IMG/VR virus record: IMGVR_UViG_3300046642_000296
Location: 1 to 64,000 of that record
Origin: a virus
Length of the DNA stretch: 64,000 bases
Direction: 5' to 3' (one strand)
Part shown: piece by piece, positions 1-64,000 of the stretch
Numbering within the stretch: position 1 is the stretch's first letter
Layout of the letters: every line of letters starts with the position of its first letter
The notes under the pieces: model-generated
The model's input: only the letters and a program-made list of their open reading frames with translations
The model's database searches: none
What the model was told of the DNA's origin: nothing
Position numbers and translations under genes: made by a program

Positions 1-2
1 TG

Positions 3-896
3 TGGCACGTCGCCAAGCTGCACTCGCTGCGACTCGGCGACAAGTGTCCGGACGTGTGGAACTACGCGTGTGACCACAACATCAACATCCCCCTGAAGGA
101 TGAGGGCTACTCGTTCGAAGGGACACAACCGTGTCTCGATGAGCAGTACCGCGGCATGGCCGAGGAAGACATCTACGACGCCATGCAGAAGAACGGCGGA
201 GGGGGCTTCACCGGCGCATTCGGTCCCGGTACCGGCCAGGACATCGTGCCCCTGACCCAGGACCAGAAGCACCAGGTAATCAACACGGTGGTCACTGCCG
301 TGCACCAGGCGAAGATCGCGGGGGCAGGGAACCTGCCGGGCGGCATCGAGCAGATCATCGACCAGTTCCTGGCGCCAGTGATCCCCTGGCAGACGCTGCT
401 GCACCGCTTCTTCACGCAGCTGCTCGATGAGGATTACACCTGGCGGCGGCCGAACCGCCGATACAGCGACATGTACCTGCCGAGCCGCTTCACCGATGAC
501 GGCCGGCTGGAGAACCTGCGCTACTACCTGGACGTGTCCGGCTCCATCTCGGATGCCGAGATCGTGCGTTTCAATTCCGAACTCAAGTTTGTGAAAGAAA
601 CGTACAACCCGGAAAAGCTGTCGATGGTCCTTTTCGACACCAGAATCCAGAAAACATACGATTTTGGGCCGGAAGATCCGTTCGATCGCGTGGTAGTGGT
701 CGGTCGTGGCGGCACCTCGCTTGACTGCGTACGTGCAGATATCTTGGAGGAGAAACCAACCGCTGCTATCATCTTCACCGACATGCAGTGCAGGGCAATG
801 CTGCCGCTCGGTCTCGACATTCCGGTGATCTGGATCGTGACGGGCTCAGGCGGCCACAAGCCGGCATTCGGCGAAGTGATTCACATTCGGGGGTAG
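3..896 (+). CDS. Metallopeptidase/vWA-domain protein (N4 gp25-like), 5'-truncated by the window edge
   Basis: The frame is open from position 3 (WHVAKLH..., likely the tail of an HExxH motif). It has WNYACD, YTWRRPNRR and the MIDAS motif DVSGS, and lies before dCTP deaminase as in N4. Confidence 0.85.
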   Translation, partial: WHVAKLHSLRLGDKCPDVWNYACDHNINIPLKDEGYSFEGTQPCLDEQYRGMAEEDIYDAMQKNGGGGFTGAFGPGTGQDIVPLTQDQKHQVINTVVTAVHQAKIAGAGNLPGGIEQIIDQFLAPVIPWQTLLHRFFTQLLDEDYTWRRPNRRYSDMYLPSRFTDDGRLENLRYYLDVSGSISDAEIVRFNSELKFVKETYNPEKLSMVLFDTRIQKTYDFGPEDPFDRVVVVGRGGTSLDCVRADILEEKPTAAIIFTDMQCRAMLPLGLDIPVIWIVTGSGGHKPAFGEVIHIRG

Positions 897-902
897 TTTC
901 AG

Positions 903-1439
903 ATGGTCGTCAATGGTTACAAGCTGTGGGGCTCACTGAGCCGTCAGGCACCCATCAAGGACATGTTTACCGGGAAACACAAGGCCCATGGCGTGAGCTA
1001 TGGGCTGAGCGAAGCCGGCTATGACATTCGCATCAAGCAGGAGATCCGCTTCGATGGGGACTACCGCGGCAGCCGTCGTGTGGCCGTCATCGAGCGCAAT
1101 GATGCTGGTCAGCTCTCGCACTTCACGCAGAGCGCGGGCAGCTTCACACTCGCCTCGGCCATGGAAGAGTTCGACATGCCCAGTGATCTGCTCGGCATCG
1201 TGCATGACAAGTCGAGCTGGGCACGTCGTGGCCTGTCCGTGTTCAACACCGTCATCGAGCCGGGATGGAAGGGATTCCTGACCCTCGAGCTCGTCTACCA
1301 CGGCAGCGACATCCTCGTGATTCCTGCCGGCGCTGGCATCGCCCAGGTGATCTTCCACCAGCTCTCTGAACACGCAGCCTACAACGGCAAATACCAGAAC
1401 CAGAAAGATGAGCCAGTCGCCGCTATTGCCTCTGTGTAA
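903..1439 (+). CDS. dcd: dCTP deaminase (N4 gp26-like)
   Basis: Motifs SYGLSEAGYDIR, HDKSSWARRGL, VIEPGWKGFLTLEL, IAQVIF and YNGKYQNQ. Confidence 0.92.
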   Translation: MVVNGYKLWGSLSRQAPIKDMFTGKHKAHGVSYGLSEAGYDIRIKQEIRFDGDYRGSRRVAVIERNDAGQLSHFTQSAGSFTLASAMEEFDMPSDLLGIVHDKSSWARRGLSVFNTVIEPGWKGFLTLELVYHGSDILVIPAGAGIAQVIFHQLSEHAAYNGKYQNQKDEPVAAIASV

Positions 1440-1620
1440 GGAATGCACGGAGCCCAACGCCTGGTCGCTGATGGGCAAGCGCTACCGGTTCATGTGTGGT
1501 GGCTGCTACCACAAGATCGAGGCCGATCTGCTGGCCTTCAAAGCCAGCTGTGGAAACAGCCTCGACACAGACCAGATCGACGTGATTGCTCGTCAGCTCA
1601 TAAGGCTCAACGCTGTATAG
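1408..1620 (+). CDS. Small hypothetical protein with CxxC...CxxC (possible Zn ribbon)
   Basis: Contains CKEC and CGGC, and overlaps the end of dcd in the same orientation. Confidence 0.5.
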   Translation: MSQSPLLPLCKECTEPNAWSLMGKRYRFMCGGCYHKIEADLLAFKASCGNSLDTDQIDVIARQLIRLNAV

Positions 1621-1665
1621 CGCCCTTGATTCGTGTTTTGTTTGGGGTCTGTCTGTCAGAAAGTG

Positions 1666-1694
1666 TTGACAGACAAGATTCAGTCAGACAGAAT
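1666..1694 (+). promoter_or_regulatory. Host sigma70-type promoter
   Basis: TTGACA (1666-1671), a 17-nt spacer, then CAGAAT (1689-1694), embedded in TCTGTCTG/CAGACAGA inverted repeats. Confidence 0.6.
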
Positions 1695-1711
1695 TAGAGT
1701 TATGTTTGAGG
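1694..1711 (+). promoter_or_regulatory. Conserved 18-bp intergenic motif copy
   Basis: TTAGAGTTATGTTTGAGG. Confidence 0.7.
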
Positions 1712-1719
1712 GAGGCGAA

Positions 1720-1851
1720 ATGTATTCCATCTGGAAGATCATTCTGACCGTCGCCCTGATCACAGAGCATTGGTCCCGTGCAGTGGACCGTGTACGTCCT
1801 GCATCCCCATCGCAACCTCGGGAGAGGCCCGAGCAGGACGAGTATGGCTAG
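1720..1851 (+). CDS. Small hypothetical peptide (43 aa, hydrophobic N-terminus)
   Basis: GGAGG RBS precedes ATG 1720; the product begins MYSIWKIILTVALITEHW. Confidence 0.5.
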   Translation: MYSIWKIILTVALITEHWSRAVDRVRPASPSQPRERPEQDEYG

Positions 1852-1879
1852 GGCAGACCTGAACCAGTAACTGCACATG

Positions 1880-2032
1880 TGGGCATTCAGGAGTGCTTTG
1901 GATGCCGCCGCTGGAGATATGGCTGGGCCTCAAGGCCGAAGGCAGAGGTGAATGCGCTGCGGCGCACATCAGTCCACTGTCAACGCGGAACAAGCGGATT
2001 CGACCGGGAGCTAAAGCACTCCGCAATGCCCA
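1880..2032 (+). ncRNA. Candidate structured non-coding RNA (~150 nt)
   Basis: TGGGCATT-ca-GGAGTGCTTTGG (1880-1901) pairs with CTAAAGCACTCC-gc-AATGCCCA (2011-2032). It has internal hairpins and is followed directly by a terminator. Confidence 0.55.
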
Positions 2033-2038
2033 TCAACG

Positions 2039-2070
2039 AGAGGTGAAGATCGCAAGGTCTTCGCCTCTTT
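2039..2070 (+). terminator. Rho-independent terminator-like hairpin
   Basis: AGAGGTGAAGATC-GCAA-GGTCTTCGCCTCT-TT. Confidence 0.65.
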
Positions 2071-2093
2071 CCATTTGTAAACGAGGAGAACCC

Positions 2094-2546
2094 ATGAACC
2101 AGAACAAATTGCTGGATGAAGTCGAGCATTGGCTCGAGCACCACCACACGATCCAGGGCCACCCGTTCAGCGAGGAAAGCCTGCTGGAGCGTATTCGCAA
2201 CGTGCGTGCGGACATCAAGCGCCAGGATGCGATCGCCGGCGTGGCCAAGCCGATGAACGGCAAGGATGTGATTCCGGAGATGACCGACCGGCTCGGTAAG
2301 CACTGGTCGCAACCGGATCGCCAGTACATATTCATCCGTGACGGCAAGGCGCACCTGTGCATGCAGGACTTCAGCAAGCTCAGCCAGTACGACACCACAT
2401 TCCCGTCGGGTGTCTACCCCGGCAAGATGTGGAAGCGCATCAACGGCGGCGTTGCGCACCTGTGCTGGTACGGCGAGGAAGTGAACGGCCGCTGTGAGAT
2501 CCACCACATGCAGATCGAGGTGGCTCAGGAAGCGGTGGCAGCGTGA
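2094..2546 (+). CDS. Hypothetical phage protein
   Basis: AGGAG RBS before ATG 2094 (MNQNKLL...). The C-terminal part has a LGKHWSQP...YDTTFPSGVYPGKMWKR segment. Confidence 0.75.
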   Translation: MNQNKLLDEVEHWLEHHHTIQGHPFSEESLLERIRNVRADIKRQDAIAGVAKPMNGKDVIPEMTDRLGKHWSQPDRQYIFIRDGKAHLCMQDFSKLSQYDTTFPSGVYPGKMWKRINGGVAHLCWYGEEVNGRCEIHHMQIEVAQEAVAA

Positions 2547-2734
2547 GCCATAAATTCAGCGAAGAGCGCAACCAATGGGTTGTCCAGGAAATGGAGCGCC
2601 GACTGGCAGAACTGATCCGGACCGCAAATAGCCTTGGTGTGGTGCTCACCATCGAGACAGTACCGCAGCTGCCGCTGCCCATGGGCAACCACCAGATGGT
2701 AGGCCATGTCCGACCTGCGCGCGGCAACTACTGA
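2543..2734 (+). CDS. Hypothetical protein
   Basis: GTGA overlap with the upstream stop; phage-like codon usage. Confidence 0.7.
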   Translation: MSHKFSEERNQWVVQEMERRLAELIRTANSLGVVLTIETVPQLPLPMGNHQMVGHVRPARGNY

Positions 2735-2749
2735 ACCAAGGGGAAGGCG

Positions 2750-2875
2750 ATGAACATTTTCGAATTCATGCAGAACAATCCGGTCCTGACGACTGTCATC
2801 TTCGCGCTGGCTGTGTACGGAGTGGTGGGCATCGTCGAAGCACTCATGGGCACCAAGGGAGGAAAGCGGCCGTGA
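2750..2875 (+). CDS. Small single-TM membrane peptide (41 aa)
   Basis: Read directly: MNIFEFMQNNPVLTTVIFALAVYGVVGIVEALMGTKGGKRP, with a purine-rich RBS. Confidence 0.7.
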   Translation: MNIFEFMQNNPVLTTVIFALAVYGVVGIVEALMGTKGGKRP

Positions 2876-3111
2876 AACAGATGATTGCACCGAACGGCCT
2901 GCGCATTGTCGGCACAGCTGACACTGTGAATGCGACGGCCGAAGTGACCGCATGGAGTGATGACGGTGTGCCGGATTACGACGGCGCAAGCGGCAGCGTG
3001 GTGGACTGGAACAGCCAGCTCACCCGCACGAACGCCAATGGCGTGATGCTCGTGGTCGATGAAGACGGCGAGGTCTGGCCGAAAGACATGTGCAAGCTGG
3101 TGGACGAATGA
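2872..3111 (+). CDS. Hypothetical protein
   Basis: GTGA coupling with a GGAGG RBS. Confidence 0.7.
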   Translation: MKQMIAPNGLRIVGTADTVNATAEVTAWSDDGVPDYDGASGSVVDWNSQLTRTNANGVMLVVDEDGEVWPKDMCKLVDE

Positions 3112-3602
3112 GCCAACTACCCAACGATATGGTGTCCTTCGTCGGTGCAATCACTGGGCTGGCGCCGTGGCAGAAAGGGCTCGTCGAGAAGCTGTCGAAG
3201 TCAAACTTCAGCAGCATCGAGCAGCGCATCCTGGCGCACATGCCTCACCCGCTGGACAGGTCCGGCCTAGATGATGTCATCCTGGGTGTGGACTGGGCCG
3301 ATGGTGTCGACCGCACTGCCATGGTTGCGGCTCAACTCCGCGGCGATGGCGTAATGGTCATCCTCGACGATCTGATGATGGTTGAGTACAAGACGGTCCC
3401 GGCCAGCGACATCTACAAGACCCGCTCGACACCGTTCCGTAATCCCGGCCTGATCGACGAGCTGCTGGCCATGGAAGCCCGTCTTCCTCCTCTGGCTCAG
3501 GAAGAACCGGAGCCAAGGGCAAGGAACGGCGCCAAGGCCAGCAAGAAAACCGAGCGGGCGAAAGCCAAGCTCCCCTTTTATCTGAAGAACCGGAGATTCT
3601 GA
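3108..3602 (+). CDS. Hypothetical protein
   Basis: ATGA coupling to the upstream gene (MSQLPND...). Confidence 0.7.
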   Translation: MSQLPNDMVSFVGAITGLAPWQKGLVEKLSKSNFSSIEQRILAHMPHPLDRSGLDDVILGVDWADGVDRTAMVAAQLRGDGVMVILDDLMMVEYKTVPASDIYKTRSTPFRNPGLIDELLAMEARLPPLAQEEPEPRARNGAKASKKTERAKAKLPFYLKNRRF

Positions 3603-3707
3603 ATGACCTTCTTCCAGTATCTGAATGACAACAGCGTCACCGTGATCATCGTTACTGCGCTGATTGTGTTCGGCGCCGTCGAAATCACCAAGCTGCTGCG
3701 CAAGTGA
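3603..3707 (+). CDS. Small single-TM membrane peptide (34 aa)
   Basis: Read directly: MTFFQYLNDNSVTVIIVTALIVFGAVEITKLLRK; it abuts the upstream stop. Confidence 0.65.
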   Translation: MTFFQYLNDNSVTVIIVTALIVFGAVEITKLLRK

Positions 3708-3712
3708 TCGCC

Positions 3713-3805
3713 ATGCGCAACTTCTTTCTCATTGGTAACTGTCCGAAGTGTGGCAAGCCGTGGCGTGACCACTACTTCGGCGTACCTGAGCCGGAATGTC
3801 CATAG
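3713..3805 (+). CDS. Tiny Cys/His peptide (30 aa)
   Basis: MRNFFLIGNCPKCGKPWRDHYFGVPEPECP fills the gap in a tightly packed operon. Confidence 0.5.
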   Translation: MRNFFLIGNCPKCGKPWRDHYFGVPEPECP

Positions 3806-3814
3806 GAGGTTCTG

Positions 3815-3976
3815 ATGCACCGCAACTGCAAGACGTACCGGGACGTGAAGGTCGCTCCCGGTTCGCAGCTCTACCAGGCGCTCGAAGACGGCGACAAAGC
3901 CAAGGCCGCAGCCATCTACGAGCAGTGCGAAAAGGATCTGGCCAAACTCGAAGGACGTAAAGATGGACAACCTTGA
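3815..3976 (+). CDS. Hypothetical protein (53 aa)
   Basis: AGGAGG RBS; the product begins MHRNCKTYRDVKVAPGSQLYQALEDG. Confidence 0.65.
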   Translation: MHRNCKTYRDVKVAPGSQLYQALEDGDKAKAAAIYEQCEKDLAKLEGRKDGQP

Positions 3977-4181
3977 ACTGTTACGTGCGGCCGTCGCTGC
4001 ACGCATCGCGTACTGGAACGCAGTCGGTGCGCTTGAAAAGGCACTGTGCCCGGATGGCATCAGCGATCGGGCCAGCGACAAGCTGCACGACTTCCTGAAC
4101 GATCTGGCTGCAGCAGGAGAGCCGGAACAGGTAACGGAAGCTGAGCTCGCCCGTGTGATTGAAATCGCAGGGTGGGTATAG
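3963..4181 (+). CDS. Hypothetical protein
   Basis: ORF in the + strand operon with an RBS. Confidence 0.65.
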   Translation: MDNLELLRAAVAARIAYWNAVGALEKALCPDGISDRASDKLHDFLNDLAAAGEPEQVTEAELARVIEIAGWV

Positions 4182-4190
4182 GGGATTCTG

Positions 4191-4526
4191 ATGAACAGAG
4201 GCCAACAAGCACGGCTCCTCGCCATTGCGGAGTCGCTGGGCAAGAGCACCAACGTGCTGGACAGGGATGCAGCAGTTGCTATGCATGAGCTGCTGGCACC
4301 GAGGTGCACGCATCGCATCGTGGATGCCCGTAACAAGGTCGTGCAGTCAGGCTTCATGTGCATTGACTGCGGCGCGGTGTTTGCAGGTATCCATCCGGCG
4401 ACGCAGCCAGTGCTGATAGAAGCAGGCATTGCCGGTGCCATGCCAGGCACCGATGCCTGGACCATCACGGTCTGCTCAGCCGAAACCGTTCCGACTGGAA
4501 CGCAGCTTTACAAGAAAGGTGTGTAA
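4191..4526 (+). CDS. Hypothetical protein (CTH...CIDC, possible Zn ligand set)
   Basis: ORF in the + strand operon. Confidence 0.65.
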   Translation: MNRGQQARLLAIAESLGKSTNVLDRDAAVAMHELLAPRCTHRIVDARNKVVQSGFMCIDCGAVFAGIHPATQPVLIEAGIAGAMPGTDAWTITVCSAETVPTGTQLYKKGV

Positions 4527-5003
4527 GTGTCCCGGACTCATTTTCATCGATCGGTTAAACGGCCGGTCAAGCTGCCCGCACTGTTCCGGCGCTCACAGCA
4601 AGCTGAACTCAGTCTGAAGCTGATCCCGCATGCCCACCTGCTATCCCTGACGGATGGCCGTGGAGATGAGGACAGCTTCCTCACGATTGTGTTCCGTGTG
4701 ATCGTCGGCACCACACTAGTCTGCTATGTCGATGATGCCGGCCGTGAAGAGCTCGAAAAGATCTTCAAGCCTGCAATCAACAGCCTCATTTCGATAGGTG
4801 ACCGTGCAAGCAAGCTCGGCAAGTTTGGTTGTGCAGGTGATGAGTTGCTGTCCATCAAGGAAGCGCTGAATCTCACCGACGATCTGCAGACAGTTTCCAC
4901 CCGTAGACAGCAGGCTGAGATGTGCGCGAAGGTCGAGAAGTTCGTGGGCGGCTTCGAGTACACCATGCGCAACCTCAAGACACTTCAAGGAAGGTATCAG
5001 TGA
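4527..5003 (+). CDS. Hypothetical protein
   Basis: Abuts the upstream stop and overlaps the thyX start. Confidence 0.7.
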   Translation: MSRTHFHRSVKRPVKLPALFRRSQQAELSLKLIPHAHLLSLTDGRGDEDSFLTIVFRVIVGTTLVCYVDDAGREELEKIFKPAINSLISIGDRASKLGKFGCAGDELLSIKEALNLTDDLQTVSTRRQQAEMCAKVEKFVGGFEYTMRNLKTLQGRYQ

Positions 5004-5908
5004 CCATCACCGCATCCATCATCGCAGACAGTATCAGTCCGGCCGGCAAACGGCTCACCACGATGCAGCTGCGCTATCCCCGCTTCATTCACGCGGAGTT
5101 CATGACACACCGCGTGTTCAGCCGCAACGCATCGAGCAGCCGGGCCATCCCGGTGGCCAAGATGATCGAAGACCTTCGCCGTGATCCGGCCATGCCGGTC
5201 TACTGGGGCAGCAACAAGCCCGGCATGCAGGCAGGGGATTCACTTCATGGCATCGATCTGGACCATGTGAAAGCAACCTGGTTGCAAGGCATGGACCGGG
5301 CAATCGGATCCGCCGAACGCATGATGGAACTGGGTCTGCACAAGCAGATTGCCAACCGGGTGCTGGAGCCATGGGCGCATATCAACGTGGTCGTCACAGG
5401 CACCGAGTGGGCCAACTTCTTCAAGTTGCGCTGCCATGCGGATGCCCAACCCGAGATCAAGGTGCTGGCTGAAGCGATGGAGCAGGCCATGCAGCTGTCA
5501 CTCCCCCAACTGGTTCAGGAAGGTGAGTGGCACCTGCCCTATATTCAGTTTGACAGGGATTGGGCAGTCGCCTCGAAACATTGTCAGAAAGGCCGAATCA
5601 CCCGCGACATGCCCGGCAAGCACGAGATCTACGCCGTGCTGCGCAAGGTGTCGACCGCCCGTTGTGCCCGTGTCAGTTACCTGACCCATGACGGCCGGCA
5701 GACCACTGTGCAGGAAGACATCGACCTGTATCACCGGCTGGTCGTGGCCGAGCCACTGCATGCATCACCAGCTGAGCACCAGGCCACGCCAGACCGTTGG
5801 CTGGAAGGTGAGAAACACGGTTACTGGGAGCATGAAGAACTGCACGGCAACCTGGTTGGCTGGCAACAGCACAGAAAAATGTTGCCCGGCGAACATACTC
5901 CTGGTTAG
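5000..5908 (+). CDS. thyX: FAD-dependent thymidylate synthase ThyX/Thy1 (N4 gp30-like)
   Basis: Motifs HAEFMTHRVFSRNASSSRAIP, HKQIANRVLEP, LRCHADAQPEI and HASPAEHQA; GTG start at 5000. Confidence 0.9.
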   Translation: MTITASIIADSISPAGKRLTTMQLRYPRFIHAEFMTHRVFSRNASSSRAIPVAKMIEDLRRDPAMPVYWGSNKPGMQAGDSLHGIDLDHVKATWLQGMDRAIGSAERMMELGLHKQIANRVLEPWAHINVVVTGTEWANFFKLRCHADAQPEIKVLAEAMEQAMQLSLPQLVQEGEWHLPYIQFDRDWAVASKHCQKGRITRDMPGKHEIYAVLRKVSTARCARVSYLTHDGRQTTVQEDIDLYHRLVVAEPLHASPAEHQATPDRWLEGEKHGYWEHEELHGNLVGWQQHRKMLPGEHTPG

Positions 5909-5922
5909 AATTAAGTTTGTGG
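5905..5922 (+). promoter_or_regulatory. Conserved 18-bp motif copy
   Basis: TTAGAATTAAGTTTGTGG. Confidence 0.6.
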
Positions 5923-5963
5923 AGACGTTTTCTGGGGTTAGCTATCCCTGAAAGCGCGTGTTT

Positions 5964-5994
5964 GAGGGCGGCATTCCGTGTCGCCCTCTTTTTT
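5964..5994 (+). terminator. Rho-independent terminator
   Basis: GAGGGCGGCA-TTCCG-TGTCGCCCTC-TTTTTT. Confidence 0.8.
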
Positions 5995-6003
5995 ACTCCA
6001 TTG

Positions 6004-6021
6004 TTCGATATAAGTTTGAGG
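6004..6021 (+). promoter_or_regulatory. Conserved 18-bp motif copy overlapping an RBS
   Basis: TTCGATATAAGTTTGAGG, 5 nt before ATG 6027. Confidence 0.7.
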
Positions 6022-6026
6022 TCGTC

Positions 6027-6350
6027 ATGTTGTCTGAAAAGCAGTACCGGGCAGCACTCGATGTCGTGCTGAACATACCGAAGGGCTTCGGAGCCAACTG
6101 GAACAACGACTTCATCCTGGGCCTGGCCATGAATGGCCTGTGCCTGCTGCCGATCACCGACCCACAGCCGCCGTTTGCGCATTACGTCATGGCGCCTTGG
6201 GCAGAGATGGAAGACAGAGATATCGCATTTCACCGACTCGGCGAGCCCCTGAAGGGCAGCGCCTGGTCCGATAGCTGGATCGTTGACCACGACTGGAAGG
6301 AACACGTCCGACCGGTTGCCATCTTCAACTTCACTCCACTTAAAAAATAA
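6027..6350 (+). CDS. Hypothetical protein
   Basis: GAGG RBS; first gene of the rII unit. Confidence 0.7.
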   Translation: MLSEKQYRAALDVVLNIPKGFGANWNNDFILGLAMNGLCLLPITDPQPPFAHYVMAPWAEMEDRDIAFHRLGEPLKGSAWSDSWIVDHDWKEHVRPVAIFNFTPLKK

Positions 6351-6352
6351 TC

Positions 6353-8848
6353 ATGCAAGTAGCTGACATTCAAGGCGCTGCCACCGCAGCCACACTCGGT
6401 GCACAGAAGACCACTGCAATGGGCATGGTCGAGGATGCTTCGTTCCTCATGATGCTCTCGACCAACCTGTATTCGAACCAGCAGCTGGCGTGCATCCGTG
6501 AAACGCTGTGCAACGCCTGGGATGCTCACATCGAAGCGGGCACGACCAATGTGCCGGTGAAGATCACGATCACCGAAGAGAACGAGCTGATCATCGAAGA
6601 CAGCGGCCTCGGTATTCCCGATGACCGGTTCGAGCAGATCTATGGCACGTTTGGCGGCTCGACCAAGCGCCAGAACAAGGCCGTCACCGGTGGCTTTGGT
6701 CTTGGCTGCAAGTCGCCCTGGGCTTACGCCGAATCCTTCCGGGTGATCTCCGAGAACCAGGGAAAGAAAGTGATCTACAACCTGGTCAAGGCCAGTGTTG
6801 AAGCCGAAGGCCTGCCGGCCATCACCCGTGTGCTGGAGACGGCTACTGATCGCACTGGCCTCACGGTTCGCTTCCAGCTTCAGGAAAGCGATGTGCGCCA
6901 GATGCGGCACTACATCGAGGCTGTGGCCTGCCACGGTGACATGCTGGTGGATCTGCATCACATGGGCCGCAAGGAAGCGGTGACCAACGAAGAGATAGGT
7001 GTCGAGCGTCTGCGCACGATCAACCTGGATCCGACACCAGGCAGCTACGACGTGAGCGACAGCTGGTATCACCACTACATGGGCAACCATCAGCTGTTCG
7101 TACGCTACGGTGCAGTCATCTATCCGATGCTGCAGACACCCGGCACACAGAAGGCAGTGGATCTGCTCAGGCAGTTCATGGAGATCGTCGGCTTCAAGCG
7201 CATGGTCGTGCAGGCGGCGCCCGGTACGCTGGCACTGACCCCGAACCGTGAAACGCTCTCGTCGAGCAAGATGACCGAGAACGGCATCACCGATTTGTGC
7301 GTGGCACTCGTCGCCCGCATCGAAGACGACATCATCAAGCAGATCCCGGCATCGATCCTGCAGGCAGCGGAGCGGCTGGCCAAGGGTGACCAGTTCCACA
7401 CGTCGCTGGAGCATTACGCCAGCCTCTCGGATGCGATCACACCGGTCCCGGTTCGCCGCTATCTAAGCTCGCAATTGGGCATGGCCAAGTACGCCAAGTA
7501 CCTGGCCATGCTGAAAGCGGCTGAGCACCGGGGCTTCAAGAACGCTCACGTGTTCCAGAAGAAGTCGTCGACGCATGAGTTTCACAAGCTGCGCCGGCGC
7601 ATGGTCGGCAAGCACTGGAAGGACAGGGACGCCGTGAAGTTTGCATTCCTCAAGCATCACGTCCTGCGACCAGTCTCGCGTGTGTTCCAGAAGCATGCTG
7701 AGCTGCTGAAGCTGAGCGAGTTCCACTGCTCGGAACATTTCTATCACGGCAATTCCAATCGGCATCCGTCGTTGCTCGTGGACCTTGATCTGGATAACTT
7801 TGCGCACATGCAGCAGCTGCTGGACACGCCCACCGTGTTCATCACTTCGCGCATCAAGCGGTTCAAGGACACCCTTGATTGCTGCCCGTGGATCACGCAC
7901 GGCGCGGCGTCGTGGACCTACCGGATTGTGCCGAACGACGTGCGTAAGCCCGCCATCATCAAGGCGTTCGAGGACGCTGGCATGAAGGTCATCGACATCA
8001 CGCTCAACCATGACTGGGATGACGTGGCAGCCGAGCTCGAGGAGGAGAAGCTGCGCCGTGCAGCAACCCGCCGTGCGCGGTCGGGCCAGCTGGATCTGCC
8101 CGTCGGCTTGAAGAAGACGCCCAACGCACTGATGTCGCTGTGCAACGTCTACGACGAGGCCGGTCGCCGCAAGATGGGCCACGACCGCATCAAGCTGATG
8201 AAGTCGGATCTGGAAACAACGGACACCCCGCTTTTCTTCGTGCCGCTCGAATCCGTCTCCTCTGGCTCGCTGGGCCGCTTTGGTTCCTACCTGGATCTCA
8301 CTGATGAAGAGCGCAAGCTCGGCGTCGTCGTGCGTACCGGGACGGAAAAGAACATGGCCATCAAGCGCGGTGCCGTGCACGTCGACAAGTTCCTCGCCCG
8401 GCGTTTGTGGGATCGGGTCCAGTCGAAGGAGTACCAGACCTACCGCACGAAACAGTGTAGGTCCGCAGTGTTCGACGACCATCACATCGACCCGGATCTG
8501 GTCACGCTGCTCGATTACCTCGGCATCAAGCTCGCAGGCTTTGACAAGCTCAGGGATGACCCGGACATGGATCGTGTCACGGATCGAATCAAGTCCCTGA
8601 CGGGCAATGACTTCATGTGGACCATCGAAAACCTGCCCACGGAGCAGCTGCAGCATTACTCCAACGTGCAGGGTTCCATGCTCGAAGAGTTGCCGTGCGT
8701 GAAGAAGCTCAAGGCATTGAAGGATGACTGGATGCTGTCCGGGCTGCTGTCCAACGTCAGCCATCCGCTGGACCGGATCAAGGAATCTCCCGAGCGCCAT
8801 GCCGCTCTCAAGTCGCTCGTCATGAGCGTATTCAAAAACGGAAACTGA
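6353..8848 (+). CDS. rIIA: rIIA-like protein (GHKL/Hsp90-type ATPase N-domain; N4 gp33-like)
   Basis: Motifs LYSNQQLACIRETLCNAWDAH, IEDSGLGI, GGSTK and GGFGLGCKSPWAY; adjacent to rIIB. Confidence 0.88.
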   Translation: MQVADIQGAATAATLGAQKTTAMGMVEDASFLMMLSTNLYSNQQLACIRETLCNAWDAHIEAGTTNVPVKITITEENELIIEDSGLGIPDDRFEQIYGTFGGSTKRQNKAVTGGFGLGCKSPWAYAESFRVISENQGKKVIYNLVKASVEAEGLPAITRVLETATDRTGLTVRFQLQESDVRQMRHYIEAVACHGDMLVDLHHMGRKEAVTNEEIGVERLRTINLDPTPGSYDVSDSWYHHYMGNHQLFVRYGAVIYPMLQTPGTQKAVDLLRQFMEIVGFKRMVVQAAPGTLALTPNRETLSSSKMTENGITDLCVALVARIEDDIIKQIPASILQAAERLAKGDQFHTSLEHYASLSDAITPVPVRRYLSSQLGMAKYAKYLAMLKAAEHRGFKNAHVFQKKSSTHEFHKLRRRMVGKHWKDRDAVKFAFLKHHVLRPVSRVFQKHAELLKLSEFHCSEHFYHGNSNRHPSLLVDLDLDNFAHMQQLLDTPTVFITSRIKRFKDTLDCCPWITHGAASWTYRIVPNDVRKPAIIKAFEDAGMKVIDITLNHDWDDVAAELEEEKLRRAATRRARSGQLDLPVGLKKTPNALMSLCNVYDEAGRRKMGHDRIKLMKSDLETTDTPLFFVPLESVSSGSLGRFGSYLDLTDEERKLGVVVRTGTEKNMAIKRGAVHVDKFLARRLWDRVQSKEYQTYRTKQCRSAVFDDHHIDPDLVTLLDYLGIKLAGFDKLRDDPDMDRVTDRIKSLTGNDFMWTIENLPTEQLQHYSNVQGSMLEELPCVKKLKALKDDWMLSGLLSNVSHPLDRIKESPERHAALKSLVMSVFKNGN

Positions 8849-8849
8849 A

Positions 8850-10901
8850 ATGCAAAAGACACTCGTGACCATCGCGGCCCTGTCGGTGGATACCCGTCAT
8901 GCCGTGCTGTATCTGATGGATGGTTCGACCATGACCATCGCTCAGGGAGACGCCCGTCTCCCGCGGATCGTGGCCGAATCGAGGACGGCACTCGAAGCCG
9001 GCCGGCTCGTCCAGGTGGATGTGGCGCCGGTGATCGTTCAACGCACCGAGTTTAACGATGCGGAGAAGGGCACCAAGGGCGTGGTCAAGTTCTTCCGGGT
9101 GGCGAAAGCCTTCCTGAAGAAACTGGTCGATACCGAGTCGCCGGAGAAAGTCGACGAGGCGGTGGCGCATGTGTCGCCGCTCGAGATCGGCGTATTTCCC
9201 GGCCAGGGAACCAAGGAAGAGGATGACACTGCAACTCAGGCGCCGGCTGTGGTTGATGCGGCTCCGATTGCGGAGAAGTCGCCGGCCGACATGACCACGG
9301 ACGAGCTCGCCGCCGAACTTCAAGAGTTCGCCCAACCCGTGCAAAACGCAACTACCCGTCAGACACCGGCAGCGCAGACCAATGACCAGAAGCTGGACGT
9401 AGCGCGAGAGCGCATGCTGCAGCTGGTCGGCAACAGTGTGGGCACCGACCGTGCCGAGTTCCATACACCGCTGGGCGATGGGGAAACGATCGTGGCGGTG
9501 CACGAAAAGACCGGCACGATCATCCCGGATGCACACAAGCTCGCCCGCCAGCTGCGTTCGGCCCAGAAGCTCCAGGACTACACCGGTTTCACCCGGTTCG
9601 TGGAACGGCTCTCGCTCATCATCAACGACCGCACCCACTCGGTTGAAGACTTGATGAAGTTCATCGAGAAGGGCGATCTGCCGATTGCCGATGATGGCTG
9701 CATCGTCATCTTCAAGCGACTGAACAAGCGGGGCGATCACTTCGTCGACGTGCACTCGGGCAACATCAAACAGAAGGTTGGCTCGTACGTGTTCATGAAG
9801 CCGGGCCTGGTGGATCCGAACCGTCGCAAGGATTGCTCCAATGGTCTGCATGTGGCATCGCTCAGCTATCTCGGCGGTTTCAGCGGCGATGTGACGGTGC
9901 TGGCCAAGGTCCGTCCCGAAGATGTGTTTGCGGTACCGGAGTACGCACACAACAAGATGCGGGTCTGCGGCTACCACATCCTGGCGAACCTTCCGGACAA
10001 GCTGCGCACCCTGGTCAACGGCGGTGGCTCGATCAGCAGTGATCCGGACGGCGCCCAGCTGCTGGCCAATGTGCTGCGTGGCAATCACGTGAGCATCACC
10101 CAGCACGTCGAGGTCGGCGGCCACCAGGGTTCCAACGTGACCTACACGGATGTGCAGGTGAACACGGTCGAGGAACTGCCGGTAAAACTGGCCCATGCCG
10201 AGACGCTGGACATGGTGGAGGAACTGACGGCCAAGGTTCCGGTGGCACCCGAAATCAAGGCTGCGGACCTGGTACCGATTCCGGTGATAAAAAACCTTAT
10301 GTCAAATTCGACGGAAAAGGAGGCAGAAGCCGACAGTTTCGAGCAGAAGCTGGCAGAAGAAATCGGCGGCACTGCCCCGGCAGATAACCCTGCTCCTGTC
10401 GTGGATTCGGCAACGAACACCGGCACTGTTGTCGCCGAACCACAGGAAAAAGCGGCCAAGCCTCAGACCCAGGCAGACCGGGCAAAGCAGCTTTACAACG
10501 CCTGGCACGATGCGATGACCTATCCCCAATCGGTCGCTGCTGCCCGTGAGCTGCGTGAGTTCAAGAAGCAGACGCGCAAAGGCTGGACTGCACTTGGCTT
10601 GGCGGCTGATACGGGAGACGCACTGGACAAGCAGCTCAATGCCAGTCCAGTTCCGGCCAAGACCAAGCCAGTCAAGGCTGCGCAGGCGGTGAAGTCCGTG
10701 AGCAAGCCTAAAGACAAGGCGTCAGCCAAGTCTCAACCTGACCCCCAAGTTAACCTGGGGAAAGGTACGGACCTGGAGGATCCAGTCAAGGCAGCCAACC
10801 GTCTGCTGAAGGAAGGCAAAAAGACTAACGTCGAAATTGCCCAAGCCACCGGCCTCTCCAAGGATCAGGTCTACCGCCTGAAGAAGAAACTGAAGTCTTA
10901 A
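8850..10901 (+). CDS. rIIB: rIIB-like protein (N4 gp34-like) with C-terminal HTH
   Basis: Motifs LPIADDGCIVIFK, CSNGLHVAS, KVRPEDVFAVP and KMRVCGY. Confidence 0.88.
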   Translation: MQKTLVTIAALSVDTRHAVLYLMDGSTMTIAQGDARLPRIVAESRTALEAGRLVQVDVAPVIVQRTEFNDAEKGTKGVVKFFRVAKAFLKKLVDTESPEKVDEAVAHVSPLEIGVFPGQGTKEEDDTATQAPAVVDAAPIAEKSPADMTTDELAAELQEFAQPVQNATTRQTPAAQTNDQKLDVARERMLQLVGNSVGTDRAEFHTPLGDGETIVAVHEKTGTIIPDAHKLARQLRSAQKLQDYTGFTRFVERLSLIINDRTHSVEDLMKFIEKGDLPIADDGCIVIFKRLNKRGDHFVDVHSGNIKQKVGSYVFMKPGLVDPNRRKDCSNGLHVASLSYLGGFSGDVTVLAKVRPEDVFAVPEYAHNKMRVCGYHILANLPDKLRTLVNGGGSISSDPDGAQLLANVLRGNHVSITQHVEVGGHQGSNVTYTDVQVNTVEELPVKLAHAETLDMVEELTAKVPVAPEIKAADLVPIPVIKNLMSNSTEKEAEADSFEQKLAEEIGGTAPADNPAPVVDSATNTGTVVAEPQEKAAKPQTQADRAKQLYNAWHDAMTYPQSVAAARELREFKKQTRKGWTALGLAADTGDALDKQLNASPVPAKTKPVKAAQAVKSVSKPKDKASAKSQPDPQVNLGKGTDLEDPVKAANRLLKEGKKTNVEIAQATGLSKDQVYRLKKKLKS

Positions 10902-10924
10902 GTGTCTGCTAACGCACACTAGGT

Positions 10925-10992
10925 AAGCTCCGTCTCCTTTCAAGTTAACTCTAGGAATGGCAAACTAGAGGTTATTTTTAGGAGCGGAGTTT
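10925..10992. promoter_or_regulatory. Imperfect inverted repeat containing the 18-bp motif upstream of the HTH gene
   Basis: AAGCTCCG..CTCCT..AACTCTAG / CTAGAGGTT..AGGAG CGGAGTTT; the motif copy CTAGAGGTTATTTTTAGG is at 10965-10982. Confidence 0.6.
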
Positions 10993-10995
10993 CCC

Positions 10996-11340
10996 ATGTC
11001 TTCAGTTTATCGGTCGAACCGTAAAGCCACGGACGACGACATCATCCGGTTAAACAGTGTCGGATTGTCCTTGTCCACCATTGCCAAGATCCTGGACTGT
11101 CACCCAACCACGATCACCCTACGTTTGAAGGCGCTCAACATTGCTCCTGCAGACACACGTCGAACCTTCATGGAAGACGTGTTCATGTCCTTGTCGCCTC
11201 AGCAACAGAAATGGTTAGCTGAGCAGCTTGGTCCCCATATTTCTATCAAGGATTACGTGAGAAACCTGCTGGTCAAGGAGTTTCTAACCAAGTCCAAGTC
11301 AAGTGGAACGAAAGATGAGCAGCAAAAAGAAACAGCATGA
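10996..11340 (+). CDS. HTH DNA-binding protein (N4 gp35-like)
   Basis: HTH pattern GLSLSTIAKILDCHPTTITLRL; N4 synteny. Confidence 0.8.
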   Translation: MSSVYRSNRKATDDDIIRLNSVGLSLSTIAKILDCHPTTITLRLKALNIAPADTRRTFMEDVFMSLSPQQQKWLAEQLGPHISIKDYVRNLLVKEFLTKSKSSGTKDEQQKETA

Positions 11341-11815
11341 AGCTAATACCCTGAGTGCTACCTTTGCCTGGTTCGAAGAGGCAAGACCCACTCCTACCAG
11401 CAAGCAATTCAGCACCCAACTTGGGGTTCACTTTGAAGAAGTCAGTGAGATGGTTGAAGAACTCACGCCGACCAATCACAAAGCCGCTGTGCTACTGCAC
11501 GAAGCGAGGGTAGCCCTCAAGGCATTGGCAACATACCTCAAGGAAACAGACGGCGGAGTGACCGTCGATACGCCCGACCGTGCCAACTTCCTTGATGCCA
11601 TCTGTGACCAGATCGTGACTGGGACCGGTGTCGCTCATCACCTCGGCTTCCAGGTGGTCGACGCTATGGATGAAGTCAATGCATCCAACTGGTCAAAATT
11701 TGTCGACGGTAAAGCTATCGTCGACGCCAACGGCAAGATCATGAAGGGTCCGGGCTACTTCAAGCCCGATCTCTCGGCCTTCGTCCCCGCCCGCATCCCG
11801 GTCCTCTCGGACTGA
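11315..11815 (+). CDS. MazG-like/PRA-PH nucleoside triphosphate pyrophosphohydrolase (N4 gp36-like)
   Basis: Motifs HFEEVSEM, FLDAICDQIV, EVNASNWSKF and GKIMKGPGYFKPDL. Confidence 0.85.
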   Translation: MSSKKKQHEANTLSATFAWFEEARPTPTSKQFSTQLGVHFEEVSEMVEELTPTNHKAAVLLHEARVALKALATYLKETDGGVTVDTPDRANFLDAICDQIVTGTGVAHHLGFQVVDAMDEVNASNWSKFVDGKAIVDANGKIMKGPGYFKPDLSAFVPARIPVLSD

Positions 11816-11883
11816 CTCCCCTATTCCCGTTCCCTGGCTCTCCCCTCTTTTGGGCAGAGCCTGGCTCAACACGCCCGGAGGCA

Positions 11884-13185
11884 ATGTTGGAACAACTCAA
11901 AACCGTCCCGCTGAACCAGGGACAGCAGGCAGCGGCCGATGGTTTCTTCCAGTTCCTGTTCGGGACTGACAAGGAACTGATCATGTCCGGCCCCGGTGGC
12001 GTGGGCAAGACCTTCCTGATGGGTTACCTGATCGACCAGGTGATGCCGCAGTATCTGTCCACCTGCAAGATGATGGGCATTCCAGCCGAGTACACCGATG
12101 TCGTCATGACGGCGACGACCAACAAGGCAGCCGAAGTGCTGACTGAAGCGACCGGGCGCCCCTGCTCCACCATCCACTCGTTCCTGAATCTGACCATGCG
12201 GGAAGACTACAAGACGGGACGGGTGCACCTGACGAAGGGTGCGAAATGGAAAGTGCACCAGAGCACGATCCTCTTCATCGACGAATGTTCGATGATCGAC
12301 AGCGATCTGCGCCGGTATATCCTGGAAGGCACGGCCCGCTGCAAGATCGTCTACGTGGGTGATCACTGCCAGCTCGCACCGGTCACCGAAACACTCTCGC
12401 CGGTCTACCGGGACAAGCTGCCGTTCTTCGAGCTGACCGAGCAGATGCGCACGAACATCGGCGCACTGCAGGCGACCAACCTGCAACTGCGCCAGACGGT
12501 CGAGACCGGTGAATTCAAGCCGATCCGCATCATTCCTGGCGTCATCGATCTCCTGTCGGATGAGGAGATGGAGTATGAGATCGGCCGGCAGTTTGCCGAG
12601 CAGACGCATGACAAGCGCATTCTGGCGTATCGCAATGACCGTGTTATTGAGTACAACGAACATATCCGGGGTGTGCGGCAACTGCCGGAACAGTTCGTCA
12701 AGGGCGAGTTCCTGGTCAACAACAATGCGATCACGCTGAGCAACGGCATGATCCGCGTTGAGGAAGAGGTCGAGATCGAGAGGCAGGACGATCCGGAAAT
12801 GATGCCGGTCGATCACAACGTCGAGCTCGAGTACCGCCTGACCACGCTGAAGAATCGACGCGGCGAGATGTACTACAACGCCATGGTGCCGGTGGACCGC
12901 GAGCACCACCTGAAGCTCATCAAGTATTACGCCAAACAGAAGAACTGGGACCGTTACTTCTTCCTGAAGAACAACTTCCCGGACCTTCGCCAGCGTGATG
13001 CAGCGACCACGCACAAGGCACAGGGCTCCACTTACGACACGGTGTTTATCGACGTTGGCGACCTGTCCACCTGCCACAACCCGAACGTAGTGGCCCGGCT
13101 ACTGTATGTCGCGTTCACCCGTGCTCGCCAGCGGGTGATGCTTTACGGTACCCTGGCCGAAAAGTACGGCGGGCTCATCAACTAA
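11884..13185 (+). CDS. SF1B Dda/RecD-like DNA helicase (N4 gp37-like)
   Basis: Motifs GPGGVGKT, FIDECSM, VGDHCQLAPV, TTHKAQGST and LYVAFTRAR. Confidence 0.92.
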   Translation: MLEQLKTVPLNQGQQAAADGFFQFLFGTDKELIMSGPGGVGKTFLMGYLIDQVMPQYLSTCKMMGIPAEYTDVVMTATTNKAAEVLTEATGRPCSTIHSFLNLTMREDYKTGRVHLTKGAKWKVHQSTILFIDECSMIDSDLRRYILEGTARCKIVYVGDHCQLAPVTETLSPVYRDKLPFFELTEQMRTNIGALQATNLQLRQTVETGEFKPIRIIPGVIDLLSDEEMEYEIGRQFAEQTHDKRILAYRNDRVIEYNEHIRGVRQLPEQFVKGEFLVNNNAITLSNGMIRVEEEVEIERQDDPEMMPVDHNVELEYRLTTLKNRRGEMYYNAMVPVDREHHLKLIKYYAKQKNWDRYFFLKNNFPDLRQRDAATTHKAQGSTYDTVFIDVGDLSTCHNPNVVARLLYVAFTRARQRVMLYGTLAEKYGGLIN

Positions 13186-13197
13186 AGGGCATTTCCC

Positions 13198-13704
13198 ATG
13201 GATCGTGACGACATTTACCCCCTGATTGAGGGGATTAAGGCGAAGCTCTTTGAGCCTGAAACTCGCCGGCTGGCGAAAGCCATCGATCACCTGGTCGAAC
13301 AGCACGACGAGATCAACCGGGATCACACCATGGGCTTCATGTTCGGCGGTGAGGTCTACCGCCACAGCCGCAGCAACACCATCTACAAGAGCTGGCCCAT
13401 GCTCGCCTGGGCACTGAACGAGGAGATGGAGAAATGGCTAAAGGACAGAAAGGCCGTCGAGCTCGACCGGGACCAGATCGGCCAGATGCTCTTCCGGCTG
13501 CAGTCAGCAGTGCTGACATCGGACACGGTGCAGGAAAAGCGGGATGCGCTGCCGGAGTGTCTGGTCTGTCTGGTTCCGCAGTTCCGGGGGCTGGAGCGCC
13601 GGTTCAACACGCGCTTTTTCCTGCGCACGGAGCGGGACATCCGGCAGTACAGCAAGATCCTGCCGAAGATCGAGATGTATGCAATGGCAAGCCTGATTTA
13701 CTGA
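13198..13704 (+). CDS. Conserved hypothetical protein (N4 gp38-like)
   Basis: Lies between the helicase and the DNA polymerase; has RDALPECL. Confidence 0.75.
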   Translation: MDRDDIYPLIEGIKAKLFEPETRRLAKAIDHLVEQHDEINRDHTMGFMFGGEVYRHSRSNTIYKSWPMLAWALNEEMEKWLKDRKAVELDRDQIGQMLFRLQSAVLTSDTVQEKRDALPECLVCLVPQFRGLERRFNTRFFLRTERDIRQYSKILPKIEMYAMASLIY

Positions 13705-13712
13705 GGAAGGAC

Positions 13713-16379
13713 ATGCGTTACCACTTTTACGCCGAGCAGCCGGAATACCCGCTCTGTCTGCTGGTCGGCCAGATTCGCAAGGACGACATCCGTCAGGCGT
13801 ACTTCACCGAGTCGGGTGTGGACGCCGATGACTGCATGGTGCTCGACCTGCATCTGACCGGCAAGAAGACGCCCGTGTCCGAGATCAAGCAGTACATCAC
13901 GGAATGTCTGCAGCCTGTGCTCGATGACTACAGGGTGCAGTATGTCCTGTGCACGGACAGCAGCTATTTCAAGGTGTTCACTGGTGTGGCCAAGGTCGAT
14001 GCCAATCTCGGGTACGTGCTGGACTCGAAGTTCGGAGACCAGAAGGTGATCTTCGCGCCGGGCTATCGTCAGATTTTCTACGACCCGGCCGGCATCAAGA
14101 CGAAGATCGCACGGGCCATGGAAGCGATCGTGGCTCACGCCACGAATGCCTACAAGGATCCGGGTCACGGCATCATCAAGTTCGCGGAGTATCCGCAGAC
14201 CGATGAAGCGATCGAGGCGTGGCTCACCAGGCTGCTGGAGATGGATTGCGCCCTGTCGATAGACATCGAGGCGTTCAGCCTCAAGCACTATGACGCCGGG
14301 ATTGGCACGATCAGCTTCGCCTGGAACCAGGGGGAAGGGATTGCGTTCCCCGTCGACTATGTGCCGATCGAGGGCGCCACCGAAGCCCCGTACGGTGTGC
14401 AGGTGCGAAACGAGCGCCGGCGTGCGATGTTGCGGGAGTTCTTCATCCAGATGGCCAGGAAGAAGCTCTTTCACAACATCGCGTACGACGCCTATGCGCT
14501 GATCTACCAGCTGTTCATGGATCACATCTGCGACACGGAAGGCCTTCTCTGGGGGCTGGAAGTGATGCTGGGCGAAGGCGAGTGGGACTGCACGAAGCTG
14601 ATCACCTATCTGGCGACCAACTCGTGCGCCGGCAATGAACTGGGCCTGAAGATCCAGGCTCAGGAGTTCGCCGGCAACTACGCCCAGACCGACATCGAAG
14701 ACATCTGCAAGATCCCGCTGCCGGTGCTGCTCAAGTACAACCTGGTTGACTCCCTGTCCACCTGGTATGTGCACGACAAGCACTACCAGACCATGGTGGC
14801 TGATCGGCAGTTAGGTGTCTATCAGACACTCTTCCAGCCGGCCACGCTCGACATTGTGCAAATGCAACTCACCGGTATGCCAGTGAGCATGGGACGGGTG
14901 CTGCAAGTCGAGGCAGCGCTGCAGGCTGTGTATGACGACGCCGTAGGTCGGATCAAGCAGACCCAGTGCATCCAGCGCTTCGAGTATCGTCTGAAGGAAA
15001 AGTACATCGAGAAGAAGCATGCTGAGTGGAAGGTAAAGCGCATCACATTGGCTGACGTACCGGCCGATGTGGTGTTCAACCCGCGCAGCTATCCGCAGAT
15101 GCAGGATCTGCTTTACGACATGCTGGGCCTGCCTGTCATTTCCTTCACGAAGACGAAGCAGCCTTCAGCCGATGGCGACACGCTGGAAATGTTGCGTAAC
15201 CACACGCAGGACCAGGACATTCTGGATCTGCTGAATGCGCTGATCGACCATGCGGCCGTTGACAAGATCCTGGGCACCTTCATCCCGGCGATGAAGAATG
15301 CACAGCTCGGTCCCGATGGCTGGCACTACCTGTTCGGCAACTACAACCTGGGCGGCACGGTCTCGGGCCGCCTGAGTTCGAACAACCCGAACATGCAGAA
15401 CCTGCCGGCCAATGTGGCGATGGTTATCTCGGCAGCGCTGCTGGCCATGTACCCCTTCCTGGCTCAGTTCACCAAGAAGGGCAAGCTGTCGCTCGGCAAG
15501 GTCATCAAGTACTGCTTCATGGCGCCACCCGGCTGGCTTTTCACCGGGCTCGACTTTGCCTCGCTCGAGGACCGGATCTCGGCACTCACCACCAGGGATC
15601 CGAACAAGCTGAAGGTCTACACCGACGGCTACGATGGTCACTGCCTGCGGTCCTACGCGTATTTCGGTGACCAGATGCCCGACATCGACGGCAACTCGGT
15701 GCCAAGCATCAACTCCATCGAGACGGCCTACAAGATGCTGCGGCAGGATTCGAAGGCGCCCACCTTTGCTCTGACCTATCAGGGCACCTGGAAGACGCTG
15801 ATGACCAACTGCGGCTTCCCGGAAGAGAAGGCGAAGATGGTGGAGGCCAAGTACAAGGCGCTCTACCAGGTGTCGATCGACTGGGTGCAGGCCAAGCTCG
15901 ACCAGGCCTCGAAGGATGGGTACGTTACCGCGGCGTTTGGTCTGCGCGTGCGCACTCCCCTTCTGGCTCAGGTCATCCGGGGCACGAGCAAGACGCCTCA
16001 CGAAGCGGAAGCCGAAGGCCGCACGGCCGGCAATGCGCTCGGGCAGAGCTGGTGTCTGCTGAACTCCCGCGCCAACATGGAGTTCATGCAGGGTGTACGC
16101 AAGTCGAAGTTCCGCACCGCCATCCGGCCCTGCGCACAGATCCACGATGCCGGGTATTTCCTGATCCGGGACGACATTGATGCCCTGCTCTACACCAATG
16201 AACATCTGGTGAAGGCCGTTCAATGGCAGGACCACCCGGACATTGCCCACCCTGATGTCAAGCTGGGCGGCGAACTGTCCATCTTCTACCCCGACTGGTC
16301 CCAGGAAATCACCATCCCCAATGGTGCGTCTGAAGCCGAGCTCGTCGAGGTCATCGAGTCGGCCATGGAACCCGCGTAA
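13713..16379 (+). CDS. Family A DNA polymerase (N4 gp39-like)
   Basis: Exo motif DIEAFS, plus GTVSGRLSSNNPNMQNLP, motif A DFASLEDR, motif B RQDSKAPTFALTYQG and motif C QIHDA. GAGGAAGG RBS before ATG 13713. Confidence 0.95.
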   Translation: MRYHFYAEQPEYPLCLLVGQIRKDDIRQAYFTESGVDADDCMVLDLHLTGKKTPVSEIKQYITECLQPVLDDYRVQYVLCTDSSYFKVFTGVAKVDANLGYVLDSKFGDQKVIFAPGYRQIFYDPAGIKTKIARAMEAIVAHATNAYKDPGHGIIKFAEYPQTDEAIEAWLTRLLEMDCALSIDIEAFSLKHYDAGIGTISFAWNQGEGIAFPVDYVPIEGATEAPYGVQVRNERRRAMLREFFIQMARKKLFHNIAYDAYALIYQLFMDHICDTEGLLWGLEVMLGEGEWDCTKLITYLATNSCAGNELGLKIQAQEFAGNYAQTDIEDICKIPLPVLLKYNLVDSLSTWYVHDKHYQTMVADRQLGVYQTLFQPATLDIVQMQLTGMPVSMGRVLQVEAALQAVYDDAVGRIKQTQCIQRFEYRLKEKYIEKKHAEWKVKRITLADVPADVVFNPRSYPQMQDLLYDMLGLPVISFTKTKQPSADGDTLEMLRNHTQDQDILDLLNALIDHAAVDKILGTFIPAMKNAQLGPDGWHYLFGNYNLGGTVSGRLSSNNPNMQNLPANVAMVISAALLAMYPFLAQFTKKGKLSLGKVIKYCFMAPPGWLFTGLDFASLEDRISALTTRDPNKLKVYTDGYDGHCLRSYAYFGDQMPDIDGNSVPSINSIETAYKMLRQDSKAPTFALTYQGTWKTLMTNCGFPEEKAKMVEAKYKALYQVSIDWVQAKLDQASKDGYVTAAFGLRVRTPLLAQVIRGTSKTPHEAEAEGRTAGNALGQSWCLLNSRANMEFMQGVRKSKFRTAIRPCAQIHDAGYFLIRDDIDALLYTNEHLVKAVQWQDHPDIAHPDVKLGGELSIFYPDWSQEITIPNGASEAELVEVIESAMEPA

Positions 16380-16454
16380 TAGAATTGTCTTTGGGTGTCT
16401 GGCTCGCTGAAAAGCCCGCTAGACACCGCCAGATTCCTGAAGTAACATCCGTTT

Positions 16455-16472
16455 TTAGAAATAAGTTTGAGG
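16455..16472 (+). promoter_or_regulatory. Conserved 18-bp motif copy
   Basis: TTAGAAATAAGTTTGAGG; a weaker copy is at 16379-16396. Confidence 0.7.
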
Positions 16473-16523
16473 GGAGACGAACAGAATCCGGCTCCCTTTC
16501 CTATCTCTACCGGGACATTCCCA

Positions 16524-16967
16524 ATGAAAAAGCCTACTTCCACGACGCCGCCCGCCAATGCTGCCGGCCGCAAGTTCTATTTCATGGTCGCCGCTGAAGT
16601 CGTCTTCCAGCTGCCGGCCGGTGAAAACGAAGTCGCCCTGCACACCGCCAAGGTGAACGGCGTCATCACCCACACCAAGGACCAGATCCCGTCGAACCTG
16701 CTCGGCCAGGCGCAGAAGGTTGCCCAGATGCAGCTCTTCAAGAAGATGGGCGACGACTCCGTGACGGCGAACGTGCTCGACGTGGTGATCCTGAACGTCA
16801 TGCAACTCGGCTACATGACCGAGGAAGAATTCCAGGCCGTGCCGGAAGGCGTGAAGCAGCAGGAAGTGGCCAAGACCGTGCTGAGCGTGGTCAAGGGCGG
16901 CAAGCCGGCTAATGACGGTGACGTACTTGATCCGGCTGCTCTCGCTGCACAGGGCACGCTGCAATGA
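16524..16967 (+). CDS. Hypothetical protein (N4 gp40 position)
   Basis: Strong codon bias; ATG at 16524. Confidence 0.75.
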   Translation: MKKPTSTTPPANAAGRKFYFMVAAEVVFQLPAGENEVALHTAKVNGVITHTKDQIPSNLLGQAQKVAQMQLFKKMGDDSVTANVLDVVILNVMQLGYMTEEEFQAVPEGVKQQEVAKTVLSVVKGGKPANDGDVLDPAALAAQGTLQ

Positions 16968-17332
16968 GCCAGGAGAAGGAAAACTCGGGCCTGCAGGTGA
17001 ACTACTACCTCGCGTATGTGTTCCATCCGCAGCGTGAAGAGCAGCTGCCCTACCAGGCAGAGTGCGAAGACCTGATCGACGCTCTGGGCCTGACCTTCGA
17101 CGAAGCCAACATGTTCAAGGAGATCTGGCGCACCGCGAACGAGCGCACCCACGGCAAAGGTAAGGTGGGTAACACCCCCCTACGTGCCGCCCAGAAGCTG
17201 GTGCACTACTCGGGCCGGATCCTGAGAAAGGCGACGCGGGAGACGTTCACTGTACCGACAGTGACGCTGAACGACCTGCCCATGCCCAACACGGCTGTGA
17301 TGGGTGGTCTAACCGCCAGCAAATTGTCCTGA
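16964..17332 (+). CDS. DUF3310-like protein (N4 gp41-like)
   Basis: The segment YY...PYQAECEDLIDALGLTFDEANMFKEIWR resembles the DUF3310 pattern. Confidence 0.65.
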   Translation: MSQEKENSGLQVNYYLAYVFHPQREEQLPYQAECEDLIDALGLTFDEANMFKEIWRTANERTHGKGKVGNTPLRAAQKLVHYSGRILRKATRETFTVPTVTLNDLPMPNTAVMGGLTASKLS

Positions 17333-17398
17333 TCGCCGAGGGCTGCTGATCCTTTCCCTGGTTCCAGCAACCCTCAACTCTCCCTGGCACTCCTCACC

Positions 17399-18373
17399 AT
17401 GAAAATCACGAACAACAGCGATATCTCGCTGGCACTGGCCGTCTGGCTGCTGCACGACGAGTACGACTACCAGAACGACGAGAACTACATCAGCGCCACC
17501 CGCCTGATGCGGCCGATCCGTCATCTGGTGCTGCCCCACCGCATTCCACCGGCCAAACGTCCGGCACCCGATGTCGAGGAATACATCGCATCAGCGCTCG
17601 GCAAGTCCCTGCATGACTCCATCGAAAAGGCATGGGTCAAGGGCGCAGACCGCTCGCTCAAGCTGCTCGGCTATCCGGAGGATGTGATCCAGCATGTGCG
17701 CATCAATCCGGAAACGGTCGATGCCGGCACGATCCCGATCTACCTGGAGCGGCGAGCCAAGCGGGAGATCAAGGTCACCGGGCGCGTCTACGTGGTCGGC
17801 GGCAAGTTCGACATGGTGATGGAAGGCATCGTGATGGACAACAAGTCCACCACCGTGTGGACCTGGGTCTATGGCGGCAAGGACGATGACTACCGCCTGC
17901 AGGGTTCGATCTACAAGTGGCTGAACCCGGACAAGATCACCGAGGACTTCATCCGCATCAACTTCATCTTCACGGACTGGAGTGCGGCTGATGCCCGGAA
18001 CAACCCGAAGTATCCGCAAAAGCGTGTCGCTCACAAGGACATTCCGCTGCTGTCGGTCGAGGAGACCGAGGCATGGATCCGCTGGAAGCTGGAGCAGGTG
18101 CAGAAGTATATGGACGCACCGGAAAGCCAGATCCCGGAGTGCACTGACGAAGAACTGTGGCGCTCGGCCCCGAAGTACAAGTATTACAGCGACCCGACCA
18201 AAACGGCCGGCAAGTCCACCAAGAATTTCGACACCCTGGCCGAAGCCAATGCGTTCCGTGCCGAGAAGGCCAAGGGCATCGTGATCACCGTGCCGGGCGA
18301 AGTGAAGCGCTGCAGCTACTGCGAAGGCTTCGAAGCCTGCACCCAGAAGAACAGGTATCTCAGTCATGATTGA
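17399..18373 (+). CDS. PD-(D/E)XK exonuclease, Cas4-like (N4 gp42-like)
   Basis: Motifs ISATRL, GKSLH, GGKFD...DNKST, QGSIY and a C-terminal CSYC...C. Confidence 0.82.
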   Translation: MKITNNSDISLALAVWLLHDEYDYQNDENYISATRLMRPIRHLVLPHRIPPAKRPAPDVEEYIASALGKSLHDSIEKAWVKGADRSLKLLGYPEDVIQHVRINPETVDAGTIPIYLERRAKREIKVTGRVYVVGGKFDMVMEGIVMDNKSTTVWTWVYGGKDDDYRLQGSIYKWLNPDKITEDFIRINFIFTDWSAADARNNPKYPQKRVAHKDIPLLSVEETEAWIRWKLEQVQKYMDAPESQIPECTDEELWRSAPKYKYYSDPTKTAGKSTKNFDTLAEANAFRAEKAKGIVITVPGEVKRCSYCEGFEACTQKNRYLSHD

Positions 18374-20537
18374 CCTCACCGGAGTCACACACCATCCGGT
18401 ACTGGAAGAGATCGTGGACGTGCTCACTGCCAAGACGCAGAACACGGACCGCGGTTTCTTCCGTGCCGAAGTCGCCTACTTCCTCGGGAAGATGGCAAGC
18501 AACATGCGGGCGCTGATCGTCACGAAGGACCGCGGCGAAATTCCGGTGAATATCTATTCGCTGGCGCTCGCCACGTCCGGGTTCGGCAAGGGCCACTCGG
18601 TGCACGTGGTGGAAAACGAATTCATGCAGGGCTTCAAGAAGCGCTTCATGGAAGACACCCTGCCCGTGATGGCCGAGAAGAACCTGAACGAGATGGCCAA
18701 CCATCGTGCCGGCAAGAACGGCACCGATCCGGCCGAAGAGCTCGAAGGCCTCATGGGCGAATTCAAGCGTGCCGGCGCCTTCCCGTTCACCTTCGACAGC
18801 GGCACGGCGCCGGCCGTCAAGCAGCTGCGTCAGAAACTGCTGCTGGCCAAGTGCGGCTCGATCAACCTGCAGATCGACGAGATCGGCTCGAACCTGATCA
18901 GCGCCGTGGAAGTGCTCACGCTGTTCCTGGAGCTTTACGACCAGGGCATCGTCAAGCAGAAGCTCACGAAGAACACCGCCGAGAACCAGCGGGGCGAAGA
19001 GGTGGACGGCAAGACGCCCACCAACATGCTGCTGTTCGGCACGCCGTCGAAGCTGCTCGATGGCGGGCTCACCGAGGACCAGTTCTACTCGTTCCTCGAA
19101 ACGGGCTATGCACGCCGCTGCTTCTTTGGCTGGGGCCAGCAGGACCGCAAGGCATCCCATTCGCAAAGCGCGGAAGAGATCTTCGCCCGTCTGGTCCAGC
19201 CGACGAACAATGCCACGATCCAGAAATGGGCGGCGCATTTTCACAAGCTGGCCGATCCGGCCATGTTCGGCTGGAAGATGACGGTCGAGGACGACGTGGC
19301 CATTGCGCTGCTCAAGTACAAGATCGCCTGCGAACAGACGGCCGACGCCATGGCCGAGCACGAGGAGATCAAGAAGGCCGAGCTCGGGCACCGCTACTTC
19401 AAGGCACTGAAGCTGGCCGGCGCCTATGCGTTCATCGACGAGAGCAATGAAGTCGAGATGGAGCACCTGATGCAGGCGATCCTGCTCACCGAAGAGTCGG
19501 GTGCTGCGTTCCAGACGATCCTCAACCGTGAGAAGGCTTACGTGAAGCTGGCGAAGTACATCGCCACCTGCGGCACGGAAGTCACCCACGCGGATCTGCT
19601 CGAGGCGCTCCCCTTCTACAAGTCGGGCAATGCCGCACGCAACGAGATGATGAGCCTGGCAACCGCCTGGGGCTACAAGAAGCACATCATCATCAAGAAG
19701 TTCTTCGTCGACGGGATTGAATTCTTCAAAGGTGAGACTTTGCAGGAGACCGATCTCAACGAGCTGATCCTCTCGTACGGCGAGCACTGGGCCTACAACT
19801 ACCTGGGCGAGAAGGTGCCGTTCGACCAGCTCAGTCAGCTGACCCAGGCCGCCCAGGCCGACGGCCAGCCGATGCACTGGTGCAACCACTTCCTGAAGAA
19901 CGGCCACCGGGCGGAAGAGAACGTGCAGGCAGGCTTTAACGTGATCGTCATCGACGTGGACGAAGGCGTCTCGCTCGATGTCTGCCACGAGCTCATGCGC
20001 GAATACAAGTTCCTGACCTACACGACCAAGCGTCACCAGGTCGATGGGAACGGGGACCGCTTCCGCCTGATCCTGCCGATCAACTACGTGCTCGAACTGG
20101 ATTCCGACGAATTCAAGGAGTTCATGAACAACGTCATGGAGTGGCTGCCGTTCAAGACTGACGAATCGGCTAACCAGCGCAGCAAGAAGTGGGAAACCTT
20201 CGCTGGCGGCCAGTTCCACTACAACCACGACGGCGAGATCCTGGATGCGCTGCGCTTCATCCCGAAGACATCCAAGAACGAGCAGTACCGGGCCGAGCTG
20301 AAGAAGGTCGAGTCGATGGATAACCTGGAACGCTGGTTCGCCCAACGCATTGCGTCAGGCAACCGCAACAACCAGATGATCAAGTTCGCGCTCGCTCTGG
20401 TGGACACCGGCATGGATCTGCTGGCAGTCAGCAAGCTGGTGCATGCGTTCAACGGCAAGCTGAACAATCCCCTCTCCGAGGACGAGATCAACAGCACGAT
20501 CCTAGTCACCGTCGCCAAGAAGATCCAGCGTAACTGA
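18366..20537 (+). CDS. DNA primase (N4 gp43/Dns-like) with N-terminal P-loop domain and C-terminal PriCT
   Basis: Motifs ATSGFGKG, QIDEIG, IDVDEG, YTTKRH, RFRLILP and GNRNNQM. Confidence 0.88.
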   Translation: MIDLTGVTHHPVLEEIVDVLTAKTQNTDRGFFRAEVAYFLGKMASNMRALIVTKDRGEIPVNIYSLALATSGFGKGHSVHVVENEFMQGFKKRFMEDTLPVMAEKNLNEMANHRAGKNGTDPAEELEGLMGEFKRAGAFPFTFDSGTAPAVKQLRQKLLLAKCGSINLQIDEIGSNLISAVEVLTLFLELYDQGIVKQKLTKNTAENQRGEEVDGKTPTNMLLFGTPSKLLDGGLTEDQFYSFLETGYARRCFFGWGQQDRKASHSQSAEEIFARLVQPTNNATIQKWAAHFHKLADPAMFGWKMTVEDDVAIALLKYKIACEQTADAMAEHEEIKKAELGHRYFKALKLAGAYAFIDESNEVEMEHLMQAILLTEESGAAFQTILNREKAYVKLAKYIATCGTEVTHADLLEALPFYKSGNAARNEMMSLATAWGYKKHIIIKKFFVDGIEFFKGETLQETDLNELILSYGEHWAYNYLGEKVPFDQLSQLTQAAQADGQPMHWCNHFLKNGHRAEENVQAGFNVIVIDVDEGVSLDVCHELMREYKFLTYTTKRHQVDGNGDRFRLILPINYVLELDSDEFKEFMNNVMEWLPFKTDESANQRSKKWETFAGGQFHYNHDGEILDALRFIPKTSKNEQYRAELKKVESMDNLERWFAQRIASGNRNNQMIKFALALVDTGMDLLAVSKLVHAFNGKLNNPLSEDEINSTILVTVAKKIQRN

Positions 20538-20545
20538 GGACAACC

Positions 20546-20836
20546 ATGAAAGATCTGAGTTTCGGCGGCGCAGTCGAGTGCCTGAAGTTGGGTAAAGCCG
20601 TGGCCCGTGAGGGATGGAATGGTAAAGGCATGTTCATCTATTTGGTTCCCGGCAATGCCTATCCAGCACAAACAGGTGTCGCCAAACAGTTTTGGGGTGA
20701 TACCTCGATGGTCCCCTACTCACCCTATATCGCTATGAAAGCGGTGGACGGCATGGTGGATACCTGGTCCCCCTCAGTGCGTGATGTGTTGGCGGAAGAC
20801 TGGGAAGTCATCGAGATCGCACCGTATAGCAACTGA
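20546..20836 (+). CDS. tad2: DUF2829 protein, Tad2-like (Thoeris anti-defence 2) nucleotide-signal sponge
   Basis: FGGAVECLKLGKAVAREGWNGKGMFIYLV...PYIAMK...WSPSVRDVLAEDWE is the characteristic DUF2829 pattern. Confidence 0.8.
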   Translation: MKDLSFGGAVECLKLGKAVAREGWNGKGMFIYLVPGNAYPAQTGVAKQFWGDTSMVPYSPYIAMKAVDGMVDTWSPSVRDVLAEDWEVIEIAPYSN

Positions 20837-20889
20837 TTCTTTCCTTGGCTCAAGCCACGCTGAGCTAGGGGAGCAATAAGGAGAACTAC

Positions 20890-21657
20890 ATGAGTGAAGT
20901 ACAGGAAGAAGCTGAAGTCAACCTCGATGGGATCAACGACCAGTTGATTCTCGTGTCTGGCTTCTCCGGGGAAGGCAAGAGCGCATCGCTGCGCAACATC
21001 CGGAACCAGGAAAACTGGATGTATCTGAACTGCGAAGCCGGCAAGCGTCTGCCCTTTCGCAACCAGTTCCAGAGTTACCGGATCAACGACCCGTATCAGG
21101 TGCATGAGGCATTCGATGCGGCCACCCATGGCGACGTGGAGAACGTCGAGGGAATCATCATCGACTCGTCCACGTTCCTGATGGACATGTTCGAGACGCA
21201 GTACGTGCTCGGCGCGCACGACACGATGAAGGGCTGGAGCCAGTACGCCCAGTTCTTCAAGACGCTGATGCAGCAGAAGGTGACCACGTTTGGCAAGCCT
21301 GTCGTCGTGATCGCTCACCTGCTCGACGTGCTCGATGAAAAGAACATGGAAATGAAGACCAGTGTACCCGTGAAGGGGGCACTGAAGAACAACGGCATCG
21401 AGGCGTACTTCTCGACTGTCGTCGCTGCCAAGAAGGTTCCGATCAAGGAACTGGAGAAATTCGGCAGCAAGCTGCTGGTGATCACTGATGAGGAACGCGA
21501 GCTCGGCTTCAAGCACGTGTTCCAGACCCGCATCACCAAGCAGTCCACCGGCTACCGCATCCGTAGCCCGATGGGCATGTTTGACAAGGCAGAGACGTAC
21601 ATCGACAACGACTGCCAGAAGCTGCTGGACCACCTCAACGAGTTCTACGGAAACTGA
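20890..21657 (+). CDS. Sak4-like AAA ATPase / ssDNA annealing protein (N4 gp44-like)
   Basis: Walker A GFSGEGKS, Walker B IIIDS and RIRSPMGMF. Confidence 0.85.
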   Translation: MSEVQEEAEVNLDGINDQLILVSGFSGEGKSASLRNIRNQENWMYLNCEAGKRLPFRNQFQSYRINDPYQVHEAFDAATHGDVENVEGIIIDSSTFLMDMFETQYVLGAHDTMKGWSQYAQFFKTLMQQKVTTFGKPVVVIAHLLDVLDEKNMEMKTSVPVKGALKNNGIEAYFSTVVAAKKVPIKELEKFGSKLLVITDEERELGFKHVFQTRITKQSTGYRIRSPMGMFDKAETYIDNDCQKLLDHLNEFYGN

Positions 21658-21724
21658 TCGGCCAACCCCCGTTAAGCAAAACATAGACCTCGACAACATT
21701 ACCTCGAACTGAAAGAGAACTCTC

Positions 21725-22501
21725 ATGAGCGCATTGTTTGGAAACCTCACCTCGAATGGCCTGGAAGAATCGCAGGACCGCCTGGGCGGCAACTTCGGCC
21801 CGGTCGAATCGGACATCTACAAGGCTGTGATCAAGGCCGCCTACGCCGGCCAGGCAGCGAGCGGCGCACGCTCGGTGTCGTTCATCTTCGACCTGAACGG
21901 CCGCGAGTTCCGCCCGACGATCTACATCACCAACAAGAAGGGCGAAAACTTCTTCATCAACAAGCAGGACGCAACGAAGAAGGTACCGCTGCCGGGCTTC
22001 ACGACCGTCGACGATATCTGCCTGGTCGCCACCGGCAAGCCGCTCGCCGAGCAGGATGCCGAGGACAAGGTGATCAAGCTGTACGACGCTGAAGCCGGCA
22101 AGGAACTGCCGAAGTCGGTCCCGATGCTCGTCGAGCTGCTGGAAAAGGAAGTGTCGCTCGCTATCCTGAAGCTGCTCGTGAACAAGAACGTGAAGAACGA
22201 CGCCACCGGCGACTACGAGCCGACGGCCGAAACGCGCGAGGAAAACAACATCGAGAAGGTGTTCGACACCGAGTCGCAGATGACCGTCAACGAAGCACGC
22301 CAGGGCGCCGAGAAGGCAGCGTTCTGGGACGGCTGGCTCGAGCGCAACAAGGGCAAGACGAAGGACAAGCGCACGCTGAAGGACGGCGAAACCGGTGCCG
22401 TGGGCGCGCCGCCGAAAGCCCGTGCAGCTGCCAACGGTGCACCGGCGCCAACCGCAGGTGCCGCTCCGAAGAAGTCGCTCTTCGGCAAGAAGGCTGCCTG
22501 A
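21725..22501 (+). CDS. ssb: Single-stranded DNA-binding protein / late transcription activator (N4 gp45-like)
   Basis: EESQDRLGG, the C-terminal KKSLFG tail typical of N4 SSB, and synteny. Confidence 0.88.
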   Translation: MSALFGNLTSNGLEESQDRLGGNFGPVESDIYKAVIKAAYAGQAASGARSVSFIFDLNGREFRPTIYITNKKGENFFINKQDATKKVPLPGFTTVDDICLVATGKPLAEQDAEDKVIKLYDAEAGKELPKSVPMLVELLEKEVSLAILKLLVNKNVKNDATGDYEPTAETREENNIEKVFDTESQMTVNEARQGAEKAAFWDGWLERNKGKTKDKRTLKDGETGAVGAPPKARAAANGAPAPTAGAAPKKSLFGKKAA

Positions 22502-22533
22502 GCCAGCGAAAGCAAACGGAAAGGTAACCGATC

Positions 22534-23112
22534 TTGCGCATCCCCGTCGCCGGCATGGATCCCTCAATGAGAAACTGGGGGACCGCTGAAGCCATTCTCG
22601 ACCTGGATACTGGCGTCCTGACGACCCCTGTGCTGTCCCTGTGCTCGCCGCAGGACATCAAGGGCAAGCAGGTACGCCAGAACTCCAACGATCTGCATCT
22701 CGCCCGTGTGCTTTACGAGCATGCCCTGTGCGTCGCACGACGCAGCAAGGTCATCTTCGTGGAGTGTCCGGTAGGCTCCCAGTCCGCTTCTGGCATGAAA
22801 GCCTACGGAATTTGCGTCGGTATACTGGGTGCACTAAGGGCCGAAGGCCATGAGATCGTCGAGGTCACCGCATTCGAGGTGAAGGAATCTTTCACCGGCC
22901 TGAAGAATGCGTCAAAAGCTCAGATGATCGCACAGGGTGTGGCGGATTATCCGGATGCTAACTGGCCACGTCAGGAACGCAATGGAGCCAGGCACAGGAA
23001 AGGTGACCTGAAGAACGAGGCTGAGCACGTCGCCGATGCGCTTGCCGCCATACACGCCGGGGTGAGAACCCCGATGTTCCTAAATCTGATGCGACTCTTC
23101 GCAACTCTGTAG
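22534..23112 (+). CDS. RuvC-like Holliday junction resolvase (N4 gp46-like)
   Basis: Acidic motifs GMDPSMRNWG, FVECPVGSQ and EHVADALAAI. Confidence 0.82.
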   Translation: MRIPVAGMDPSMRNWGTAEAILDLDTGVLTTPVLSLCSPQDIKGKQVRQNSNDLHLARVLYEHALCVARRSKVIFVECPVGSQSASGMKAYGICVGILGALRAEGHEIVEVTAFEVKESFTGLKNASKAQMIAQGVADYPDANWPRQERNGARHRKGDLKNEAEHVADALAAIHAGVRTPMFLNLMRLFATL

Positions 23113-23121
23113 AGACACAAC

Positions 23122-23646
23122 ATGCAAATCATTATCGTCCAGTCTGAAATCGAACACGCCATCCGCAACTACATCAACAGCCAGTTGAATGTGAAGGACG
23201 GCATGCGTATCGACATCGACCTGTCAGCCACCCGTGGTGCTGACGGTTTCAAGGCCACGATCGACATCGTGCCGAACGAAGCGCCGAGCGCACCGAAGGC
23301 CGCGCAGGCGCCCGAACCCACCCCGACGCCTGCTCCGGCATCGGCCAAGACCGAAACGAAGGCTGAAGCCGCGGTGACCGCCTCGCGTGCATCGGTGCAG
23401 GTGGATCCCCCGAAGTTCACGCCGGAAGCCGAAGTCCCGATTGCCGGCGAGCAGGCGGCAGCATCGACCGCTGGTGCAGCTGCGGAAGCTGGTGCTGCGC
23501 CGAGTGCTTCGGCTGAACCGTCGTTGACGGAAGCCATGCCCTACAAGCCGGCTGAAGGTTCGCAGGTCGCTGCCGAGAATGCAGCAGCCCCGGCTGCACC
23601 GGCACGCAGCCTGTTTGCTGGTCTGAAGAAGCCGGTGAACGCGTAA
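23122..23646 (+). CDS. Hypothetical protein (N4 gp47-like; Ala/Pro-rich tail ending SLFAGL)
   Basis: MQIIIVQSEIEHAIRNYI N-terminus; synteny. Confidence 0.75.
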   Translation: MQIIIVQSEIEHAIRNYINSQLNVKDGMRIDIDLSATRGADGFKATIDIVPNEAPSAPKAAQAPEPTPTPAPASAKTETKAEAAVTASRASVQVDPPKFTPEAEVPIAGEQAAASTAGAAAEAGAAPSASAEPSLTEAMPYKPAEGSQVAAENAAAPAAPARSLFAGLKKPVNA

Positions 23647-23647
23647 C

Positions 23648-23857
23648 ATGAAGGCTTCCGGGTTCCTCATCGTGGGGATCCTGATTGTGGCGGCGATCCT
23701 GGCTATCACAGCCATGCTCGTCGTCGCAGCGCCCTACATCGCCGTGGTCGTCGTCATCGCCTTCCTCGCTTTCCTGGCTTCAAAAATACCGGAGCCAGAA
23801 AAGAAGAAGGAGGCGCCGCCGAAGTGGCCACACGACCCGAACGACTTCAGGCAGTAA
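23648..23857 (+). CDS. Small membrane protein
   Basis: Two hydrophobic segments followed by a basic tail. Confidence 0.7.
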   Translation: MKASGFLIVGILIVAAILAITAMLVVAAPYIAVVVVIAFLAFLASKIPEPEKKKEAPPKWPHDPNDFRQ

Positions 23858-23866
23858 CGCAGTAAT

Positions 23867-23906
23867 GAAAAACCCCCAGACTAATCTCTGGGGGTTTTTC
23901 TTTTTC
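23867..23906. terminator. Bidirectional terminator between the convergent middle and late blocks
   Basis: GAAAAACCCCCAGA-CTAATC-TCTGGGGGTTTTTC-TTTTT. Confidence 0.85.
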
Positions 23907-23909
23907 TGG

Positions 23910-26900
23910 TTACCCGAAGATGTTCACCCAGGGGTTCATCATCGGTGCGTGGAACACCTGCCCGACACCAAAGCTGTGTGTCAGACCACCGTCCATGAGC
24001 TTCGTGAAGAAGTTGTCCCCGAGTGGCGTGCCAACCGAGCCGAACATATGCGGGATCGGTACCGATGCAGCCAGCAGTGAGTGCACCGGATTGTTACGCA
24101 CCATCGACATGGCCACCTTCGCCGCACGGATCTTGAAGTTGTAGAACCACAGAAGGCCCATCGACTCCAGGTAACCACGGAACCGGCCGGGCAGCTTGTC
24201 GTAGTTCACGAACTCTTCGGTCACCCGGCTGAGCGCATACGCCGACGACTTGTTCTGACGCTTGGTCAGATCATCGTAGAGCAGCGCCTTGGCGATGAAG
24301 TCCCCATACTCAACCGACTTCTGCAAGCCCTTGAAGAGTGCTGTGTCCTTCGTCACCAGTGCATAGCGGCCAGCGGTCTGCAAAGCCTTCGGCAACTTGT
24401 CGACCTGAGCTTCCAGATACGACTGAACCTTGCCTGAAGTCAGCGCAATGTCATCTGAACCCACACGCGACGCATCCGAGATACCAGTGAATTCCCCTGC
24501 CTGGATCAACGGATGGATTGAGAGCCGCTTGAAGCTGTCCTCAATCGACTGCCACTGTGCACTCAGTTTGCGCGTGGCCACCGGATCTTCAGTTGCTGTG
24601 CGCATCTGTGCTTCCAGCTGGATCTGCTGCTGACGACCCTTCACATAGAAGTTGGTCTCCGCGATCTTGCGCGGTGCGCCCATGGCGATGTGCTTGATGG
24701 GCACACCCCGACCGACGAGCTGGAGCATGTTGCCGAGCATGTTGGTCACCGGCACCACCACCGACTTCACGACGATCAGCGTCTTGGCGTCGCCAATGAA
24801 GTTCTGCAAGGTCTTCTCCGCATTGGTGAAATACTGGTAGGCCTTGTTGCCAAACATGCCGATCATCACCCGCTTCATGTATTCCTGGGTCTCGGGCGAC
24901 CAGCGGGAGTTGCCGGTAAACACATCACCCACCGACGCATTACGGTAGCCCATCGCATCGTGCAGCATGTCGCGCGACACATAGAAATGGTCCCCGAACA
25001 CTGCCTTGATCCGCTGGCGGGTTTCCGGCGTCATCAGCTTGACTGCATCGGCAATCACCGGATCCTTCGCCAGCTCACGCGGATCCGACAGGTTCACGTA
25101 TTCCTTCTGGTTCGAGGCCGACTCCCTGATGTCTGCCTCGTAGCGGGCGTGCAGGGCATCGATCAGCGCATTGTTGAATTCCTGCGCCTTGGCTTCCTCA
25201 ACCTGCCGGCCACGCCACACCCCGATCATCTGGGCCAGGTTCTGCTCAGACACCGCACGCTGCGCCTGCTGCGGATCGATCGAGCGCTCGAAGGCCACCG
25301 GCACGCCCTTCTCGTCGAAGACGGGCATCAGCGGTTCCATGCCCGACTCTCCGCGTGCGAGGTTCAGTGCCGTACGGGCCACTTCAGCACGATCCGTAAT
25401 CCGGCCGGCAATCATCGACGAGTTGTTGAACCCGCTGCCGATGTCCACGCCGTTGACCGACTGGCGCACGTTCTGGAAGATGCCCTGATTAAAGAGCGTA
25501 CGTGAGGAGACCGGCGCAAAGTAGTAGCCCATGCGGCCCTTCAGCCCGTCCGCGGAGCTGCCCTTGTAGTCGGCCACCCGTACGTAGGAACGCTCAGTGA
25601 GCGCCTGGTAGTTCGCATCGTCGGCCACCATCAGGTGCACACCGGTTTTCTGCTGCTCCGGGATGTAGCCCTTGAAACCGTTGATGCGACCCCGCGGCGA
25701 CTGCTCAGCCTTGCGCTGCTCTTCCGCACGCTGGCCAACCAGATAGTCCGTCGTGAACTTCAGGCCGGCACTTTCCTGCTGAACCAGGGAAGCGAGCATG
25801 CCCTTTTCCGTCGGGCTCAGTTGCTCCAGCGCGTAGAGCGAGGTGAGATGGTCGACCATGCGGATGAAGTCCGCATCCCGCTTGCCCGTCTTCTTCGCCG
25901 ACTTTTCGAGGAAGAGCCGGCTGATCGCTTCAGCATTACGCAGCAGGTTCGTGCCGACCTTGCCCGTCATCTGGAACTTCGCCAGCTGCTGCATCTTCTT
26001 CTGGTACAGGTTCCAGTTTGCCGGATCTGCCTGCTGGACCTTGCCCTCCAGATCGTTGATCGCCTTGTCGAGCGTCTTCGCATCACCGAGCATGCCCTGG
26101 ATGTCTTCATGACTGAAGTGGCTGCGCAGTGCGGCAATGTCCGTGCGACCGAGTGCACGATGCAGCATCGACCACTCGCTGTCCTCAAGCGGGCGGCTGA
26201 ACTGGTCAGCGATGATGCCCGGCACATGCTCACGATAGTTCTGGCGATCCTGCGAGATCTCCGCACGCACGGCCTTCGTCATGTCGTAGACCGGCGCATT
26301 CTCATCGGTGCGGCCCACGAAGTCATAGACGAGATCGTGCAGGGGCTGCCAGGCGTTGGCCCGGTTCATCAGCGCCACCACCGACTCCGCCACCTTGTTG
26401 CCGTTCTTCTCGGTGGCCATGCGTGCCGAGACCTGCGCATACTTGGCCAGGTTCTTCGAGAGCGGCGAGGCGGCCGGATCGTCGATCACCTGCTGCATGC
26501 TGTCGATGATCTTATCGGTCACCCGTTCGACGCCCTGCACGACCGTTGCATTAAGCGAGTCCACTGCATCACCGGCCCAGGTCTGGCGCATGAACGACTC
26601 ACGGTCGTGGGCGACATCCTGGACGTGACGCATCAGGCTATCGATCGAATCACGCACATTGCTGCTCTTCGTGTCACCGGCCATCAGGTCCGACAGGCGG
26701 CCCATCAGGCCCATGCCCAGGTTCTCCAGCATCGCATCGAGCCGGCTCTTGGCCGCGGACTTCTCGCCCTTGGGCAGATCCATCTTCTGGAGCACCGAGC
26801 GGAAGTCATCGTTGACCATGGCCAGACCCAGGAACACCGGCATCAGCGACGAGCGGCCTGCCTTGTCGGTAGACGTGCCGAAGTCACCCATCACCATGTT

Positions 26901-29900
26901 GTACTTCTGCTGGGCCTGGTAGCGGTCATTAGGGTCATCGAGCTGCGGATCGGTCTTCATGAAGTGCTCGACCATCAGGTTCTTCGTGACGTGCTGGTAG
27001 AGCTCCTGTGCGCGGGCCATCGACGAAGGATCGATATGCGCCTGCGTGCCGAGGGCTGCCGCAATCAGCGAGAAGGTGCTCGCTTCCTGCATACTCATCG
27101 GAAAGCCATGGGCCTGCACCTGCAGTGCGAGTCCGGCAGCCTGAACCTTGGCAAAGTTCGCCTGTGCCTGGCCTGTGCTCGCCACATCGGCCGGCATCGG
27201 CTGACGGGAGAACGAATCGAGCAGGCCGGCGAAGGACTTGTTCAGCTCAACGAGCCGGGGATTGGTGCCATAGTTGCTGTTCTGGTACAGCACCGTGCTG
27301 CGCAGTGCCTGGGCAACCGACGGCTGCGTGCGCATCAGCACGGCCGAGTTGAACAGCAGGTTGCTGAACATGTCCGCACCCGGCGTAACCGGTACCTGCT
27401 TGCGGCCATACACCAGCTGCCGGATCGCCTTGAACACGTCCTTGGCCATCTGAACCAGGGAAGAGACAACCGTCTTCTTCCCGAGCTCCGCCAGATCCTT
27501 GCTGGCCAGCGCCCAGGCCATGAACTCGTTCAGTGCCGAAGCCTTACCTTCCGCCGAGCTGTCCATCACCGAGTGGATCGCCGCCACCGCATCAGCGTGA
27601 GCCTGCTGCGCGGCCTCCGACTCCTTCGACACATCGAGCTCGAGGAACTGGCCCATCATCGTTTCGATGCGGCCGATCGTATCCTTGACCACTGCAGCAT
27701 TCGCGCCCAGGTCACTGCCCTGGTAGAACGCATGCACGGTCTCAAACGTCGAGGCGTGGATGAGCTCGTGCGTGAGCGTTTCCGCAGACGGATTGATCAG
27801 GTAGATCCGCTGCGACTGCGGCAGCGTCAGACCCTTCACACCAGGGCCGAACGCTGCGGCCGTGTCACTCTGGTTGAAAGCGAACTTCGCCAGCTGCTCG
27901 GGCGTGCCCGAGATCACCTTGTATCCCTTGGCTCCCAGCGAACGCGGGATCTCTTTCAGAATAGCGGCCTGGTGTTCCGGGATGCCTGCCTGAGTGCGGA
28001 TCTTGTTGACGGCCGTAGTCGAGAGGACACGTACACCAGTGGATTTGTCCACGCGTCCGAGGGAATTGACCTGTTTGGCGATGTCAGCCGACTCGGCCGC
28101 CTGGGTATTAGCCGCAGCCGCTTCCGGCTGTTCAACAGGAACGCCCTGCTGTACCGGTTCCTCAGTTTTCGCTTTTGCACGCAGTTTCTCCAGTTCCTCG
28201 GCGTACAGGTTGGCGAGCTGCGCCGCCTTCTCCTCATCGGTGCCGCTGATCTGGATCTTGCCATCGACGACGTGCGGGGCGCCGGCTGCTGCCATCTGGT
28301 CGACCGACAGGTTCACCCGGTCCATCACATTATGGCGCGCTTCGATCTGCAGGGCTGATTCCTGCAGTGCCTTCGACGTGGCTTCCATCTTCGAGACGAT
28401 GTCTGCAACGTCCACATCCTTGGCCGAGCTGCCCAGACCAAAGAGCGACTTGGCCAGCTGGTCGTGCAGCTCGGGATTGCTGGCGATGAACTTCGCCAGA
28501 TCGAGCTTGCTGGAAACCGACTTCATGAAGCCGCCCCAGGCCTCGGACACTGCCTGCATCGGGTTGCCCCGCCAGGAGTCGAGCACTGCTTCATTGGCTG
28601 CCTGGCTCTGCTCGGTGATCGAATCGAGCGGCATGTTCATACCATCAAAGATCTTCAGCGTGCGGCGCACCCGCGGATCGTTGGCCAGGTTCTGCATCAT
28701 CTTGCCGTCGCCCATGCCGATGTTCAGGAACGGGATACCGGCGACACCAGCGTTGGCCGGACCATAGACGAAGGCTGTCGCCCGGAACGAGCCATCCAGA
28801 GCCCGACCGAAGTCAGTCGTATCGACACCACTGTTTTGCGAACCGGCAACGAAGAAGGACTGATCCTTCGTCTGAACCAGGGGATGGAACACAGCCAGGG
28901 ATTCCATCACCTTGTTCAGCTCATTGCTCGACAGGAACTCATCCCGGCCAAAGTCAGGGTTCGCCTTTTCCTTGGCCTGCAGTGCCGACTCCACACCCTG
29001 GAGGAACAGGTGCTGCATGAAGATCGACTGGGTTTGCGTGGCCTGGCGGATCAGGTTCGTACTCTTCTCCAGATCACCCACTACATCCTTGATGGCACCA
29101 CGCAGCGGATCGACGAACAGCGTGCGCATGTTCGCGGACATGTTCTTCAGTTCCTGCGGTGTGAAGGTGAACTTCGTGAAGCCCTTGCTGACCGTGCTGT
29201 TCTCACCTGCCGGCGTGTCGATCAGGTAGTGCTGACCCTTCTTCGAGCTGTAGACCGCCGTGCTGTCGATCAGGGCATTGATACGCTGGTTGAACTTCGC
29301 CCACTTTTCCTCGGCGAGCGGATCATCCGGAAAGAAGGCTTCAGCCGGCGTGACCGACTGGTCAGCCTCTTCAGCATCAGCCATGCGCTGCGCGGCCGCA
29401 CTCATGCGCTCGTAGATCGCATCGACCATGCCACCCACCATCTTGGCGGCAATGCCGTTGGCACCCGAGCCGTAGATCGTGATCGTCAGCGGGTTCTTGG
29501 CGATGCCCCGGCCGATTTCGAGCTTGCCATCCTTGATGTCCAGATCAGGCAGGAACATGTCCATCAGGTTCATCAGGTGGCGTTGCTGCTGCAGCACCTT
29601 GTCATTGCCCTGGCTCTTCAGGGACTGGTTCAGGTCGGCGAGGTGGCTGCGCAGCCGGTCGGTCGTGGCCTGATACAGGTCAGCCGCACCGTCAGGCGTC
29701 GAGCGGATTGCCGATGAGGTATTGGCTGCCGTGCCGCCGATCTCCAGCCCACCACGGCGCATGTTCGATACCCAGTCAGCCGTGAATGGCCCGGTCGAGA
29801 GCAGCGCCATGGCATTGACCGGACCATTGGTCATGCCATCGGCCTCGAGGTACTTGGTCGTGGTGAACTTCGCACGCTCCTCCGCCGACGCATTCTGGAA

Positions 29901-32900
29901 GCGGGCGTACTCGGTCAGTGCATGCAGAGCCAGAGGAGAGATATCCTGGCCGGCTGCCGTGAACGCATCCTCCACCGTCTTCGTGGCCAGCGGTGCCTCA
30001 TCCTTCAGCCACTTCTGGAAGTGCTCGACTGCCGGCGCAAAGACGCCATTGAGCAGGCCATCGAGCTTGCTGTGGATGTCGGCGTAGGCGAGGTTGTGCA
30101 CCTTGATGCCAAGCGCCTGGGCCAGACCCAGTTCGAATGCCTGCATGTGCTTCGCATCGGTCAGATCGAGCGTGGCACGCGTGGGCAGCATCACTTCGCG
30201 GATGAGCTTCGTCGACTGCGGGTTGTACTTGCCGAGCATCTGCATGCGGCCCACCCGGCTCATGTTGTAGCCGTAGTGGTTGGGCACATCTTCGGGCGCA
30301 ACACCCTGCTCCTGCGCCGTAGCCTCAATGGCTGCGTGCAGGTTCTGGAACTCCCGGTAAGCGGCCCGGATGGTCATGTTCTGACCGGCGAGTGATGCCT
30401 TGTGGTTGTCGTTGAGCGCTCGGCCTTCCAGATCCCCTGCCCCGAACCAGCGAAGCGCAACAGCCTCGGTCATGTCGTGATAGAGGCTGGCCATCGTCGG
30501 ATTCAGAAAGTGCGGCGTGTCCTGCTCGTTCTTCAGTGCCGAGAGCTGGTCGCCCGTGTTCTTCACGTACTCATTGCGCATCTGGCGACGGGCCACGTCC
30601 GGACGCTGGTCATCGAAATAGTAGGTCGGCGTCGACTTCGTGAGCACCGACTTTTCAATGAGGTCCGGGAACTTGCGGATCGCGTCTTCCTTGTCGAGCT
30701 TCACCGGCAGGATCCGGTTGATCGACTTGACGTGCTCACTCTCCACCGTGTCTTTCGTGGGATCGATCAGACCGCCGTTCTCGGACGTGTCCACCCAGAT
30801 CTTGTCCGTGTCGATGAGACCGTGCTCCTGCAGCGCACGCAGCACTTCGGCCGCCATCGACAGCGGGATACCTTCGGTGTAGCCGATCGGTGCGTCACGG
30901 TTTGCACGCACACCCCAGTACTGCTGGATCTTCGCAGCGAGTGAGTCGAGTGCTTCGGTCGTGCCGATGCTGCCCTTCAGGCGGGTAACGAGCGTGTCAT
31001 CGACAGCACCCACCGGAACGCCGGTGAGCTCCGACGCATGCTGCGCATCGAACACATTGCCAAGCTGACCGGAGCCAAGAAACCAGGTCATGCCGGCGAG
31101 CGCTGCACCCTGCAGCAGCTGCTCGTTATACTGCAGCCGGCCGTCGACGTTTTCCGTCAGGTTCAGCAGCTTGCCATCGACCCAGCGGTGAGCATGAGCG
31201 GCCTTGCCTTCCTCATTGAGGAAGCGCTCGCCCACACGCTTGTCCGTGAGGAACTTGTCCAGGTTGTCACGCAGCGTGCCGAGGATCCGGTCAATGTCAC
31301 GGAAGGCCGTGGCATAACCCTTCCATACATCCTTGCTGAACTCTTCCGGCATTGCTCGGATCGCCTGCTTCACCGAGTCGGCAATGGCCTGCACCGGCTC
31401 TTCATGAAGCACGACATTGCTCGGCGGCGTGTTCTCGTCAGCACCCCTGGCCGGTCGGAAAGCCTGGGTGAACTGGTTGCCACCGGCTTTCGGTTCGATC
31501 AGTTGCGGATAGGCCGCGGCCAGTCCCTGCTTCTGTTCAGCAACAGGCGCAGCCCCAACCTTCTCTGCAGGCTTTGCTTCGGGTTTGACTACCGGCGCAG
31601 CATCTGCCTTCACTGGCTCAGTTGTCTTGACCTCTGCCTTAACTTCAACCGGAGCCTGTTCAACCGGCTTGCTGGTAGGTGCCGGTGCAGCTTCCCTGGT
31701 GGCGACCTTCGGCTCAGCAGGCGTAACAGTCTGTTGCGGCGCCTGGCTCTTTGCCTGGACCGGCGTAGACTTTGCTGAACGGGTACCATCCTTGAATTCA
31801 CGGACGACATCATCCAGTGAACCATCAGCCAGCCGGGAATCCAGAGGAGTCTGTGTCAGATGCTCAACATTCAGTTCGGGAAAAGCCGTACTCAGATGGT
31901 TGTGGAGGTCCGTCAGGAACTTCGCCTCACTGGCTACTCGCCGGGCCAGAGCAACACTGGTCTTGCTCGTCGGATTGACGAACACACCTTCCTTCGACTT
32001 GCCGAAGCTGCGGTCCGCGTTGGCGGAGAGCGTCTCGTAATGGACCGTGCTTCGTACACCATCCTTGGCCGTAGCCAGATGCCCGTTGATCGCCGCGAGC
32101 TTGTTCTGCTGGCTCTGGGCAAACTTCTGGAGGTCAAGCAGCTGGCTGCGGGCACCATCGAGATCACCCGAACGGTACGCCGAGCGAATCGTCTGCGCAT
32201 GGCCCAGCGCCGACTTCTGGAACGGGTTCGCCGCATCTTCCACAGCCACATTCTTCGCCACCAGATCCTGCGGGCTTAGCGGCTTGTCACCGTTGGCCGT
32301 CAGTTCATCGAAGTGCGTCTGGGCCGTCTTGAGCAATGCGGCCGCCGCCAGCAGGGCACGACGCTGCGGATCATTGAGCCCGATCGACGTAGCGTGTTTG
32401 AGCGCGATCTGCACCGACGGCAGATCCAGCTTCTGCGGCGCCACTTCAGCGAGGTTCGCAATCGTCTTCGCATCCGCCAGACCTTCCGGCGTCTGGACGC
32501 GTTGTTCGGTCAGCGGTTTGATGATGTCGGCTGCCCGGTCCACCAGGGTCTTCGCCGCACGGTCAGCGCGAGCCATCCCCGGAGTCGATTCCACACCCTT
32601 GGCGAATGTCGCCACGTCATCAGCGAATGCACGGGCTTCATGCCCCTGTGGGAGGTCATCAAGGGCATGCGGATTGGCATCGGCAAAGCGGCCAATGTCA
32701 GCCTTCTCCTGCTCGAGCTGCGCCGCCACTGCAAGGCGATCGGCTTCCGGATGCTCCGTATCCTGCAGGTAGGCCTGCATGTTCTGGATCGCCGTGAAGC
32801 GGTTGGTCGCATCGCCGACGGCCTGCTGGGCAGCCGGATGCCACTGCGCCACCTGCTCCGGTGAGAGCTCGGTGATCTTCGACGCCTGATCGAGGTAATC

Positions 32901-34778
32901 GTTGGCGCGAGCCTTCGCTTCCGGCGACAGGTCCGGCGTGTCGTTGACCGACTGCCTGAGTGCTTCCGCCTGGCTCGGTGCCGTGGCCTGCATGTCCTGT
33001 GCAGCCTGGGCAACCGTTTCATCGGCCACCGGCGAATCCTGCTCGTTCTGCTTCATGACTGCATCGCCACGATTGGCGAAATAGTCGGTCACCTTCGAGA
33101 CATAGGGCTTCGCCGTCTGAACCAGGGAACCCAATGCCGAGCCTGCTGCGCCAGCGAGACCCGTACCGGTTTCAGCGACAGCTGAGCCCGCATCCTTCAG
33201 GGTCGAGAGACCCGCACGGATCTGGTCGATGGCCGGGCTATTACGCGCAGCATCCACACCGGCACCGATGCCTTTGGCGGCGAGCGTAGCAGCACCGAGC
33301 GGCGCACGGATGGCTGCACCCAGCGCCACACCAGGAGCTGCCACATGGCCGGCAGCCGCCGCACCATAGAGCGCACCCTGGCCGAACTGCTGACCTACGG
33401 AGTCGAGCAGATCCTGGGCCGGATTCGATCCCTGGCTCTCAGCGTAGTTCTGCGCTACCTGGCCTGTGGCGTTCTGCGTACCCTCTTCGAGCGCTTCCTT
33501 GCCCACGTTCTGCAAGGCCGTGCGCACACCACCGAGCTTGAACGGATGGGCTTCGAACGGTGCCACCAGTGCGCCAGTGAGCACGCCGGCCGGTGCCTGC
33601 CACTTCGCAGCCGTTGCGCCTTCATTGCCGGCGAGCGTGGCCCGTGCATCTTCCGGTGTCATGCCGCCCGCCACCAGCTTATTGAAAGCTGGCGACTGCT
33701 GGGCGAGCGTAGCCGGGTCCGTGTTCATCACATCAGCGGCGGTCTGCTGGTAAGCACCCGCCCCTTCCATCGCACCGATGGCCAGCGAACCAGGGACGTA
33801 CTTCTCACCTGCCTGCACCGCGGCGTCGAGCAGCCGGGATGCGGAGTTCGTGCCGGTCGCACGGGCAATATCGGCTGACATGCCAAGACCGAGCCGGGCA
33901 GTTTCCGGCAGGATCGCCTTGCCGGTCGCACCGATCACCTTGGCGACCGGTCCCGTTGCAAGCAGCGATCCGACAGCATTCGAGGCGCCTTCTCCAAACG
34001 CTGTCGGATCTGCCACTTGATGGCCCACCGAGTCAAGGACATTACGGCCTTCACGGCGCAATGTAGCCACCACGTCATGGCTGGGAGACTTGTAGCCCAG
34101 CGCAGCATCGAGCGCATTCAGTGAAGTTTCAACACTGCCCGGACTGGCAGCCTTCTCTTTCTCGAACTGGGCCTGGTTGTCCCGGCTCGTGAGCGAGTCG
34201 AGTGCGGCCACCTGGCTGGCACTGTCCTGGGCAGTCTGCGACTTGTAGCCTTGTTGCGTGTTTTGCCAGTCACCCAGGCTCTGCGCAATCGAGGCGCCGA
34301 GCTTCGGATCGATCACATGCGCGCCCAGTGCACCGAAGGAACCAAGGGTGGAAGCGAGACCGGTACCCAGCGAGTTGGCAGAGTCACCCAGGATCTGGCC
34401 CAGATCACGCGAGCGGGCATCCTGATTGCCGACATCACGCGTGGCCGAGACATAGCGGTCCAGCATTTTCTGGCCTTCATCACCGTACTTGGCGACGAAC
34501 GACACGGGGTCCATCGTGCGCAGGTCATGTTCAACCGGACTGGCTGATGCCAGACCCGCATTGCTTTGACGGCTGGCGGCCACAGCCAGCGGGTAATACG
34601 ACTGCTGCGTGAGACCGGAGACTTTCTCGACGATCGAGGCCTGCTTGTCAGGCGTGAGGAAGGAGAGTTGCTGCTGGATCCGGGCGGAAGTCGCATCGAG
34701 CGACTGCGGAGCGTTGACCGGTGCCGGTGGTGCAGCTGCATTCGCAGCAGCGTCCAGCAGGGAATTCAGGTCTGCCAT
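23910..34778 (-). CDS. Virion-encapsidated RNA polymerase (N4 gp50 vRNAP), 3622 aa
   Basis: T7-like motifs RVGRMQM, EADGMTNG (A), RGIAKNPLTITIYGSG (B) and KIFDGMN (C). Its size and apparent lack of Cys match N4 vRNAP. Confidence 0.97.
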   Translation of the reverse strand: MADLNSLLDAAANAAAPPAPVNAPQSLDATSARIQQQLSFLTPDKQASIVEKVSGLTQQSYYPLAVAASRQSNAGLASASPVEHDLRTMDPVSFVAKYGDEGQKMLDRYVSATRDVGNQDARSRDLGQILGDSANSLGTGLASTLGSFGALGAHVIDPKLGASIAQSLGDWQNTQQGYKSQTAQDSASQVAALDSLTSRDNQAQFEKEKAASPGSVETSLNALDAALGYKSPSHDVVATLRREGRNVLDSVGHQVADPTAFGEGASNAVGSLLATGPVAKVIGATGKAILPETARLGLGMSADIARATGTNSASRLLDAAVQAGEKYVPGSLAIGAMEGAGAYQQTAADVMNTDPATLAQQSPAFNKLVAGGMTPEDARATLAGNEGATAAKWQAPAGVLTGALVAPFEAHPFKLGGVRTALQNVGKEALEEGTQNATGQVAQNYAESQGSNPAQDLLDSVGQQFGQGALYGAAAAGHVAAPGVALGAAIRAPLGAATLAAKGIGAGVDAARNSPAIDQIRAGLSTLKDAGSAVAETGTGLAGAAGSALGSLVQTAKPYVSKVTDYFANRGDAVMKQNEQDSPVADETVAQAAQDMQATAPSQAEALRQSVNDTPDLSPEAKARANDYLDQASKITELSPEQVAQWHPAAQQAVGDATNRFTAIQNMQAYLQDTEHPEADRLAVAAQLEQEKADIGRFADANPHALDDLPQGHEARAFADDVATFAKGVESTPGMARADRAAKTLVDRAADIIKPLTEQRVQTPEGLADAKTIANLAEVAPQKLDLPSVQIALKHATSIGLNDPQRRALLAAAALLKTAQTHFDELTANGDKPLSPQDLVAKNVAVEDAANPFQKSALGHAQTIRSAYRSGDLDGARSQLLDLQKFAQSQQNKLAAINGHLATAKDGVRSTVHYETLSANADRSFGKSKEGVFVNPTSKTSVALARRVASEAKFLTDLHNHLSTAFPELNVEHLTQTPLDSRLADGSLDDVVREFKDGTRSAKSTPVQAKSQAPQQTVTPAEPKVATREAAPAPTSKPVEQAPVEVKAEVKTTEPVKADAAPVVKPEAKPAEKVGAAPVAEQKQGLAAAYPQLIEPKAGGNQFTQAFRPARGADENTPPSNVVLHEEPVQAIADSVKQAIRAMPEEFSKDVWKGYATAFRDIDRILGTLRDNLDKFLTDKRVGERFLNEEGKAAHAHRWVDGKLLNLTENVDGRLQYNEQLLQGAALAGMTWFLGSGQLGNVFDAQHASELTGVPVGAVDDTLVTRLKGSIGTTEALDSLAAKIQQYWGVRANRDAPIGYTEGIPLSMAAEVLRALQEHGLIDTDKIWVDTSENGGLIDPTKDTVESEHVKSINRILPVKLDKEDAIRKFPDLIEKSVLTKSTPTYYFDDQRPDVARRQMRNEYVKNTGDQLSALKNEQDTPHFLNPTMASLYHDMTEAVALRWFGAGDLEGRALNDNHKASLAGQNMTIRAAYREFQNLHAAIEATAQEQGVAPEDVPNHYGYNMSRVGRMQMLGKYNPQSTKLIREVMLPTRATLDLTDAKHMQAFELGLAQALGIKVHNLAYADIHSKLDGLLNGVFAPAVEHFQKWLKDEAPLATKTVEDAFTAAGQDISPLALHALTEYARFQNASAEERAKFTTTKYLEADGMTNGPVNAMALLSTGPFTADWVSNMRRGGLEIGGTAANTSSAIRSTPDGAADLYQATTDRLRSHLADLNQSLKSQGNDKVLQQQRHLMNLMDMFLPDLDIKDGKLEIGRGIAKNPLTITIYGSGANGIAAKMVGGMVDAIYERMSAAAQRMADAEEADQSVTPAEAFFPDDPLAEEKWAKFNQRINALIDSTAVYSSKKGQHYLIDTPAGENSTVSKGFTKFTFTPQELKNMSANMRTLFVDPLRGAIKDVVGDLEKSTNLIRQATQTQSIFMQHLFLQGVESALQAKEKANPDFGRDEFLSSNELNKVMESLAVFHPLVQTKDQSFFVAGSQNSGVDTTDFGRALDGSFRATAFVYGPANAGVAGIPFLNIGMGDGKMMQNLANDPRVRRTLKIFDGMNMPLDSITEQSQAANEAVLDSWRGNPMQAVSEAWGGFMKSVSSKLDLAKFIASNPELHDQLAKSLFGLGSSAKDVDVADIVSKMEATSKALQESALQIEARHNVMDRVNLSVDQMAAAGAPHVVDGKIQISGTDEEKAAQLANLYAEELEKLRAKAKTEEPVQQGVPVEQPEAAAANTQAAESADIAKQVNSLGRVDKSTGVRVLSTTAVNKIRTQAGIPEHQAAILKEIPRSLGAKGYKVISGTPEQLAKFAFNQSDTAAAFGPGVKGLTLPQSQRIYLINPSAETLTHELIHASTFETVHAFYQGSDLGANAAVVKDTIGRIETMMGQFLELDVSKESEAAQQAHADAVAAIHSVMDSSAEGKASALNEFMAWALASKDLAELGKKTVVSSLVQMAKDVFKAIRQLVYGRKQVPVTPGADMFSNLLFNSAVLMRTQPSVAQALRSTVLYQNSNYGTNPRLVELNKSFAGLLDSFSRQPMPADVASTGQAQANFAKVQAAGLALQVQAHGFPMSMQEASTFSLIAAALGTQAHIDPSSMARAQELYQHVTKNLMVEHFMKTDPQLDDPNDRYQAQQKYNMVMGDFGTSTDKAGRSSLMPVFLGLAMVNDDFRSVLQKMDLPKGEKSAAKSRLDAMLENLGMGLMGRLSDLMAGDTKSSNVRDSIDSLMRHVQDVAHDRESFMRQTWAGDAVDSLNATVVQGVERVTDKIIDSMQQVIDDPAASPLSKNLAKYAQVSARMATEKNGNKVAESVVALMNRANAWQPLHDLVYDFVGRTDENAPVYDMTKAVRAEISQDRQNYREHVPGIIADQFSRPLEDSEWSMLHRALGRTDIAALRSHFSHEDIQGMLGDAKTLDKAINDLEGKVQQADPANWNLYQKKMQQLAKFQMTGKVGTNLLRNAEAISRLFLEKSAKKTGKRDADFIRMVDHLTSLYALEQLSPTEKGMLASLVQQESAGLKFTTDYLVGQRAEEQRKAEQSPRGRINGFKGYIPEQQKTGVHLMVADDANYQALTERSYVRVADYKGSSADGLKGRMGYYFAPVSSRTLFNQGIFQNVRQSVNGVDIGSGFNNSSMIAGRITDRAEVARTALNLARGESGMEPLMPVFDEKGVPVAFERSIDPQQAQRAVSEQNLAQMIGVWRGRQVEEAKAQEFNNALIDALHARYEADIRESASNQKEYVNLSDPRELAKDPVIADAVKLMTPETRQRIKAVFGDHFYVSRDMLHDAMGYRNASVGDVFTGNSRWSPETQEYMKRVMIGMFGNKAYQYFTNAEKTLQNFIGDAKTLIVVKSVVVPVTNMLGNMLQLVGRGVPIKHIAMGAPRKIAETNFYVKGRQQQIQLEAQMRTATEDPVATRKLSAQWQSIEDSFKRLSIHPLIQAGEFTGISDASRVGSDDIALTSGKVQSYLEAQVDKLPKALQTAGRYALVTKDTALFKGLQKSVEYGDFIAKALLYDDLTKRQNKSSAYALSRVTEEFVNYDKLPGRFRGYLESMGLLWFYNFKIRAAKVAMSMVRNNPVHSLLAASVPIPHMFGSVGTPLGDNFFTKLMDGGLTHSFGVGQVFHAPMMNPWVNIFG

Positions 34779-34792
34779 TGACGGTCCCTGTA

Positions 34793-34810
34793 TAAGAGAT
34801 AAGTTTGAGG
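34793..34810 (+). promoter_or_regulatory. Conserved 18-bp motif copy just upstream of the vRNAP start (opposite strand)
   Basis: TAAGAGATAAGTTTGAGG. Confidence 0.7.
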
Positions 34811-34827
34811 TAGAAGTTTACGCCAGA

Positions 34828-34864
34828 TAAAGAAAAAGCCCCACCATTTCTGGTGAGGCTCTTC
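34828..34864 (-). terminator. Rho-independent terminator after the gp51-like gene
   Basis: On + strand: AAAGAAAAAGCCCCACCA-TTTC-TGGTGAGGCT, giving a U-tract on the - strand. Confidence 0.7.
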
Positions 34865-34881
34865 GTGAAGTCAGGTCAGTT

Positions 34882-36909
34882 TCAACCCGGTGCTTTGAAG
34901 CCTGCAGGGAAGTTTACAGAAGCATCGTTCACTGCGGTAGAGCGAAGCAGTGCTGCCTGTGCCATTGCTGCATCGTAGGCATCCTGGTAGCGCTGCAGAC
35001 CCGTGAACTGCGGATCACTCTTCGCCTTCTGGCGGGCATTGGCCAGTGCCGTAGCGGCCACCTGTACTGCCTGACCGGCCGCGGCAAGCTGTGCCTGCAG
35101 CTGGGCAGTATGCTGCGTCTGGTTGTACTTCAGCACACCCTTGCCGCCTGACGCCTGGCTGATTGCTGCAGTCACAGCATCATCATTGACCGAGGCACCA
35201 CTCGGCAGCGTATCCCCGAGCCAGGTGCGATCGGAGTCGATGCCGAAGTTGTGCACTGCATTCGTGATCGCAGTGACGATCTTGCCGTGCCGGTTCTGCA
35301 CATTGTTCGCCAGCAGCGTGGCGGCCGCCTTCGGGTTGATGCCCGCACCCTCCGTGATCTGATGGATCCTGGCGACGGTCTGCCCCAGATCCGCGCCCTT
35401 GAACGCAGCATTGCTGGCAATCAGGTTCGCCGCCTCATCCGTTTCCGAGGTAGTGGAGCCTGCGCCGGCAGCGATCGCCTTTTCTACTGGCGAGCTGCGG
35501 TTATAGTCAATCCGCCCCTGCATCAGGTTGTTCACATCCCCCAGTTGCGAGAGCAGCTGCGTGGCGTTGTTGCGCAGATCCTGGCCATTGGCTGCCTGCG
35601 CCGTGCCTTCCTGCTTCTGGATCAGCTGCTTCATCTGATCCCAGGAGATATTGGCGAAGGCGCCCTTCTGGTCCGCACCGGGAATGCCCTTCAGCGAAGA
35701 CCAGGTGCCCGTGAGGTCGCCGCTCTTGCGGGCATCGAAGATCGCCTTGCCAAGCTGGTCCTGCACAGCGGGCGTGAACGCCGTGCCGACCGGCAGATTG
35801 AGCTTGGCAGCAAAGTCCTTCAGCGTGTCCCGGTTGATCTGGTATGCACCGATGGGTGAGTTGCCCTTCGACTTCTGCAACTGGTCCTGCAGGCCGCCGT
35901 CCTTGGTGAGGTCGGCGATCGACATCGTGGTGATCGGCTGATCCGTCTTGCCGTAGCCGTAGGTGACGTTGTACACACCGCCATCCTTGGTTCCCGGCGT
36001 GCCGAGATCGAGTGGCGCCCCACCCATGGCGCCAACGTTGCCACCCGTCGCCGCGCTCAGTGCTGCCGTCACACCGCCTGCACCGGCTCCACTGCCTGCA
36101 CCAGCGGCCGGCACACCTGCTACCCCCGCCGCACCGGTGCCGTACTGGCGATCCAGTGCTGCGCGGACAATGGCCGATGCACCCGGCGACAGGTTGCTGA
36201 ACTCGGTGTTGAACCGGGTGCGGGCTTCGGTCTCGTCTCCCGCATGCGAGAGCGCAGACATGGCCGTCAACGCTGCCTGGGTGTCCTGATCGTTACGCTT
36301 AGCCGTCGACAGGTCAAAGGAGCGCTGACTGTTGTTGATGTTCGTGCCGGTCAGCGATGCGTCACCCTGTTCAAGACCCTGACCCTTTGCGGCAAAGGAG
36401 AGGATCTGGTCGGGTGTGAGCTTGGCAAATGCCGGATCCTGCATCGCCTGGGCGACACCGGCTTTGTCCTGCTTGCTCGCCGCCAGCGACAGCGCAGCGA
36501 TCGCCGGACTGGCTGCGGACAGCGCATCTGCCTGGCTGTTGCTGCGGGCATTGGTGATCGCCGTCTGGTCGAAGTTCTGCTTCGTCGTGGCCTCATTCAG
36601 CAGCGAACCCACCCGGTTCTGGATCGTGCCGAGTGTTGCTGCATCCACTCGCGACGGATCGACACCCCCCAGGGAGCCAAGGAGAGAACCGTTGGCCAGC
36701 GCAGCCTTCAGTGCATCCGGATCCTGGAAACGGGCCGCTGCCTGCGCCGCGGCATTGTCGGCGAGCTGCGTCTGCGCACGGCCGTAGTTGCCAAGCGCAT
36801 CGGACAGGCCATTCGTTCCATTGGTCAGCAACTGGGCGGCCGTGGCCAGCCCGTTGATGCCATCACTCATACGGGGCGAATCTACGTTTCGCCAGGTCAA
36901 TACAGCCAT
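34882..36909 (-). CDS. Internal virion/ejection protein with lysozyme-like domain (N4 gp51-like)
   Basis: N-terminal LTWRNVD; a muramidase-like segment YNVTYG...PIGAYQINRDTL...FTPAVQDQLG. Confidence 0.8.
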   Translation of the reverse strand: MAVLTWRNVDSPRMSDGINGLATAAQLLTNGTNGLSDALGNYGRAQTQLADNAAAQAAARFQDPDALKAALANGSLLGSLGGVDPSRVDAATLGTIQNRVGSLLNEATTKQNFDQTAITNARSNSQADALSAASPAIAALSLAASKQDKAGVAQAMQDPAFAKLTPDQILSFAAKGQGLEQGDASLTGTNINNSQRSFDLSTAKRNDQDTQAALTAMSALSHAGDETEARTRFNTEFSNLSPGASAIVRAALDRQYGTGAAGVAGVPAAGAGSGAGAGGVTAALSAATGGNVGAMGGAPLDLGTPGTKDGGVYNVTYGYGKTDQPITTMSIADLTKDGGLQDQLQKSKGNSPIGAYQINRDTLKDFAAKLNLPVGTAFTPAVQDQLGKAIFDARKSGDLTGTWSSLKGIPGADQKGAFANISWDQMKQLIQKQEGTAQAANGQDLRNNATQLLSQLGDVNNLMQGRIDYNRSSPVEKAIAAGAGSTTSETDEAANLIASNAAFKGADLGQTVARIHQITEGAGINPKAAATLLANNVQNRHGKIVTAITNAVHNFGIDSDRTWLGDTLPSGASVNDDAVTAAISQASGGKGVLKYNQTQHTAQLQAQLAAAGQAVQVAATALANARQKAKSDPQFTGLQRYQDAYDAAMAQAALLRSTAVNDASVNFPAGFKAPG

Positions 36910-36918
36910 GATTCCCCC

Positions 36919-37365
36919 TTAAGTCGAGAGCTTGTTAGCCGCAATGTACGCATCACGCGTGGCATTCGACTGACCTTCAGTCACAGCACGGGCCGTGGCC
37001 TTGTCGGTGAGCGCCGTGTTGTAGCTCGTCACCGAATTGGCCAGGTTCGTGTTGGCCAGATTCTTCTGGAAGTTGAACTGGTCCTGTGCGAGGCCGAGTG
37101 ACTTCAATCCCGAGTAGAGGTTGGCCAGGGTTGAGAGTCCCGACAGTCCCAGCTGCATCGTGGGCACATTCAGGCCGAGACCTGAGGTGGCGCCTGCCGT
37201 CGAGCCAAGGGAAGCCGTACTCAGTCCGGAGTTCGCTCCATCAGTGGGCGAACCCAGGCCATAGCCGTTGAGCGAACTGTAGTCATACCCATTGCCGCCT
37301 ACCAGGCCAGTGGGCAGGGTGAAGTTGTACGGCGTGACGGTGCTTGCACCATAGTTGAGATCCAT
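36919..37365 (-). CDS. Small virion/ejection protein (N4 gp52-like)
   Basis: GLAQDQFNFQK...SYNTALTD; synteny. Confidence 0.8.
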   Translation of the reverse strand: MDLNYGASTVTPYNFTLPTGLVGGNGYDYSSLNGYGLGSPTDGANSGLSTASLGSTAGATSGLGLNVPTMQLGLSGLSTLANLYSGLKSLGLAQDQFNFQKNLANTNLANSVTSYNTALTDKATARAVTEGQSNATRDAYIAANKLST

Positions 37366-37378
37366 AGTGGAATCCTGA

Positions 37379-39958
37379 TCAGGTAACGAGATTCTGAGAA
37401 ATATCCAGAGTCAATGACGTAAATTCGGTGATCAGTGCGGTGTTGAGTTCCGCAATGTCGCTACCCGTCATCAGTGTTCTGTTGAGGAAGCTGTCCGGTG
37501 TTTCATAGGTATAACCCATGCCATCTGAACCAGACAGCGAAGCGGAGTCTGTGAGCTCCATCGGGTCGAACGTTGCCATGTCCGTACCAATCACAGAGGC
37601 GTACTTATCAGACACCGACTTCATCTCGGTATTGTACTGATCGAGCAGTTCAGTAGTCTGCTTAATTACGTCCTGTGTCTCTGCCCCGATGTACTCGCTG
37701 ACACCTTTGCCCACAGCCTCTGTGAGCTGGAGCAAGGTGGACGGGCTGGTGAGCTGGCTCAGTGATGTGGTCCACGTTGCCCCATTCAGCATGCTGCCGC
37801 CCACCACCATCACCACGACCGTGGCAATGGCGCCAACGATCGCACCCACCTTGTCACCGAAAATCTTCTTCGACACATAACCGATGATCTTCGAGACGAT
37901 CATGGCCGCGACCATGGTGATGGCAAAGCCAGCAACGATGGCGGCCACGCCCGATAAGCCAATAGCTGCGCCGATGCTGCCATACACGGCTGTGGCTGGC
38001 CCCGTACCTGTGCCAAAAGTGAAGTACGTGATGATGATGATGATCACGATCATCACAATCTGGAAGATCCCGGTCTGATACCACTTCTTCTTCACCACCT
38101 GGTAGCAGTTGAAGACGAGGTAAGTGCACGCTGTGGCCATCTGCGTGCTGTCCGGAAGGGACATCGCCGCAAAGATTCCCTCATGCAGCGGAATGATGAA
38201 GCCCGACTCTTCCGTGTCATTGATCGCATCAGTCAGGGCAATATCGACTGACTTGCCGCCGTAGATGTAGTTGCGATGCACGAGGCCATAGACCGTGACT
38301 GCCTTCCAGTTGTTGTCATCCACCTGCCAGTAGAGCGTGGCGTTGGCCACCTGGTAACTCGTCTGGACCGCAGCGGTATCCGGATCCTGGCTGGTTCGAA
38401 CAGTCTTCGAGAAGGTGTCGGCCCCATTGATCACCCACCAGAGGTCACCCACTGCGTGGGAGGAGTCCTTCATCCCGGCCCCGAACGAGGTCTCTATCCC
38501 GTTCCACGAGATCACCATGTCGAAGTTGATGTTCGACGTGCTGGAGGTCTTGATCTCGATCGACTGCGTGGGCAGCGTCGGATAGGCGAGCAGCGCCGGC
38601 TGGGAGGCAGAGTTTGAAGCCGATCCGCCATTGGCCAGCACCCAGGCGTTATACGCTTCCTGTGAGGCTTCGGCTGCCGCCCACTGGGTCTTGAACTGCC
38701 GGTAGGCGTGCGGCGTGAAGGATGTCGACTCCGTGATCGATTCAAAGAACGACCTGATGTACTGCTTGGCCGTCACCTCAGCCACATTGACCGACACCCC
38801 AAACACCACATAGGCGTAGTCGATATCGCCAATCGAGCTGTTGTCGTTGATCTTGTCCACCAGATCATCGAACTGTTTAGCCGTCGCCTTGTAGTAGGCC
38901 TTCTTCGCCGCAGCGTACACATCCGGCTTGTACGTGTCCGACACCATCTGGTTATCGATGCGGATAGGGATGTACGGAAAGAAGTTGCCCATCGTCGACG
39001 GGGCGTTGAACATCGCATCGAGCGTGGCGTTGCCGAAGCCAAGGGCATAAATGAACACCTGCAGCCCGCTCCGGGTCGAGTCCGTGATCTGCTGCGTGTC
39101 GAGCCGGTACCAGCGGGTGGTCACCGGAACACCGCCCACCGCAGCGATCGACTGTACCTGCGTCATCACCTGCCGCACCGAGTAGGTGCGCGCCGGATTG
39201 ACCGGATCGATCCCCATGTACGTGGTTTTCTCGTACACGGTCTGGGTGTTGATACCCGATGTCGTGACATTCGAGAGCACGAGCGTGACTGGTGTGAGCG
39301 TGTTGCTCGTGAGCGTCCAGCCACTGGTATCGGGGAAAGCGCCGGTCGCAGCAAGCGTCACCTGGCTACCCTGCACCAGGGTGCCTGCCACTGTCCCTGA
39401 GTTCAGGGTGTAGGTCGCAAAGAGGAACCGGGCATCGGCCACAAACCCGGCCGGACTGAACGCTGCCGTGGAACCATCGGCCCAGGTGATCGCGCCCAGG
39501 CCATTGAGGTAATCGCAGTGCCAGTTCGTGTCGATAAGCGTCGGGTGATTCTCCAGGATGTACTGCTCGGCCCACCAGGAAATGTCGGCATAGCCCAGAT
39601 CCGTCTCCTGGATCGAGACTGAGTAGCCATCCGGTGCACCCAGCGTAGCCAGGATCTGGTCAGCCAGCGAATCCGTGTCGATCGAATTGCCGGTGACCAG
39701 CGAGCCAGAGGTGAAACCCACCGCATCACTGTAGCCCGAGTTCGTGCCGGCCGCCCACCGGTAGAAGGTGCGCAGCGACATGCCCGGCCCACCCTGGTAG
39801 GCCGAGAGCACGGCGTCGCCAACCGAGGCTTCCCCGTCGCCAATGACCGCGGCGAGCACGGACGACTTCAGGAAGTTCGGACGGTCGTTGATGTCGCCCG
39901 CCAGGTTGTAGATGGACGATGCGACAACTGTGGTGGATCCACCCCCGAAGAAGCCCAT
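37379..39958 (-). CDS. Virion structural protein (N4 gp53-like)
   Basis: MGFFG...VASSIYNLAGD, FFPYIPIR, KKKWYQTG followed by TM segments. Confidence 0.82.
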   Translation of the reverse strand: MGFFGGGSTTVVASSIYNLAGDINDRPNFLKSSVLAAVIGDGEASVGDAVLSAYQGGPGMSLRTFYRWAAGTNSGYSDAVGFTSGSLVTGNSIDTDSLADQILATLGAPDGYSVSIQETDLGYADISWWAEQYILENHPTLIDTNWHCDYLNGLGAITWADGSTAAFSPAGFVADARFLFATYTLNSGTVAGTLVQGSQVTLAATGAFPDTSGWTLTSNTLTPVTLVLSNVTTSGINTQTVYEKTTYMGIDPVNPARTYSVRQVMTQVQSIAAVGGVPVTTRWYRLDTQQITDSTRSGLQVFIYALGFGNATLDAMFNAPSTMGNFFPYIPIRIDNQMVSDTYKPDVYAAAKKAYYKATAKQFDDLVDKINDNSSIGDIDYAYVVFGVSVNVAEVTAKQYIRSFFESITESTSFTPHAYRQFKTQWAAAEASQEAYNAWVLANGGSASNSASQPALLAYPTLPTQSIEIKTSSTSNINFDMVISWNGIETSFGAGMKDSSHAVGDLWWVINGADTFSKTVRTSQDPDTAAVQTSYQVANATLYWQVDDNNWKAVTVYGLVHRNYIYGGKSVDIALTDAINDTEESGFIIPLHEGIFAAMSLPDSTQMATACTYLVFNCYQVVKKKWYQTGIFQIVMIVIIIIITYFTFGTGTGPATAVYGSIGAAIGLSGVAAIVAGFAITMVAAMIVSKIIGYVSKKIFGDKVGAIVGAIATVVVMVVGGSMLNGATWTTSLSQLTSPSTLLQLTEAVGKGVSEYIGAETQDVIKQTTELLDQYNTEMKSVSDKYASVIGTDMATFDPMELTDSASLSGSDGMGYTYETPDSFLNRTLMTGSDIAELNTALITEFTSLTLDISQNLVT

Positions 39959-39959
39959 A

Positions 39960-40820
39960 TCAGGTCAACCCGTTGTTGGTCTGAATCGCATTGAGCACGG
40001 TGTTGATCACATCGTTGGTGAAGGCAGTCGGTGCGGTCAGCCCTTCGTCCATCGTCTTCTGCACCGTCCACGCATCGGCATAGAGCTTGGCCGCCTTCTG
40101 CTCCGAGTCACGCTGGTAGCTCGTGACCTGCTGGGCGTAGAGCTTCTTCTGGGCGCCTACCGTGCCAACGACTGTGGTGCCATCAGAACGGGTGTCGAGC
40201 GTCTGCGAACGCTGCACTTCGACCTGTTCCTTGAGGAGAGCCAGCTGCTGTTGCGTCACCTGCAGCTGCACCGGCAGGATGTTGGCGAGCTGGTATGCGA
40301 GCTGGCCGAACTGGGCGTCTTCCGTGCCGATCTTGGCCTTGGTCAGCGCCAGGTTTGCCTTTTCCGTCTCAGCCTGCAGACGGGCGGTCGTCGCCTGATA
40401 CTTGGCGAGCGCCAGGTTCACCCGAGCCGTGACGGCCGCAATCTGTGCGTTGACCGACTGCCAGTAGGCCTGATCCCGGCCAAGCAGGTATTGCACGGCG
40501 TTCTGCATCGTGCCCTGCACCAGCGCCACGTAGGCCTTGGTGTACTCGGCGCCGGTGATACGCCCCTTGGAAAACTCTTCCTGCAGCTGGGCCTTGATGC
40601 CCTGCATCATCACGTCGAACGTGCCAGCGCCATCGACCGTACCTGTGGTGTAGTCGGCGTTCGTGAGCTTGGCGATCTCCTGATACGCCGCCGAGTCGGT
40701 GTCGGAGGCGATGTTGTAGAGGTCCGAAGTCAGGTCAACCGTATCGACCGTGATGGGTGTCGCCGCAAGCAGCAGGCTGTACGCCAGATTTGCGTCGACA
40801 TCAATTCCGTAAGTAGCCAT
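39960..40820 (-). CDS. Virion structural protein (N4 gp54-like)
   Basis: GTFDVMM...EFSKGRITGAEY and WTVQKTMDEG. Confidence 0.82.
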   Translation of the reverse strand: MATYGIDVDANLAYSLLLAATPITVDTVDLTSDLYNIASDTDSAAYQEIAKLTNADYTTGTVDGAGTFDVMMQGIKAQLQEEFSKGRITGAEYTKAYVALVQGTMQNAVQYLLGRDQAYWQSVNAQIAAVTARVNLALAKYQATTARLQAETEKANLALTKAKIGTEDAQFGQLAYQLANILPVQLQVTQQQLALLKEQVEVQRSQTLDTRSDGTTVVGTVGAQKKLYAQQVTSYQRDSEQKAAKLYADAWTVQKTMDEGLTAPTAFTNDVINTVLNAIQTNNGLT

Positions 40821-40840
40821 GTGTCTTTTCCTGGTTCAAA

Positions 40841-40877
40841 ACAAAAGGCCCGCCCAACTGCGGGACGGGCCTTTGTG
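40841..40877 (-). terminator. Rho-independent terminator
   Basis: ACAAAAGGCCCG-CCC-AACTGC-GGG-A-CGGGCCTTTGT. Confidence 0.7.
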
Positions 40878-40899
40878 CCATCAGCTAAGCGAACGCTGC

Positions 40900-41520
40900 T
40901 CAGGCCTGCGTGTCGATCGAGCCTGCGGCGATCTGAGCCGTGGCCAGTCGTTGCAGCTCTTCCTTCGTGAGCGGCGGCAGCACTTCGAGTGCGAATTCCT
41001 TGGCCCAGGTCGACTCGACACGGGGCACACCGGTGCGGCGATCCTTGATCGTGCGGATGTTGTGAAAACGTCGCGCTTCGAGCTGCTTGTAGATGATGTA
41101 CGGCACATGCCAGCCATCGTCGGTCTGCTCGCCGTAGGGGATGAACTTGCGCACCGTGCCCAGGTGCTCATTGGCCACCGTGAAGATTTCACCGGGCAGA
41201 TCCTTCTTCTTCGGATCCATGTTGGTGATGCGCACGCGCACGAGCTTCATCTGCTCATCCACCAGGTGCTGGCGCAGCGTCTTGCGCTTGATGGGCACGT
41301 CCTGGCCGATCAGCGGATTGGCCGGCTGCAGCTTGTCAGCCGCTTCGGCAGCAGGTTCAGCCTGCTCCTCGACGCCGTTCATCTTGTCCTCGATCTTCTT
41401 CTTCAGCGTTTCGAGGGAGATATTGTTGCTGTACCTGACGCCCATCAGGTCCGCACGGGACTTGAGCATCTGGAGTTCGGTCGGTTGCGGCAGGTCTGCC
41501 GGATCTTGCAATGCGCTCAT
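40900..41520 (-). CDS. Conserved protein (N4 gp55-like)
   Basis: LKSRADLMGV and KLVRVRITNMDPKKKDLPGEIFTV. Confidence 0.8.
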   Translation of the reverse strand: MSALQDPADLPQPTELQMLKSRADLMGVRYSNNISLETLKKKIEDKMNGVEEQAEPAAEAADKLQPANPLIGQDVPIKRKTLRQHLVDEQMKLVRVRITNMDPKKKDLPGEIFTVANEHLGTVRKFIPYGEQTDDGWHVPYIIYKQLEARRFHNIRTIKDRRTGVPRVESTWAKEFALEVLPPLTKEELQRLATAQIAAGSIDTQA

Positions 41521-41544
41521 GCTGGTTCCTCTGAATTCAGTCAG

Positions 41545-41592
41545 GAGCCAAGAGGAAGGGAAGCTGCGTGCAACTCCCCTTCTCCTTGGTTC
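41545..41592. terminator. Intergenic hairpin downstream of the major capsid gene
   Basis: GAGCCAAG-AGGAAGGG...CCCTTCTC-CTTGGTTC. Confidence 0.55.
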
Positions 41593-41601
41593 AGTCGGCT
41601 A

Positions 41602-42831
41602 TTACACCGGGGCGACGGTCTTGACCAGGCCGATACGTTCCGGGCGCTTGATCAGAATGCCGTAGTACCACTTGATCGAGCTGAAGCCCTGCTCGCCGTA
41701 CGGATCGTTGCGATCCGCCGTAGCGTTGCCCGGCATCTTCGTCAGGACCGAGAACTTCACGGTCTTGCCGTCGGTCTGGAAGCCGATCGTCGTGAACGAG
41801 TCGTCACCGATACAGATCATCGGATACACGTCGTAGTGCTCGGTGCCACCCACCGTCGTCGAACGGTAGCCGGGGTTCGTACCGACGGCCGCACCAGCGC
41901 CTGCCCAGTGCAGCATTTCCGGCACCTGGATCAGGCGGAACTTGTCGATCGAGCCGACTTCGCCGTTCAGGACCGTACCGGCATCCGCGTAATGCTGGAT
42001 CTCGATGAAGGCCTTGTTGCCGAACAGATCCTTCATCGCCTTCAACGCCGGCACGAGCTCCGAGCCGACATACAGCACGCGGGTAGCGCCGATCGTCTTC
42101 GTGTCCTGCAGGCGCGAGCCGGTGATGATGGTCGTCGAGGTCGGCGTGCGGTTGTCCGTCAGGATCTGATCGAGACGCATCAGGTTCTTGTACGAGACCA
42201 CCGATGCCGGGATTTCCGGAACAGCGCCTGCTGCCGGCGTATCCTCGCCCGTGATTTCCGCATCGGCCGTTGCAGCGCCGGCGAACAGCACGACACCCGC
42301 GGAGGCCAGCAGATCCTTCTGCAGCGCAGCTTCCGTGATCTGCACGGCGCCGTTCATCAGCTCGGTGGACAGGTGGTCCATCAGCTCCGAGTCGCTGTCG
42401 AAGTCGAGCGATTCCTGCGTGAACTCGGTGAAGAAACCGAACTTGTGGAACGAGCCTTCACGTTGCAGACGGGTGAAGCCGACACGGTTCACACGGCCGC
42501 CGTTTTCGGTCAGCGTCGGCAGCTTCGAGCTGATCGTGCCGATGTCCTTCGACGAGCCGTACAGGTTGCCGTTGGTGATCGTGGCGCCGGTGGCGTCGAT
42601 GCCCTGGTCGTTGATGTTGCGGTCGTCGAGCAGCGGAACGTATTCGTAGACCTTGATGGTCTTGCCGTAGTTCTTCGGCATGTTCGTCACGTTCGCCAGG
42701 GGCATGAAAAACTGCTCCTTGCGTGCCGTGATAATGGCCTTCTTCAGCCAGAAGAAGGTTTGCATCTGGTCCGAGCCGTTACCGTCGATGCTCGACTTGG
42801 TACCGTCAGCGGGTGCGTTGTAGTTCAACAT
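41602..42831 (-). CDS. Major capsid protein (N4 gp56-like)
   Basis: [41 protein letters not shown] and [15 protein letters not shown]. Confidence 0.95.
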
Positions 42832-42844
42832 GGGTCAGGTTCCC

Positions 42845-44131
42845 TCAAACTCGGTTCTTCATCTGTTGCAAGAACTCGTCATCGCTCATGGCGAGCGGAT
42901 TGACGAACTTCTTGACCTCTCGGGGAGTGCTCCGCGTTGCCGCAGCGGCACTTGCCTGATCCCCGTTCGTCACAGCCGGTTTAGGTGCGACGACGCGAGT
43001 TGCAACAGGTTCTTTGGCGGCAGGAGTACCTGCATCGCCGGAACCAGAGAAGGAGGGAGTTTTCGCAGCCGGTGTAACCAGGTCGTTGAAAGCGCCCACC
43101 TTCTGCAGCTCGTCGCCCACAGCCTTGTAGGCCTGGATGAACGGCAGATCGGCTGGAATGACACCAAGCGTCTTCAGTCGATTCACCTCAGTGGAGATCC
43201 GGTCGTAGATACCGTTCTCACGCTGCTGGTGCATCGCCTGGAGAATCCCAGGGTCTTTCCACAGCACTTCCTTACTGGCCTGATCCCACGTCGAGTTGAC
43301 GACCTGAAGCGTCGCTTTACCCTCATCGTGACTACTCAAGTCACTCAGAGTGGAGCGGAAGTTCGCCTCTTCGTCACTGACCTTGTGATTTCCACCAAGG
43401 TAGTTTGAATCTTCGGTGGTATCGATCGACATCGGATCGATACCCTTGTCCTTCAGCAGCTTCTGGATTGCCTTGGGATCGCCGTTCTTCACGTCAATGA
43501 GGAACGAGAGCTGATCCGGGTCCGTCAGCTGGTTGTTTTCCAGCATCAGCAGCGTCTTGCGATGCGGCTGGATGTCCTGCATCTTGCGCGTGTAGTTGGC
43601 GCCCATCTGCATCAGCTGGATCGCTTCGTCCACAGAACGAAGTTCGATCATCTTGCCGTTTGCCTTGAACGGCGCCATCACGCGCTTGTAAAACGATTCG
43701 TAGTCGGCAGCAGCCGTCTGGGCAGCCGGCTTGGCCTCAGCGGAGGTATCCGCCTTATCCTTGCCCTGGGCGTCCTTGCCTGCCGCATCCGTCGATTTGG
43801 TGGCTGGGTCGCTTGCAGTTGCTGCGTCCGTCTTACTGTCCTGCTTGACTTCCGCATTGGCCGAAACATTACCACCATTCGTACCCTGTTTACCAGGGGT
43901 CTGCGGCTTGTCTGCAACGTCCGACGCATCTTCAACCTGGGTTGAAGCGGGATCGACCTTGGCGTCAGCACCGCTGACTTCCGTGTTGTTCTCAACAACC
44001 TCGCCGGCCTTGTCGTTGACGACTTCCTGAACCACCTCTGCTGCCTGTTCAGTCGAACCAGGGAGAGGCTGGTTCAGGAAGTCCTCATCTGACATGCCAA
44101 GCGGATTGGTATCCGTGGCAGCTGTCGTCAT
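42845..44131 (-). CDS. N4 gp57-like protein (often annotated tape measure; probably scaffold-like)
   Basis: MSDEDF/MSDDEF terminal repeats, PFKANGK and LMQMGANYTRKM. Confidence 0.82.
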   Translation of the reverse strand: MTTAATDTNPLGMSDEDFLNQPLPGSTEQAAEVVQEVVNDKAGEVVENNTEVSGADAKVDPASTQVEDASDVADKPQTPGKQGTNGGNVSANAEVKQDSKTDAATASDPATKSTDAAGKDAQGKDKADTSAEAKPAAQTAAADYESFYKRVMAPFKANGKMIELRSVDEAIQLMQMGANYTRKMQDIQPHRKTLLMLENNQLTDPDQLSFLIDVKNGDPKAIQKLLKDKGIDPMSIDTTEDSNYLGGNHKVSDEEANFRSTLSDLSSHDEGKATLQVVNSTWDQASKEVLWKDPGILQAMHQQRENGIYDRISTEVNRLKTLGVIPADLPFIQAYKAVGDELQKVGAFNDLVTPAAKTPSFSGSGDAGTPAAKEPVATRVVAPKPAVTNGDQASAAAATRSTPREVKKFVNPLAMSDDEFLQQMKNRV

Positions 44132-44475
44132 TACTCGCTACCCTCCCCTGCGCGTTCTTCTTCGATCGCCTGCTCGATCTCACCGATCTGGGAGGCGGCC
44201 GAGTTGCCGATCATCACCTGGATGTGCAGCCAGCGCTTGAAGTGACCAGCAGCCTGGGCCATCGCCAGTGCGTCAGCACGCTGCGCATCGGTCAATGCCG
44301 GGTCGGCGGACTCACGCGCATAGCGTGCACATTCGCGCTCGAAGAACTCCTCGTGCACGACCTTGCGAAATTCCCGGTTGGCCGAGAGCTTCAGGATCAT
44401 GTCGCGCAGACCGGTGAGTTTCTTTGCTTCTTCCAGGCCTGCTTCGAGCTGCTGGAGTTGAGAGACTTCCTGCAT
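44131..44475 (-). CDS. Conserved hypothetical protein (N4 gp58-like)
   Basis: Lies between gp57 and portal; LSANREFRKVV. Confidence 0.78.
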   Translation of the reverse strand: MQEVSQLQQLEAGLEEAKKLTGLRDMILKLSANREFRKVVHEEFFERECARYARESADPALTDAQRADALAMAQAAGHFKRWLHIQVMIGNSAASQIGEIEQAIEEERAGEGSE

Positions 44476-44504
44476 GGATTGGTCCTTTGACTATCAAGTT
44501 AGGT

Positions 44505-46799
44505 TTAGGTAAGTGGAACCGGATTGGCCATTTGCTGGCCGAATCCTTGCGGTACCGGGGGAACCGGTCCCCCAAAGTTAACTTGAGGGATTGTATTGTC
44601 CGGTATACCTGGCTGTCCAGTCCCGGACATGTTTTTCGACACCTGATTGAAGCCCACTGCAGCCGGCACATCCGGTTTGGACTCCGCACCGTTGGCGAGC
44701 TTGCGCTTGGCAAGCAGCGCCTTGGTGACTTCCAGGTTCTGGTTCCCTTCACTCTGGGCCTGCTGCTTCTCCATATCCCGTGCGTGCTTGGTTCCTGTCT
44801 CCTGCTCGACATAGTTGAGGTTGTTCAGGTCACCCTGCGTGCCAGTCGTACGCGCTTGTGCCTGATACAACTGGGCCTGAGCTTCATTACGATCGATCTC
44901 TGACTGTTCCTTCTTCAGCTGAAGCTGCTGCATCTGCTGGGCGAATGGATCAGGCTGCGGCTGGAAGGTGGCAATCTTGTGAGCCAGGTCAGGCATGCGC
45001 TTCAGGCGCGCAATCTCACTGAGAATGAGTGCGGTGAAGCTCCAGTCAGCTTTGGGTCCAAGGGTCTGCAACATGAATGCCAGATCCTGGGACTGCTGGT
45101 TATCGACTTCGGCTGTGCTGATGTCCACTTCCAGATCAAAGTTGCCGACCAGATCGTCACGCTGAACCTCAACGAACTGTTCATTGGTGACACGCACCAC
45201 TTCCTTGTCAGACAGGAAGACACCGTTCATTGAGATCACTTTCGTGCCGATCTCGGCCATCCCCTTGGCAAGACGCCGCAGGATCGCCATCTCACGCTTG
45301 GACGCTGCATCGAGCGCACCACGGATGCCGGCCGCCACATCCCCGTAAGCCTGGCCGGAGACACCACCGGAAAAGCTCTTCACGCCGGTGAGTGATTCCG
45401 CGTCCTGGTTCATGAGCTGAACCATGGCGAGTGCCGACTGCGGCAGCTCAGGATATTTGTGCTCGATAAGCCCCTGCTGGATGGGCACATTCGGGTTGAA
45501 CTCGTAGTCCTGCCCGTTCTCGTACCGGCGACGGTTCAGCGGGTCGAGCATGCCCTTGGCAAAGCCTTGCTGGCTATTGGCCGAGCGGCCCATCAGATCG
45601 ATCATGCCGCGGGTAACCGCACCGAGGATCTTCTGGTTGTCTTCCAGCATCTCGGCATCCGGCTCACCGTAGGCGGCCCGCTTGATCGGCAGGTACGGCA
45701 CGATGACGAACGGGATCTTCTGGTCGGGGAACGGGTTCTTCTCCATCCGGATCATCGTGTTGCCGATCCAGGTGGCCACGATCGGGACCAGCTCACCGTT
45801 GCCGTCGATATCGTAGTAGCCCCAGTATTCATAGGCCACGACCTTCTTGCGCGCAATATCCCGGAACTGGAAGTCCTGCGGTGTGCGGGTGGCGTGGTCG
45901 GGATCCTGCACGGTCGATGCACCTTCCCAGTCCACCTGGGCGATCTGTGCTGCCGGATACCGCTGGGGCTCTTTCTCCAGCTCCGCCTTGTTGGTCTCGA
46001 ACGAGACCACCGCGAAGAGTGCTTTCGAGGGATCACCGTTGCAGCTCGGATCCAGGAAGAAATTGCGGATGTCGATGACTTCGGCGGTCGGGTAGTTTTC
46101 CAGCAGCTGCTCGGTCATGACCGTCTGCGTGCCATTCTGCACGGCATAGGTCGGCTCACCCGTTTCCTGGTAGTGGGAGACAGCCGATTGCAGCTCAGGC
46201 GGCACCTGGGCGGCGTAGCTCTTCGGATCCTGCTGGTAGAGGGAAAGCGCCTGCTGCAGCTGCTGGGCCTGTGCCTCTGTCTCGATCTGGTAGTGCTGGA
46301 ACACCGGCACCTGCTGCTTGACCTTGGTGCTCACCCGCTTCCAGCCAAGACGTACGACCGAGGTGCCTTCATCGACCGTGCAGCGCACGAAGTCGTCGAT
46401 GAACTTCACCCGGTTCAGCTTGGTGCGGAACTGCCAGTTGAGCACGAGCTCGTTCTGGTTGGCCGCGGCCTTGTCTTCCCATGAGACGGGAGAGACCTTG
46501 AATAATTTGTTGGAGCCAAGGAAAGGCTCGGTGAGCGCAGCGTAGCGCCACTCGGCCTGACGCCGGATCAGCTTGGGCTGGACACTTGAGCGGCCCTTCA
46601 CCTTCGGTGGAGCGGCTTTGCCCTTCACATCCATCAGTTCGACCCAGTGATTGATCCGGGCGATCTGCGCATCATGGGACGGCTTGGCCGCTTCCAGGTC
46701 ACCCTTGAGCACCTGGAGAGACGGCTCGTTCTGCCACTTCGTCAGTTTCTGCTCGACAGCCGTCGACGGCAGCACCTGATCAGTGCTTGTGATCTTCAT
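44505..46799 (-). CDS. Portal protein (N4 gp59-like)
   Basis: [27 protein letters not shown] and GRSANSQQG; ATG at 46799. Confidence 0.93.
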
Positions 46800-46823
46800 T
46801 GGCGGTAATCCAGTGTGCCGCAA

Positions 46824-46869
46824 AAGACCAAGGAAGGGAGTTCGGCGGGAACTGCCTTCCTTGGTTCTT
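46824..46869. terminator. Intergenic hairpin between the lysis cassette and portal
   Basis: AAGACCAAGGAAGGGAGTTC-GGCGG-GAACTGCCTTCCTTGGTTCTT. Confidence 0.6.
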
Positions 46870-46883
46870 CGCTAGGGTGACGC

Positions 46884-47210
46884 TCAGGCTGCTGCGGTCG
46901 TGCTCGAGCTCGAGAAGATATTGCTCACTGCGTTGTAGGCAGCCTTGGCCGCCGAGATGAACGTGGCGAGCGAGGCTTCCACGCCGTCGGACCAGGCCAC
47001 ACCAATGACACCGGCCACGGCTTTCACAGCAGCGAGCACCGAAGCGAGCTTCGTTGCGCCGGCGTTCGACTGGGCGGAGTATGCGGTCTCGGCCGTGTCC
47101 ATCATCTGCACGGCGAAGTCCTTGAGCTTGGTGAAGGCCAGGACAGCATCTTCTGTCACGGTGATAGCCGCAGCGACGGCCGAAGCCACGGAGGTAAGAG
47201 TCAGAGACAT
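46884..47210 (-). CDS. Ala-rich protein in the lysis cassette (LL-H-holin-like AE...G..K pattern)
   Basis: ATG at 47210 with an AGGAAA RBS; contains MMDTAETAY...AGATKLASVL. Confidence 0.6.
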   Translation of the reverse strand: MSLTLTSVASAVAAAITVTEDAVLAFTKLKDFAVQMMDTAETAYSAQSNAGATKLASVLAAVKAVAGVIGVAWSDGVEASLATFISAAKAAYNAVSNIFSSSSTTAAA

Positions 47211-47235
47211 CTGGATTTTCCTTTCGGTTGGTTCT

Positions 47236-47583
47236 TCAGTTGATGAGCCCTTGGGCTCGGAGGTTGGCAAGGCAGGTGGCGACAGCTCGGCGCTTTGTCT
47301 GCTCACGGGCAAGAACGGCGTCGGAATCGACTGCCCAGTCCTGCCACCGCTCGGCGTAGAGGGTGAGCTCACCGAGATCCAGCTCGTTAGCAGGAGCTGG
47401 CGGATACACCGGGTTATGTTCATACGGAGCGTTCTCCCCGCAGTTAACGTCCGGCACGAGAAGTCGCGTCTGCGCCACTTCCTTCGCCATCGTTGCGGGT
47501 TGCTTCGAGAACAGCTGCCCGAGCGCGCAGCCCGTGAGCAGCTGCGAGCTGATCATGACGGTCAGCAGCAGTTTCAGTCGCAT
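47236..47583 (-). CDS. o-spanin (Rz1-like outer-membrane lipoprotein)
   Basis: Signal/lipobox MRLKLLLTVMISSQLLTG-C; Pro-rich; overlaps the i-spanin. Confidence 0.75.
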   Translation of the reverse strand: MRLKLLLTVMISSQLLTGCALGQLFSKQPATMAKEVAQTRLLVPDVNCGENAPYEHNPVYPPAPANELDLGELTLYAERWQDWAVDSDAVLAREQTKRRAVATCLANLRAQGLIN

Positions 47584-47788
47584 CCTGATTTCCCTTGTCG
47601 ATACTGGCCTGAGCCTGACGGGCCGTGTCGGTTTCAACCTTGCCCGTCCTGTTCAGCGTGGTCACGGCCTGAGTGTTGGCATCCTCGACGCCCGCAGTCG
47701 TGCTCGATGACGACTTGCCGAACATCGACTTGAAGAACGTCACCGCACCATTGAGTGCGGCGAAGACAGTCACGAGAGTGGCCCACAT
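47444..47788 (-). CDS. i-spanin (Rz-like)
   Basis: N-terminal TM MWATLVTVFAALNGAVTFF followed by a helical Ala/Gln-rich region; directly after the endolysin. Confidence 0.65.
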   Translation of the reverse strand: MWATLVTVFAALNGAVTFFKSMFGKSSSSTTAGVEDANTQAVTTLNRTGKVETDTARQAQASIDKGNQDATETAADRHDQLAAAHGLRARAAVLEATRNDGEGSGADATSRAGR

Positions 47789-48219
47789 TACGGCACGTCC
47801 TTGTAAAAGATGTGGCTGCCAATCTGCACCGTACGGGTGGCTTCCTTCGTCCACGCCGGAGCTGCAATGCTCTTCGCGTAGTAGTGGGTTGCACCCAGCG
47901 TCAGGTCAGGCTGGAAGGAGGCGAGTACCAGGAGAGCCGCATCCTCACACTCCTGGTACTCGGACTTGGGAATCTCACGGGAACCAGAGAGGAAGGGGTA
48001 GTTCGGGTCGTTGGCGTTCCAGCAACTGAACTGGAACTTCGCCCGGCAGACGCTTGCGTAATCACTCCCCCACCATGTCTTTGGGGAAAGAACTCGGTTT
48101 TTGATTACCCAAGCGACCGCAATCTTCCCTTCCTTCGCCTCTCCTCGGGCTTCGCCCCAGAGAGTTCTGGTCACCGCATCCAAATCCCCATCAGTATATG
48201 TTGGGGGAGTAACAGACAT
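47788..48219 (-). CDS. Endolysin, SleB/Hydrolase_2-family cell wall hydrolase
   Basis: TLWGEARGE, AVAWVIKNRV, QFSCWN, GATHYY and IGSHIFY. Confidence 0.9.
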   Translation of the reverse strand: MSVTPPTYTDGDLDAVTRTLWGEARGEAKEGKIAVAWVIKNRVLSPKTWWGSDYASVCRAKFQFSCWNANDPNYPFLSGSREIPKSEYQECEDAALLVLASFQPDLTLGATHYYAKSIAAPAWTKEATRTVQIGSHIFYKDVP

Positions 48220-48233
48220 CAAGCAATATCCTC

Positions 48234-48509
48234 CTATGGTTGTGGTGTTGCCTGGGAATCCTGAGCTTCACTGTTGTTTCCACTCACGCTGGCCTGCTTG
48301 ACCACCCGGCCAACAATGCCAGACAGGGCGACAGCAGGTGCCAAGGCCCAGAGCATCCATCTGCAGCTGTGCTGCCAGTCGGGTGACATCGAAGCCCAGG
48401 CCACCGGGATCGCTCCCGCAATACTCAGCGCATGCGTGGAGTACATCTTCCAGACTCGTTTCCATTCGGGGATCAGCCTGTTGGTCAATGTCAGCTTCTC
48501 GAGAGCCAT
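48234..48509 (-). CDS. Holin
   Basis: LIPEWKRVWKMYS N-terminus, two TM segments and an RVVKQ C-terminus; directly upstream of the endolysin. Confidence 0.75.
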   Translation of the reverse strand: MALEKLTLTNRLIPEWKRVWKMYSTHALSIAGAIPVAWASMSPDWQHSCRWMLWALAPAVALSGIVGRVVKQASVSGNNSEAQDSQATPQP

Positions 48510-48826
48510 CGGAAAATCTCCATGCGAAATGAAGCAAGCAGTCCAACCAGTCCGGCCAGGATGATCCAGGTCCAGCGGCCAGCCAGCCCCGCCCCGACCA
48601 CCTTGTGTTTGATCGTGATGAACTCCTCGATCGTGGGCGCCTGGGATGCCAGGGACTCCTCAACCTTCTGCAGCCGGCTGGACACCTGGGTCAGTGTCTG
48701 TGACTGCTCTTCCATCTTTTCATACTGGCCTTTGCGTGCCGTCTTGGCTTCGGACAGTTCCTGCTGGATAAAGCCCATCTGCGTCACGAGGACAGCCAGC
48801 TGCACTTCAATCGACTCGTTCGGCAT
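48491..48826 (-). CDS. Coiled-coil + C-terminal TM lysis protein (N4 gp63-like holin/antiholin)
   Basis: PTIEEFITIKHKVVGAG followed by a TM segment. Confidence 0.7.
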   Translation of the reverse strand: MPNESIEVQLAVLVTQMGFIQQELSEAKTARKGQYEKMEEQSQTLTQVSSRLQKVEESLASQAPTIEEFITIKHKVVGAGLAGRWTWIILAGLVGLLASFRMEIFRWLSRS

Positions 48827-48845
48827 GTGTACGGTCCCGTAAACG

Positions 48846-48899
48846 AAAAAAGGGGGAAGCACAGGAGAATGGATTCACTCTCGCTTGTGCTTCCCCCTT
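48846..48899 (-). terminator. Rho-independent terminator between the tail and lysis modules
   Basis: AAAAAAGGGGGAAGCACAGG...CTTGTGCTTCCCCCTT. Confidence 0.7.
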
Positions 48900-48951
48900 G
48901 GTGACACCGCTCCGGGCGTCACTGGGTTAAGACCTGACGAATGATACTTGA

Positions 48952-49131
48952 TTAACCGCCTGAATTGGTTGCAGTCACATCAGGATTCACCGCAACTTCA
49001 ACTTCTGGATCGACCACCAGACGGCTTGAGTGGTTGAGCATATGCGGGTTGACGGCGAGGAACTGCGCCAGCGTCGGCGTCGTCCACTCCACCACCTCCA
49101 CACTGGTGGCCTGGGTCGTCGTGTCAGTCAT
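48952..49131 (-). CDS. Hypothetical protein (59 aa)
   Basis: Read directly: MTDTTTQATSVEVVEWTTPTLAQFLAVNPHML...; ATGA overlap with the upstream gene. Confidence 0.6.
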   Translation of the reverse strand: MTDTTTQATSVEVVEWTTPTLAQFLAVNPHMLNHSSRLVVDPEVEVAVNPDVTATNSGG

Positions 49132-49331
49132 GTGTCTTTCTCCGGATTCAGGGCATACCGGGCTTTGACCGCCTTACAGTGTGCGATCCATGCCACTGTC
49201 TCGGCAGGCAGTACAAGGCCACTCTGCTGGAGTGCATCGAGCCCTTTCATCATCGCATCAAGCTGGTCGCCGATGTCCATGTAGGCCGCCTTCCGCAGCG
49301 GCCGGGGATCAGTCTTGTGGTGGATCTTCAT
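49128..49331 (-). CDS. Small tail-associated protein
   Basis: LRKAAYMDIGDQLDAMMK...HCKAVKARY resembles tail-fibre accessory proteins. Confidence 0.65.
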   Translation of the reverse strand: MKIHHKTDPRPLRKAAYMDIGDQLDAMMKGLDALQQSGLVLPAETVAWIAHCKAVKARYALNPEKDT

Positions 49332-49753
49332 GTTTGGGTCACCGTGAAAGAAGCATCGAGCCAGGGAAAACAGGAAACCACCACGGTATACGTGCCCGCG
49401 TGCGAGAACGAGAGTTCGACCTCACCGTCGGTGACTGTGACCGGCTCATCGCCGCCGACCGTAACAGCAGAGGGGCTCGGCACATCGGAAATTGTCATCC
49501 CACGCAGAACGGCCGGGTTTTGCGGACGAGGCTTCAGAGTCCATGGAGTGGTGCTGCTATCGGCGTAGTCTGCATAGAAATCCGCGCTACCCGGTAGAAG
49601 ACGCCCGCCTTCAGGCACATGCGCATCCTGGTCAGCGAGCATCCATGCAGGCATGCTGCCGATCTGCTGCACCCTACCCGTCGAGTCCACGATCGTGTAG
49701 TCGGTCTGCGTCTCGTCCCGCTGAACTTCTGTGTCGATTGTCGTATCACTCAT
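49328..49753 (-). CDS. Tail-associated protein
   Basis: Coupled downstream of the J-like gene; [24 protein letters not shown]. Confidence 0.65.
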
Positions 49754-51243
49754 CGTTTAGCCTCAAATACTGTCAGGGTGGTCACACCAAGCCCAAACCC
49801 GGAAGTAGCCAATGTCATGGTCCCATTAAACGAAGTCACTGCAGTGAGCGTGATGGTTGAGATAGTCGTCCCGCCGCCTGTACTGATCGTGCCGCTGGCG
49901 AGAATTCCACCGTTCAAGGTAATGCTCGCGTTGCTGGCCGAACTCATAGGCCCGCTGGCGAGAACAAGGATCATGCCGCCGCTGCCGGTGTACGACGTCG
50001 AGACGTTGTTGCCTGACGACACCGAAACCATCGTCGATACCGCATTGGAACCAATGAGGGCAGTGCTGATCTGGGCCGTGCCGATCTTGGCAGTCGTGAT
50101 CTGGGCATCCCCGATCTTGGCATTGGTAATCGATGCGTCAGCGATCTTGGCATTGGTGATAGCCGCATCGGCGATCTTGGCGTTCGTGATCGTCGCATCA
50201 CCAATGACCGCCGTGCTGATACTGACGGTCGGCACACCGTTGACCGTCTGCACGATGAACGGGACGACCCCCGCATACCCAGGCAGCGTGATCGAGAACG
50301 TATCGGCGCGGACCTTGAACGAACTGCCACCTGCTCCAGAGATAAGACTGAAGCCGGAGATTGAGCCGTTGTTATCGATCGTGACCGAATACTTGGCGTA
50401 GATCCCGTTGATCGAGGTCTGCTGTGTCTGGATCGTCGCGGTCTGGCCGTTGAGCGTCGTACTCAGTGCCACCATGGCCGCAGCATTACTCTGGTTGGCT
50501 GTGGCCAGTGCCGTCTGGACCGTGGTAATCAGCGCAGAGGTTGACGCTGTGCTTGCCTCAACCTGATCAATCCTTGAAGCCAGTGCCGAGTCAGCATCGG
50601 CATAGCCCTGCTCAACCGATGTGATGTCAGCTGTATTCCGTCCGACATTGGCCACAACCACGTCAATACGCTTGCCCAGTGCACTGTCTGCGTCAGCGTA
50701 GGCAATCTTGATGTCTTCAATGCCCACCGTATTGGCTGCAGTGGTGACCACCACCTGGTTGACCTGCTCGGCCAGTGCTTCTGTTGCGGTCGAGCGGGTG
50801 AGCGATTCTTCCTGGATAGCTGCCACATTGGCATCAATCCGGGAACCGATCGTCGTGATCTCGATGGCCACCGACTCCTCGGCCGTCTGCCGGGCAACCG
50901 ATTCCTCGGTGACGGAGGCCGTGATGATGCTGTCGGCAAGTTCGCGTGCATCCACCTCGGCCTGCAGTACCGCTCGTGCAGCTGTCTCGGATGCGGCCAC
51001 TGCCTTGGCAATAGCAGCATCGGAAACAGCTTTGGTCAGCAGATCGAGATCCGCCTGGCTCAGGACTGAACCGGGCAGATCATCAAAGAACGGATCCCCA
51101 GGCTCCGGCACCCCGCCCGGCTGGTAGAGCCGGAGAATCAGGTTATCGGTTTCCAGGTCCGCGAGAATGGGCTCATCCTCCAGCACCGCGGACAGGGTGC
51201 TGGACTGCAGGGTGAGCTGTGCATCGTCTAGAACGTCGCTCAT
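49750..51243 (-). CDS. Tail tip/fibre protein with lambda gpJ-like coiled coil and DUF1983-like domain
   Basis: [10 protein letters not shown] coiled-coil repeats, [17 protein letters not shown]...[12 protein letters not shown], and ITNAKI(A/G)DA repeats. Confidence 0.75.
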
Positions 51244-51566
51244 CAGGTCTCAGCCTCCGTCACTGTGTCGAGCACGTCGATCTCCACCGTGTTGGAGATC
51301 AGCACCTTGCCGGCCGGGTTGACCAGCCGCACATCGAGCAGGTGCGGCATGGCCAGCCATTTGGCCGTGTCAGCGGCCGAAGCGTAGATGTTCACGAGCG
51401 AGGTGGTCAGATCCGTGATCGAGCAGGTCATGTGCTGGACAAAGGCGAAGTTCGTCCGGCTGCGCAGATCCGCCGATAGCGTGCAGCCATCGAGCGGGTA
51501 CGCCACGCCCTTGTTCGTGAGCTGGCCACTGAAGTCAAACGTCTGACCGCGCTTGAATCTGATCAT
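51243..51566 (-). CDS. BppU-N-like / Ig-like tail accessory protein
   Basis: FKRGQTFDF...[12 protein letters not shown]...DVRLVNPAG; ATG at 51566. Confidence 0.6.
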
Positions 51567-51577
51567 GTCGGTCTCCG

Positions 51578-52030
51578 TCAGGCGGCCTGCTTCTGCATGG
51601 CCGCAATCACGCGCTTGAGCGCGTAGTAGAACGAGTTCGGGTCGAAGCGCCACGGCTGTTCAAAGCCGAGCGCTGCACCCACCGATTCGTTGCAGAAGAA
51701 GCTCTTCTCGCTCTGGCGCACGAAACCGATCACGAAGTGGGCGTCACCCCATACGTCGTACTTGGCTCCGTCATGCGCTTCGAACCAGGCGAGAGCAGCT
51801 GCCTCGTCAAAACCGGTGGCGTCCAGGAAATCCCAGTCGGCTTCATTGAAATCGATGGAACCAGCGGGAGCGATACGCACCCCACCCTCGAGGAACGTGC
51901 TGGAACAGGCCCGGCCGTCACTCAGGACCAGCTCGACGTGTGCATAGCTGCCAGCCATCCACTCGTGTACGCCGATGTCGAAGATGGCTGAGAGTCCTTT
52001 TTTGGTTCCCTTGAAAAACGCTACTTTCAT
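51578..52030 (-). CDS. Permuted papain-like (NlpC/P60/YiiX-type) protein
   Basis: His-before-Cys order: SYAHVELV...GAKYD...FFCNESV. Confidence 0.7.
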   Translation of the reverse strand: MKVAFFKGTKKGLSAIFDIGVHEWMAGSYAHVELVLSDGRACSSTFLEGGVRIAPAGSIDFNEADWDFLDATGFDEAAALAWFEAHDGAKYDVWGDAHFVIGFVRQSEKSFFCNESVGAALGFEQPWRFDPNSFYYALKRVIAAMQKQAA

Positions 52031-52041
52031 GGCTTTCCCCG

Positions 52042-52560
52042 TTACTGGATGGTGGCTGCGACAGCATTGGTCTGCGCAACGATGTCGTCATAGACGGCCT
52101 GCGCCGTTATTGCGTTTGCTGCCTTGATTACCTCGTACTTGCGCATGCGTAGTGCGCCCAGACTCTTCAGGGCACCGTTCAGCATGGATGCCTGCGCAAG
52201 GATGGTGTCTGCCGCCGCCTGATTGGTGACACCGGCAGAAGTGGCGTAGGCCGAGACCCAGGTACCCGGATCCCCAGCGTAACCTGCGTCCTTGAATGCC
52301 TGCGCGGCCTGCTCACGCAGCAGGTATTCCTGCTGGAAGCGAGTCCAGTTGGAATAGATCGAGGCCACGAGCCCGTCAATGGCATCGGCGAGTTCCTGCG
52401 CGCTTAATTGCGATGTGACTACCGGGCAAGGTGTGGCTGTGTTGCCGGCCGCCACCCATGCGAGATATGTCGTGTAGTCGCTGTTCGCTGGATCGGACGG
52501 GATGAACGCACCATCTGAATCTCGGATAACAATACCGTTCTGAGTTACGGTGTACGTCAT
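52042..52560 (-). CDS. Tail fibre assembly/chaperone-like protein
   Basis: IRDSDGAFIPSDPANSDYTTYLAWVAAGN; directly after the tail fibre. Confidence 0.75.
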   Translation of the reverse strand: MTYTVTQNGIVIRDSDGAFIPSDPANSDYTTYLAWVAAGNTATPCPVVTSQLSAQELADAIDGLVASIYSNWTRFQQEYLLREQAAQAFKDAGYAGDPGTWVSAYATSAGVTNQAAADTILAQASMLNGALKSLGALRMRKYEVIKAANAITAQAVYDDIVAQTNAVAATIQ

Positions 52561-52563
52561 GGC

Positions 52564-55500
52564 TTATAGCTCCGCATTGAATGTCAATAGACCGCCATAC
52601 CCAAATCCCATGCCTGTCGCAGTGACCACGACATTGAAGCGGGCTTTGTTAGGAGTTACGGTATTGAGGACGTACCCCGAGGCATTCGAGTAGGTAATAG
52701 ACCCGATCGTTACAGCAGGCGTCACCCGCATCGGCACGGGATAGGTAACATCGGCCCACGCCTGATTGCCCGCGTTGGTGTACCCCGCAACCATCTGGTC
52801 GGTGATGATCTGGTAATAACGCTGGCTCCGGGCAAACTCTTCTGCGTAGGAGCGACGCTCAAACGGTGTGGTAATGGCGCCAGACTCGAGCTGGATGTTC
52901 GTGGCGGCAATGTAGTTGCCTGCCGTCGCAGCCCAGTTCGTTGCACTTGCGTACGCCGCATAGGTGATACTCGCGGCGAGCTGCCATGTATTAAGCGTGG
53001 AAGTGCTATATGTGCCCGTCTGGAGCGCACCGATATAGACGATTGCCCCAATAGAAGTGCTGGCAGCAAAGGCCGCACCTGCGGGAGCGGCAGGCACGGC
53101 GAGCTGAACCGGCTGCACAGCACCGGCTGTTGCGTAATCGAACGTGGACGTATAGGTATAGGCTGACGTTCCGTTCAGGTACGCAACAGCAACGCTATAC
53201 GTACCCGCAATGGCCGCCTTGAACAGGAACGAGAGAGCAACCGACCTACCTGGCAGGTCATAGCTGTCATTTGCCTCAACGCGCTGCTGGATACCACTGA
53301 TCGATGTGGTACCGCCCAGACTAGTCGCAGCAACCGTGATGGTCTGCTGCACCGTTGGAATCGTGATCCCGTTATAGACAAGCGAACCCTGAGACTGGGT
53401 GAGCGTCGCACCCGTTGCACCGGTGTTATTGCAGAAGTACCGATCAGGGCCACCATACCCACCGTAGCCCGCAGCATAGGCGGTCGACGCACGTTGCGCG
53501 ACACGGCAGTCACCATTGATGATCCGGTTGCGCCCCGACAGGAACGAGCTCAGGTTGCCGGTATCGAACGGCGTATTGCCTGCAAAGGTCGGGCGCTGCG
53601 AGAGTGCAGCCACACCCGTCGCACGGTTGACTACGATCGGCTGGTCAATGAGTACACCTGCATCCGTGTAACGACCGAGAAGCCAGTTCGAGCCTGCATT
53701 GCTGCCGGATTCAGCAGAGTTGTCCACGCCTTCATACCAGCGTTGCGAGCCATTCGTCTGGTAGCCGATCCACCGCGTTTGCCCAGCGGCCGCTGCGTTG
53801 AGCGTGAGTGCTGGGTTAGCGTAGGCAAGCGACAATGCACCCGTCATTGCGCCGCCCGCCAGCGGAAGATAACTCGCCGGGTTGAGGTTGCCGCTATCCC
53901 ACGGGGTATTCGGGCCGAATACCGGGCGCTGCGTGAGCGTCGCCACACCTGCCGGGGAGAACGTCAGCGGCGAATCTGCATATGCGCCGGACGCGTACCG
54001 GTCAAGCGCGAGCCCACCGGAGGAACTGCCCGAGTGAAGATTCCATAGCGGCGTCCCGTTCGACTGGAAGAGGATGCGGGCCTGATTTGCAGCTGACGTA
54101 TCGTTGAGCGTGAGCGTTGGGGTCGAGTAGCTGACCGACAGCGTACCGGTCATCGTTCCGCCTGCGAGCGGCAGGTAGTTACCCGGCGTGAAGTTGGCCG
54201 AGTCCCATGGCGTGGCTGTGCCGAACACAGGACGCTGGGTGAGCGAGACAACGCCCGCCGTACTGATACTGAGGGGAATCTCGGCGAGCGAACCTGCGGC
54301 ATAGCGCACCACAGTGAAGTTCTGCGACGCGTCTTTATTGACCCGCCACATATTCACACCGGCATTCTTGAAGTACAGCGATGCCGACGCCGCACCACCG
54401 CTGTCATCAATGGAGACGGCAGCGTTGGCCACACTGACAGTCTGGTTCCCCGTGTACGAGTTCGCACCCGTCGAAGCAGCGCCCAGCGCTGTGCGTGCAT
54501 CGGCCGCTGTCGTCGAGCCCGTGCCCCCACTGGCCACCGGAATCGGCAAGGCGATAGCCGCTGCACTCGCTGCTGCCTGGGCCGCGTAATACTTCGCAGA
54601 GTAGCTGGTCCCATCGACCGTGCCGCCCATCTGGGCTGCCCAGTTCTGGGCCGTCGCTGCATAGCTGCCCGCCTGCGTGCTCGATGCGCTGGCATTGGAC
54701 TCAGCCGTCTCTGCTCCAGTGCGTGCCGTCTGGGCTGCCACAGCACTGCCCCCAGCATTGGCTTCCGAAGCCGCCGCCGCTACCTTCGAGTCGTTGGCCT
54801 CCGCGGCCGATGCAGCCGCATTCGTTTCACTCGTGCTGGCGCCCGATGCCGAAGCACCGGCTGCCGCTGCCGAACCTGCAGCCGCCGATGCGCTTGCCGT
54901 CGCATTGGCCGCCATCGTCTCGGCCGTTGCATCCTGATCCTGCCAGCCGGTGGACGTATACACCCGCAGCTGGTTGCTGGCGGTGTTGAAGTATTCGGCA
55001 CCGACAATGAGTGCATCACCGTTGTTGTCGACGGCCGGATCTGCTGACTTCGAGCCCAGGTACAGTGCGTTCATCGACCGGACAATGGCTTGCGCCTGAG
55101 CCAGGGAGGAAGAAGCACCGGCTGCCGAAATGCCTGCAGCTGTCTCACTCGCCTTCGAGTTTGTCTCGCTGGTCTTGGCTGCATCCTGCGAAGCCAATGC
55201 CGCCGCAGCCGAGGCAGAAGCATTGGTTTCGCTGGTTGCCGCGTTCGATTCTGCGAGCTCGGCTGCTGCACGATCGGTCGAAGCCGAACCTGCGCTCGCA
55301 GCGGCGGCCGTCTCCGAATGACCTGCGTTGGTCTCACTGGCGGCGGCTGCCTGGGCACTCGCCAATGCCGCAGCCTCACTGGCAGCAGCAGCAGATTCGC
55401 TTGCCCCAGCATTCGTTTCGGACAGGTGTGCGGCAGCCTCACTGGCCGCCGATGCCTGTGCCTGGGTCGTGGCCGTTGCGGCGCTTTCCGCAGCCGCGAC

Positions 55501-55797
55501 TTCACTTTGTGCAGCTGCCAGCTCCGAAGCGGAGGCCGCCTGTTCGCTGGCAGCCGCAGCCGTCTGGCTCACCAGTGCCTGGGCTGCCTGGGCGGTTGCC
55601 TCATGTTCAGCAGCAACGGCGACAGCCTCAGCACTCTGCATGTCCGCAACGACGCGATCGACGTTCTTTTCCAGATATTCGATCACCGGCAGCTTGTCGG
55701 CCACGGACTTCACAGCGTCATAGGCCGTGCCCAGTGCCTTGTCAATCGGTGGCGCTGCGCCACCTTCTTTCATGTCAAGCGTGTTACGCATACCCAT
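52564..55797 (-). CDS. Tail fibre protein
   Basis: N4-type anchor (DKALGTAYDAVKSVA), Ala/Ser-rich SETNA repeats, YLPLAGG(T/A)MTG repeats and an RNRIINGDCRVAQR C-domain. Confidence 0.88.
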   Translation of the reverse strand: MGMRNTLDMKEGGAAPPIDKALGTAYDAVKSVADKLPVIEYLEKNVDRVVADMQSAEAVAVAAEHEATAQAAQALVSQTAAAASEQAASASELAAAQSEVAAAESAATATTQAQASAASEAAAHLSETNAGASESAAAASEAAALASAQAAAASETNAGHSETAAAASAGSASTDRAAAELAESNAATSETNASASAAAALASQDAAKTSETNSKASETAAGISAAGASSSLAQAQAIVRSMNALYLGSKSADPAVDNNGDALIVGAEYFNTASNQLRVYTSTGWQDQDATAETMAANATASASAAAGSAAAAGASASGASTSETNAAASAAEANDSKVAAAASEANAGGSAVAAQTARTGAETAESNASASSTQAGSYAATAQNWAAQMGGTVDGTSYSAKYYAAQAAASAAAIALPIPVASGGTGSTTAADARTALGAASTGANSYTGNQTVSVANAAVSIDDSGGAASASLYFKNAGVNMWRVNKDASQNFTVVRYAAGSLAEIPLSISTAGVVSLTQRPVFGTATPWDSANFTPGNYLPLAGGTMTGTLSVSYSTPTLTLNDTSAANQARILFQSNGTPLWNLHSGSSSGGLALDRYASGAYADSPLTFSPAGVATLTQRPVFGPNTPWDSGNLNPASYLPLAGGAMTGALSLAYANPALTLNAAAAGQTRWIGYQTNGSQRWYEGVDNSAESGSNAGSNWLLGRYTDAGVLIDQPIVVNRATGVAALSQRPTFAGNTPFDTGNLSSFLSGRNRIINGDCRVAQRASTAYAAGYGGYGGPDRYFCNNTGATGATLTQSQGSLVYNGITIPTVQQTITVAATSLGGTTSISGIQQRVEANDSYDLPGRSVALSFLFKAAIAGTYSVAVAYLNGTSAYTYTSTFDYATAGAVQPVQLAVPAAPAGAAFAASTSIGAIVYIGALQTGTYSTSTLNTWQLAASITYAAYASATNWAATAGNYIAATNIQLESGAITTPFERRSYAEEFARSQRYYQIITDQMVAGYTNAGNQAWADVTYPVPMRVTPAVTIGSITYSNASGYVLNTVTPNKARFNVVVTATGMGFGYGGLLTFNAEL

Positions 55798-55799
55798 AA

Positions 55800-56504
55800 T
55801 CAGGTCCACCCGTTGCGTTGAAAGCGGTTATTGGTCTGGGACTGGCTCGTGCTCACCAGATCCAGTGCGACGGCCTCGCCACAGGTCGCCTTGAACGACT
55901 CCAGATGTCCAGCCGAAATCGCCTGGGATTCCTGAGTGTTGAGCTGACCAAAAGCCCGGTAGGCGATCCATGCACGTAGCGCCGGCACGAGGACATCGGG
56001 CAGGTCGATCTCCTGCGTGAGGTCTTCCAGCGTGAGCAGCGGATGCTTGGCCTGGTAACCGAGTGAGAGCGCGATGCCATCCTTTGGCCGGGGCACCTGC
56101 AAAACCCTGTTCTGCGGCGTGAACACCGAGTAGTCGTTCGTCTCGTCATTGAGTGGCAGCTCCCGGCCGCAGCTGTCAAAGACACTCAGGATCCGGATCA
56201 CGTCTTCCTGGAACGGCTCCTCGACCAGATCCCGGATGTAGAGATGCTGCTGGGTCGAGGTGCCCGCCTGCGACTGGGCGTATTTGAGCAGCAGGTGGTA
56301 GCTCGTGATCGACTCCACCAGATCGATGAGGACATCGTTCTGGCGAAGCACGAAGGTGGAGTGGAGCTTGAGCAACCCGTCGTTGGCGAAGCGGATGATC
56401 CGCTCCTTGCCATCGTCCGTGATGTAGCCTGCCCCCTCGTTGGCAAGGTTCAGGCTCGACAGCTCCCCGAAGGAGAGGTCGCTAAACAGTTGGGTAATGT
56501 CCAT
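55800..56504 (-). CDS. Head-tail adaptor (N4 gp67-like)
   Basis: LSFGELS, LGYQAKH and RFQRNGW; synteny after terminase. Confidence 0.85.
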   Translation of the reverse strand: MDITQLFSDLSFGELSSLNLANEGAGYITDDGKERIIRFANDGLLKLHSTFVLRQNDVLIDLVESITSYHLLLKYAQSQAGTSTQQHLYIRDLVEEPFQEDVIRILSVFDSCGRELPLNDETNDYSVFTPQNRVLQVPRPKDGIALSLGYQAKHPLLTLEDLTQEIDLPDVLVPALRAWIAYRAFGQLNTQESQAISAGHLESFKATCGEAVALDLVSTSQSQTNNRFQRNGWT

Positions 56505-56511
56505 CTCGATC

Positions 56512-58101
56512 TCACACGATATATGCCGCAAGCCCGCTTGGTTCGCTGTGCTGTTCGTCTTCCTCGTAGATCGACACCTCGTGAGGCGTGACCGGCATCG
56601 AATCCGACGGACGGAACGGCTTCAGATAGCCAAGCATCGACACGGTGTCGATGAAGTCGTCTTTGCCTTTGATGCCGCTGGAAGTGACCAGCTTGAGCTG
56701 GCCCATTGCGATACCGAGCGTCTTCGACAGCTTCATCTCTTCCGGGAAGTAGAACTTGCCGGCCTTGAACCAAGGAACAACCAGATTGAAGCGGGAGAGC
56801 TTGTCGGTGATTGGGCGTATGCCAGGGGTTCCACTCTTCTCCGAGGAAGCGAAGTTGAACCAGATGTTGCGGTTCATCATCTCTGCCTGGAGCCAGGAAA
56901 TGAAAGCGCCCTGCTGTCCCGTGATCTCGATGCCTACCTGCTGCGGTTTGTACAGCTGTACCAGCCTGAACAGGTCGTCGACTGTCTTGTCCATCTTCTG
57001 GCGTTCGATGATCCCATCGACCCAGAGCCAGTCGCCGTTGGAATTGTACGCCCAGACACTGATGACTGAATAGTCGGCTGTCTGTTTTTCTGAGGTGGCG
57101 AAGTCGGTCGTGATGTAGAAGTTGAAACTGTTCCTGTTCTCCAGCAGATTGCGCCGGTTGTACCAGCGGATCTCCGCGTCCTGAACGAGGCGTTCCTCTT
57201 CCGAACTGATGCGCAGCATCAGTTCCTGCATGAAGGCCGCGAGCTTGCCGGTTTTCACCGCCATCTCGTATTGGTCCCTCACGTACTCGTAGGTGAAGCG
57301 ATCCTCCCATGCGCCGCAGAATTCTTCCTTCTCACAGGGAAAACGCTCGCACACCGGCCACACGTTCACGTCCCAGGCGCCCGACTCGACCGCTTCAATC
57401 AGGATGTCGTCCTTGTTGAACGGTGTGCCGTTGAAGATCACCTTGCGACGTGTCGGATCCAGGGCGTGGTTCACGCCCTTGTACACCGTGTCCTTGATCG
57501 CCTCCATGGCGGCCTTGGACTTCGAGTCATCATCCGAGATCAGGTCATCGAGCACGGCAACGACCGGCCGCTTGCCGAAGATCTTCGTGCCGCGCAGACC
57601 CGTCTTCGCACCGAACATCTTGATGCCGATGCGGTGCCCTTCCCGGTTCTGGAACTCGATGTAGTTGTCCGTGAAGGTGGCGTGCGGAATCCACTCCTTC
57701 AGGAACTCACTGTTGTTGTACCGGAACTCAATGTTCTTTCGGGCAGACTTAACGCCGTTGTCCATCGAGTCAGACACATAGATCATCCCCTCAACCTTAC
57801 CGAAGCCTGGGATATATCCAAACATGCCGAGGAACAGTGAGAAATACTCCATGAACAGAGTAGTTTTCGCTGCACCCCGGAAACAGAGGTTCGCAATATA
57901 GTCAGACTTCGATTCAACCACCTTGTCGAGCATCTTCAGATGCACTGGTGGGGTTTTGTGAGATTCGCCCTGTTCGCCGTTCGCCAACTTGATGAAGTTC
58001 ATGAACGTCAGGGCAAACACACTCGGGGCATAACTGGGCGAGTTCAGCTCCTTATAACTGACCTGATCAAGCCAGTTATCGAGCTCCTGTTTAATGAGCA
58101 T
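56512..58101 (-). CDS. terL: Terminase large subunit (N4 gp68-like)
   Basis: CFRGAAKTT, VLDDLISD, FNGTPF, ITTDFATS and DDFIDTVSML. Confidence 0.95.
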   Translation of the reverse strand: MLIKQELDNWLDQVSYKELNSPSYAPSVFALTFMNFIKLANGEQGESHKTPPVHLKMLDKVVESKSDYIANLCFRGAAKTTLFMEYFSLFLGMFGYIPGFGKVEGMIYVSDSMDNGVKSARKNIEFRYNNSEFLKEWIPHATFTDNYIEFQNREGHRIGIKMFGAKTGLRGTKIFGKRPVVAVLDDLISDDDSKSKAAMEAIKDTVYKGVNHALDPTRRKVIFNGTPFNKDDILIEAVESGAWDVNVWPVCERFPCEKEEFCGAWEDRFTYEYVRDQYEMAVKTGKLAAFMQELMLRISSEEERLVQDAEIRWYNRRNLLENRNSFNFYITTDFATSEKQTADYSVISVWAYNSNGDWLWVDGIIERQKMDKTVDDLFRLVQLYKPQQVGIEITGQQGAFISWLQAEMMNRNIWFNFASSEKSGTPGIRPITDKLSRFNLVVPWFKAGKFYFPEEMKLSKTLGIAMGQLKLVTSSGIKGKDDFIDTVSMLGYLKPFRPSDSMPVTPHEVSIYEEDEQHSEPSGLAAYIV

Positions 58102-58781
58102 CAGATCTCTTTTGCCTCCACATCAATGATTCGTTGGCCAGCAATCTCCCTGGCTGTAACGCCACCCGCGATGAGTTGCTGCTGCTGTTCGGCGAGCTTG
58201 CGCATCATCTCCTTCATCTCCGTCATGCCACTGGATTCCTTGACATCGATGTTGATGAGCGGGCCGGCTTCCTTCGGCTTGGTCAGGTGGGTAAGCAGGG
58301 AGTTGGCTGCATCCGATCGCACCTTTGGCGACACATCTGGATCGCTCATCAGCACAACCTGGACGTTGATTGCCCGCTGGTAGATGTCCTGGTTAAGCAC
58401 CCAGCTCGGCACCAGCGACTGCTCCAGAATCAGGTTGACCAGCTTGCCCTTGGCATAGGCCGACACGTACGCGCTGATGTCCTTCTCGCTGGTTCCCTTG
58501 GCCATGAGCGTCTGGTAGCGACCGGGGAACGTCTTGAAGTAGGCGTCCTTGTTCGAGTCGCCCATCAGCTTGTAGGAGACGAAGGCCACGGCATGCACGT
58601 AGTCCTCGGTCTTGAACTTGCCGTCCTTGAGCACGCCGGTGTAGCTGATGAAGTTGTTGCGCACCTGCTCGGCGATGAGCGGATCGGCGGCGATGTTATT
58701 CACCAGATCCACCAGCTGCGGCGTGATGGCGTTCTTCAGGTTGGCGGGTACCGCCCGCTCAACGATTTCCTTGGTCAGCAT
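58101..58781 (-). CDS. N4 gp69-like protein (putative terminase small subunit)
   Basis: FISYTGVLKDGKFK and VRSDAANSLLTHL; ATG at 58781. Confidence 0.8.
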   Translation of the reverse strand: MLTKEIVERAVPANLKNAITPQLVDLVNNIAADPLIAEQVRNNFISYTGVLKDGKFKTEDYVHAVAFVSYKLMGDSNKDAYFKTFPGRYQTLMAKGTSEKDISAYVSAYAKGKLVNLILEQSLVPSWVLNQDIYQRAINVQVVLMSDPDVSPKVRSDAANSLLTHLTKPKEAGPLINIDVKESSGMTEMKEMMRKLAEQQQQLIAGGVTAREIAGQRIIDVEAKEI

Positions 58782-58885
58782 CAGTGAATGCCTCCCTTGC
58801 CCAGGTAGTCGATCGACCAGACAAGCCATCCGGCAAACGCCACGAGACAGGCAAGCAGGCCCACCCCAAATACAGTCCAGAACAT
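58781..58885 (-). CDS. Small membrane peptide (34 aa)
   Basis: Read directly: MFWTVFGVGLLACLVAFAGWLVWSIDYLGKGGIH; TGATG coupling to gp69. Confidence 0.6.
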   Translation of the reverse strand: MFWTVFGVGLLACLVAFAGWLVWSIDYLGKGGIH

Positions 58886-58950
58886 CTGATACCCCGTTAA
58901 CTGAGAAGGGCAGCGCGCTGGCTGCCCTGGATTGATTGCTGTGTGCCGGG

Positions 58951-59730
58951 TTACTCGGCGGCTGGCCCGCCAATACGGCAGCGAAGGATGTACAGGTAGT
59001 CCTCCATCGCACTCGCCTGCTTCACGAGCAGCCGGCGCTCGCGATCCGGCAGTGCTTCGAACGTCGGCGTCTTGCGGAAGATCTGCAGCTTCTCGAACTT
59101 CTCGCCAAGCTCCTGCTCCTCGAGCTTCAGCCGGTCCAGATAGGTGGTCTGACGGGGTTCAACACCGACCGTGTAGGCGTTCTCGAATACACCCTTGGGC
59201 GACCAGGAGATGTAGCCGGCAAAGCCTTCAACGTTCGGAGCACCGCCGTCCGTATACTCGACGAGGTAACCCTGTGTTTCCGGATCCTCATTGACCGGGA
59301 TCTCCCAGCCGCGCACTGCGTTGTAGGCACCCAGGTTCATCGGCACGGCCCGCACAACCTTTGTGCCGACATACGTCAGCGGCCGGGAGCCAAGGAGGGA
59401 AACAATCGCGCCAGTCGCCGGGCCTGCCTTGTCGATCAGTGCCAGCTTGCGGGCCAGCTCGAAACCGAGCAGCGGCCAGATCTGACCGACCGCGTCCTTC
59501 TTCGCAAACTCGCGGCCGATCTCCGGCTTGAAGTTTTCCTTGCTCACGCAGCTCGCCTTGCCCACAGCACTGAAGCGGCCATTGGCCATCGACAGCTGGG
59601 CAATCGTCGTGGTGCCGTCGGGCAGCAGCGTGTAGCTCTCCCCTTCGATCGTGGCCATCACCTGCTCAAGCGTCACCCGCGGGGCGACGGCAGCAGCGGC
59701 CAGTTGTGCTTCAGTAATCGGTGCGTTCAT
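58951..59730 (-). CDS. Three-domain fusion: Gp49/Sf6-gp66 domain + YxGTK...SWSPK domain + crAss001_48-like helical domain (putative multi-sponge anti-defence protein)
   Basis: PRVT...GKASCVSKENFKPEIG...IWPLLGF; YVGTKVVRAVPM...GYLVEY...GYISWSPKGVFENAY; RLKLEEQELGEKFEKL...LLVKQASAMEDYLYILRCRI. Confidence 0.78.
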   Translation of the reverse strand: MNAPITEAQLAAAAVAPRVTLEQVMATIEGESYTLLPDGTTTIAQLSMANGRFSAVGKASCVSKENFKPEIGREFAKKDAVGQIWPLLGFELARKLALIDKAGPATGAIVSLLGSRPLTYVGTKVVRAVPMNLGAYNAVRGWEIPVNEDPETQGYLVEYTDGGAPNVEGFAGYISWSPKGVFENAYTVGVEPRQTTYLDRLKLEEQELGEKFEKLQIFRKTPTFEALPDRERRLLVKQASAMEDYLYILRCRIGGPAAE

Positions 59731-59802
59731 GGTTGTCCTTCATCTGTTGGATAGTCCACATATAGACTCAATATAGTTTAGGGTCCATTTAGAGATCCGT
59801 CT

Positions 59803-59820
59803 ATAGATATATGTTTGGGG
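59803..59820 (+). promoter_or_regulatory. Conserved 18-bp motif copy
   Basis: ATAGATATATGTTTGGGG. Confidence 0.6.
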
Positions 59821-59867
59821 TTACAATGTGGCCAGTTAACAACAGACAACAACCGGGGGTTTGCCAT

Positions 59868-60056
59868 ATGAACTGGTATCAGAAGACAACAACCGCGCAG
59901 AAAATCTTCCTCTTTGCCCTGGCGATTCTTGCCATGGTCATTGGCGGGGCTGGGGGCTTCTCGGCAGAGCTCGAGATCGGTGGCCTGGTGGTCCTGCTTG
60001 TGCTGGTCTTCCTGCAGCTCGGCACGCTGAAGAAGAAGAAGCCCACCACCCTTTAA
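59868..60056 (+). CDS. Small two-TM membrane protein
   Basis: MNWYQK..., two hydrophobic helices and a KKKK tail. Confidence 0.7.
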   Translation: MNWYQKTTTAQKIFLFALAILAMVIGGAGGFSAELEIGGLVVLLVLVFLQLGTLKKKKPTTL

Positions 60057-60373
60057 TTTCCGGCAGGGCCGGCAGCTCGACACTCTATTTCTGTATGGGA
60101 ATGGGAGGGCTTCCCCTATGGTTGCTTCGCAACAGGAGGGAGGAAGCAGAACTATTCACTTCAAAAGAAGGCTGTGTTAACCTGGCCTGGCATCGGGTTT
60201 TTGCCAGCTTTTCCCCGATGTGGTTGAAGGGTTGACCGCGGACCTTTGCCTTCTCACCCCAGCAGAGAGTGGGGCTAATAACTTCTGCAGCTGAGGCCGT
60301 CGACCTCCTTCCCAGTTCCGGCTGGGCCTAGACGGTGACTCAACCCGGTGCCTGTATCGGTCAAGCAGGGAGC

Positions 60374-60414
60374 AGCCGAGAACATCTGACCCGCAGTGTT
60401 CTCGGCTTCTTTTT
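60374..60414 (+). terminator. Rho-independent terminator
   Basis: AGCCGAGAACA...TGTTCTCGGCT-TCTTTTT. Confidence 0.75.
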
Positions 60415-60422
60415 ACCCGAGA

Positions 60423-60440
60423 CCTCAAAGTTATCTCTAG
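60423..60440 (-). promoter_or_regulatory. Conserved 18-bp motif copy (reverse orientation)
   Basis: Reverse complement is CTAGAGATAACTTTGAGG; a second reverse copy is at 60585-60602. Confidence 0.7.
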
Positions 60441-60767
60441 TCGGCCCGATTTATCCTGCAGACAATCCCGCAGTCTTCCTTCCCTGGTTCAAAGAATCAT
60501 GGTGCTCAGACGGTTAGTTGCTTATTCAGACTGACATGAGCCAGGGAAAAGAGATCGGAGCGGTTCACACACCGCCCTGCCCTACCCCAAACTTATCCCT
60601 CGTATAGAGAAAAATTCTCGCCAAATTTTTTGGCCGAGGGTTCGGGCATTTTTCATAGTTACTTCCCATTGCAGTATTGGGGCTCTCCGAGCCCCTGTAC
60701 ACAGTACACCCCCCCGGTATGTCCAATCCCTGTGGCATAGGGTACCCACCCTGTACACATCTACACC

Positions 60768-60790
60768 GGCGCTCCGCGCCTTATGGATGA
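60768..60790 (+). promoter_or_regulatory. N4-type early (vRNAP) hairpin promoter 1; +1 predicted at G60785
   Basis: GGCGC-TCC-GCGCC-TTAT-GGATGA; the template strand forms a GGA triloop hairpin with N4-like spacing. Confidence 0.9.
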
Positions 60791-60832
60791 TCACTCATGA
60801 TCGTCATCTCTTAACTTACTTGGAGTCTGACC

Positions 60833-61174
60833 ATGGCAAACCTTCGTGTAACGCTTGGTGCAGTGTTCGGTGCAGTCACTGGTGCTGCTGATGCTGTCAC
60901 CAATTCGTTGGGCGCAGCCAACATGGCAGTTGGCATGCTCAACCGTTCGGTCAATGACGCTGCACAGCGTCAGGTTGTCCGTTCGAACTACGACAACAAA
61001 GTCTTCGCTGCGACTGTGAAGCAGGAAAAGGCTAAGGAGTTGACGATGAGTCGACTCGAAATCAAGCAGTTCATTGCTCAGTCGGAGGATCACGCTGATC
61101 TATACGCGGCAGCCTTCGACGAACTCGATGCTGCTCCTGTATCTGCTGCATATCCGTCTGTTCGTGCTGCCTGA
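60833..61174 (+). CDS. First early protein (N4 gp1-like)
   Basis: MANLRVTLGAVFGAV...; first gene after the early promoter, with a GGAG RBS. Confidence 0.75.
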   Translation: MANLRVTLGAVFGAVTGAADAVTNSLGAANMAVGMLNRSVNDAAQRQVVRSNYDNKVFAATVKQEKAKELTMSRLEIKQFIAQSEDHADLYAAAFDELDAAPVSAAYPSVRAA

Positions 61175-61258
61175 TCGTATCTAAGCGCAGCCTAAACGCT
61201 GGCCACTTCGGTGGTCAGCAACACACATCGTAGATAGACATCCGTCTCACTCACACAG

Positions 61259-61327
61259 GACAGATTGGCAAGCTGGATTGAGTTGAACTCATGTTCACCA
61301 CAGTCTGCTTGTCCATCTGTCTTTTTT
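61259..61327 (+). terminator. Long imperfect hairpin + U-tract (a UUCG hairpin is at 61198-61219)
   Basis: GACAGAT..GGCAAGC..GGATTG / CAGTCT..GCTTGTC..ATCTGTC-TTTTTT. Confidence 0.65.
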
Positions 61328-61337
61328 ACATCAATCA

Positions 61338-61355
61338 TTAGACATATCTTTGAGG
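61338..61355 (+). promoter_or_regulatory. Conserved 18-bp motif copy overlapping an RBS
   Basis: TTAGACATATCTTTGAGG. Confidence 0.7.
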
Positions 61356-61362
61356 TATACAC

Positions 61363-61686
61363 ATGGCACTCGCACAACTGAAAGTTGTTGAACCCGTCAG
61401 CCTGCTGGTAGAGGTTCAGCACCATGTTGAAAAGCTGCTCGAAACCCTGCGTGAGGCATTGCTTGAGGCACGTGATGCTACGGACGTGGCCTGGCTACGT
61501 GCTCGCTCCATCCGTGTACTGAACGCCATCTACGCGGACATTCCGGTGCTGCGTGATGAGTTCGTGCTGACTAAGCTCAATGCGCTGGAAGCCATTGAGC
61601 GTGAATCCATTGTCGGTTACGCACAGGCTGTCAGCCGCTCCAACAAATGGCGCAAAGCCTTGTGCAGCCGGTACTTCGGATCATGA
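61363..61686 (+). CDS. Hypothetical early protein
   Basis: GAGG RBS; helical ORF. Confidence 0.7.
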   Translation: MALAQLKVVEPVSLLVEVQHHVEKLLETLREALLEARDATDVAWLRARSIRVLNAIYADIPVLRDEFVLTKLNALEAIERESIVGYAQAVSRSNKWRKALCSRYFGS

Positions 61687-61759
61687 GCATCGAAGAACTT
61701 CTGGACCAGCTTGAGCGGTTGATCAAACGCCAGGCTGGCTAACCATGCCTCACTGAATC

Positions 61760-61782
61760 AGCGGCTCCGCCGCTTTTGGTTG
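61760..61782 (+). promoter_or_regulatory. N4-type early (vRNAP) hairpin promoter 2; +1 predicted at G61778
   Basis: AGCGGC-TCC-GCCGCT-TTT-GG. Confidence 0.88.
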
Positions 61783-61825
61783 GGTGCTGACCTACGAGCA
61801 CCATTCTCTACTTCTCTCCCAGTAA

Positions 61826-61843
61826 TTAGACATATCTCTAAGG
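61826..61843 (+). promoter_or_regulatory. Conserved 18-bp motif copy overlapping an RBS
   Basis: TTAGACATATCTCTAAGG. Confidence 0.65.
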
Positions 61844-61851
61844 AAACTATC

Positions 61852-62250
61852 ATGGCAATCGATTTCGCAACCACGTTCGGCAGCAAGGGTGGCAGCAAGG
61901 CAGCGGCCAACGAAGCACCGCAGAAGGCCAAGTTCTGGCTGAACATCGGCTACGAAGCTGAAGATGCAGGCGCCGACGGCGGTCCGGCATTCGTCAGCCT
62001 GCCGATCGGCATTCCGCTGGACACGCAGGAAAAGCTCAAGACGAACTCCAGCAACAAGGAATTCGCGCAGTTGCAGGCAGCCCGCAACGACCTGCTCGAG
62101 CAGTTGATCGCCCATGCGAAGCAGGAACTGAAGCCGGGCGAGGACATGATCATCGGCTTGCAGATCCAGTTGCGCTGCGTGCGTGAAGAACAGGAAGTCA
62201 GCGTCGGCGCGGACAACAAGTTCGCTCGCAAGATCGCTTTTGCGGCGTAA
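61852..62250 (+). CDS. drc: ssDNA-binding RNAP II cofactor (N4 gp2 / LUZ7 Drc-like)
   Basis: KAKFWLNIGY...FVSLPIGIPLD...ARNDLL; follows the second early promoter. Confidence 0.85.
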   Translation: MAIDFATTFGSKGGSKAAANEAPQKAKFWLNIGYEAEDAGADGGPAFVSLPIGIPLDTQEKLKTNSSNKEFAQLQAARNDLLEQLIAHAKQELKPGEDMIIGLQIQLRCVREEQEVSVGADNKFARKIAFAA

Positions 62251-62258
62251 ACCCCACA

Positions 62259-62317
62259 CGCGATATAACTTTGAGGAACCAGGCTACAATGCCTGCGTTC
62301 CTCAAATTTACTTCTAA
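62259..62317. promoter_or_regulatory. Inverted pair of 18-bp motifs forming a hairpin
   Basis: CGCGATATAACTTTGAGG-AACCAGGC-TACAAT-GCCTGCGTT-CCTCAAATTTACTTCTAA. Confidence 0.65.
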
Positions 62318-62391
62318 TGGATAGGCCACCAACCTAAATCCTAAGTTGGATAGCCACGTCCATTTTGACTAAGACAGCCTAAACACAAAAC

Positions 62392-62931
62392 GTGATCCAG
62401 AAACCACTCAAATATGCAGGCATTGGTCCTCGCCGGACTCCACTGGATGTCTGCGAACAGATAGTCAGTGTGAGCCGCCAGCTTTGTGAACAGGGATGGG
62501 TTGTGCGCTCTGGCCATGCCCAGGGAGCCGACCAGGCATGGGCCGTTGGCCACACTCCGGACAAGCGCGAGATCTACCTGCCATGGGCACGGTTCAACCT
62601 GCCTGGTGGCTTGCCGCAAGGATTCGCTGTCAGTCCAGTAACACCACAGCTTGAAGCTGTTGCACGCATCGCCCATCCAGCCTGGGACAGGCTAAACCAG
62701 GGCGGTCAGAAGCTCATGATGCGCAACGTCTCGATCATCCTCGGCCACGAGCTCGATGATCCCGTGCAGTTTGTCGCCTACTGGTCCGAGCAGCGCAAGG
62801 TCCAGGGCGGCACAGGCAACGCCGTCAATCTCGCATCACTCAATGGCATCCCGAGTTTCAACATCGCGTTCGAAGACGACCAGCTGGCCATGTCGGACTT
62901 CGTCGACTCGTTGCCACAGGGAGCTGCCTAG
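62392..62931 (+). CDS. SLOG/DprA-like Rossmann-fold protein
   Basis: YAGIGPRRTP, RSGHAQGADQAW, IYLPW, LMMRN and GGTGNAV. Confidence 0.78.
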   Translation: MIQKPLKYAGIGPRRTPLDVCEQIVSVSRQLCEQGWVVRSGHAQGADQAWAVGHTPDKREIYLPWARFNLPGGLPQGFAVSPVTPQLEAVARIAHPAWDRLNQGGQKLMMRNVSIILGHELDDPVQFVAYWSEQRKVQGGTGNAVNLASLNGIPSFNIAFEDDQLAMSDFVDSLPQGAA

Positions 62932-62952
62932 CAATAACAGACAGGAGCAGTC

Positions 62953-63282
62953 ATGTCCAACCCGAACCCGAAGACAGTGCTGACCGTACTGCGTATGACC
63001 GAAGCACAGATGAGAACGGTGGATCCCATCGCCCTGTATCAGGCCTTTTACGCATTACCGACCCACTATCCGCTTGCCATGTGTGATCTGAACACGGGCA
63101 AAGGGTTCGAGAGACTGAATAGCGCTGAGCGTGAAATTGCAGAACGCATCGTCCGTGTGATCCAGCAACGCTGCCCGATGCCGAAGGTCGAGCGCTGGAA
63201 GAAGTTCGAGGCACCGGCCGCCAATGACCCGGTGATTCCTGAATTACGCATTACCCACCATGGGGAGCCTGAAGAGGCGTAA
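62953..63282 (+). CDS. Hypothetical early protein
   Basis: AGGAG RBS. Confidence 0.7.
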   Translation: MSNPNPKTVLTVLRMTEAQMRTVDPIALYQAFYALPTHYPLAMCDLNTGKGFERLNSAEREIAERIVRVIQQRCPMPKVERWKKFEAPAANDPVIPELRITHHGEPEEA

Positions 63283-63316
63283 CCCCGTTTATCCACTGCT
63301 GAAAAGGAGTTTCACC

Positions 63317-63601
63317 ATGAAGAAGATCGCATTTCTCATCACTCTCGTTACCGCTTCGGCCGCTCACGCCAATGGCGCCAGTGGTAACGGCACTGCGGGC
63401 TCGGGCGCACCGGGCACGGGCAACGCAGGCGCAGGTGTCGCTGTGCTCGGCTATGTCGATAACTGGCAGACCATGAACCCGGTGCAGCGCGAGAGCATCG
63501 TTGCAGCACAACCGACGCAGAAGTCCGTGCCTAGCGCGAAGGCTGAGTGGCCGTCATGGGTGAAGCTGAGCCCGCAGAGCAACCAGCTGGCCGGCAAGTA
63601 A
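63317..63601 (+). CDS. Secreted/periplasmic Gly-rich protein
   Basis: AAGGAG RBS; Sec signal MKKIAFLITLVTASAAHA. Confidence 0.72.
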   Translation: MKKIAFLITLVTASAAHANGASGNGTAGSGAPGTGNAGAGVAVLGYVDNWQTMNPVQRESIVAAQPTQKSVPSAKAEWPSWVKLSPQSNQLAGK

Positions 63602-63635
63602 GGAAACCGCCAACCAAGTTTCAAAGGACAGAAGG

Positions 63636-63956
63636 ATGGCTACCGAAAAGAAAGTGGCATTCATTGCCCACGCACGCATCACACACATCGCTGATGCCGA
63701 TCCGAGCAAGCGCGAGGGTGAGGAATATTTCATCCTGCGCGCCATGATGATTGTCGATCGTCCTCAGCGTGATGGCCGGGTATTCAGCGTTGGCGATGAG
63801 GTCACCACCTCTCGCCTGCTACGCATCGACATCGAGAAGAACGAGTTCGAAACCAAGAACACGATCTATAAGATCATCCCGTCGCATCTGATCGAGGTCT
63901 ATCGAATGACTGACCCGAACAGCACGCCTAAGAACCCGAAGGTCAACTGGATCTGA
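63636..63956 (+). CDS. Hypothetical early protein
   Basis: GDEVTTSRLL...FETKNTIYKI, a pattern typical of small phage proteins. Confidence 0.7.
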   Translation: MATEKKVAFIAHARITHIADADPSKREGEEYFILRAMMIVDRPQRDGRVFSVGDEVTTSRLLRIDIEKNEFETKNTIYKIIPSHLIEVYRMTDPNSTPKNPKVNWI

Positions 63957-64000
63957 ACCAGGGGAAAGGGCAATGACGCAATCGACGCTGCTCACACAGT

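What the first reader, a model, noticed from the sequence alone, without database searches (positions are those of the whole stretch)
1648..2070. Self-contained cassette: host sigma70 promoter, 43-aa peptide, ~150-nt structured RNA, terminator
Seen in sequence: a TTGACA-N17-CAGAAT promoter, an 18-bp motif over the start site, and a small ORF with a GGAGG RBS (1720-1851). Next, 1880-2032 is closed by a 20-bp stem (8 bp + 2x2 loop + 12 bp). It contains nested CCGCT/AGCGG and GGCTG/CAGTC pairings, hairpins GGCC-TCAA-GGCC and TGCGC-TGCG-GCGCA, and a T-loop-like GGATTCGACC. A terminator hairpin follows at 2039-2070. I could not match it to tRNA, tmRNA, 6S, SRP or ribozyme patterns. Inference: a phage ncRNA transcribed by host RNAP independently of the N4 polymerase cascade. 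It could be an RNA decoy or anti-defence factor, or one half of a peptide/RNA pair.
Basis: partly seen in the sequence, partly recalled or inferred. Interest (0 to 1): 0.8.

Follow-up and report, generated by a model that had tools for sequence, protein, structure and literature searches.

The report
New structured RNA gene in N4-like phages
An uncultured N4-like soil phage carries its own small gene for a tightly folded, roughly 155-base non-coding RNA. The RNA matches no catalogued family, is shared with three related phages, and has an unknown job.

Summary
Window 1648-2070 is a separate transcription unit. It has a sigma70-type promoter (TTGACA-N17-CAGAAT), a 43-codon ORF with a GGAGG ribosome site, and a ~155-nt structured RNA (1878-2036, z -5.2). 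A strong terminator follows at 2038-2069.

Three related N4-like contigs in IMG/VR carry the same RNA at the same place. The 22-24 bp closing stem has compensatory changes at 12 of 24 pairs. G-U pairs and model scores favour the + strand. All reading frames are closed in the relatives, so it is non-coding.

- **No known family:** Rfam 15, ARAGORN, YrlA and TROVE searches all find nothing.
- **Not a riboswitch:** the terminator folds independently of the RNA.
- **Peptide is optional:** it is present in 2 of 4 phages, so this is not an obligate peptide/RNA pair.
- **Independence from the phage polymerases is not shown:** the start site lies inside an 18-bp motif found at 12-21 intergenic sites in all four genomes. 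That motif is probably a phage promoter.
- **Context:** other N4-like phages hold tRNA/tmRNA operons with sigma70-like promoters in this neighbourhood, while these four phages have no tRNA at all.

Best reading: a new family of stand-alone stable phage RNA, probably protein-binding. Its function is untested. The scan has noted comparable but unrelated RNAs in other N4-like phages.

The parts
1650..1675 (+). Inverted repeat (9 bp arms at 1650-1658 and 1667-1675) that overlaps the -35. In L163 and L164 the equivalent hairpin is followed by a T run and looks like the terminator of the upstream operon, with the -35 in its loop.
   Evidence: Read from the sequence.
1666..1694 (+). Sigma70-type promoter: TTGACA, 17 nt, CAGAAT.
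   Evidence: TTGACA and a -10 (AATAAT, TATATT, TACATT) at 17-18 nt are kept in L162, L163 and L164.
1694..1711 (+). Copy of the genome-wide 18-bp motif (TTAGA-N-ATAA-S-TTTGAGG), a candidate phage-specific promoter and leader. It covers the expected start site.
   Evidence: 12-21 sites per genome in four genomes. It is also kept upstream of the RNA in the peptide-less L162 and L163.
1720..1851 (+). 43-aa ORF with a hydrophobic N-terminal 15 residues and a polar Pro/Arg-rich tail ending in EYG. GGGAGG lies 4 nt upstream. The ORF is optional: it is present in the window and L164 and absent in L162 and L163.
   Evidence: No database relative and no Pfam or PHROG match.
1840..1876 (+). 37-nt segment (end of the ORF plus 25 nt) that is identical in several strain variants in soil and rhizosphere runs. 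ACUGCAC at 1868-1874 can pair with GUGCAGU at 1779-1785.
   Evidence: depth 50-160 with no differences. (both halves kept in L164).
1878..2036 (+). Structured RNA. P1 closing stem is about 1879-1901 with 2011-2033. P2 is 1908-1913 with 1984-1988. P4 is 1921-1925 with 1970-1974. The distal part (about 1926-1969) is variable. The junction GGAACAA is conserved. The hairpin is CGG-AUUCGA-CCG at 1995-2006.
2038..2078 (+). Intrinsic terminator: 14-bp stem, GCAA loop, T-rich tail.
   Evidence: It is conserved with compensating changes in all four phages and folds independently of the RNA.
2094..2546 (+). First gene downstream (150 aa, PHROG 24427, function unknown). It starts a run of + strand genes up to about 5908 with no motif copy of their own.

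Best explanation
This is a phage gene for a free-standing, stable, structured RNA of a new family.

**Shown**
- The unit is: promoter, optional small-peptide ORF, RNA, terminator.
- The RNA is a three-way junction closed by a 22-24 bp stem. Its junction nucleotides are conserved (CUGMCG, GGAACAA). It has a small hairpin with the loop AUUCG and one long arm with a variable tip.
- It is non-coding and read on the + strand.

**Inferred**
- Host RNA polymerase starts at the near-consensus sigma70 promoter and stops at the terminator, which gives a short RNA.
- The overlapping 18-bp motif lets a phage polymerase start there too.
- The long closing stem serves as a processing and stability stalk, an RNase III-type substrate. 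Cleavage there would free the core from the peptide mRNA and from the terminator.
- The conserved junction and loop bind a protein of the host or the phage, so the RNA acts in trans as a scaffold or decoy.
- It occupies the part of the genome where other N4-like phages keep tRNA/tmRNA operons.
For: - **Fold:** z is -5.2 in the window and -7.7 in L164.
- **Homologues:** four copies at the same locus score 68-184 bits against the covariance model.
- **Pairing:** 94% of cells are paired, against 33-39% when partners are slid. Fifteen pairs changed on both sides, 12 of them in P1, and 0 of 500 shuffles reach this.
- **Strand:** G-U pairs are present, and the minus strand scores only 22-29 bits.
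- **Non-coding:** every frame has stops in the relatives, and the distance to the next gene differs by 10-11 nt.
- **Promoter and terminator:** both are kept in all four. Hairpins with a T run just upstream in L163 and L164 mark the end of the previous operon.
- **No switch:** blocking the terminator costs 16-20 kcal/mol, close to its own energy, and nothing re-pairs.
- **Conservation:** the RNA is as conserved as the flanking genes, 82% against 74-77%.
- **Stable-RNA context:** L169 has tRNA-Pro plus a permuted tmRNA behind a TTGACA promoter. L220, L170 and L208 have tRNA or tRNA-like genes downstream of the same dCTP deaminase.
- **No tRNA here:** the four carriers have no tRNA or tmRNA gene.
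- **Precedent:** putative small RNAs have been reported in the N4-like phage LUZ7 (PMC9163698).
Against: - No transcript data exist.
- Only four full sequences from closely related phages are available, so covariation inside the core is thin. Most P2, P3 and P4 pairs never vary.
- No partner protein is known.
- The 13 or so genes downstream (2094-5908) have no promoter motif of their own. Transcription must therefore pass this terminator, which fits a cis role as well.
- tRNA genes lie within 4 kb downstream in only 4 of 60 relatives scanned, so the 'stable-RNA slot' is a loose regularity.
Confidence: 0.5

Rival explanations
1. It is a cis-acting leader and processing module for the operon that starts at 2094. 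The folded RNA and its terminator gate or process transcripts entering about 13 downstream genes. This could work by RNase III cleavage in the long stem, by polymerase-specific read-through (host polymerase stops, phage polymerase passes), or by a put-like effect on the polymerase.
For: The order promoter, structured RNA, terminator, ribosome site, gene is kept in all four phages. No motif copy or promoter-like site lies between 1711 and 5905. Extensive, timed read-through of terminators is reported for the N4-like phage LUZ7 (PMC9163698).
Against: No alternative pairing links the RNA to the terminator, and a 22-24 bp closing stem is unlike a switching P1. A conserved three-way core is more than an RNase III site needs. 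No Rfam riboswitch or leader matches at E up to 10. Upstream transcription could also feed the operon.
Confidence: 0.25
2. It is a peptide/RNA pair resembling a type I toxin-antitoxin module. The small hydrophobic peptide would be a membrane toxin or effector, and the structured RNA on the same transcript would control its translation or stability.
For: The 43-aa and 46-aa peptides share a hydrophobic N-terminus, an RAV-x-R centre and an EYG end, and both have strong ribosome sites. A 7-bp long-range pairing and the 37-nt invariant segment next to the stop codon suggest mRNA-level control.
Against: L162 and L163 keep the promoter, RNA and terminator but have no peptide ORF, so the RNA has a role without it. 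No promoter or terminator was seen on the opposite strand. The peptide mRNA part is not unusually folded, with z of -0.1 and -1.2. The peptide has no known relatives.
Confidence: 0.08
3. It is a remnant or mimic of tRNA or tmRNA. The conserved GGAUUCGAC would copy the D-loop region of the tRNA-like domain of tmRNA and might bind SmpB or a tRNA enzyme.
For: GGAUUCGAC followed by GGGA resembles the 5' part of tmRNA (from my own knowledge of the E. coli ssrA sequence). The L169 phage tmRNA has GGUUUCGAC at that place. Relatives carry tRNA/tmRNA operons nearby.
Against: ARAGORN and the Rfam tRNA and tmRNA models find nothing, even at E up to 10. No T-arm lies between P1 and P2. The motif forms a covarying hairpin here, and its A varies (A, A, G, U). 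The RNA models do not hit the L169 tmRNA region.
Confidence: 0.07
4. It is not an RNA gene. It would be either a coding extension of the 2094 gene (the ORF from 1893) or a DNA-level element such as a cruciform or origin.
For: In the window alone, frame 0 is open from 1893 to 2546. A reverse-strand model match exists at 22-29 bits.
Against: All frames have stops in the three relatives, and the indels are not multiples of three. Changes are compensatory in the stems. G-U pairs exist only on the + strand. The promoter and terminator are on the + strand.
Confidence: 0.03

Closest known systems
Phage T4 small stable RNAs RNAC and RNAD (species 2 and 1 RNAs of the tRNA cluster)
   Same: Both are phage-encoded, structured small RNAs of unknown function. 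They sit in or beside the stable-RNA part of the genome, and nothing shows that they act as tRNA. PMC9697503 calls them RNAs of yet unknown function.
   Different: No sequence or model relation was found. T4 RNAC and RNAD are processed from a tRNA precursor transcript. This RNA has its own promoter and terminator, and its phage has no tRNA genes.
Stable-RNA operons of other N4-like phages (tRNA plus permuted tmRNA, for example L169), and the putative LUZ7 sRNA1-3
   Same: They share the same phage group and the same genome neighbourhood downstream of dCTP deaminase. They also share a sigma70-like TTGACA promoter with an inverted repeat and a terminator at the end. The LUZ7 small RNAs are reported in PMC9163698.
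   Different: The RNA itself is unrelated: R2 gives no hit in 42 other N4-like records. It has no tRNA or tmRNA features.
RNase III processing stalks (stems flanking 16S/23S rRNA; phage T7 R sites)
   Same: The 5' and 3' ends form a near-perfect duplex of 22-24 bp, about two helical turns. In the window it contains a small internal loop, as T7 sites do. This rests on established knowledge of RNase III substrates.
   Different: Cleavage has not been tested. T7 sites are simple hairpins, whereas here the stem encloses a conserved three-way core.
Bacterial and phage Y RNAs (YrlA)
   Same: A long stem is made by the two ends of the RNA, with a compact multi-arm module on top, and phages can encode such RNAs (PMC4201824).
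   Different: The phage has no Ro60/TROVE gene and no RF02553 match. There are no T and D arms. A GNCGAAG motif occurs only in the variable arm of two of the four sequences, not in the 5' stem.

Membership tests
Any Rfam 15 family | Covariance-model match at or near the gathering score | tested here: not met
   There were no matches at gathering score over the whole window. In 1870-2080 at E up to 10, the only hit was a chance match of the terminator to mir-734. Nothing overlaps the core of the RNA in the relatives; the only hit nearby, a Moco-motif match at E 1.1, touches just the 3' end of the L242 RNA and its terminator.
tRNA / tmRNA (including permuted) | Cloverleaf or tRNA-like domain with a T-arm and an acceptor stem ending in CCA | tested here: not met
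   ARAGORN found 0 genes in the window and in all four genomes. There are no Rfam tRNA, tmRNA or tmRNA_permuted hits, although these models do detect the L169 genes. No T-arm lies between P1 and P2.
tRNA / tmRNA (including permuted) | Conserved single-stranded GGNUUCGAC D-loop segment after the acceptor 5' strand | tested here: inconclusive
   GGAUUCG is invariant in the four sequences. However, it forms a hairpin with one covarying pair, and the next base varies.
YrlA / Y RNA | Encoded next to a Ro60 (TROVE) gene | tested here: not met
   PF05731 was not found in the complete 77-kb genome, and the control genomes gave the expected hits.
YrlA / Y RNA | RF02553 model match, and a GNCGAAN0-1G motif in the 5' strand of the closing stem | tested here: not met
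   There was no match at E up to 1. The motif occurs only in the inner variable arm of the window and L162.
Transcription-terminating riboswitch or attenuator | Terminator and aptamer share nucleotides, so that an antiterminator can form | tested here: not met
   In all four sequences the RNA fold is unchanged when the terminator is blocked. The energy lost (16-20 kcal/mol) is close to the terminator's own.
Type I toxin-antitoxin | Small hydrophobic peptide always paired with a regulating RNA, usually antisense | tested here: not met
   The peptide is present in 2 of 4 loci. No opposite-strand promoter or terminator was found.
RNase III processing stalk | About 20 bp or more of near-continuous duplex formed by the flanks of the mature RNA | tested here: met
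   P1 has 24 model pairs, 92.7% of cells are paired, and 12 pairs changed on both sides.
RNase III processing stalk | Cleavage by RNase III in vivo or in vitro | not testable with these tools
   No RNA data exist for this phage.
Sigma70 promoter | -35 and -10 hexamers at a spacing of 16-18 nt | tested here: met
   The window matches 10 of 12 positions. The hexamers and spacing are kept in all four phages although the spacers differ. Promoter activity was not tested.
Intrinsic terminator | GC-rich hairpin followed by a U tract | tested here: met
   The stem has 12-14 bp, the hairpin energy is -17 to -24 kcal/mol, and the tail is T-rich but interrupted. Compensating changes occur among the four. 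The simple scan did not list it because its T run is interrupted.

The most novel reading that the evidence does not exclude
This is a new class of phage RNA: a sealed three-way-junction RNA made in quantity by host polymerase from a near-consensus promoter as soon as the DNA is available. In this lineage it has taken the place of the tRNA/tmRNA operon of N4-like phages. It would act in trans by capturing a host protein, such as a nuclease, a translation or RNA-quality-control factor, or an immune sensor of structured RNA. The optional membrane peptide would be a second, separable cargo of the same cassette.
Probability: 0.3. Interest if true: 0.75.

Novelty: new variant of a known kind. Interest (0 to 1): 0.55.

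Why it matters
Small structured RNAs in virulent phages are poorly catalogued, and almost none has a known function. This one is compact and well delimited by a promoter and a terminator. It has clear compensatory changes in the long closing stem (P1), single ones in three inner helices, and an invariant junction. It also exists naturally with and without a neighbouring peptide gene.

These properties make it a practical candidate for finding what such RNAs bind. It also points to a candidate phage-specific promoter motif in a lineage of N4-like phages, a group whose middle promoters have been hard to define (PMC9163698). If the RNA is a decoy for a host factor, it would add an RNA-based takeover or counter-defence tool to this phage family.

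Tried and rejected
- **DNA similarity:** searching 1400-2600 against GenBank phages found no match.
- **Pattern scans of IMG/VR:** these returned the known relatives plus chance hits, and models R1 and R2 rejected all others (checked).
- **Metagenome scan with the 20-nt core:** 7 chance hits.
- **Genome scan with a gapped core pattern:** 25 hits, all 20 bits or less.
- **R2 over 45 whole N4-like records:** only the three known relatives, plus one hit at 18 bits.
- **Intra-phage targets of the conserved core:** nothing stands above background, and nothing is shared among the four genomes.
- **Peptide search:** no candidate.
- **Downstream protein:** only PHROG 24427 of unknown function, and no usable Atlas hit.
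- **Sequencing runs:** no RNA holder is listed.
- **Laid contigs:** further partial variants appear in soil and rhizosphere runs. Their sequences could not be recovered in full, so they were not used for covariation.
- **Virus relatives:** The genome search cannot draw relatives for a virus record.
- **Significance test:** no R-scape-type test was possible with four sequences.
- **Alternative pairing:** J23 AACAA with UUGUU before P1 is possible in three sequences but not in the window, so it was not adopted.

Full report
**What is there**

The window is the first 64 kb of a complete 77,219-bp virus record with terminal repeats, assembled from a rhizosphere metagenome. It has about 59% G+C. 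It encodes a 3,622-aa protein on the minus strand, the size of an N4-type virion RNA polymerase. Its rIIA-like protein is 45% identical to that of the N4-like Erwinia phage Ea9-2. It is therefore a distant, uncultured N4-like phage.

The finding lies in a 473-nt gap. Upstream is a 70-aa Cys-rich ORF (1408-1620) that follows dCTP deaminase (903-1439; Pfam DCD). Downstream is a 150-aa gene that starts at 2094.

**The observation**

- The promoter is TTGACA (1666), 17 nt, CAGAAT.
- The 18-bp motif lies at 1694-1711.
- The 43-codon ORF runs 1720-1851 behind GGGAGG.
- The folded block is 1878-2036.
- The terminator is a 14-bp hairpin at 2038-2069.

The segment 1870-2075 folds to -94.5 kcal/mol against -71.6 +/- 4.4 for shuffles, giving z = -5.2.

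**Relatives**

The downstream protein and the dCTP deaminase led to three IMG/VR contigs of 75-78 kb that carry the same RNA at the same place. These are L162 (184 bits), L163 (126 bits) and L164 (68 bits with R1, 86 with R2).

Forty-two other N4-like records have a dCTP deaminase homologue but no match. Pattern scans of viral, metagenome and prokaryote collections added only chance hits.

Contigs from soil and rhizosphere runs show further partial variants with different closing-stem sequences. The family is therefore wider than four, but those sequences could not be retrieved.

**It is an RNA, and it is non-coding**
- On the four-sequence alignment, 94% of cells pair, against 33-39% when partners are slid by 1-3 columns.
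- Fifteen pairs changed on both sides, 12 of them in the 24-pair closing stem, and no shuffle out of 500 reaches the observed values.
- The alignment was fitted to the model, which favours it, and the sequences are few and related. The closing stem is firm. P2, P4 and the small hairpin each rest on one double change, and the rest of their pairs never vary.
- Several pairs are G-U, and the reverse strand scores only 22-29 bits. The + strand is therefore the one that folds.
- The open frame from 1893 in the window is an accident. In L162, L163 and L164 every forward frame has 2-5 stops, and the distance from the RNA to the next start codon is 216, 227, 205 and 226 nt.

**Anatomy**

The common plan runs as follows:
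- P1 is a closing stem of 22-24 bp.
- The junction CUGMCG follows (M = A or C; AUGCCG in the window).
- P2 pairs CCGC-G with C-GCGG in three of the four sequences; in L164 it is CCGAG with CUCGG.
- A long arm follows. Its base (P3, P4) is kept in three sequences, and its tip differs in L163 and L164.
- The invariant stretch GGAACAA comes next.
- A small hairpin has the loop AUUCG-N.
- A short link leads back into P1.

**Transcription signals**

The -35 hexamer is perfect in all four sequences, and the -10 variants sit 17-18 nt away across unrelated spacers. In L163 and L164 the -35 lies in the loop of a hairpin followed by a T run. That hairpin looks like the terminator of the preceding operon, so a new unit starts here.

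The expected start site falls inside an 18-bp motif. I confirmed those copies. With a matrix built from them, I found 12-21 sites in each of the four genomes. They lie mostly in intergenic DNA and often a few bases after a terminator. Some are followed by a 5' hairpin and no ORF.

The motif is kept in front of the RNA in L162 and L163, where no ORF follows, so it is more than a ribosome site. A phage-specific promoter is the most economical reading. N4 RNAPII is said to recognise sequence motifs (PMC9163698), but this was not tested. Only the RNA cassette copy also has TTGACA upstream. The unit therefore probably has two overlapping promoters, and the claim of independence from the phage polymerases does not stand as written.

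**Not a riboswitch**

In all four sequences the RNA fold is the same with the terminator blocked or not yet made. The energy lost equals the terminator's own. No antiterminator exists.

A cis role of another kind remains possible, because no motif copy or promoter-like site lies between 1711 and 5905. Transcripts for about 13 genes must therefore cross this terminator or come from further upstream.

**The peptide**

L164 has a 46-aa counterpart. It shares a hydrophobic start, RAV-x-R and a final EYG, and it sits behind GGGAGG. L162 and L163 have none: the leader runs straight into P1. The peptide has no relatives in Pfam, PHROGs or the protein collection.

The last 12 nt of the ORF and the next 25 nt are identical in several strain variants at high depth. 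Part of that segment can pair with the middle of the ORF in both phages. This segment remains unexplained.

**Comparison with known RNAs**
- **Rfam and tRNA/tmRNA:** Rfam 15 gives nothing. ARAGORN finds no tRNA or tmRNA in any of the four genomes.
- **Y RNA:** this is excluded on three counts. There is no TROVE gene, no YrlA match, and the Rsr motif is not in the right place.
- **tmRNA-like stretch:** GGAUUCGAC recalls the tmRNA D-loop region. Here, however, it is a covarying hairpin without a T-arm partner.
- **Nearest analogues by kind:** these are the T4 RNAs RNAC and RNAD, still of unknown function, and the putative LUZ7 small RNAs.
- **Neighbourhood in other N4-like phages:** L169 has tRNA-Pro and a permuted tmRNA behind a TTGACA promoter. 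L220 has tRNA-like genes behind another. L170 and L208 have single tRNAs. This is 4 of 60 loci scanned, so it is a loose regularity.

Earlier notes of this scan describe comparable but unrelated sealed RNAs in other N4-like phages. A sequence look-up found no copy of this one.

**Verdict**

This is a real, conserved, structured RNA gene of a new family with a small known membership. The most likely reading is a stand-alone stable RNA that binds a protein, with the long stem acting as a processing and stability stalk. A cis role for the downstream operon is the main rival. The function is untested.

Noticed in passing
window 1694, 5905, 6004, 10965, 16455, 34793, 59803, 61338, 61826, 62259 (+); 60423, 60585, 62300 (-); also G000 71253: An 18-bp motif (TTAGA-N-ATAA-S-TTTGAGG) occurs at 12-21 sites in each of four related genomes. 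Sites are often just after a terminator and sometimes in front of a 5' hairpin with no ORF. It is a candidate phage-specific promoter for this lineage.
   Followed up: partly
window 1840-1876: This 37-nt segment spans the stop codon of the small ORF. It is identical in several strain variants in soil and rhizosphere runs, at depth 50-160, while the flanks differ. Only a 7-bp pairing with 1779-1785 offers an explanation.
   Followed up: partly
L163 4718-4745; L164 4950-4980: The -35 hexamer of the RNA promoter lies in the loop of a hairpin followed by a T run. One short stretch therefore seems to serve as both the terminator of the upstream operon and the promoter of the RNA.
   Followed up: no
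L169 5130-6970: Another N4-like phage has a 1.8-kb protein-free stable-RNA region downstream of dCTP deaminase. It has a TTGACA promoter (5649), tRNA-Pro (5764-5840) and a permuted tmRNA (6416-6893). The excised part of the tmRNA is closed by a stem of about 15 bp.
   Followed up: partly
L220 5424-6130: A sigma70-like promoter is followed by about 700 nt without ORFs. The stretch holds tRNA-like sequences, one of which ARAGORN calls with an odd anticodon loop, and it ends in a terminator.
   Followed up: no
Its fold is no better than shuffles (z -0.5). Only parts recur in relatives: 190 nt in G043 and about 60 nt in G043 and G045.
   Followed up: partly
L162 5055-5730 (= L003 2636-3303): The gene after the RNA in L162 has a different N-terminal half fused to the conserved C-terminal domain (PHROG 24427) of the window's 150-aa protein. 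This is a domain swap right behind the RNA cassette.
   Followed up: no
window 34793-34810 (+): A motif copy points in the + direction between two minus-strand genes, the virion RNA polymerase and the next ORF. The same arrangement is kept in G043 (878) and G044 (24910). It could drive an antisense or divergent transcript.
   Followed up: no
window 6353-8848: An 831-aa ORF is an rIIA-like protein, 45% identical to that of Erwinia phage Ea9-2. This was the closest cultured relative found.
   Followed up: no

Follow-up and report, generated by a model that had tools for sequence, protein, structure and literature searches.

The stretch of DNA analyzed here (the window, 64,000 nucleotides) belongs to a virus record that represents a complete genome of 77,219 bp with direct terminal repeats. 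The source phage is N4-like; it carries a virion RNA polymerase ORF of 3622 aa, and the structural and terminase genes lie with it on one strand. The object of this study is an intact 259-aa ORF with an ATG start, and Table 1 gives its position together with those of its domains and neighbors. It is the first gene of the leftward block and is followed, in order, by a small hydrophobic ORF, a gene resembling N4 gp69, the gene for the large terminase subunit (TerL), the structural genes and the virion RNA polymerase. The TGA of the small ORF shares one base with the ATG of the N4 gp69-like gene, and the phrog_2109 counterpart of the latter in phage Arace01 is annotated as "small terminase subunit". 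A divergent block on the plus strand starts at 59811, upstream of the 259-aa ORF. An earlier inspection of the letters (the sequence-only reading) had placed the gene at the head of the late operon. As a statement of position this is correct, and expression of the ORF is presumably late. A scan for σ70 promoters and terminators around the gene detected no terminator and a single weak promoter-like site on the plus strand; such a scan is uninformative for N4-type late transcription.

The gene is found at the same genomic place in the closest isolated relatives, Pseudomonas phage Arace01, Rhizobium phage RHph_X3_15 and Stenotrophomonas phage Philippe, and the Arace01 homologue of the protein is 46% identical to it. 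Homologues with all three domains form more than 80 clusters of proteins of 240-300 aa, aligned at a coverage of 91-98%. Many of these reside on contigs of 73-79 kb, and the named clusters come from Paraburkholderia and Caballeronia assemblies. In profile searches of the phage's own genome, each of the three domains of the protein was found in one copy. The genome also encodes a separate Tad2 protein, the gene for which lies directly 3' of a primase gene (recognized by a PriCT_1 match). This primase-adjacent site is the canonical anti-signalling hotspot of N4-like phages and is also the position of gp68 in phage CB1, a protein to which we will return below.

Table 1. Positions of the 259-aa ORF, its domains and other genes considered in the text (window coordinates)
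Feature	Position	Strand	Basis
Whole ORF, 259 aa (Acb4, linker, unnamed module, Sequestin)	58951..59730	-	ORF list
Shine-Dalgarno-like GAAGGA, 5 nt upstream of ATG	59736..59741	-	read from sequence
Acb4 domain (PF13876, Phage_gp49_66), aa 19-95, α-β-β-β-α fold	59446..59676	-	Pfam
Linker, aa 101-117, basic and variable	59380..59430	-	alignment of 55 homologues, composition
Unnamed β-barrel module of about 70 aa, aa 118-187	59170..59379	-	profile, E=2.3e-39
Sequestin domain (PF21825, crAss001_48), aa 196-253, helical hairpin	58972..59145	-	Pfam
Hydrophobic 34-aa ORF between the sponge gene and the N4 gp69-like gene	58781..58885	-	sequence reading
N4 gp69-like gene	58101..58781	-	phrog_2109, PHROG E=1.5e-96
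Terminase large subunit (TerL)	56512..58101	-	phrog_38, E=2.7e-96
Virion RNA polymerase ORF, 3622 aa	23910..34778	-	
Stand-alone Tad2 gene, 96 aa	20546..20836	+	PF11195, E=6.4e-25, 84 bits, above cut-off

The flanking domains belong to two families of immune-signal sponges

The sequence-only reading had divided the ORF into three modules, a Gp49/Sf6-gp66-type domain (aa 1-100), a middle domain and a crAss001_48-like hairpin (aa 195-255), and the borders that we obtained agree with it (aa 19-95 and 196-253 from Pfam, aa 118-187 for the module between them). The assignments of the two outer domains are likewise upheld, with scores far above the Pfam cut-offs: the first domain matches PF13876 with E=7.8e-18 and 65.2 bits against a cut-off of 27 (68 bits in a search of the phage's own genome), and the last matches PF21825 with E=1.1e-16 and 61 bits against a cut-off of 24.8 (64.1 bits in the own-genome search). 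An AF2 model of the full-length protein has a mean pLDDT of 92.9 and a pTM of 0.75. Between the first domain and the module lies a linker in which only 1 of 17 columns is conserved among 55 homologues.

PF13876 has been named as the Acb4 family, with 1,331 homologues (bioRxiv 10.1101/2024.12.30.630793), which bears out the statement in the sequence-only reading that the Gp49/Sf6-66 family includes Acb4. According to the same work Acb4 is a tetramer with four cGAMP pockets, and 3'3'-cGAMP was bound by 8 of 8 tested homologues. The founding member is SPO1 Acb4 (PDB 9E4W), and the dsRBD-like fold of the modeled window domain superposes on it. In a Foldseek comparison with 9e4w the match extended over 65-71 columns with E=2.2e-4, a probability of 1.00, an rmsd of 1.0-1.7 Å and a TM score (target) of 0.63-0.75. 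The two proteins also share an ENF..EIGR core. They differ in that the window protein has additional domains, that identity is only about 23% and that several ligand contacts are changed. The contacts compared were K36, F48, E49, V56, Y57, F62, N63, I66, T70 and K81 of SPO1 Acb4, and of the nine that could be aligned three are identical in the window protein (its F53, F67 and I71). Among the differences are E49, Y57 and K81, replaced by S54, V62 and P86, respectively. With only three of nine contacts identical, this domain may not have the ligand specificity of SPO1 Acb4; Acb4 members from phages of Gram-negative hosts do differ in specificity. By analogy with the family, the Acb4 half would be predicted to form a homotetramer that binds 3'3'-cGAMP.

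The C-terminal domain is modeled as a two-helix hairpin (residues 197-219 and 229-254, pLDDT 95-98 in the AF2 model). PF21825 was reported by Tal et al. as the commonest fusion partner of Acb4 (91 cases) and of Tad2 (60 cases), and was shown to be a sponge for type I Thoeris, named Sequestin (bioRxiv 10.1101/2025.07.12.664507). Residues R200, E204, Q238 and R252 are invariant in 55 three-domain homologues. Their spacing (+4, +38, +14) matches that of R8, E12, Q47 and R61 in SequestinA, and they also align with Ab09 gp59, a fusion protein described below. In SequestinA mutation of E12, Q47 or R61 each abolished activity, and R8 is a further pocket residue. The window domain thus shares with the Sequestin family (SequestinA/B, T4 Y16O) both the helical hairpin and the R-x3-E ... 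Q-x13-R set of pocket residues, and differs from its relatives in context, standing at the C-terminus of a protein with three modules and not as a protein of 60-80 aa by itself. By analogy, this half would be expected to form an antiparallel dimer that binds 3'cADPR (1''-3' gcADPR). The sequence-only reading had suggested that the polypeptide sequesters several immune messengers. Because crAss001_48 is itself a published sponge family, this suggestion is strengthened for the two outer domains, both of which belong to proven sponge families; it does not extend to the middle domain, for reasons that follow.

The middle domain is a separate and highly conserved module

The middle stretch carries the motif Y.GTK...A.PM ... 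GYLVEY ... SWSPK.VFE.AY, by which the sequence-only reading had set it apart as a distinct module. It is indeed discrete and strongly conserved. A profile built from stand-alone copies of the domain matches the window module at E=2.3e-39. The consensus of the family is Y.GTK...A.PM.R..YN..RGW..P..E....GYLVEY.DGG.PN....GYISWSP..VF..Y. Two PHROG families, phrog_9467 and phrog_872, match aa 119-187 only, so that this stretch must be considered a separate unit. Pfam yielded no match at E<=1 for aa 118-187, and the same was true for 25 members of the family scanned singly; in the window protein the whole of aa 100-195 is free of Pfam matches. The AF2 model of the module (pLDDT 84) shows a small β-barrel with a pair of short helices and a pair of long loops that are conserved.

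Comparisons with proteins of known structure returned little. A search of the PDB with the module profile found nothing at E<=1, in a copy of the PDB that lacks the CB1 gp68 structure. Lockin (9P8L), TadIV-1 and the solved Tad2 chains were absent from the matches of this profile search, which leaves room for distant kinship. With the module model as query, Foldseek found nothing in the PDB at E<=0.001, and its top row, SPO1 Tad2, was not significant (E=0.17, TM 0.30). VIA-align in its wide mode gave a best Z of 5.0 (DUF1653, 3be3), followed by CarD, Mfd-RID, Tudor and SH3-like folds with Z of 3.5-4.3, values that are too low to claim a shared fold. The ESM Atlas returned only unnamed viral clusters, with scores of 0.84-0.86. 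A homodimer prediction with two copies of aa 113-190 (alignment of 148 rows) scored 0.38 against a mark of 0.42 and was counted neither for nor against dimerization.

Several candidate identities were rejected. When the module was compared profile to profile (hhalign type) with Acb4, Sequestin and Tad2, the probabilities were 0.3% or less, and descent of the module from one of its partner sponges was rejected on this ground. For Tad2 in particular there is, in addition, no PF11195 match to the module in Pfam at E<=1. The solved Tad2 chains align with the C-terminal half of N4 gp49 only, and the ModTad2 chains (8V3E/9EIB), 88-89 aa in length, do not contain the module. TadIV-1 (T4 vs.3) was dismissed as kin because it is helical and restricted to the Straboviridae.

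The module is more conserved than either of the sponge domains that flank it. Mean pairwise identity within the 55 three-domain proteins is 65% for the module, 46% for Acb4 and 37% for Sequestin, and the columns that are at least 90% conserved number 30 of 70, 12 of 77 and 9 of 58, respectively. In 150 diverse representatives of the family, 29 of about 70 positions are conserved at the 90% level, many of them in two exposed loops in which R, W, D, N and Y abound; both the RGW loop and the DGG.PN loop reach this level. The module is acidic, with a pI of 4.4 and only 4 lysines plus arginines. Residues G122-T123-K124 are invariant and sit, in the model, in the turn between β1 and β2.

The module occurs almost exclusively with sponges

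When a profile of the module only was used as query, the family came to at least 2,541 representative clusters at E<=1e-3, of which 1,310 reach E<=1e-10. The matches always span the full length of the module and usually lie at the N-terminus of the protein. Among the top 149 representatives the fusion partner is Sequestin in 43, Tad2 (PF11195) in 42, Acb4 in 13 and the Acb2/Tad1 hairpin in 5; fusions to RyR Tad occur as well. Given the 42 PF11195 cases, the sequence-only reading was right to call the middle domain a frequent partner of DUF2829. When architectures were assigned with our own domain HMMs, the module preceded Tad2 in 38 proteins and Sequestin in 22+8, stood between Acb4 and Sequestin in 5 and was alone in 8, while many further proteins carry a C-terminus that these HMMs do not explain; the C-terminal partners left without an explanation number roughly 50. 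Viral contigs were also scanned independently (at least 551 were positive, from 35 to over 250 kb). In 75 of 80 viral loci the module is joined to a sponge domain of a known family, and in 12 of the 80 a second sponge gene lies within 1.5 kb. Stand-alone module genes, encoding 66-94 aa, do exist.

Kinship with the N-terminal domain of RyR Tad

When BFVD was searched with the model of the module, a protein of a Yersinia phage that contains an RyR domain came up (E=1.7e-5). This match led to gp68 of Pectobacterium phage vB_PatP_CB1 (CB1), known as RyR Tad. The module and the N-domain of CB1 gp68 are homologous (BLASTP E=3e-8 with 35% identity over 65 aa; hhalign probability 97.1%, E=7e-11), and by these alignments the N-domain is a diverged member of the module family. 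A 2026 preprint presents the crystal structure of CB1 gp68, which is a symmetric dimer with a domain-swapped N-domain in which β1 completes the five-stranded sheet of the other protomer. The ligand is found in the C-domain only. The same preprint reports that gp68_N (residues 1-86) is inactive against type I Thoeris and that the RyR domain alone suffices. These data on CB1 gp68 are the sole experimental information on the module family and, by analogy, point to a dimerizing role. They speak against the proposal in the sequence-only reading that the middle domain binds an uncharacterized signal, since the relative is a ligand-free swapped dimer with no anti-type-I-Thoeris activity of its own. 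The CB1 module lacks the RGW and DGG.PN loops. Because these loops are missing, and because the assay concerned type I Thoeris only, the finding of no activity in CB1 may not transfer to canonical modules.

Comparison with known fusions

Among the closest known counterparts of the window protein is gp59 of Pseudomonas phage vB_PaeP_C2-10_Ab09, which is likewise encoded by an N4-like phage, likewise consists of Acb4 followed by Sequestin in collinear halves and has the same expected ligands. Ab09 gp59 binds 1''-3' gcADPR tightly and 3'3'-cGAMP more weakly, and it also binds 2'3'-cAA; the whole protein assembles as a tetramer, Acb4 being its tetrameric half and Sequestin its dimeric one (10.64898/2026.06.04.730250). 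A comparable Acb4-Sequestin fusion is present in phage YH6 (bioRxiv 10.64898/2026.06.04.730250, 10.1101/2025.07.12.664507). In the 147 aa of Ab09 gp59, Acb4 (1-83) is joined directly to Sequestin (84-147), whereas in the window protein about 95 more residues, the linker and the module, have been placed between the halves as a clean insertion. The genes also differ in location, that of Ab09 gp59 being in the hotspot beside the virion RNA polymerase gene, whereas that of the window protein opens the leftward block of terminase and structural genes.

Two other N4-like phages carry the module in different arrangements. In CB1 RyR Tad it is attached to a gcADPR sponge domain, as it is in the window protein, but the partner is an RyR-repeat domain and the module is N-terminal rather than in the middle of the protein. 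In Escherichia phage N4 the components are distributed over two separate genes. N4 gp48 aligns with the window Acb4 domain, collinear with it as is Ab09 gp59 (aa 1-83), and the N-terminal half of N4 gp49 aligns with the window module, which in gp49 is fused to Tad2 (the C-terminal half) and not to Sequestin. Conversely, the window phage encodes its Tad2 as a separate gene that has no module.

A probable bifunctional sponge with a putative dimerizing scaffold

The explanation that we favor, with a probability of roughly 0.6, is that the gene encodes a bifunctional immune-signal sponge, made of Acb4 and Sequestin, in which the module serves as a dimerizing clamp or scaffold. An N-terminal Acb4 tetramer would sequester the cyclic dinucleotides of CBASS (of the 3'3'-cGAMP and c-di-AMP type), and the C-terminal hairpins would pair as antiparallel dimers to sequester 1''-3' gcADPR, the signal of type I Thoeris. 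The protein amounts to a fusion of the Ab09 gp59 type with an insert of about 95 residues, composed of the variable linker and the 70-aa β-barrel module. The module would clamp sponge protomers together as a dimerizer, a role that is the most likely one because its relative, the N-domain of RyR Tad, is a β1-swapped dimer with no ligand. If so, the hinge of the strand swap would probably sit at the G122-T123-K124 turn. A four-chain particle would fit this scheme, made up of one tetramer of Acb4 and two dimers each of the module and of Sequestin. The partner families of the module form dimers, tetramers and hexamers, all of which have two-fold axes, and this counts in favor of the scaffold. Other observations count against the explanation. 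Only three of the nine aligned SPO1 Acb4 contacts are identical, the module surpasses both sponge domains in conservation, and a role as a pure handle is hard to square with the existence of stand-alone module genes. Further, the CB1 relative has neither the RGW nor the DGG.PN loop, and dimerization alone may therefore not explain the selection on the module. Among the roles that the module may play we rank that of scaffold first, a ligand or catalytic activity of its own second and binding to a protein third.

The conservation of the module and its distribution invite the alternative that it is a third signal-handling unit, either a homo-oligomeric sponge or a small enzyme like Acb5, which would make the ORF a true triple antagonist, in line with the sequence-only reading. 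Candidate signals, lying beyond the coverage of Acb4 and Sequestin, include His-ADPR, N7-cADPR, cyclic trinucleotides, cCMP/cUMP and a novel signal. Guilt by fusion, the logic that lay behind the discovery of Sequestin, can be applied to the module, given its partner counts, its attachment to RyR Tad and the 75 sponge-fused loci among 80. The published fusion screen, which was based on Pfam, could not have detected the module, since it has no Pfam entry. The stand-alone copies and the concentration of conserved positions in exposed loops are also in keeping with such a unit. On the other hand, most sponge pockets are positively charged and the module is acidic, the fold searches gave no match to a nucleotide-binding protein, and in the crystal of the relative the ligand occupies the other domain only, while gp68_N by itself is inactive against type I Thoeris. 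We consider a third signal-handling unit possible but doubtful. A broader version, which we advance just as tentatively, is that the module founds a new family of signal antagonists. As a small strand-swapped dimer it would bind an immune signal, cleave one or interfere with a sponge-sensing guard, so that the ORF would have three activities.

A target other than a small molecule may also be envisaged. The module might bind a protein, which could be a defense sensor or effector (as is the case for Tad3-Tad8), a conserved host protein or a guard that detects sponges, such as Panoptes/PanDA, and it would then ride on sponges as a second countermeasure with a different mechanism. Small β-barrels of the SH3, Tudor and CarD-like class typically mediate protein contacts, and the resemblance of the module to them, although weak (Z 3.5-5.0), is in line with this, as is its acidic surface. 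Very high conservation would suit a conserved macromolecular target, and the existence of guards that respond to Acb4 and to other sponges creates selection for a function that accompanies the sponge. The fold matches, however, are too weak to infer a shared function, the module has no known partner and the gene neighborhoods in 80 viral loci point to no particular target. Both protein binding and the companion role that it implies therefore seem to us improbable. Finally, since the gene opens the leftward block of terminase and structural genes, it could be taken for an accessory of packaging or virion assembly rather than an anti-defense gene. Position is the only argument for this. Two of the domains match, with strong scores, families for which signal sequestration is the only known function, the pocket residues of Sequestin are invariant, and the homologues in N4, Ab09 and CB1 lie at quite different genome positions. 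We regard a role in packaging as highly improbable.

Discussion

The principle of sponge fusion and both of the flanking families have already been published, and in this respect the gene mostly confirms known biology. The gene represents a module-bearing form of the published Acb4-Sequestin fusion. Sponge fusions are of interest since they allow several signalling defenses to be blocked by one small gene. The module itself belongs to a very large family that has no name in the databases, is found almost only on or beside sponges of five unrelated families and is more tightly constrained than the sponges are.

If the module is only a dimerizing clamp, it would explain how multivalent sponge particles are built and would represent a portable oligomerization handle. 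Should it instead act on its own ligand or target, it would define a new and very widespread counter-defense family, and if in particular it is an antagonist in its own right, phages would be bolting it onto every known sponge family and thereby widening their coverage. The module may also be used as bait for new sponge families among its unexplained fusion partners.

Sponge genes at other sites

Counting the stand-alone Tad2 gene together with the ORF under study, which carries Acb4 and Sequestin, the window phage has members of three known sponge families. The Tad2 gene lies immediately 3′ of the primase gene, at the position of the published anti-signalling hotspot of N4-like phages. The four ORFs between the AAA_24/Sak4-like and virion RNAP genes occupy the hotspot that in relatives houses Bes1/Bes2-type and other anti-signalling genes; a Pfam search of the four ORFs returned no match for any of them.

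Close to the sponge gene, the TGA of a 34-aa ORF shares one base with the ATG of the N4 gp69-like gene, and this overlap suggests that the two are translationally coupled. Further along, a 179-aa ORF corresponds to genes annotated as “DNA processing chain A” in the early region of Arace01.

Features of the window and of Pectobacterium phage vB_PatP_CB1 (L084)
Feature	Position	Strand	Remarks
Tad2 gene, 96 aa	window 20546-20836	+	PF11195, 84 bits
Four ORFs (258, 192, 174, 131 aa)	window 21725-24080	+	between AAA_24/Sak4-like and virion RNAP genes
34-aa ORF	window 58781-58885	-	hydrophobic, single transmembrane-like; between sponge and N4 gp69-like genes
179-aa ORF	window 62392-62931	+	weak DprA-like (DNA_processg_A) match
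CB1 gp68	L084:17143-17694		RyR Tad gene
CB1 gp89	L084:45649-46041		Acb4-like; annotated as similar to N4 gp48

Partners of the unnamed module

In P0302, a metagenomic protein of 402 aa, a single chain holds the module, Tad2, a PaaA2-like stretch, Acb4 and Sequestin, that is, three sponge families plus the module on one polypeptide. Eight other module-bearing proteins (P0056, P0069, P0103, P0146, P0154, P0169, P0171 and P0183) form a cluster and have in common a C-terminal region of ~130 aa. Its matches to the Acb2/Tad1 hairpin are only weak or sub-threshold, and it may represent either a diverged Tad1/Acb2-like domain or a new partner family. Some 50 other partners each occur once and belong to no Pfam family. 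Non-sponge fusions are rare among the top family representatives (alignment A4), with one protein each for WDGH (PF25311, E=1.9e-43), AP2 and HNH_3.

Distribution of sponge genes in N4-like genomes

In phage CB1 the Acb4-like gene has the portal/MazG region on one side and the terminase block on the other. It is distant from the RyR Tad gene, and N4-like genomes therefore have several different sites for sponge genes.
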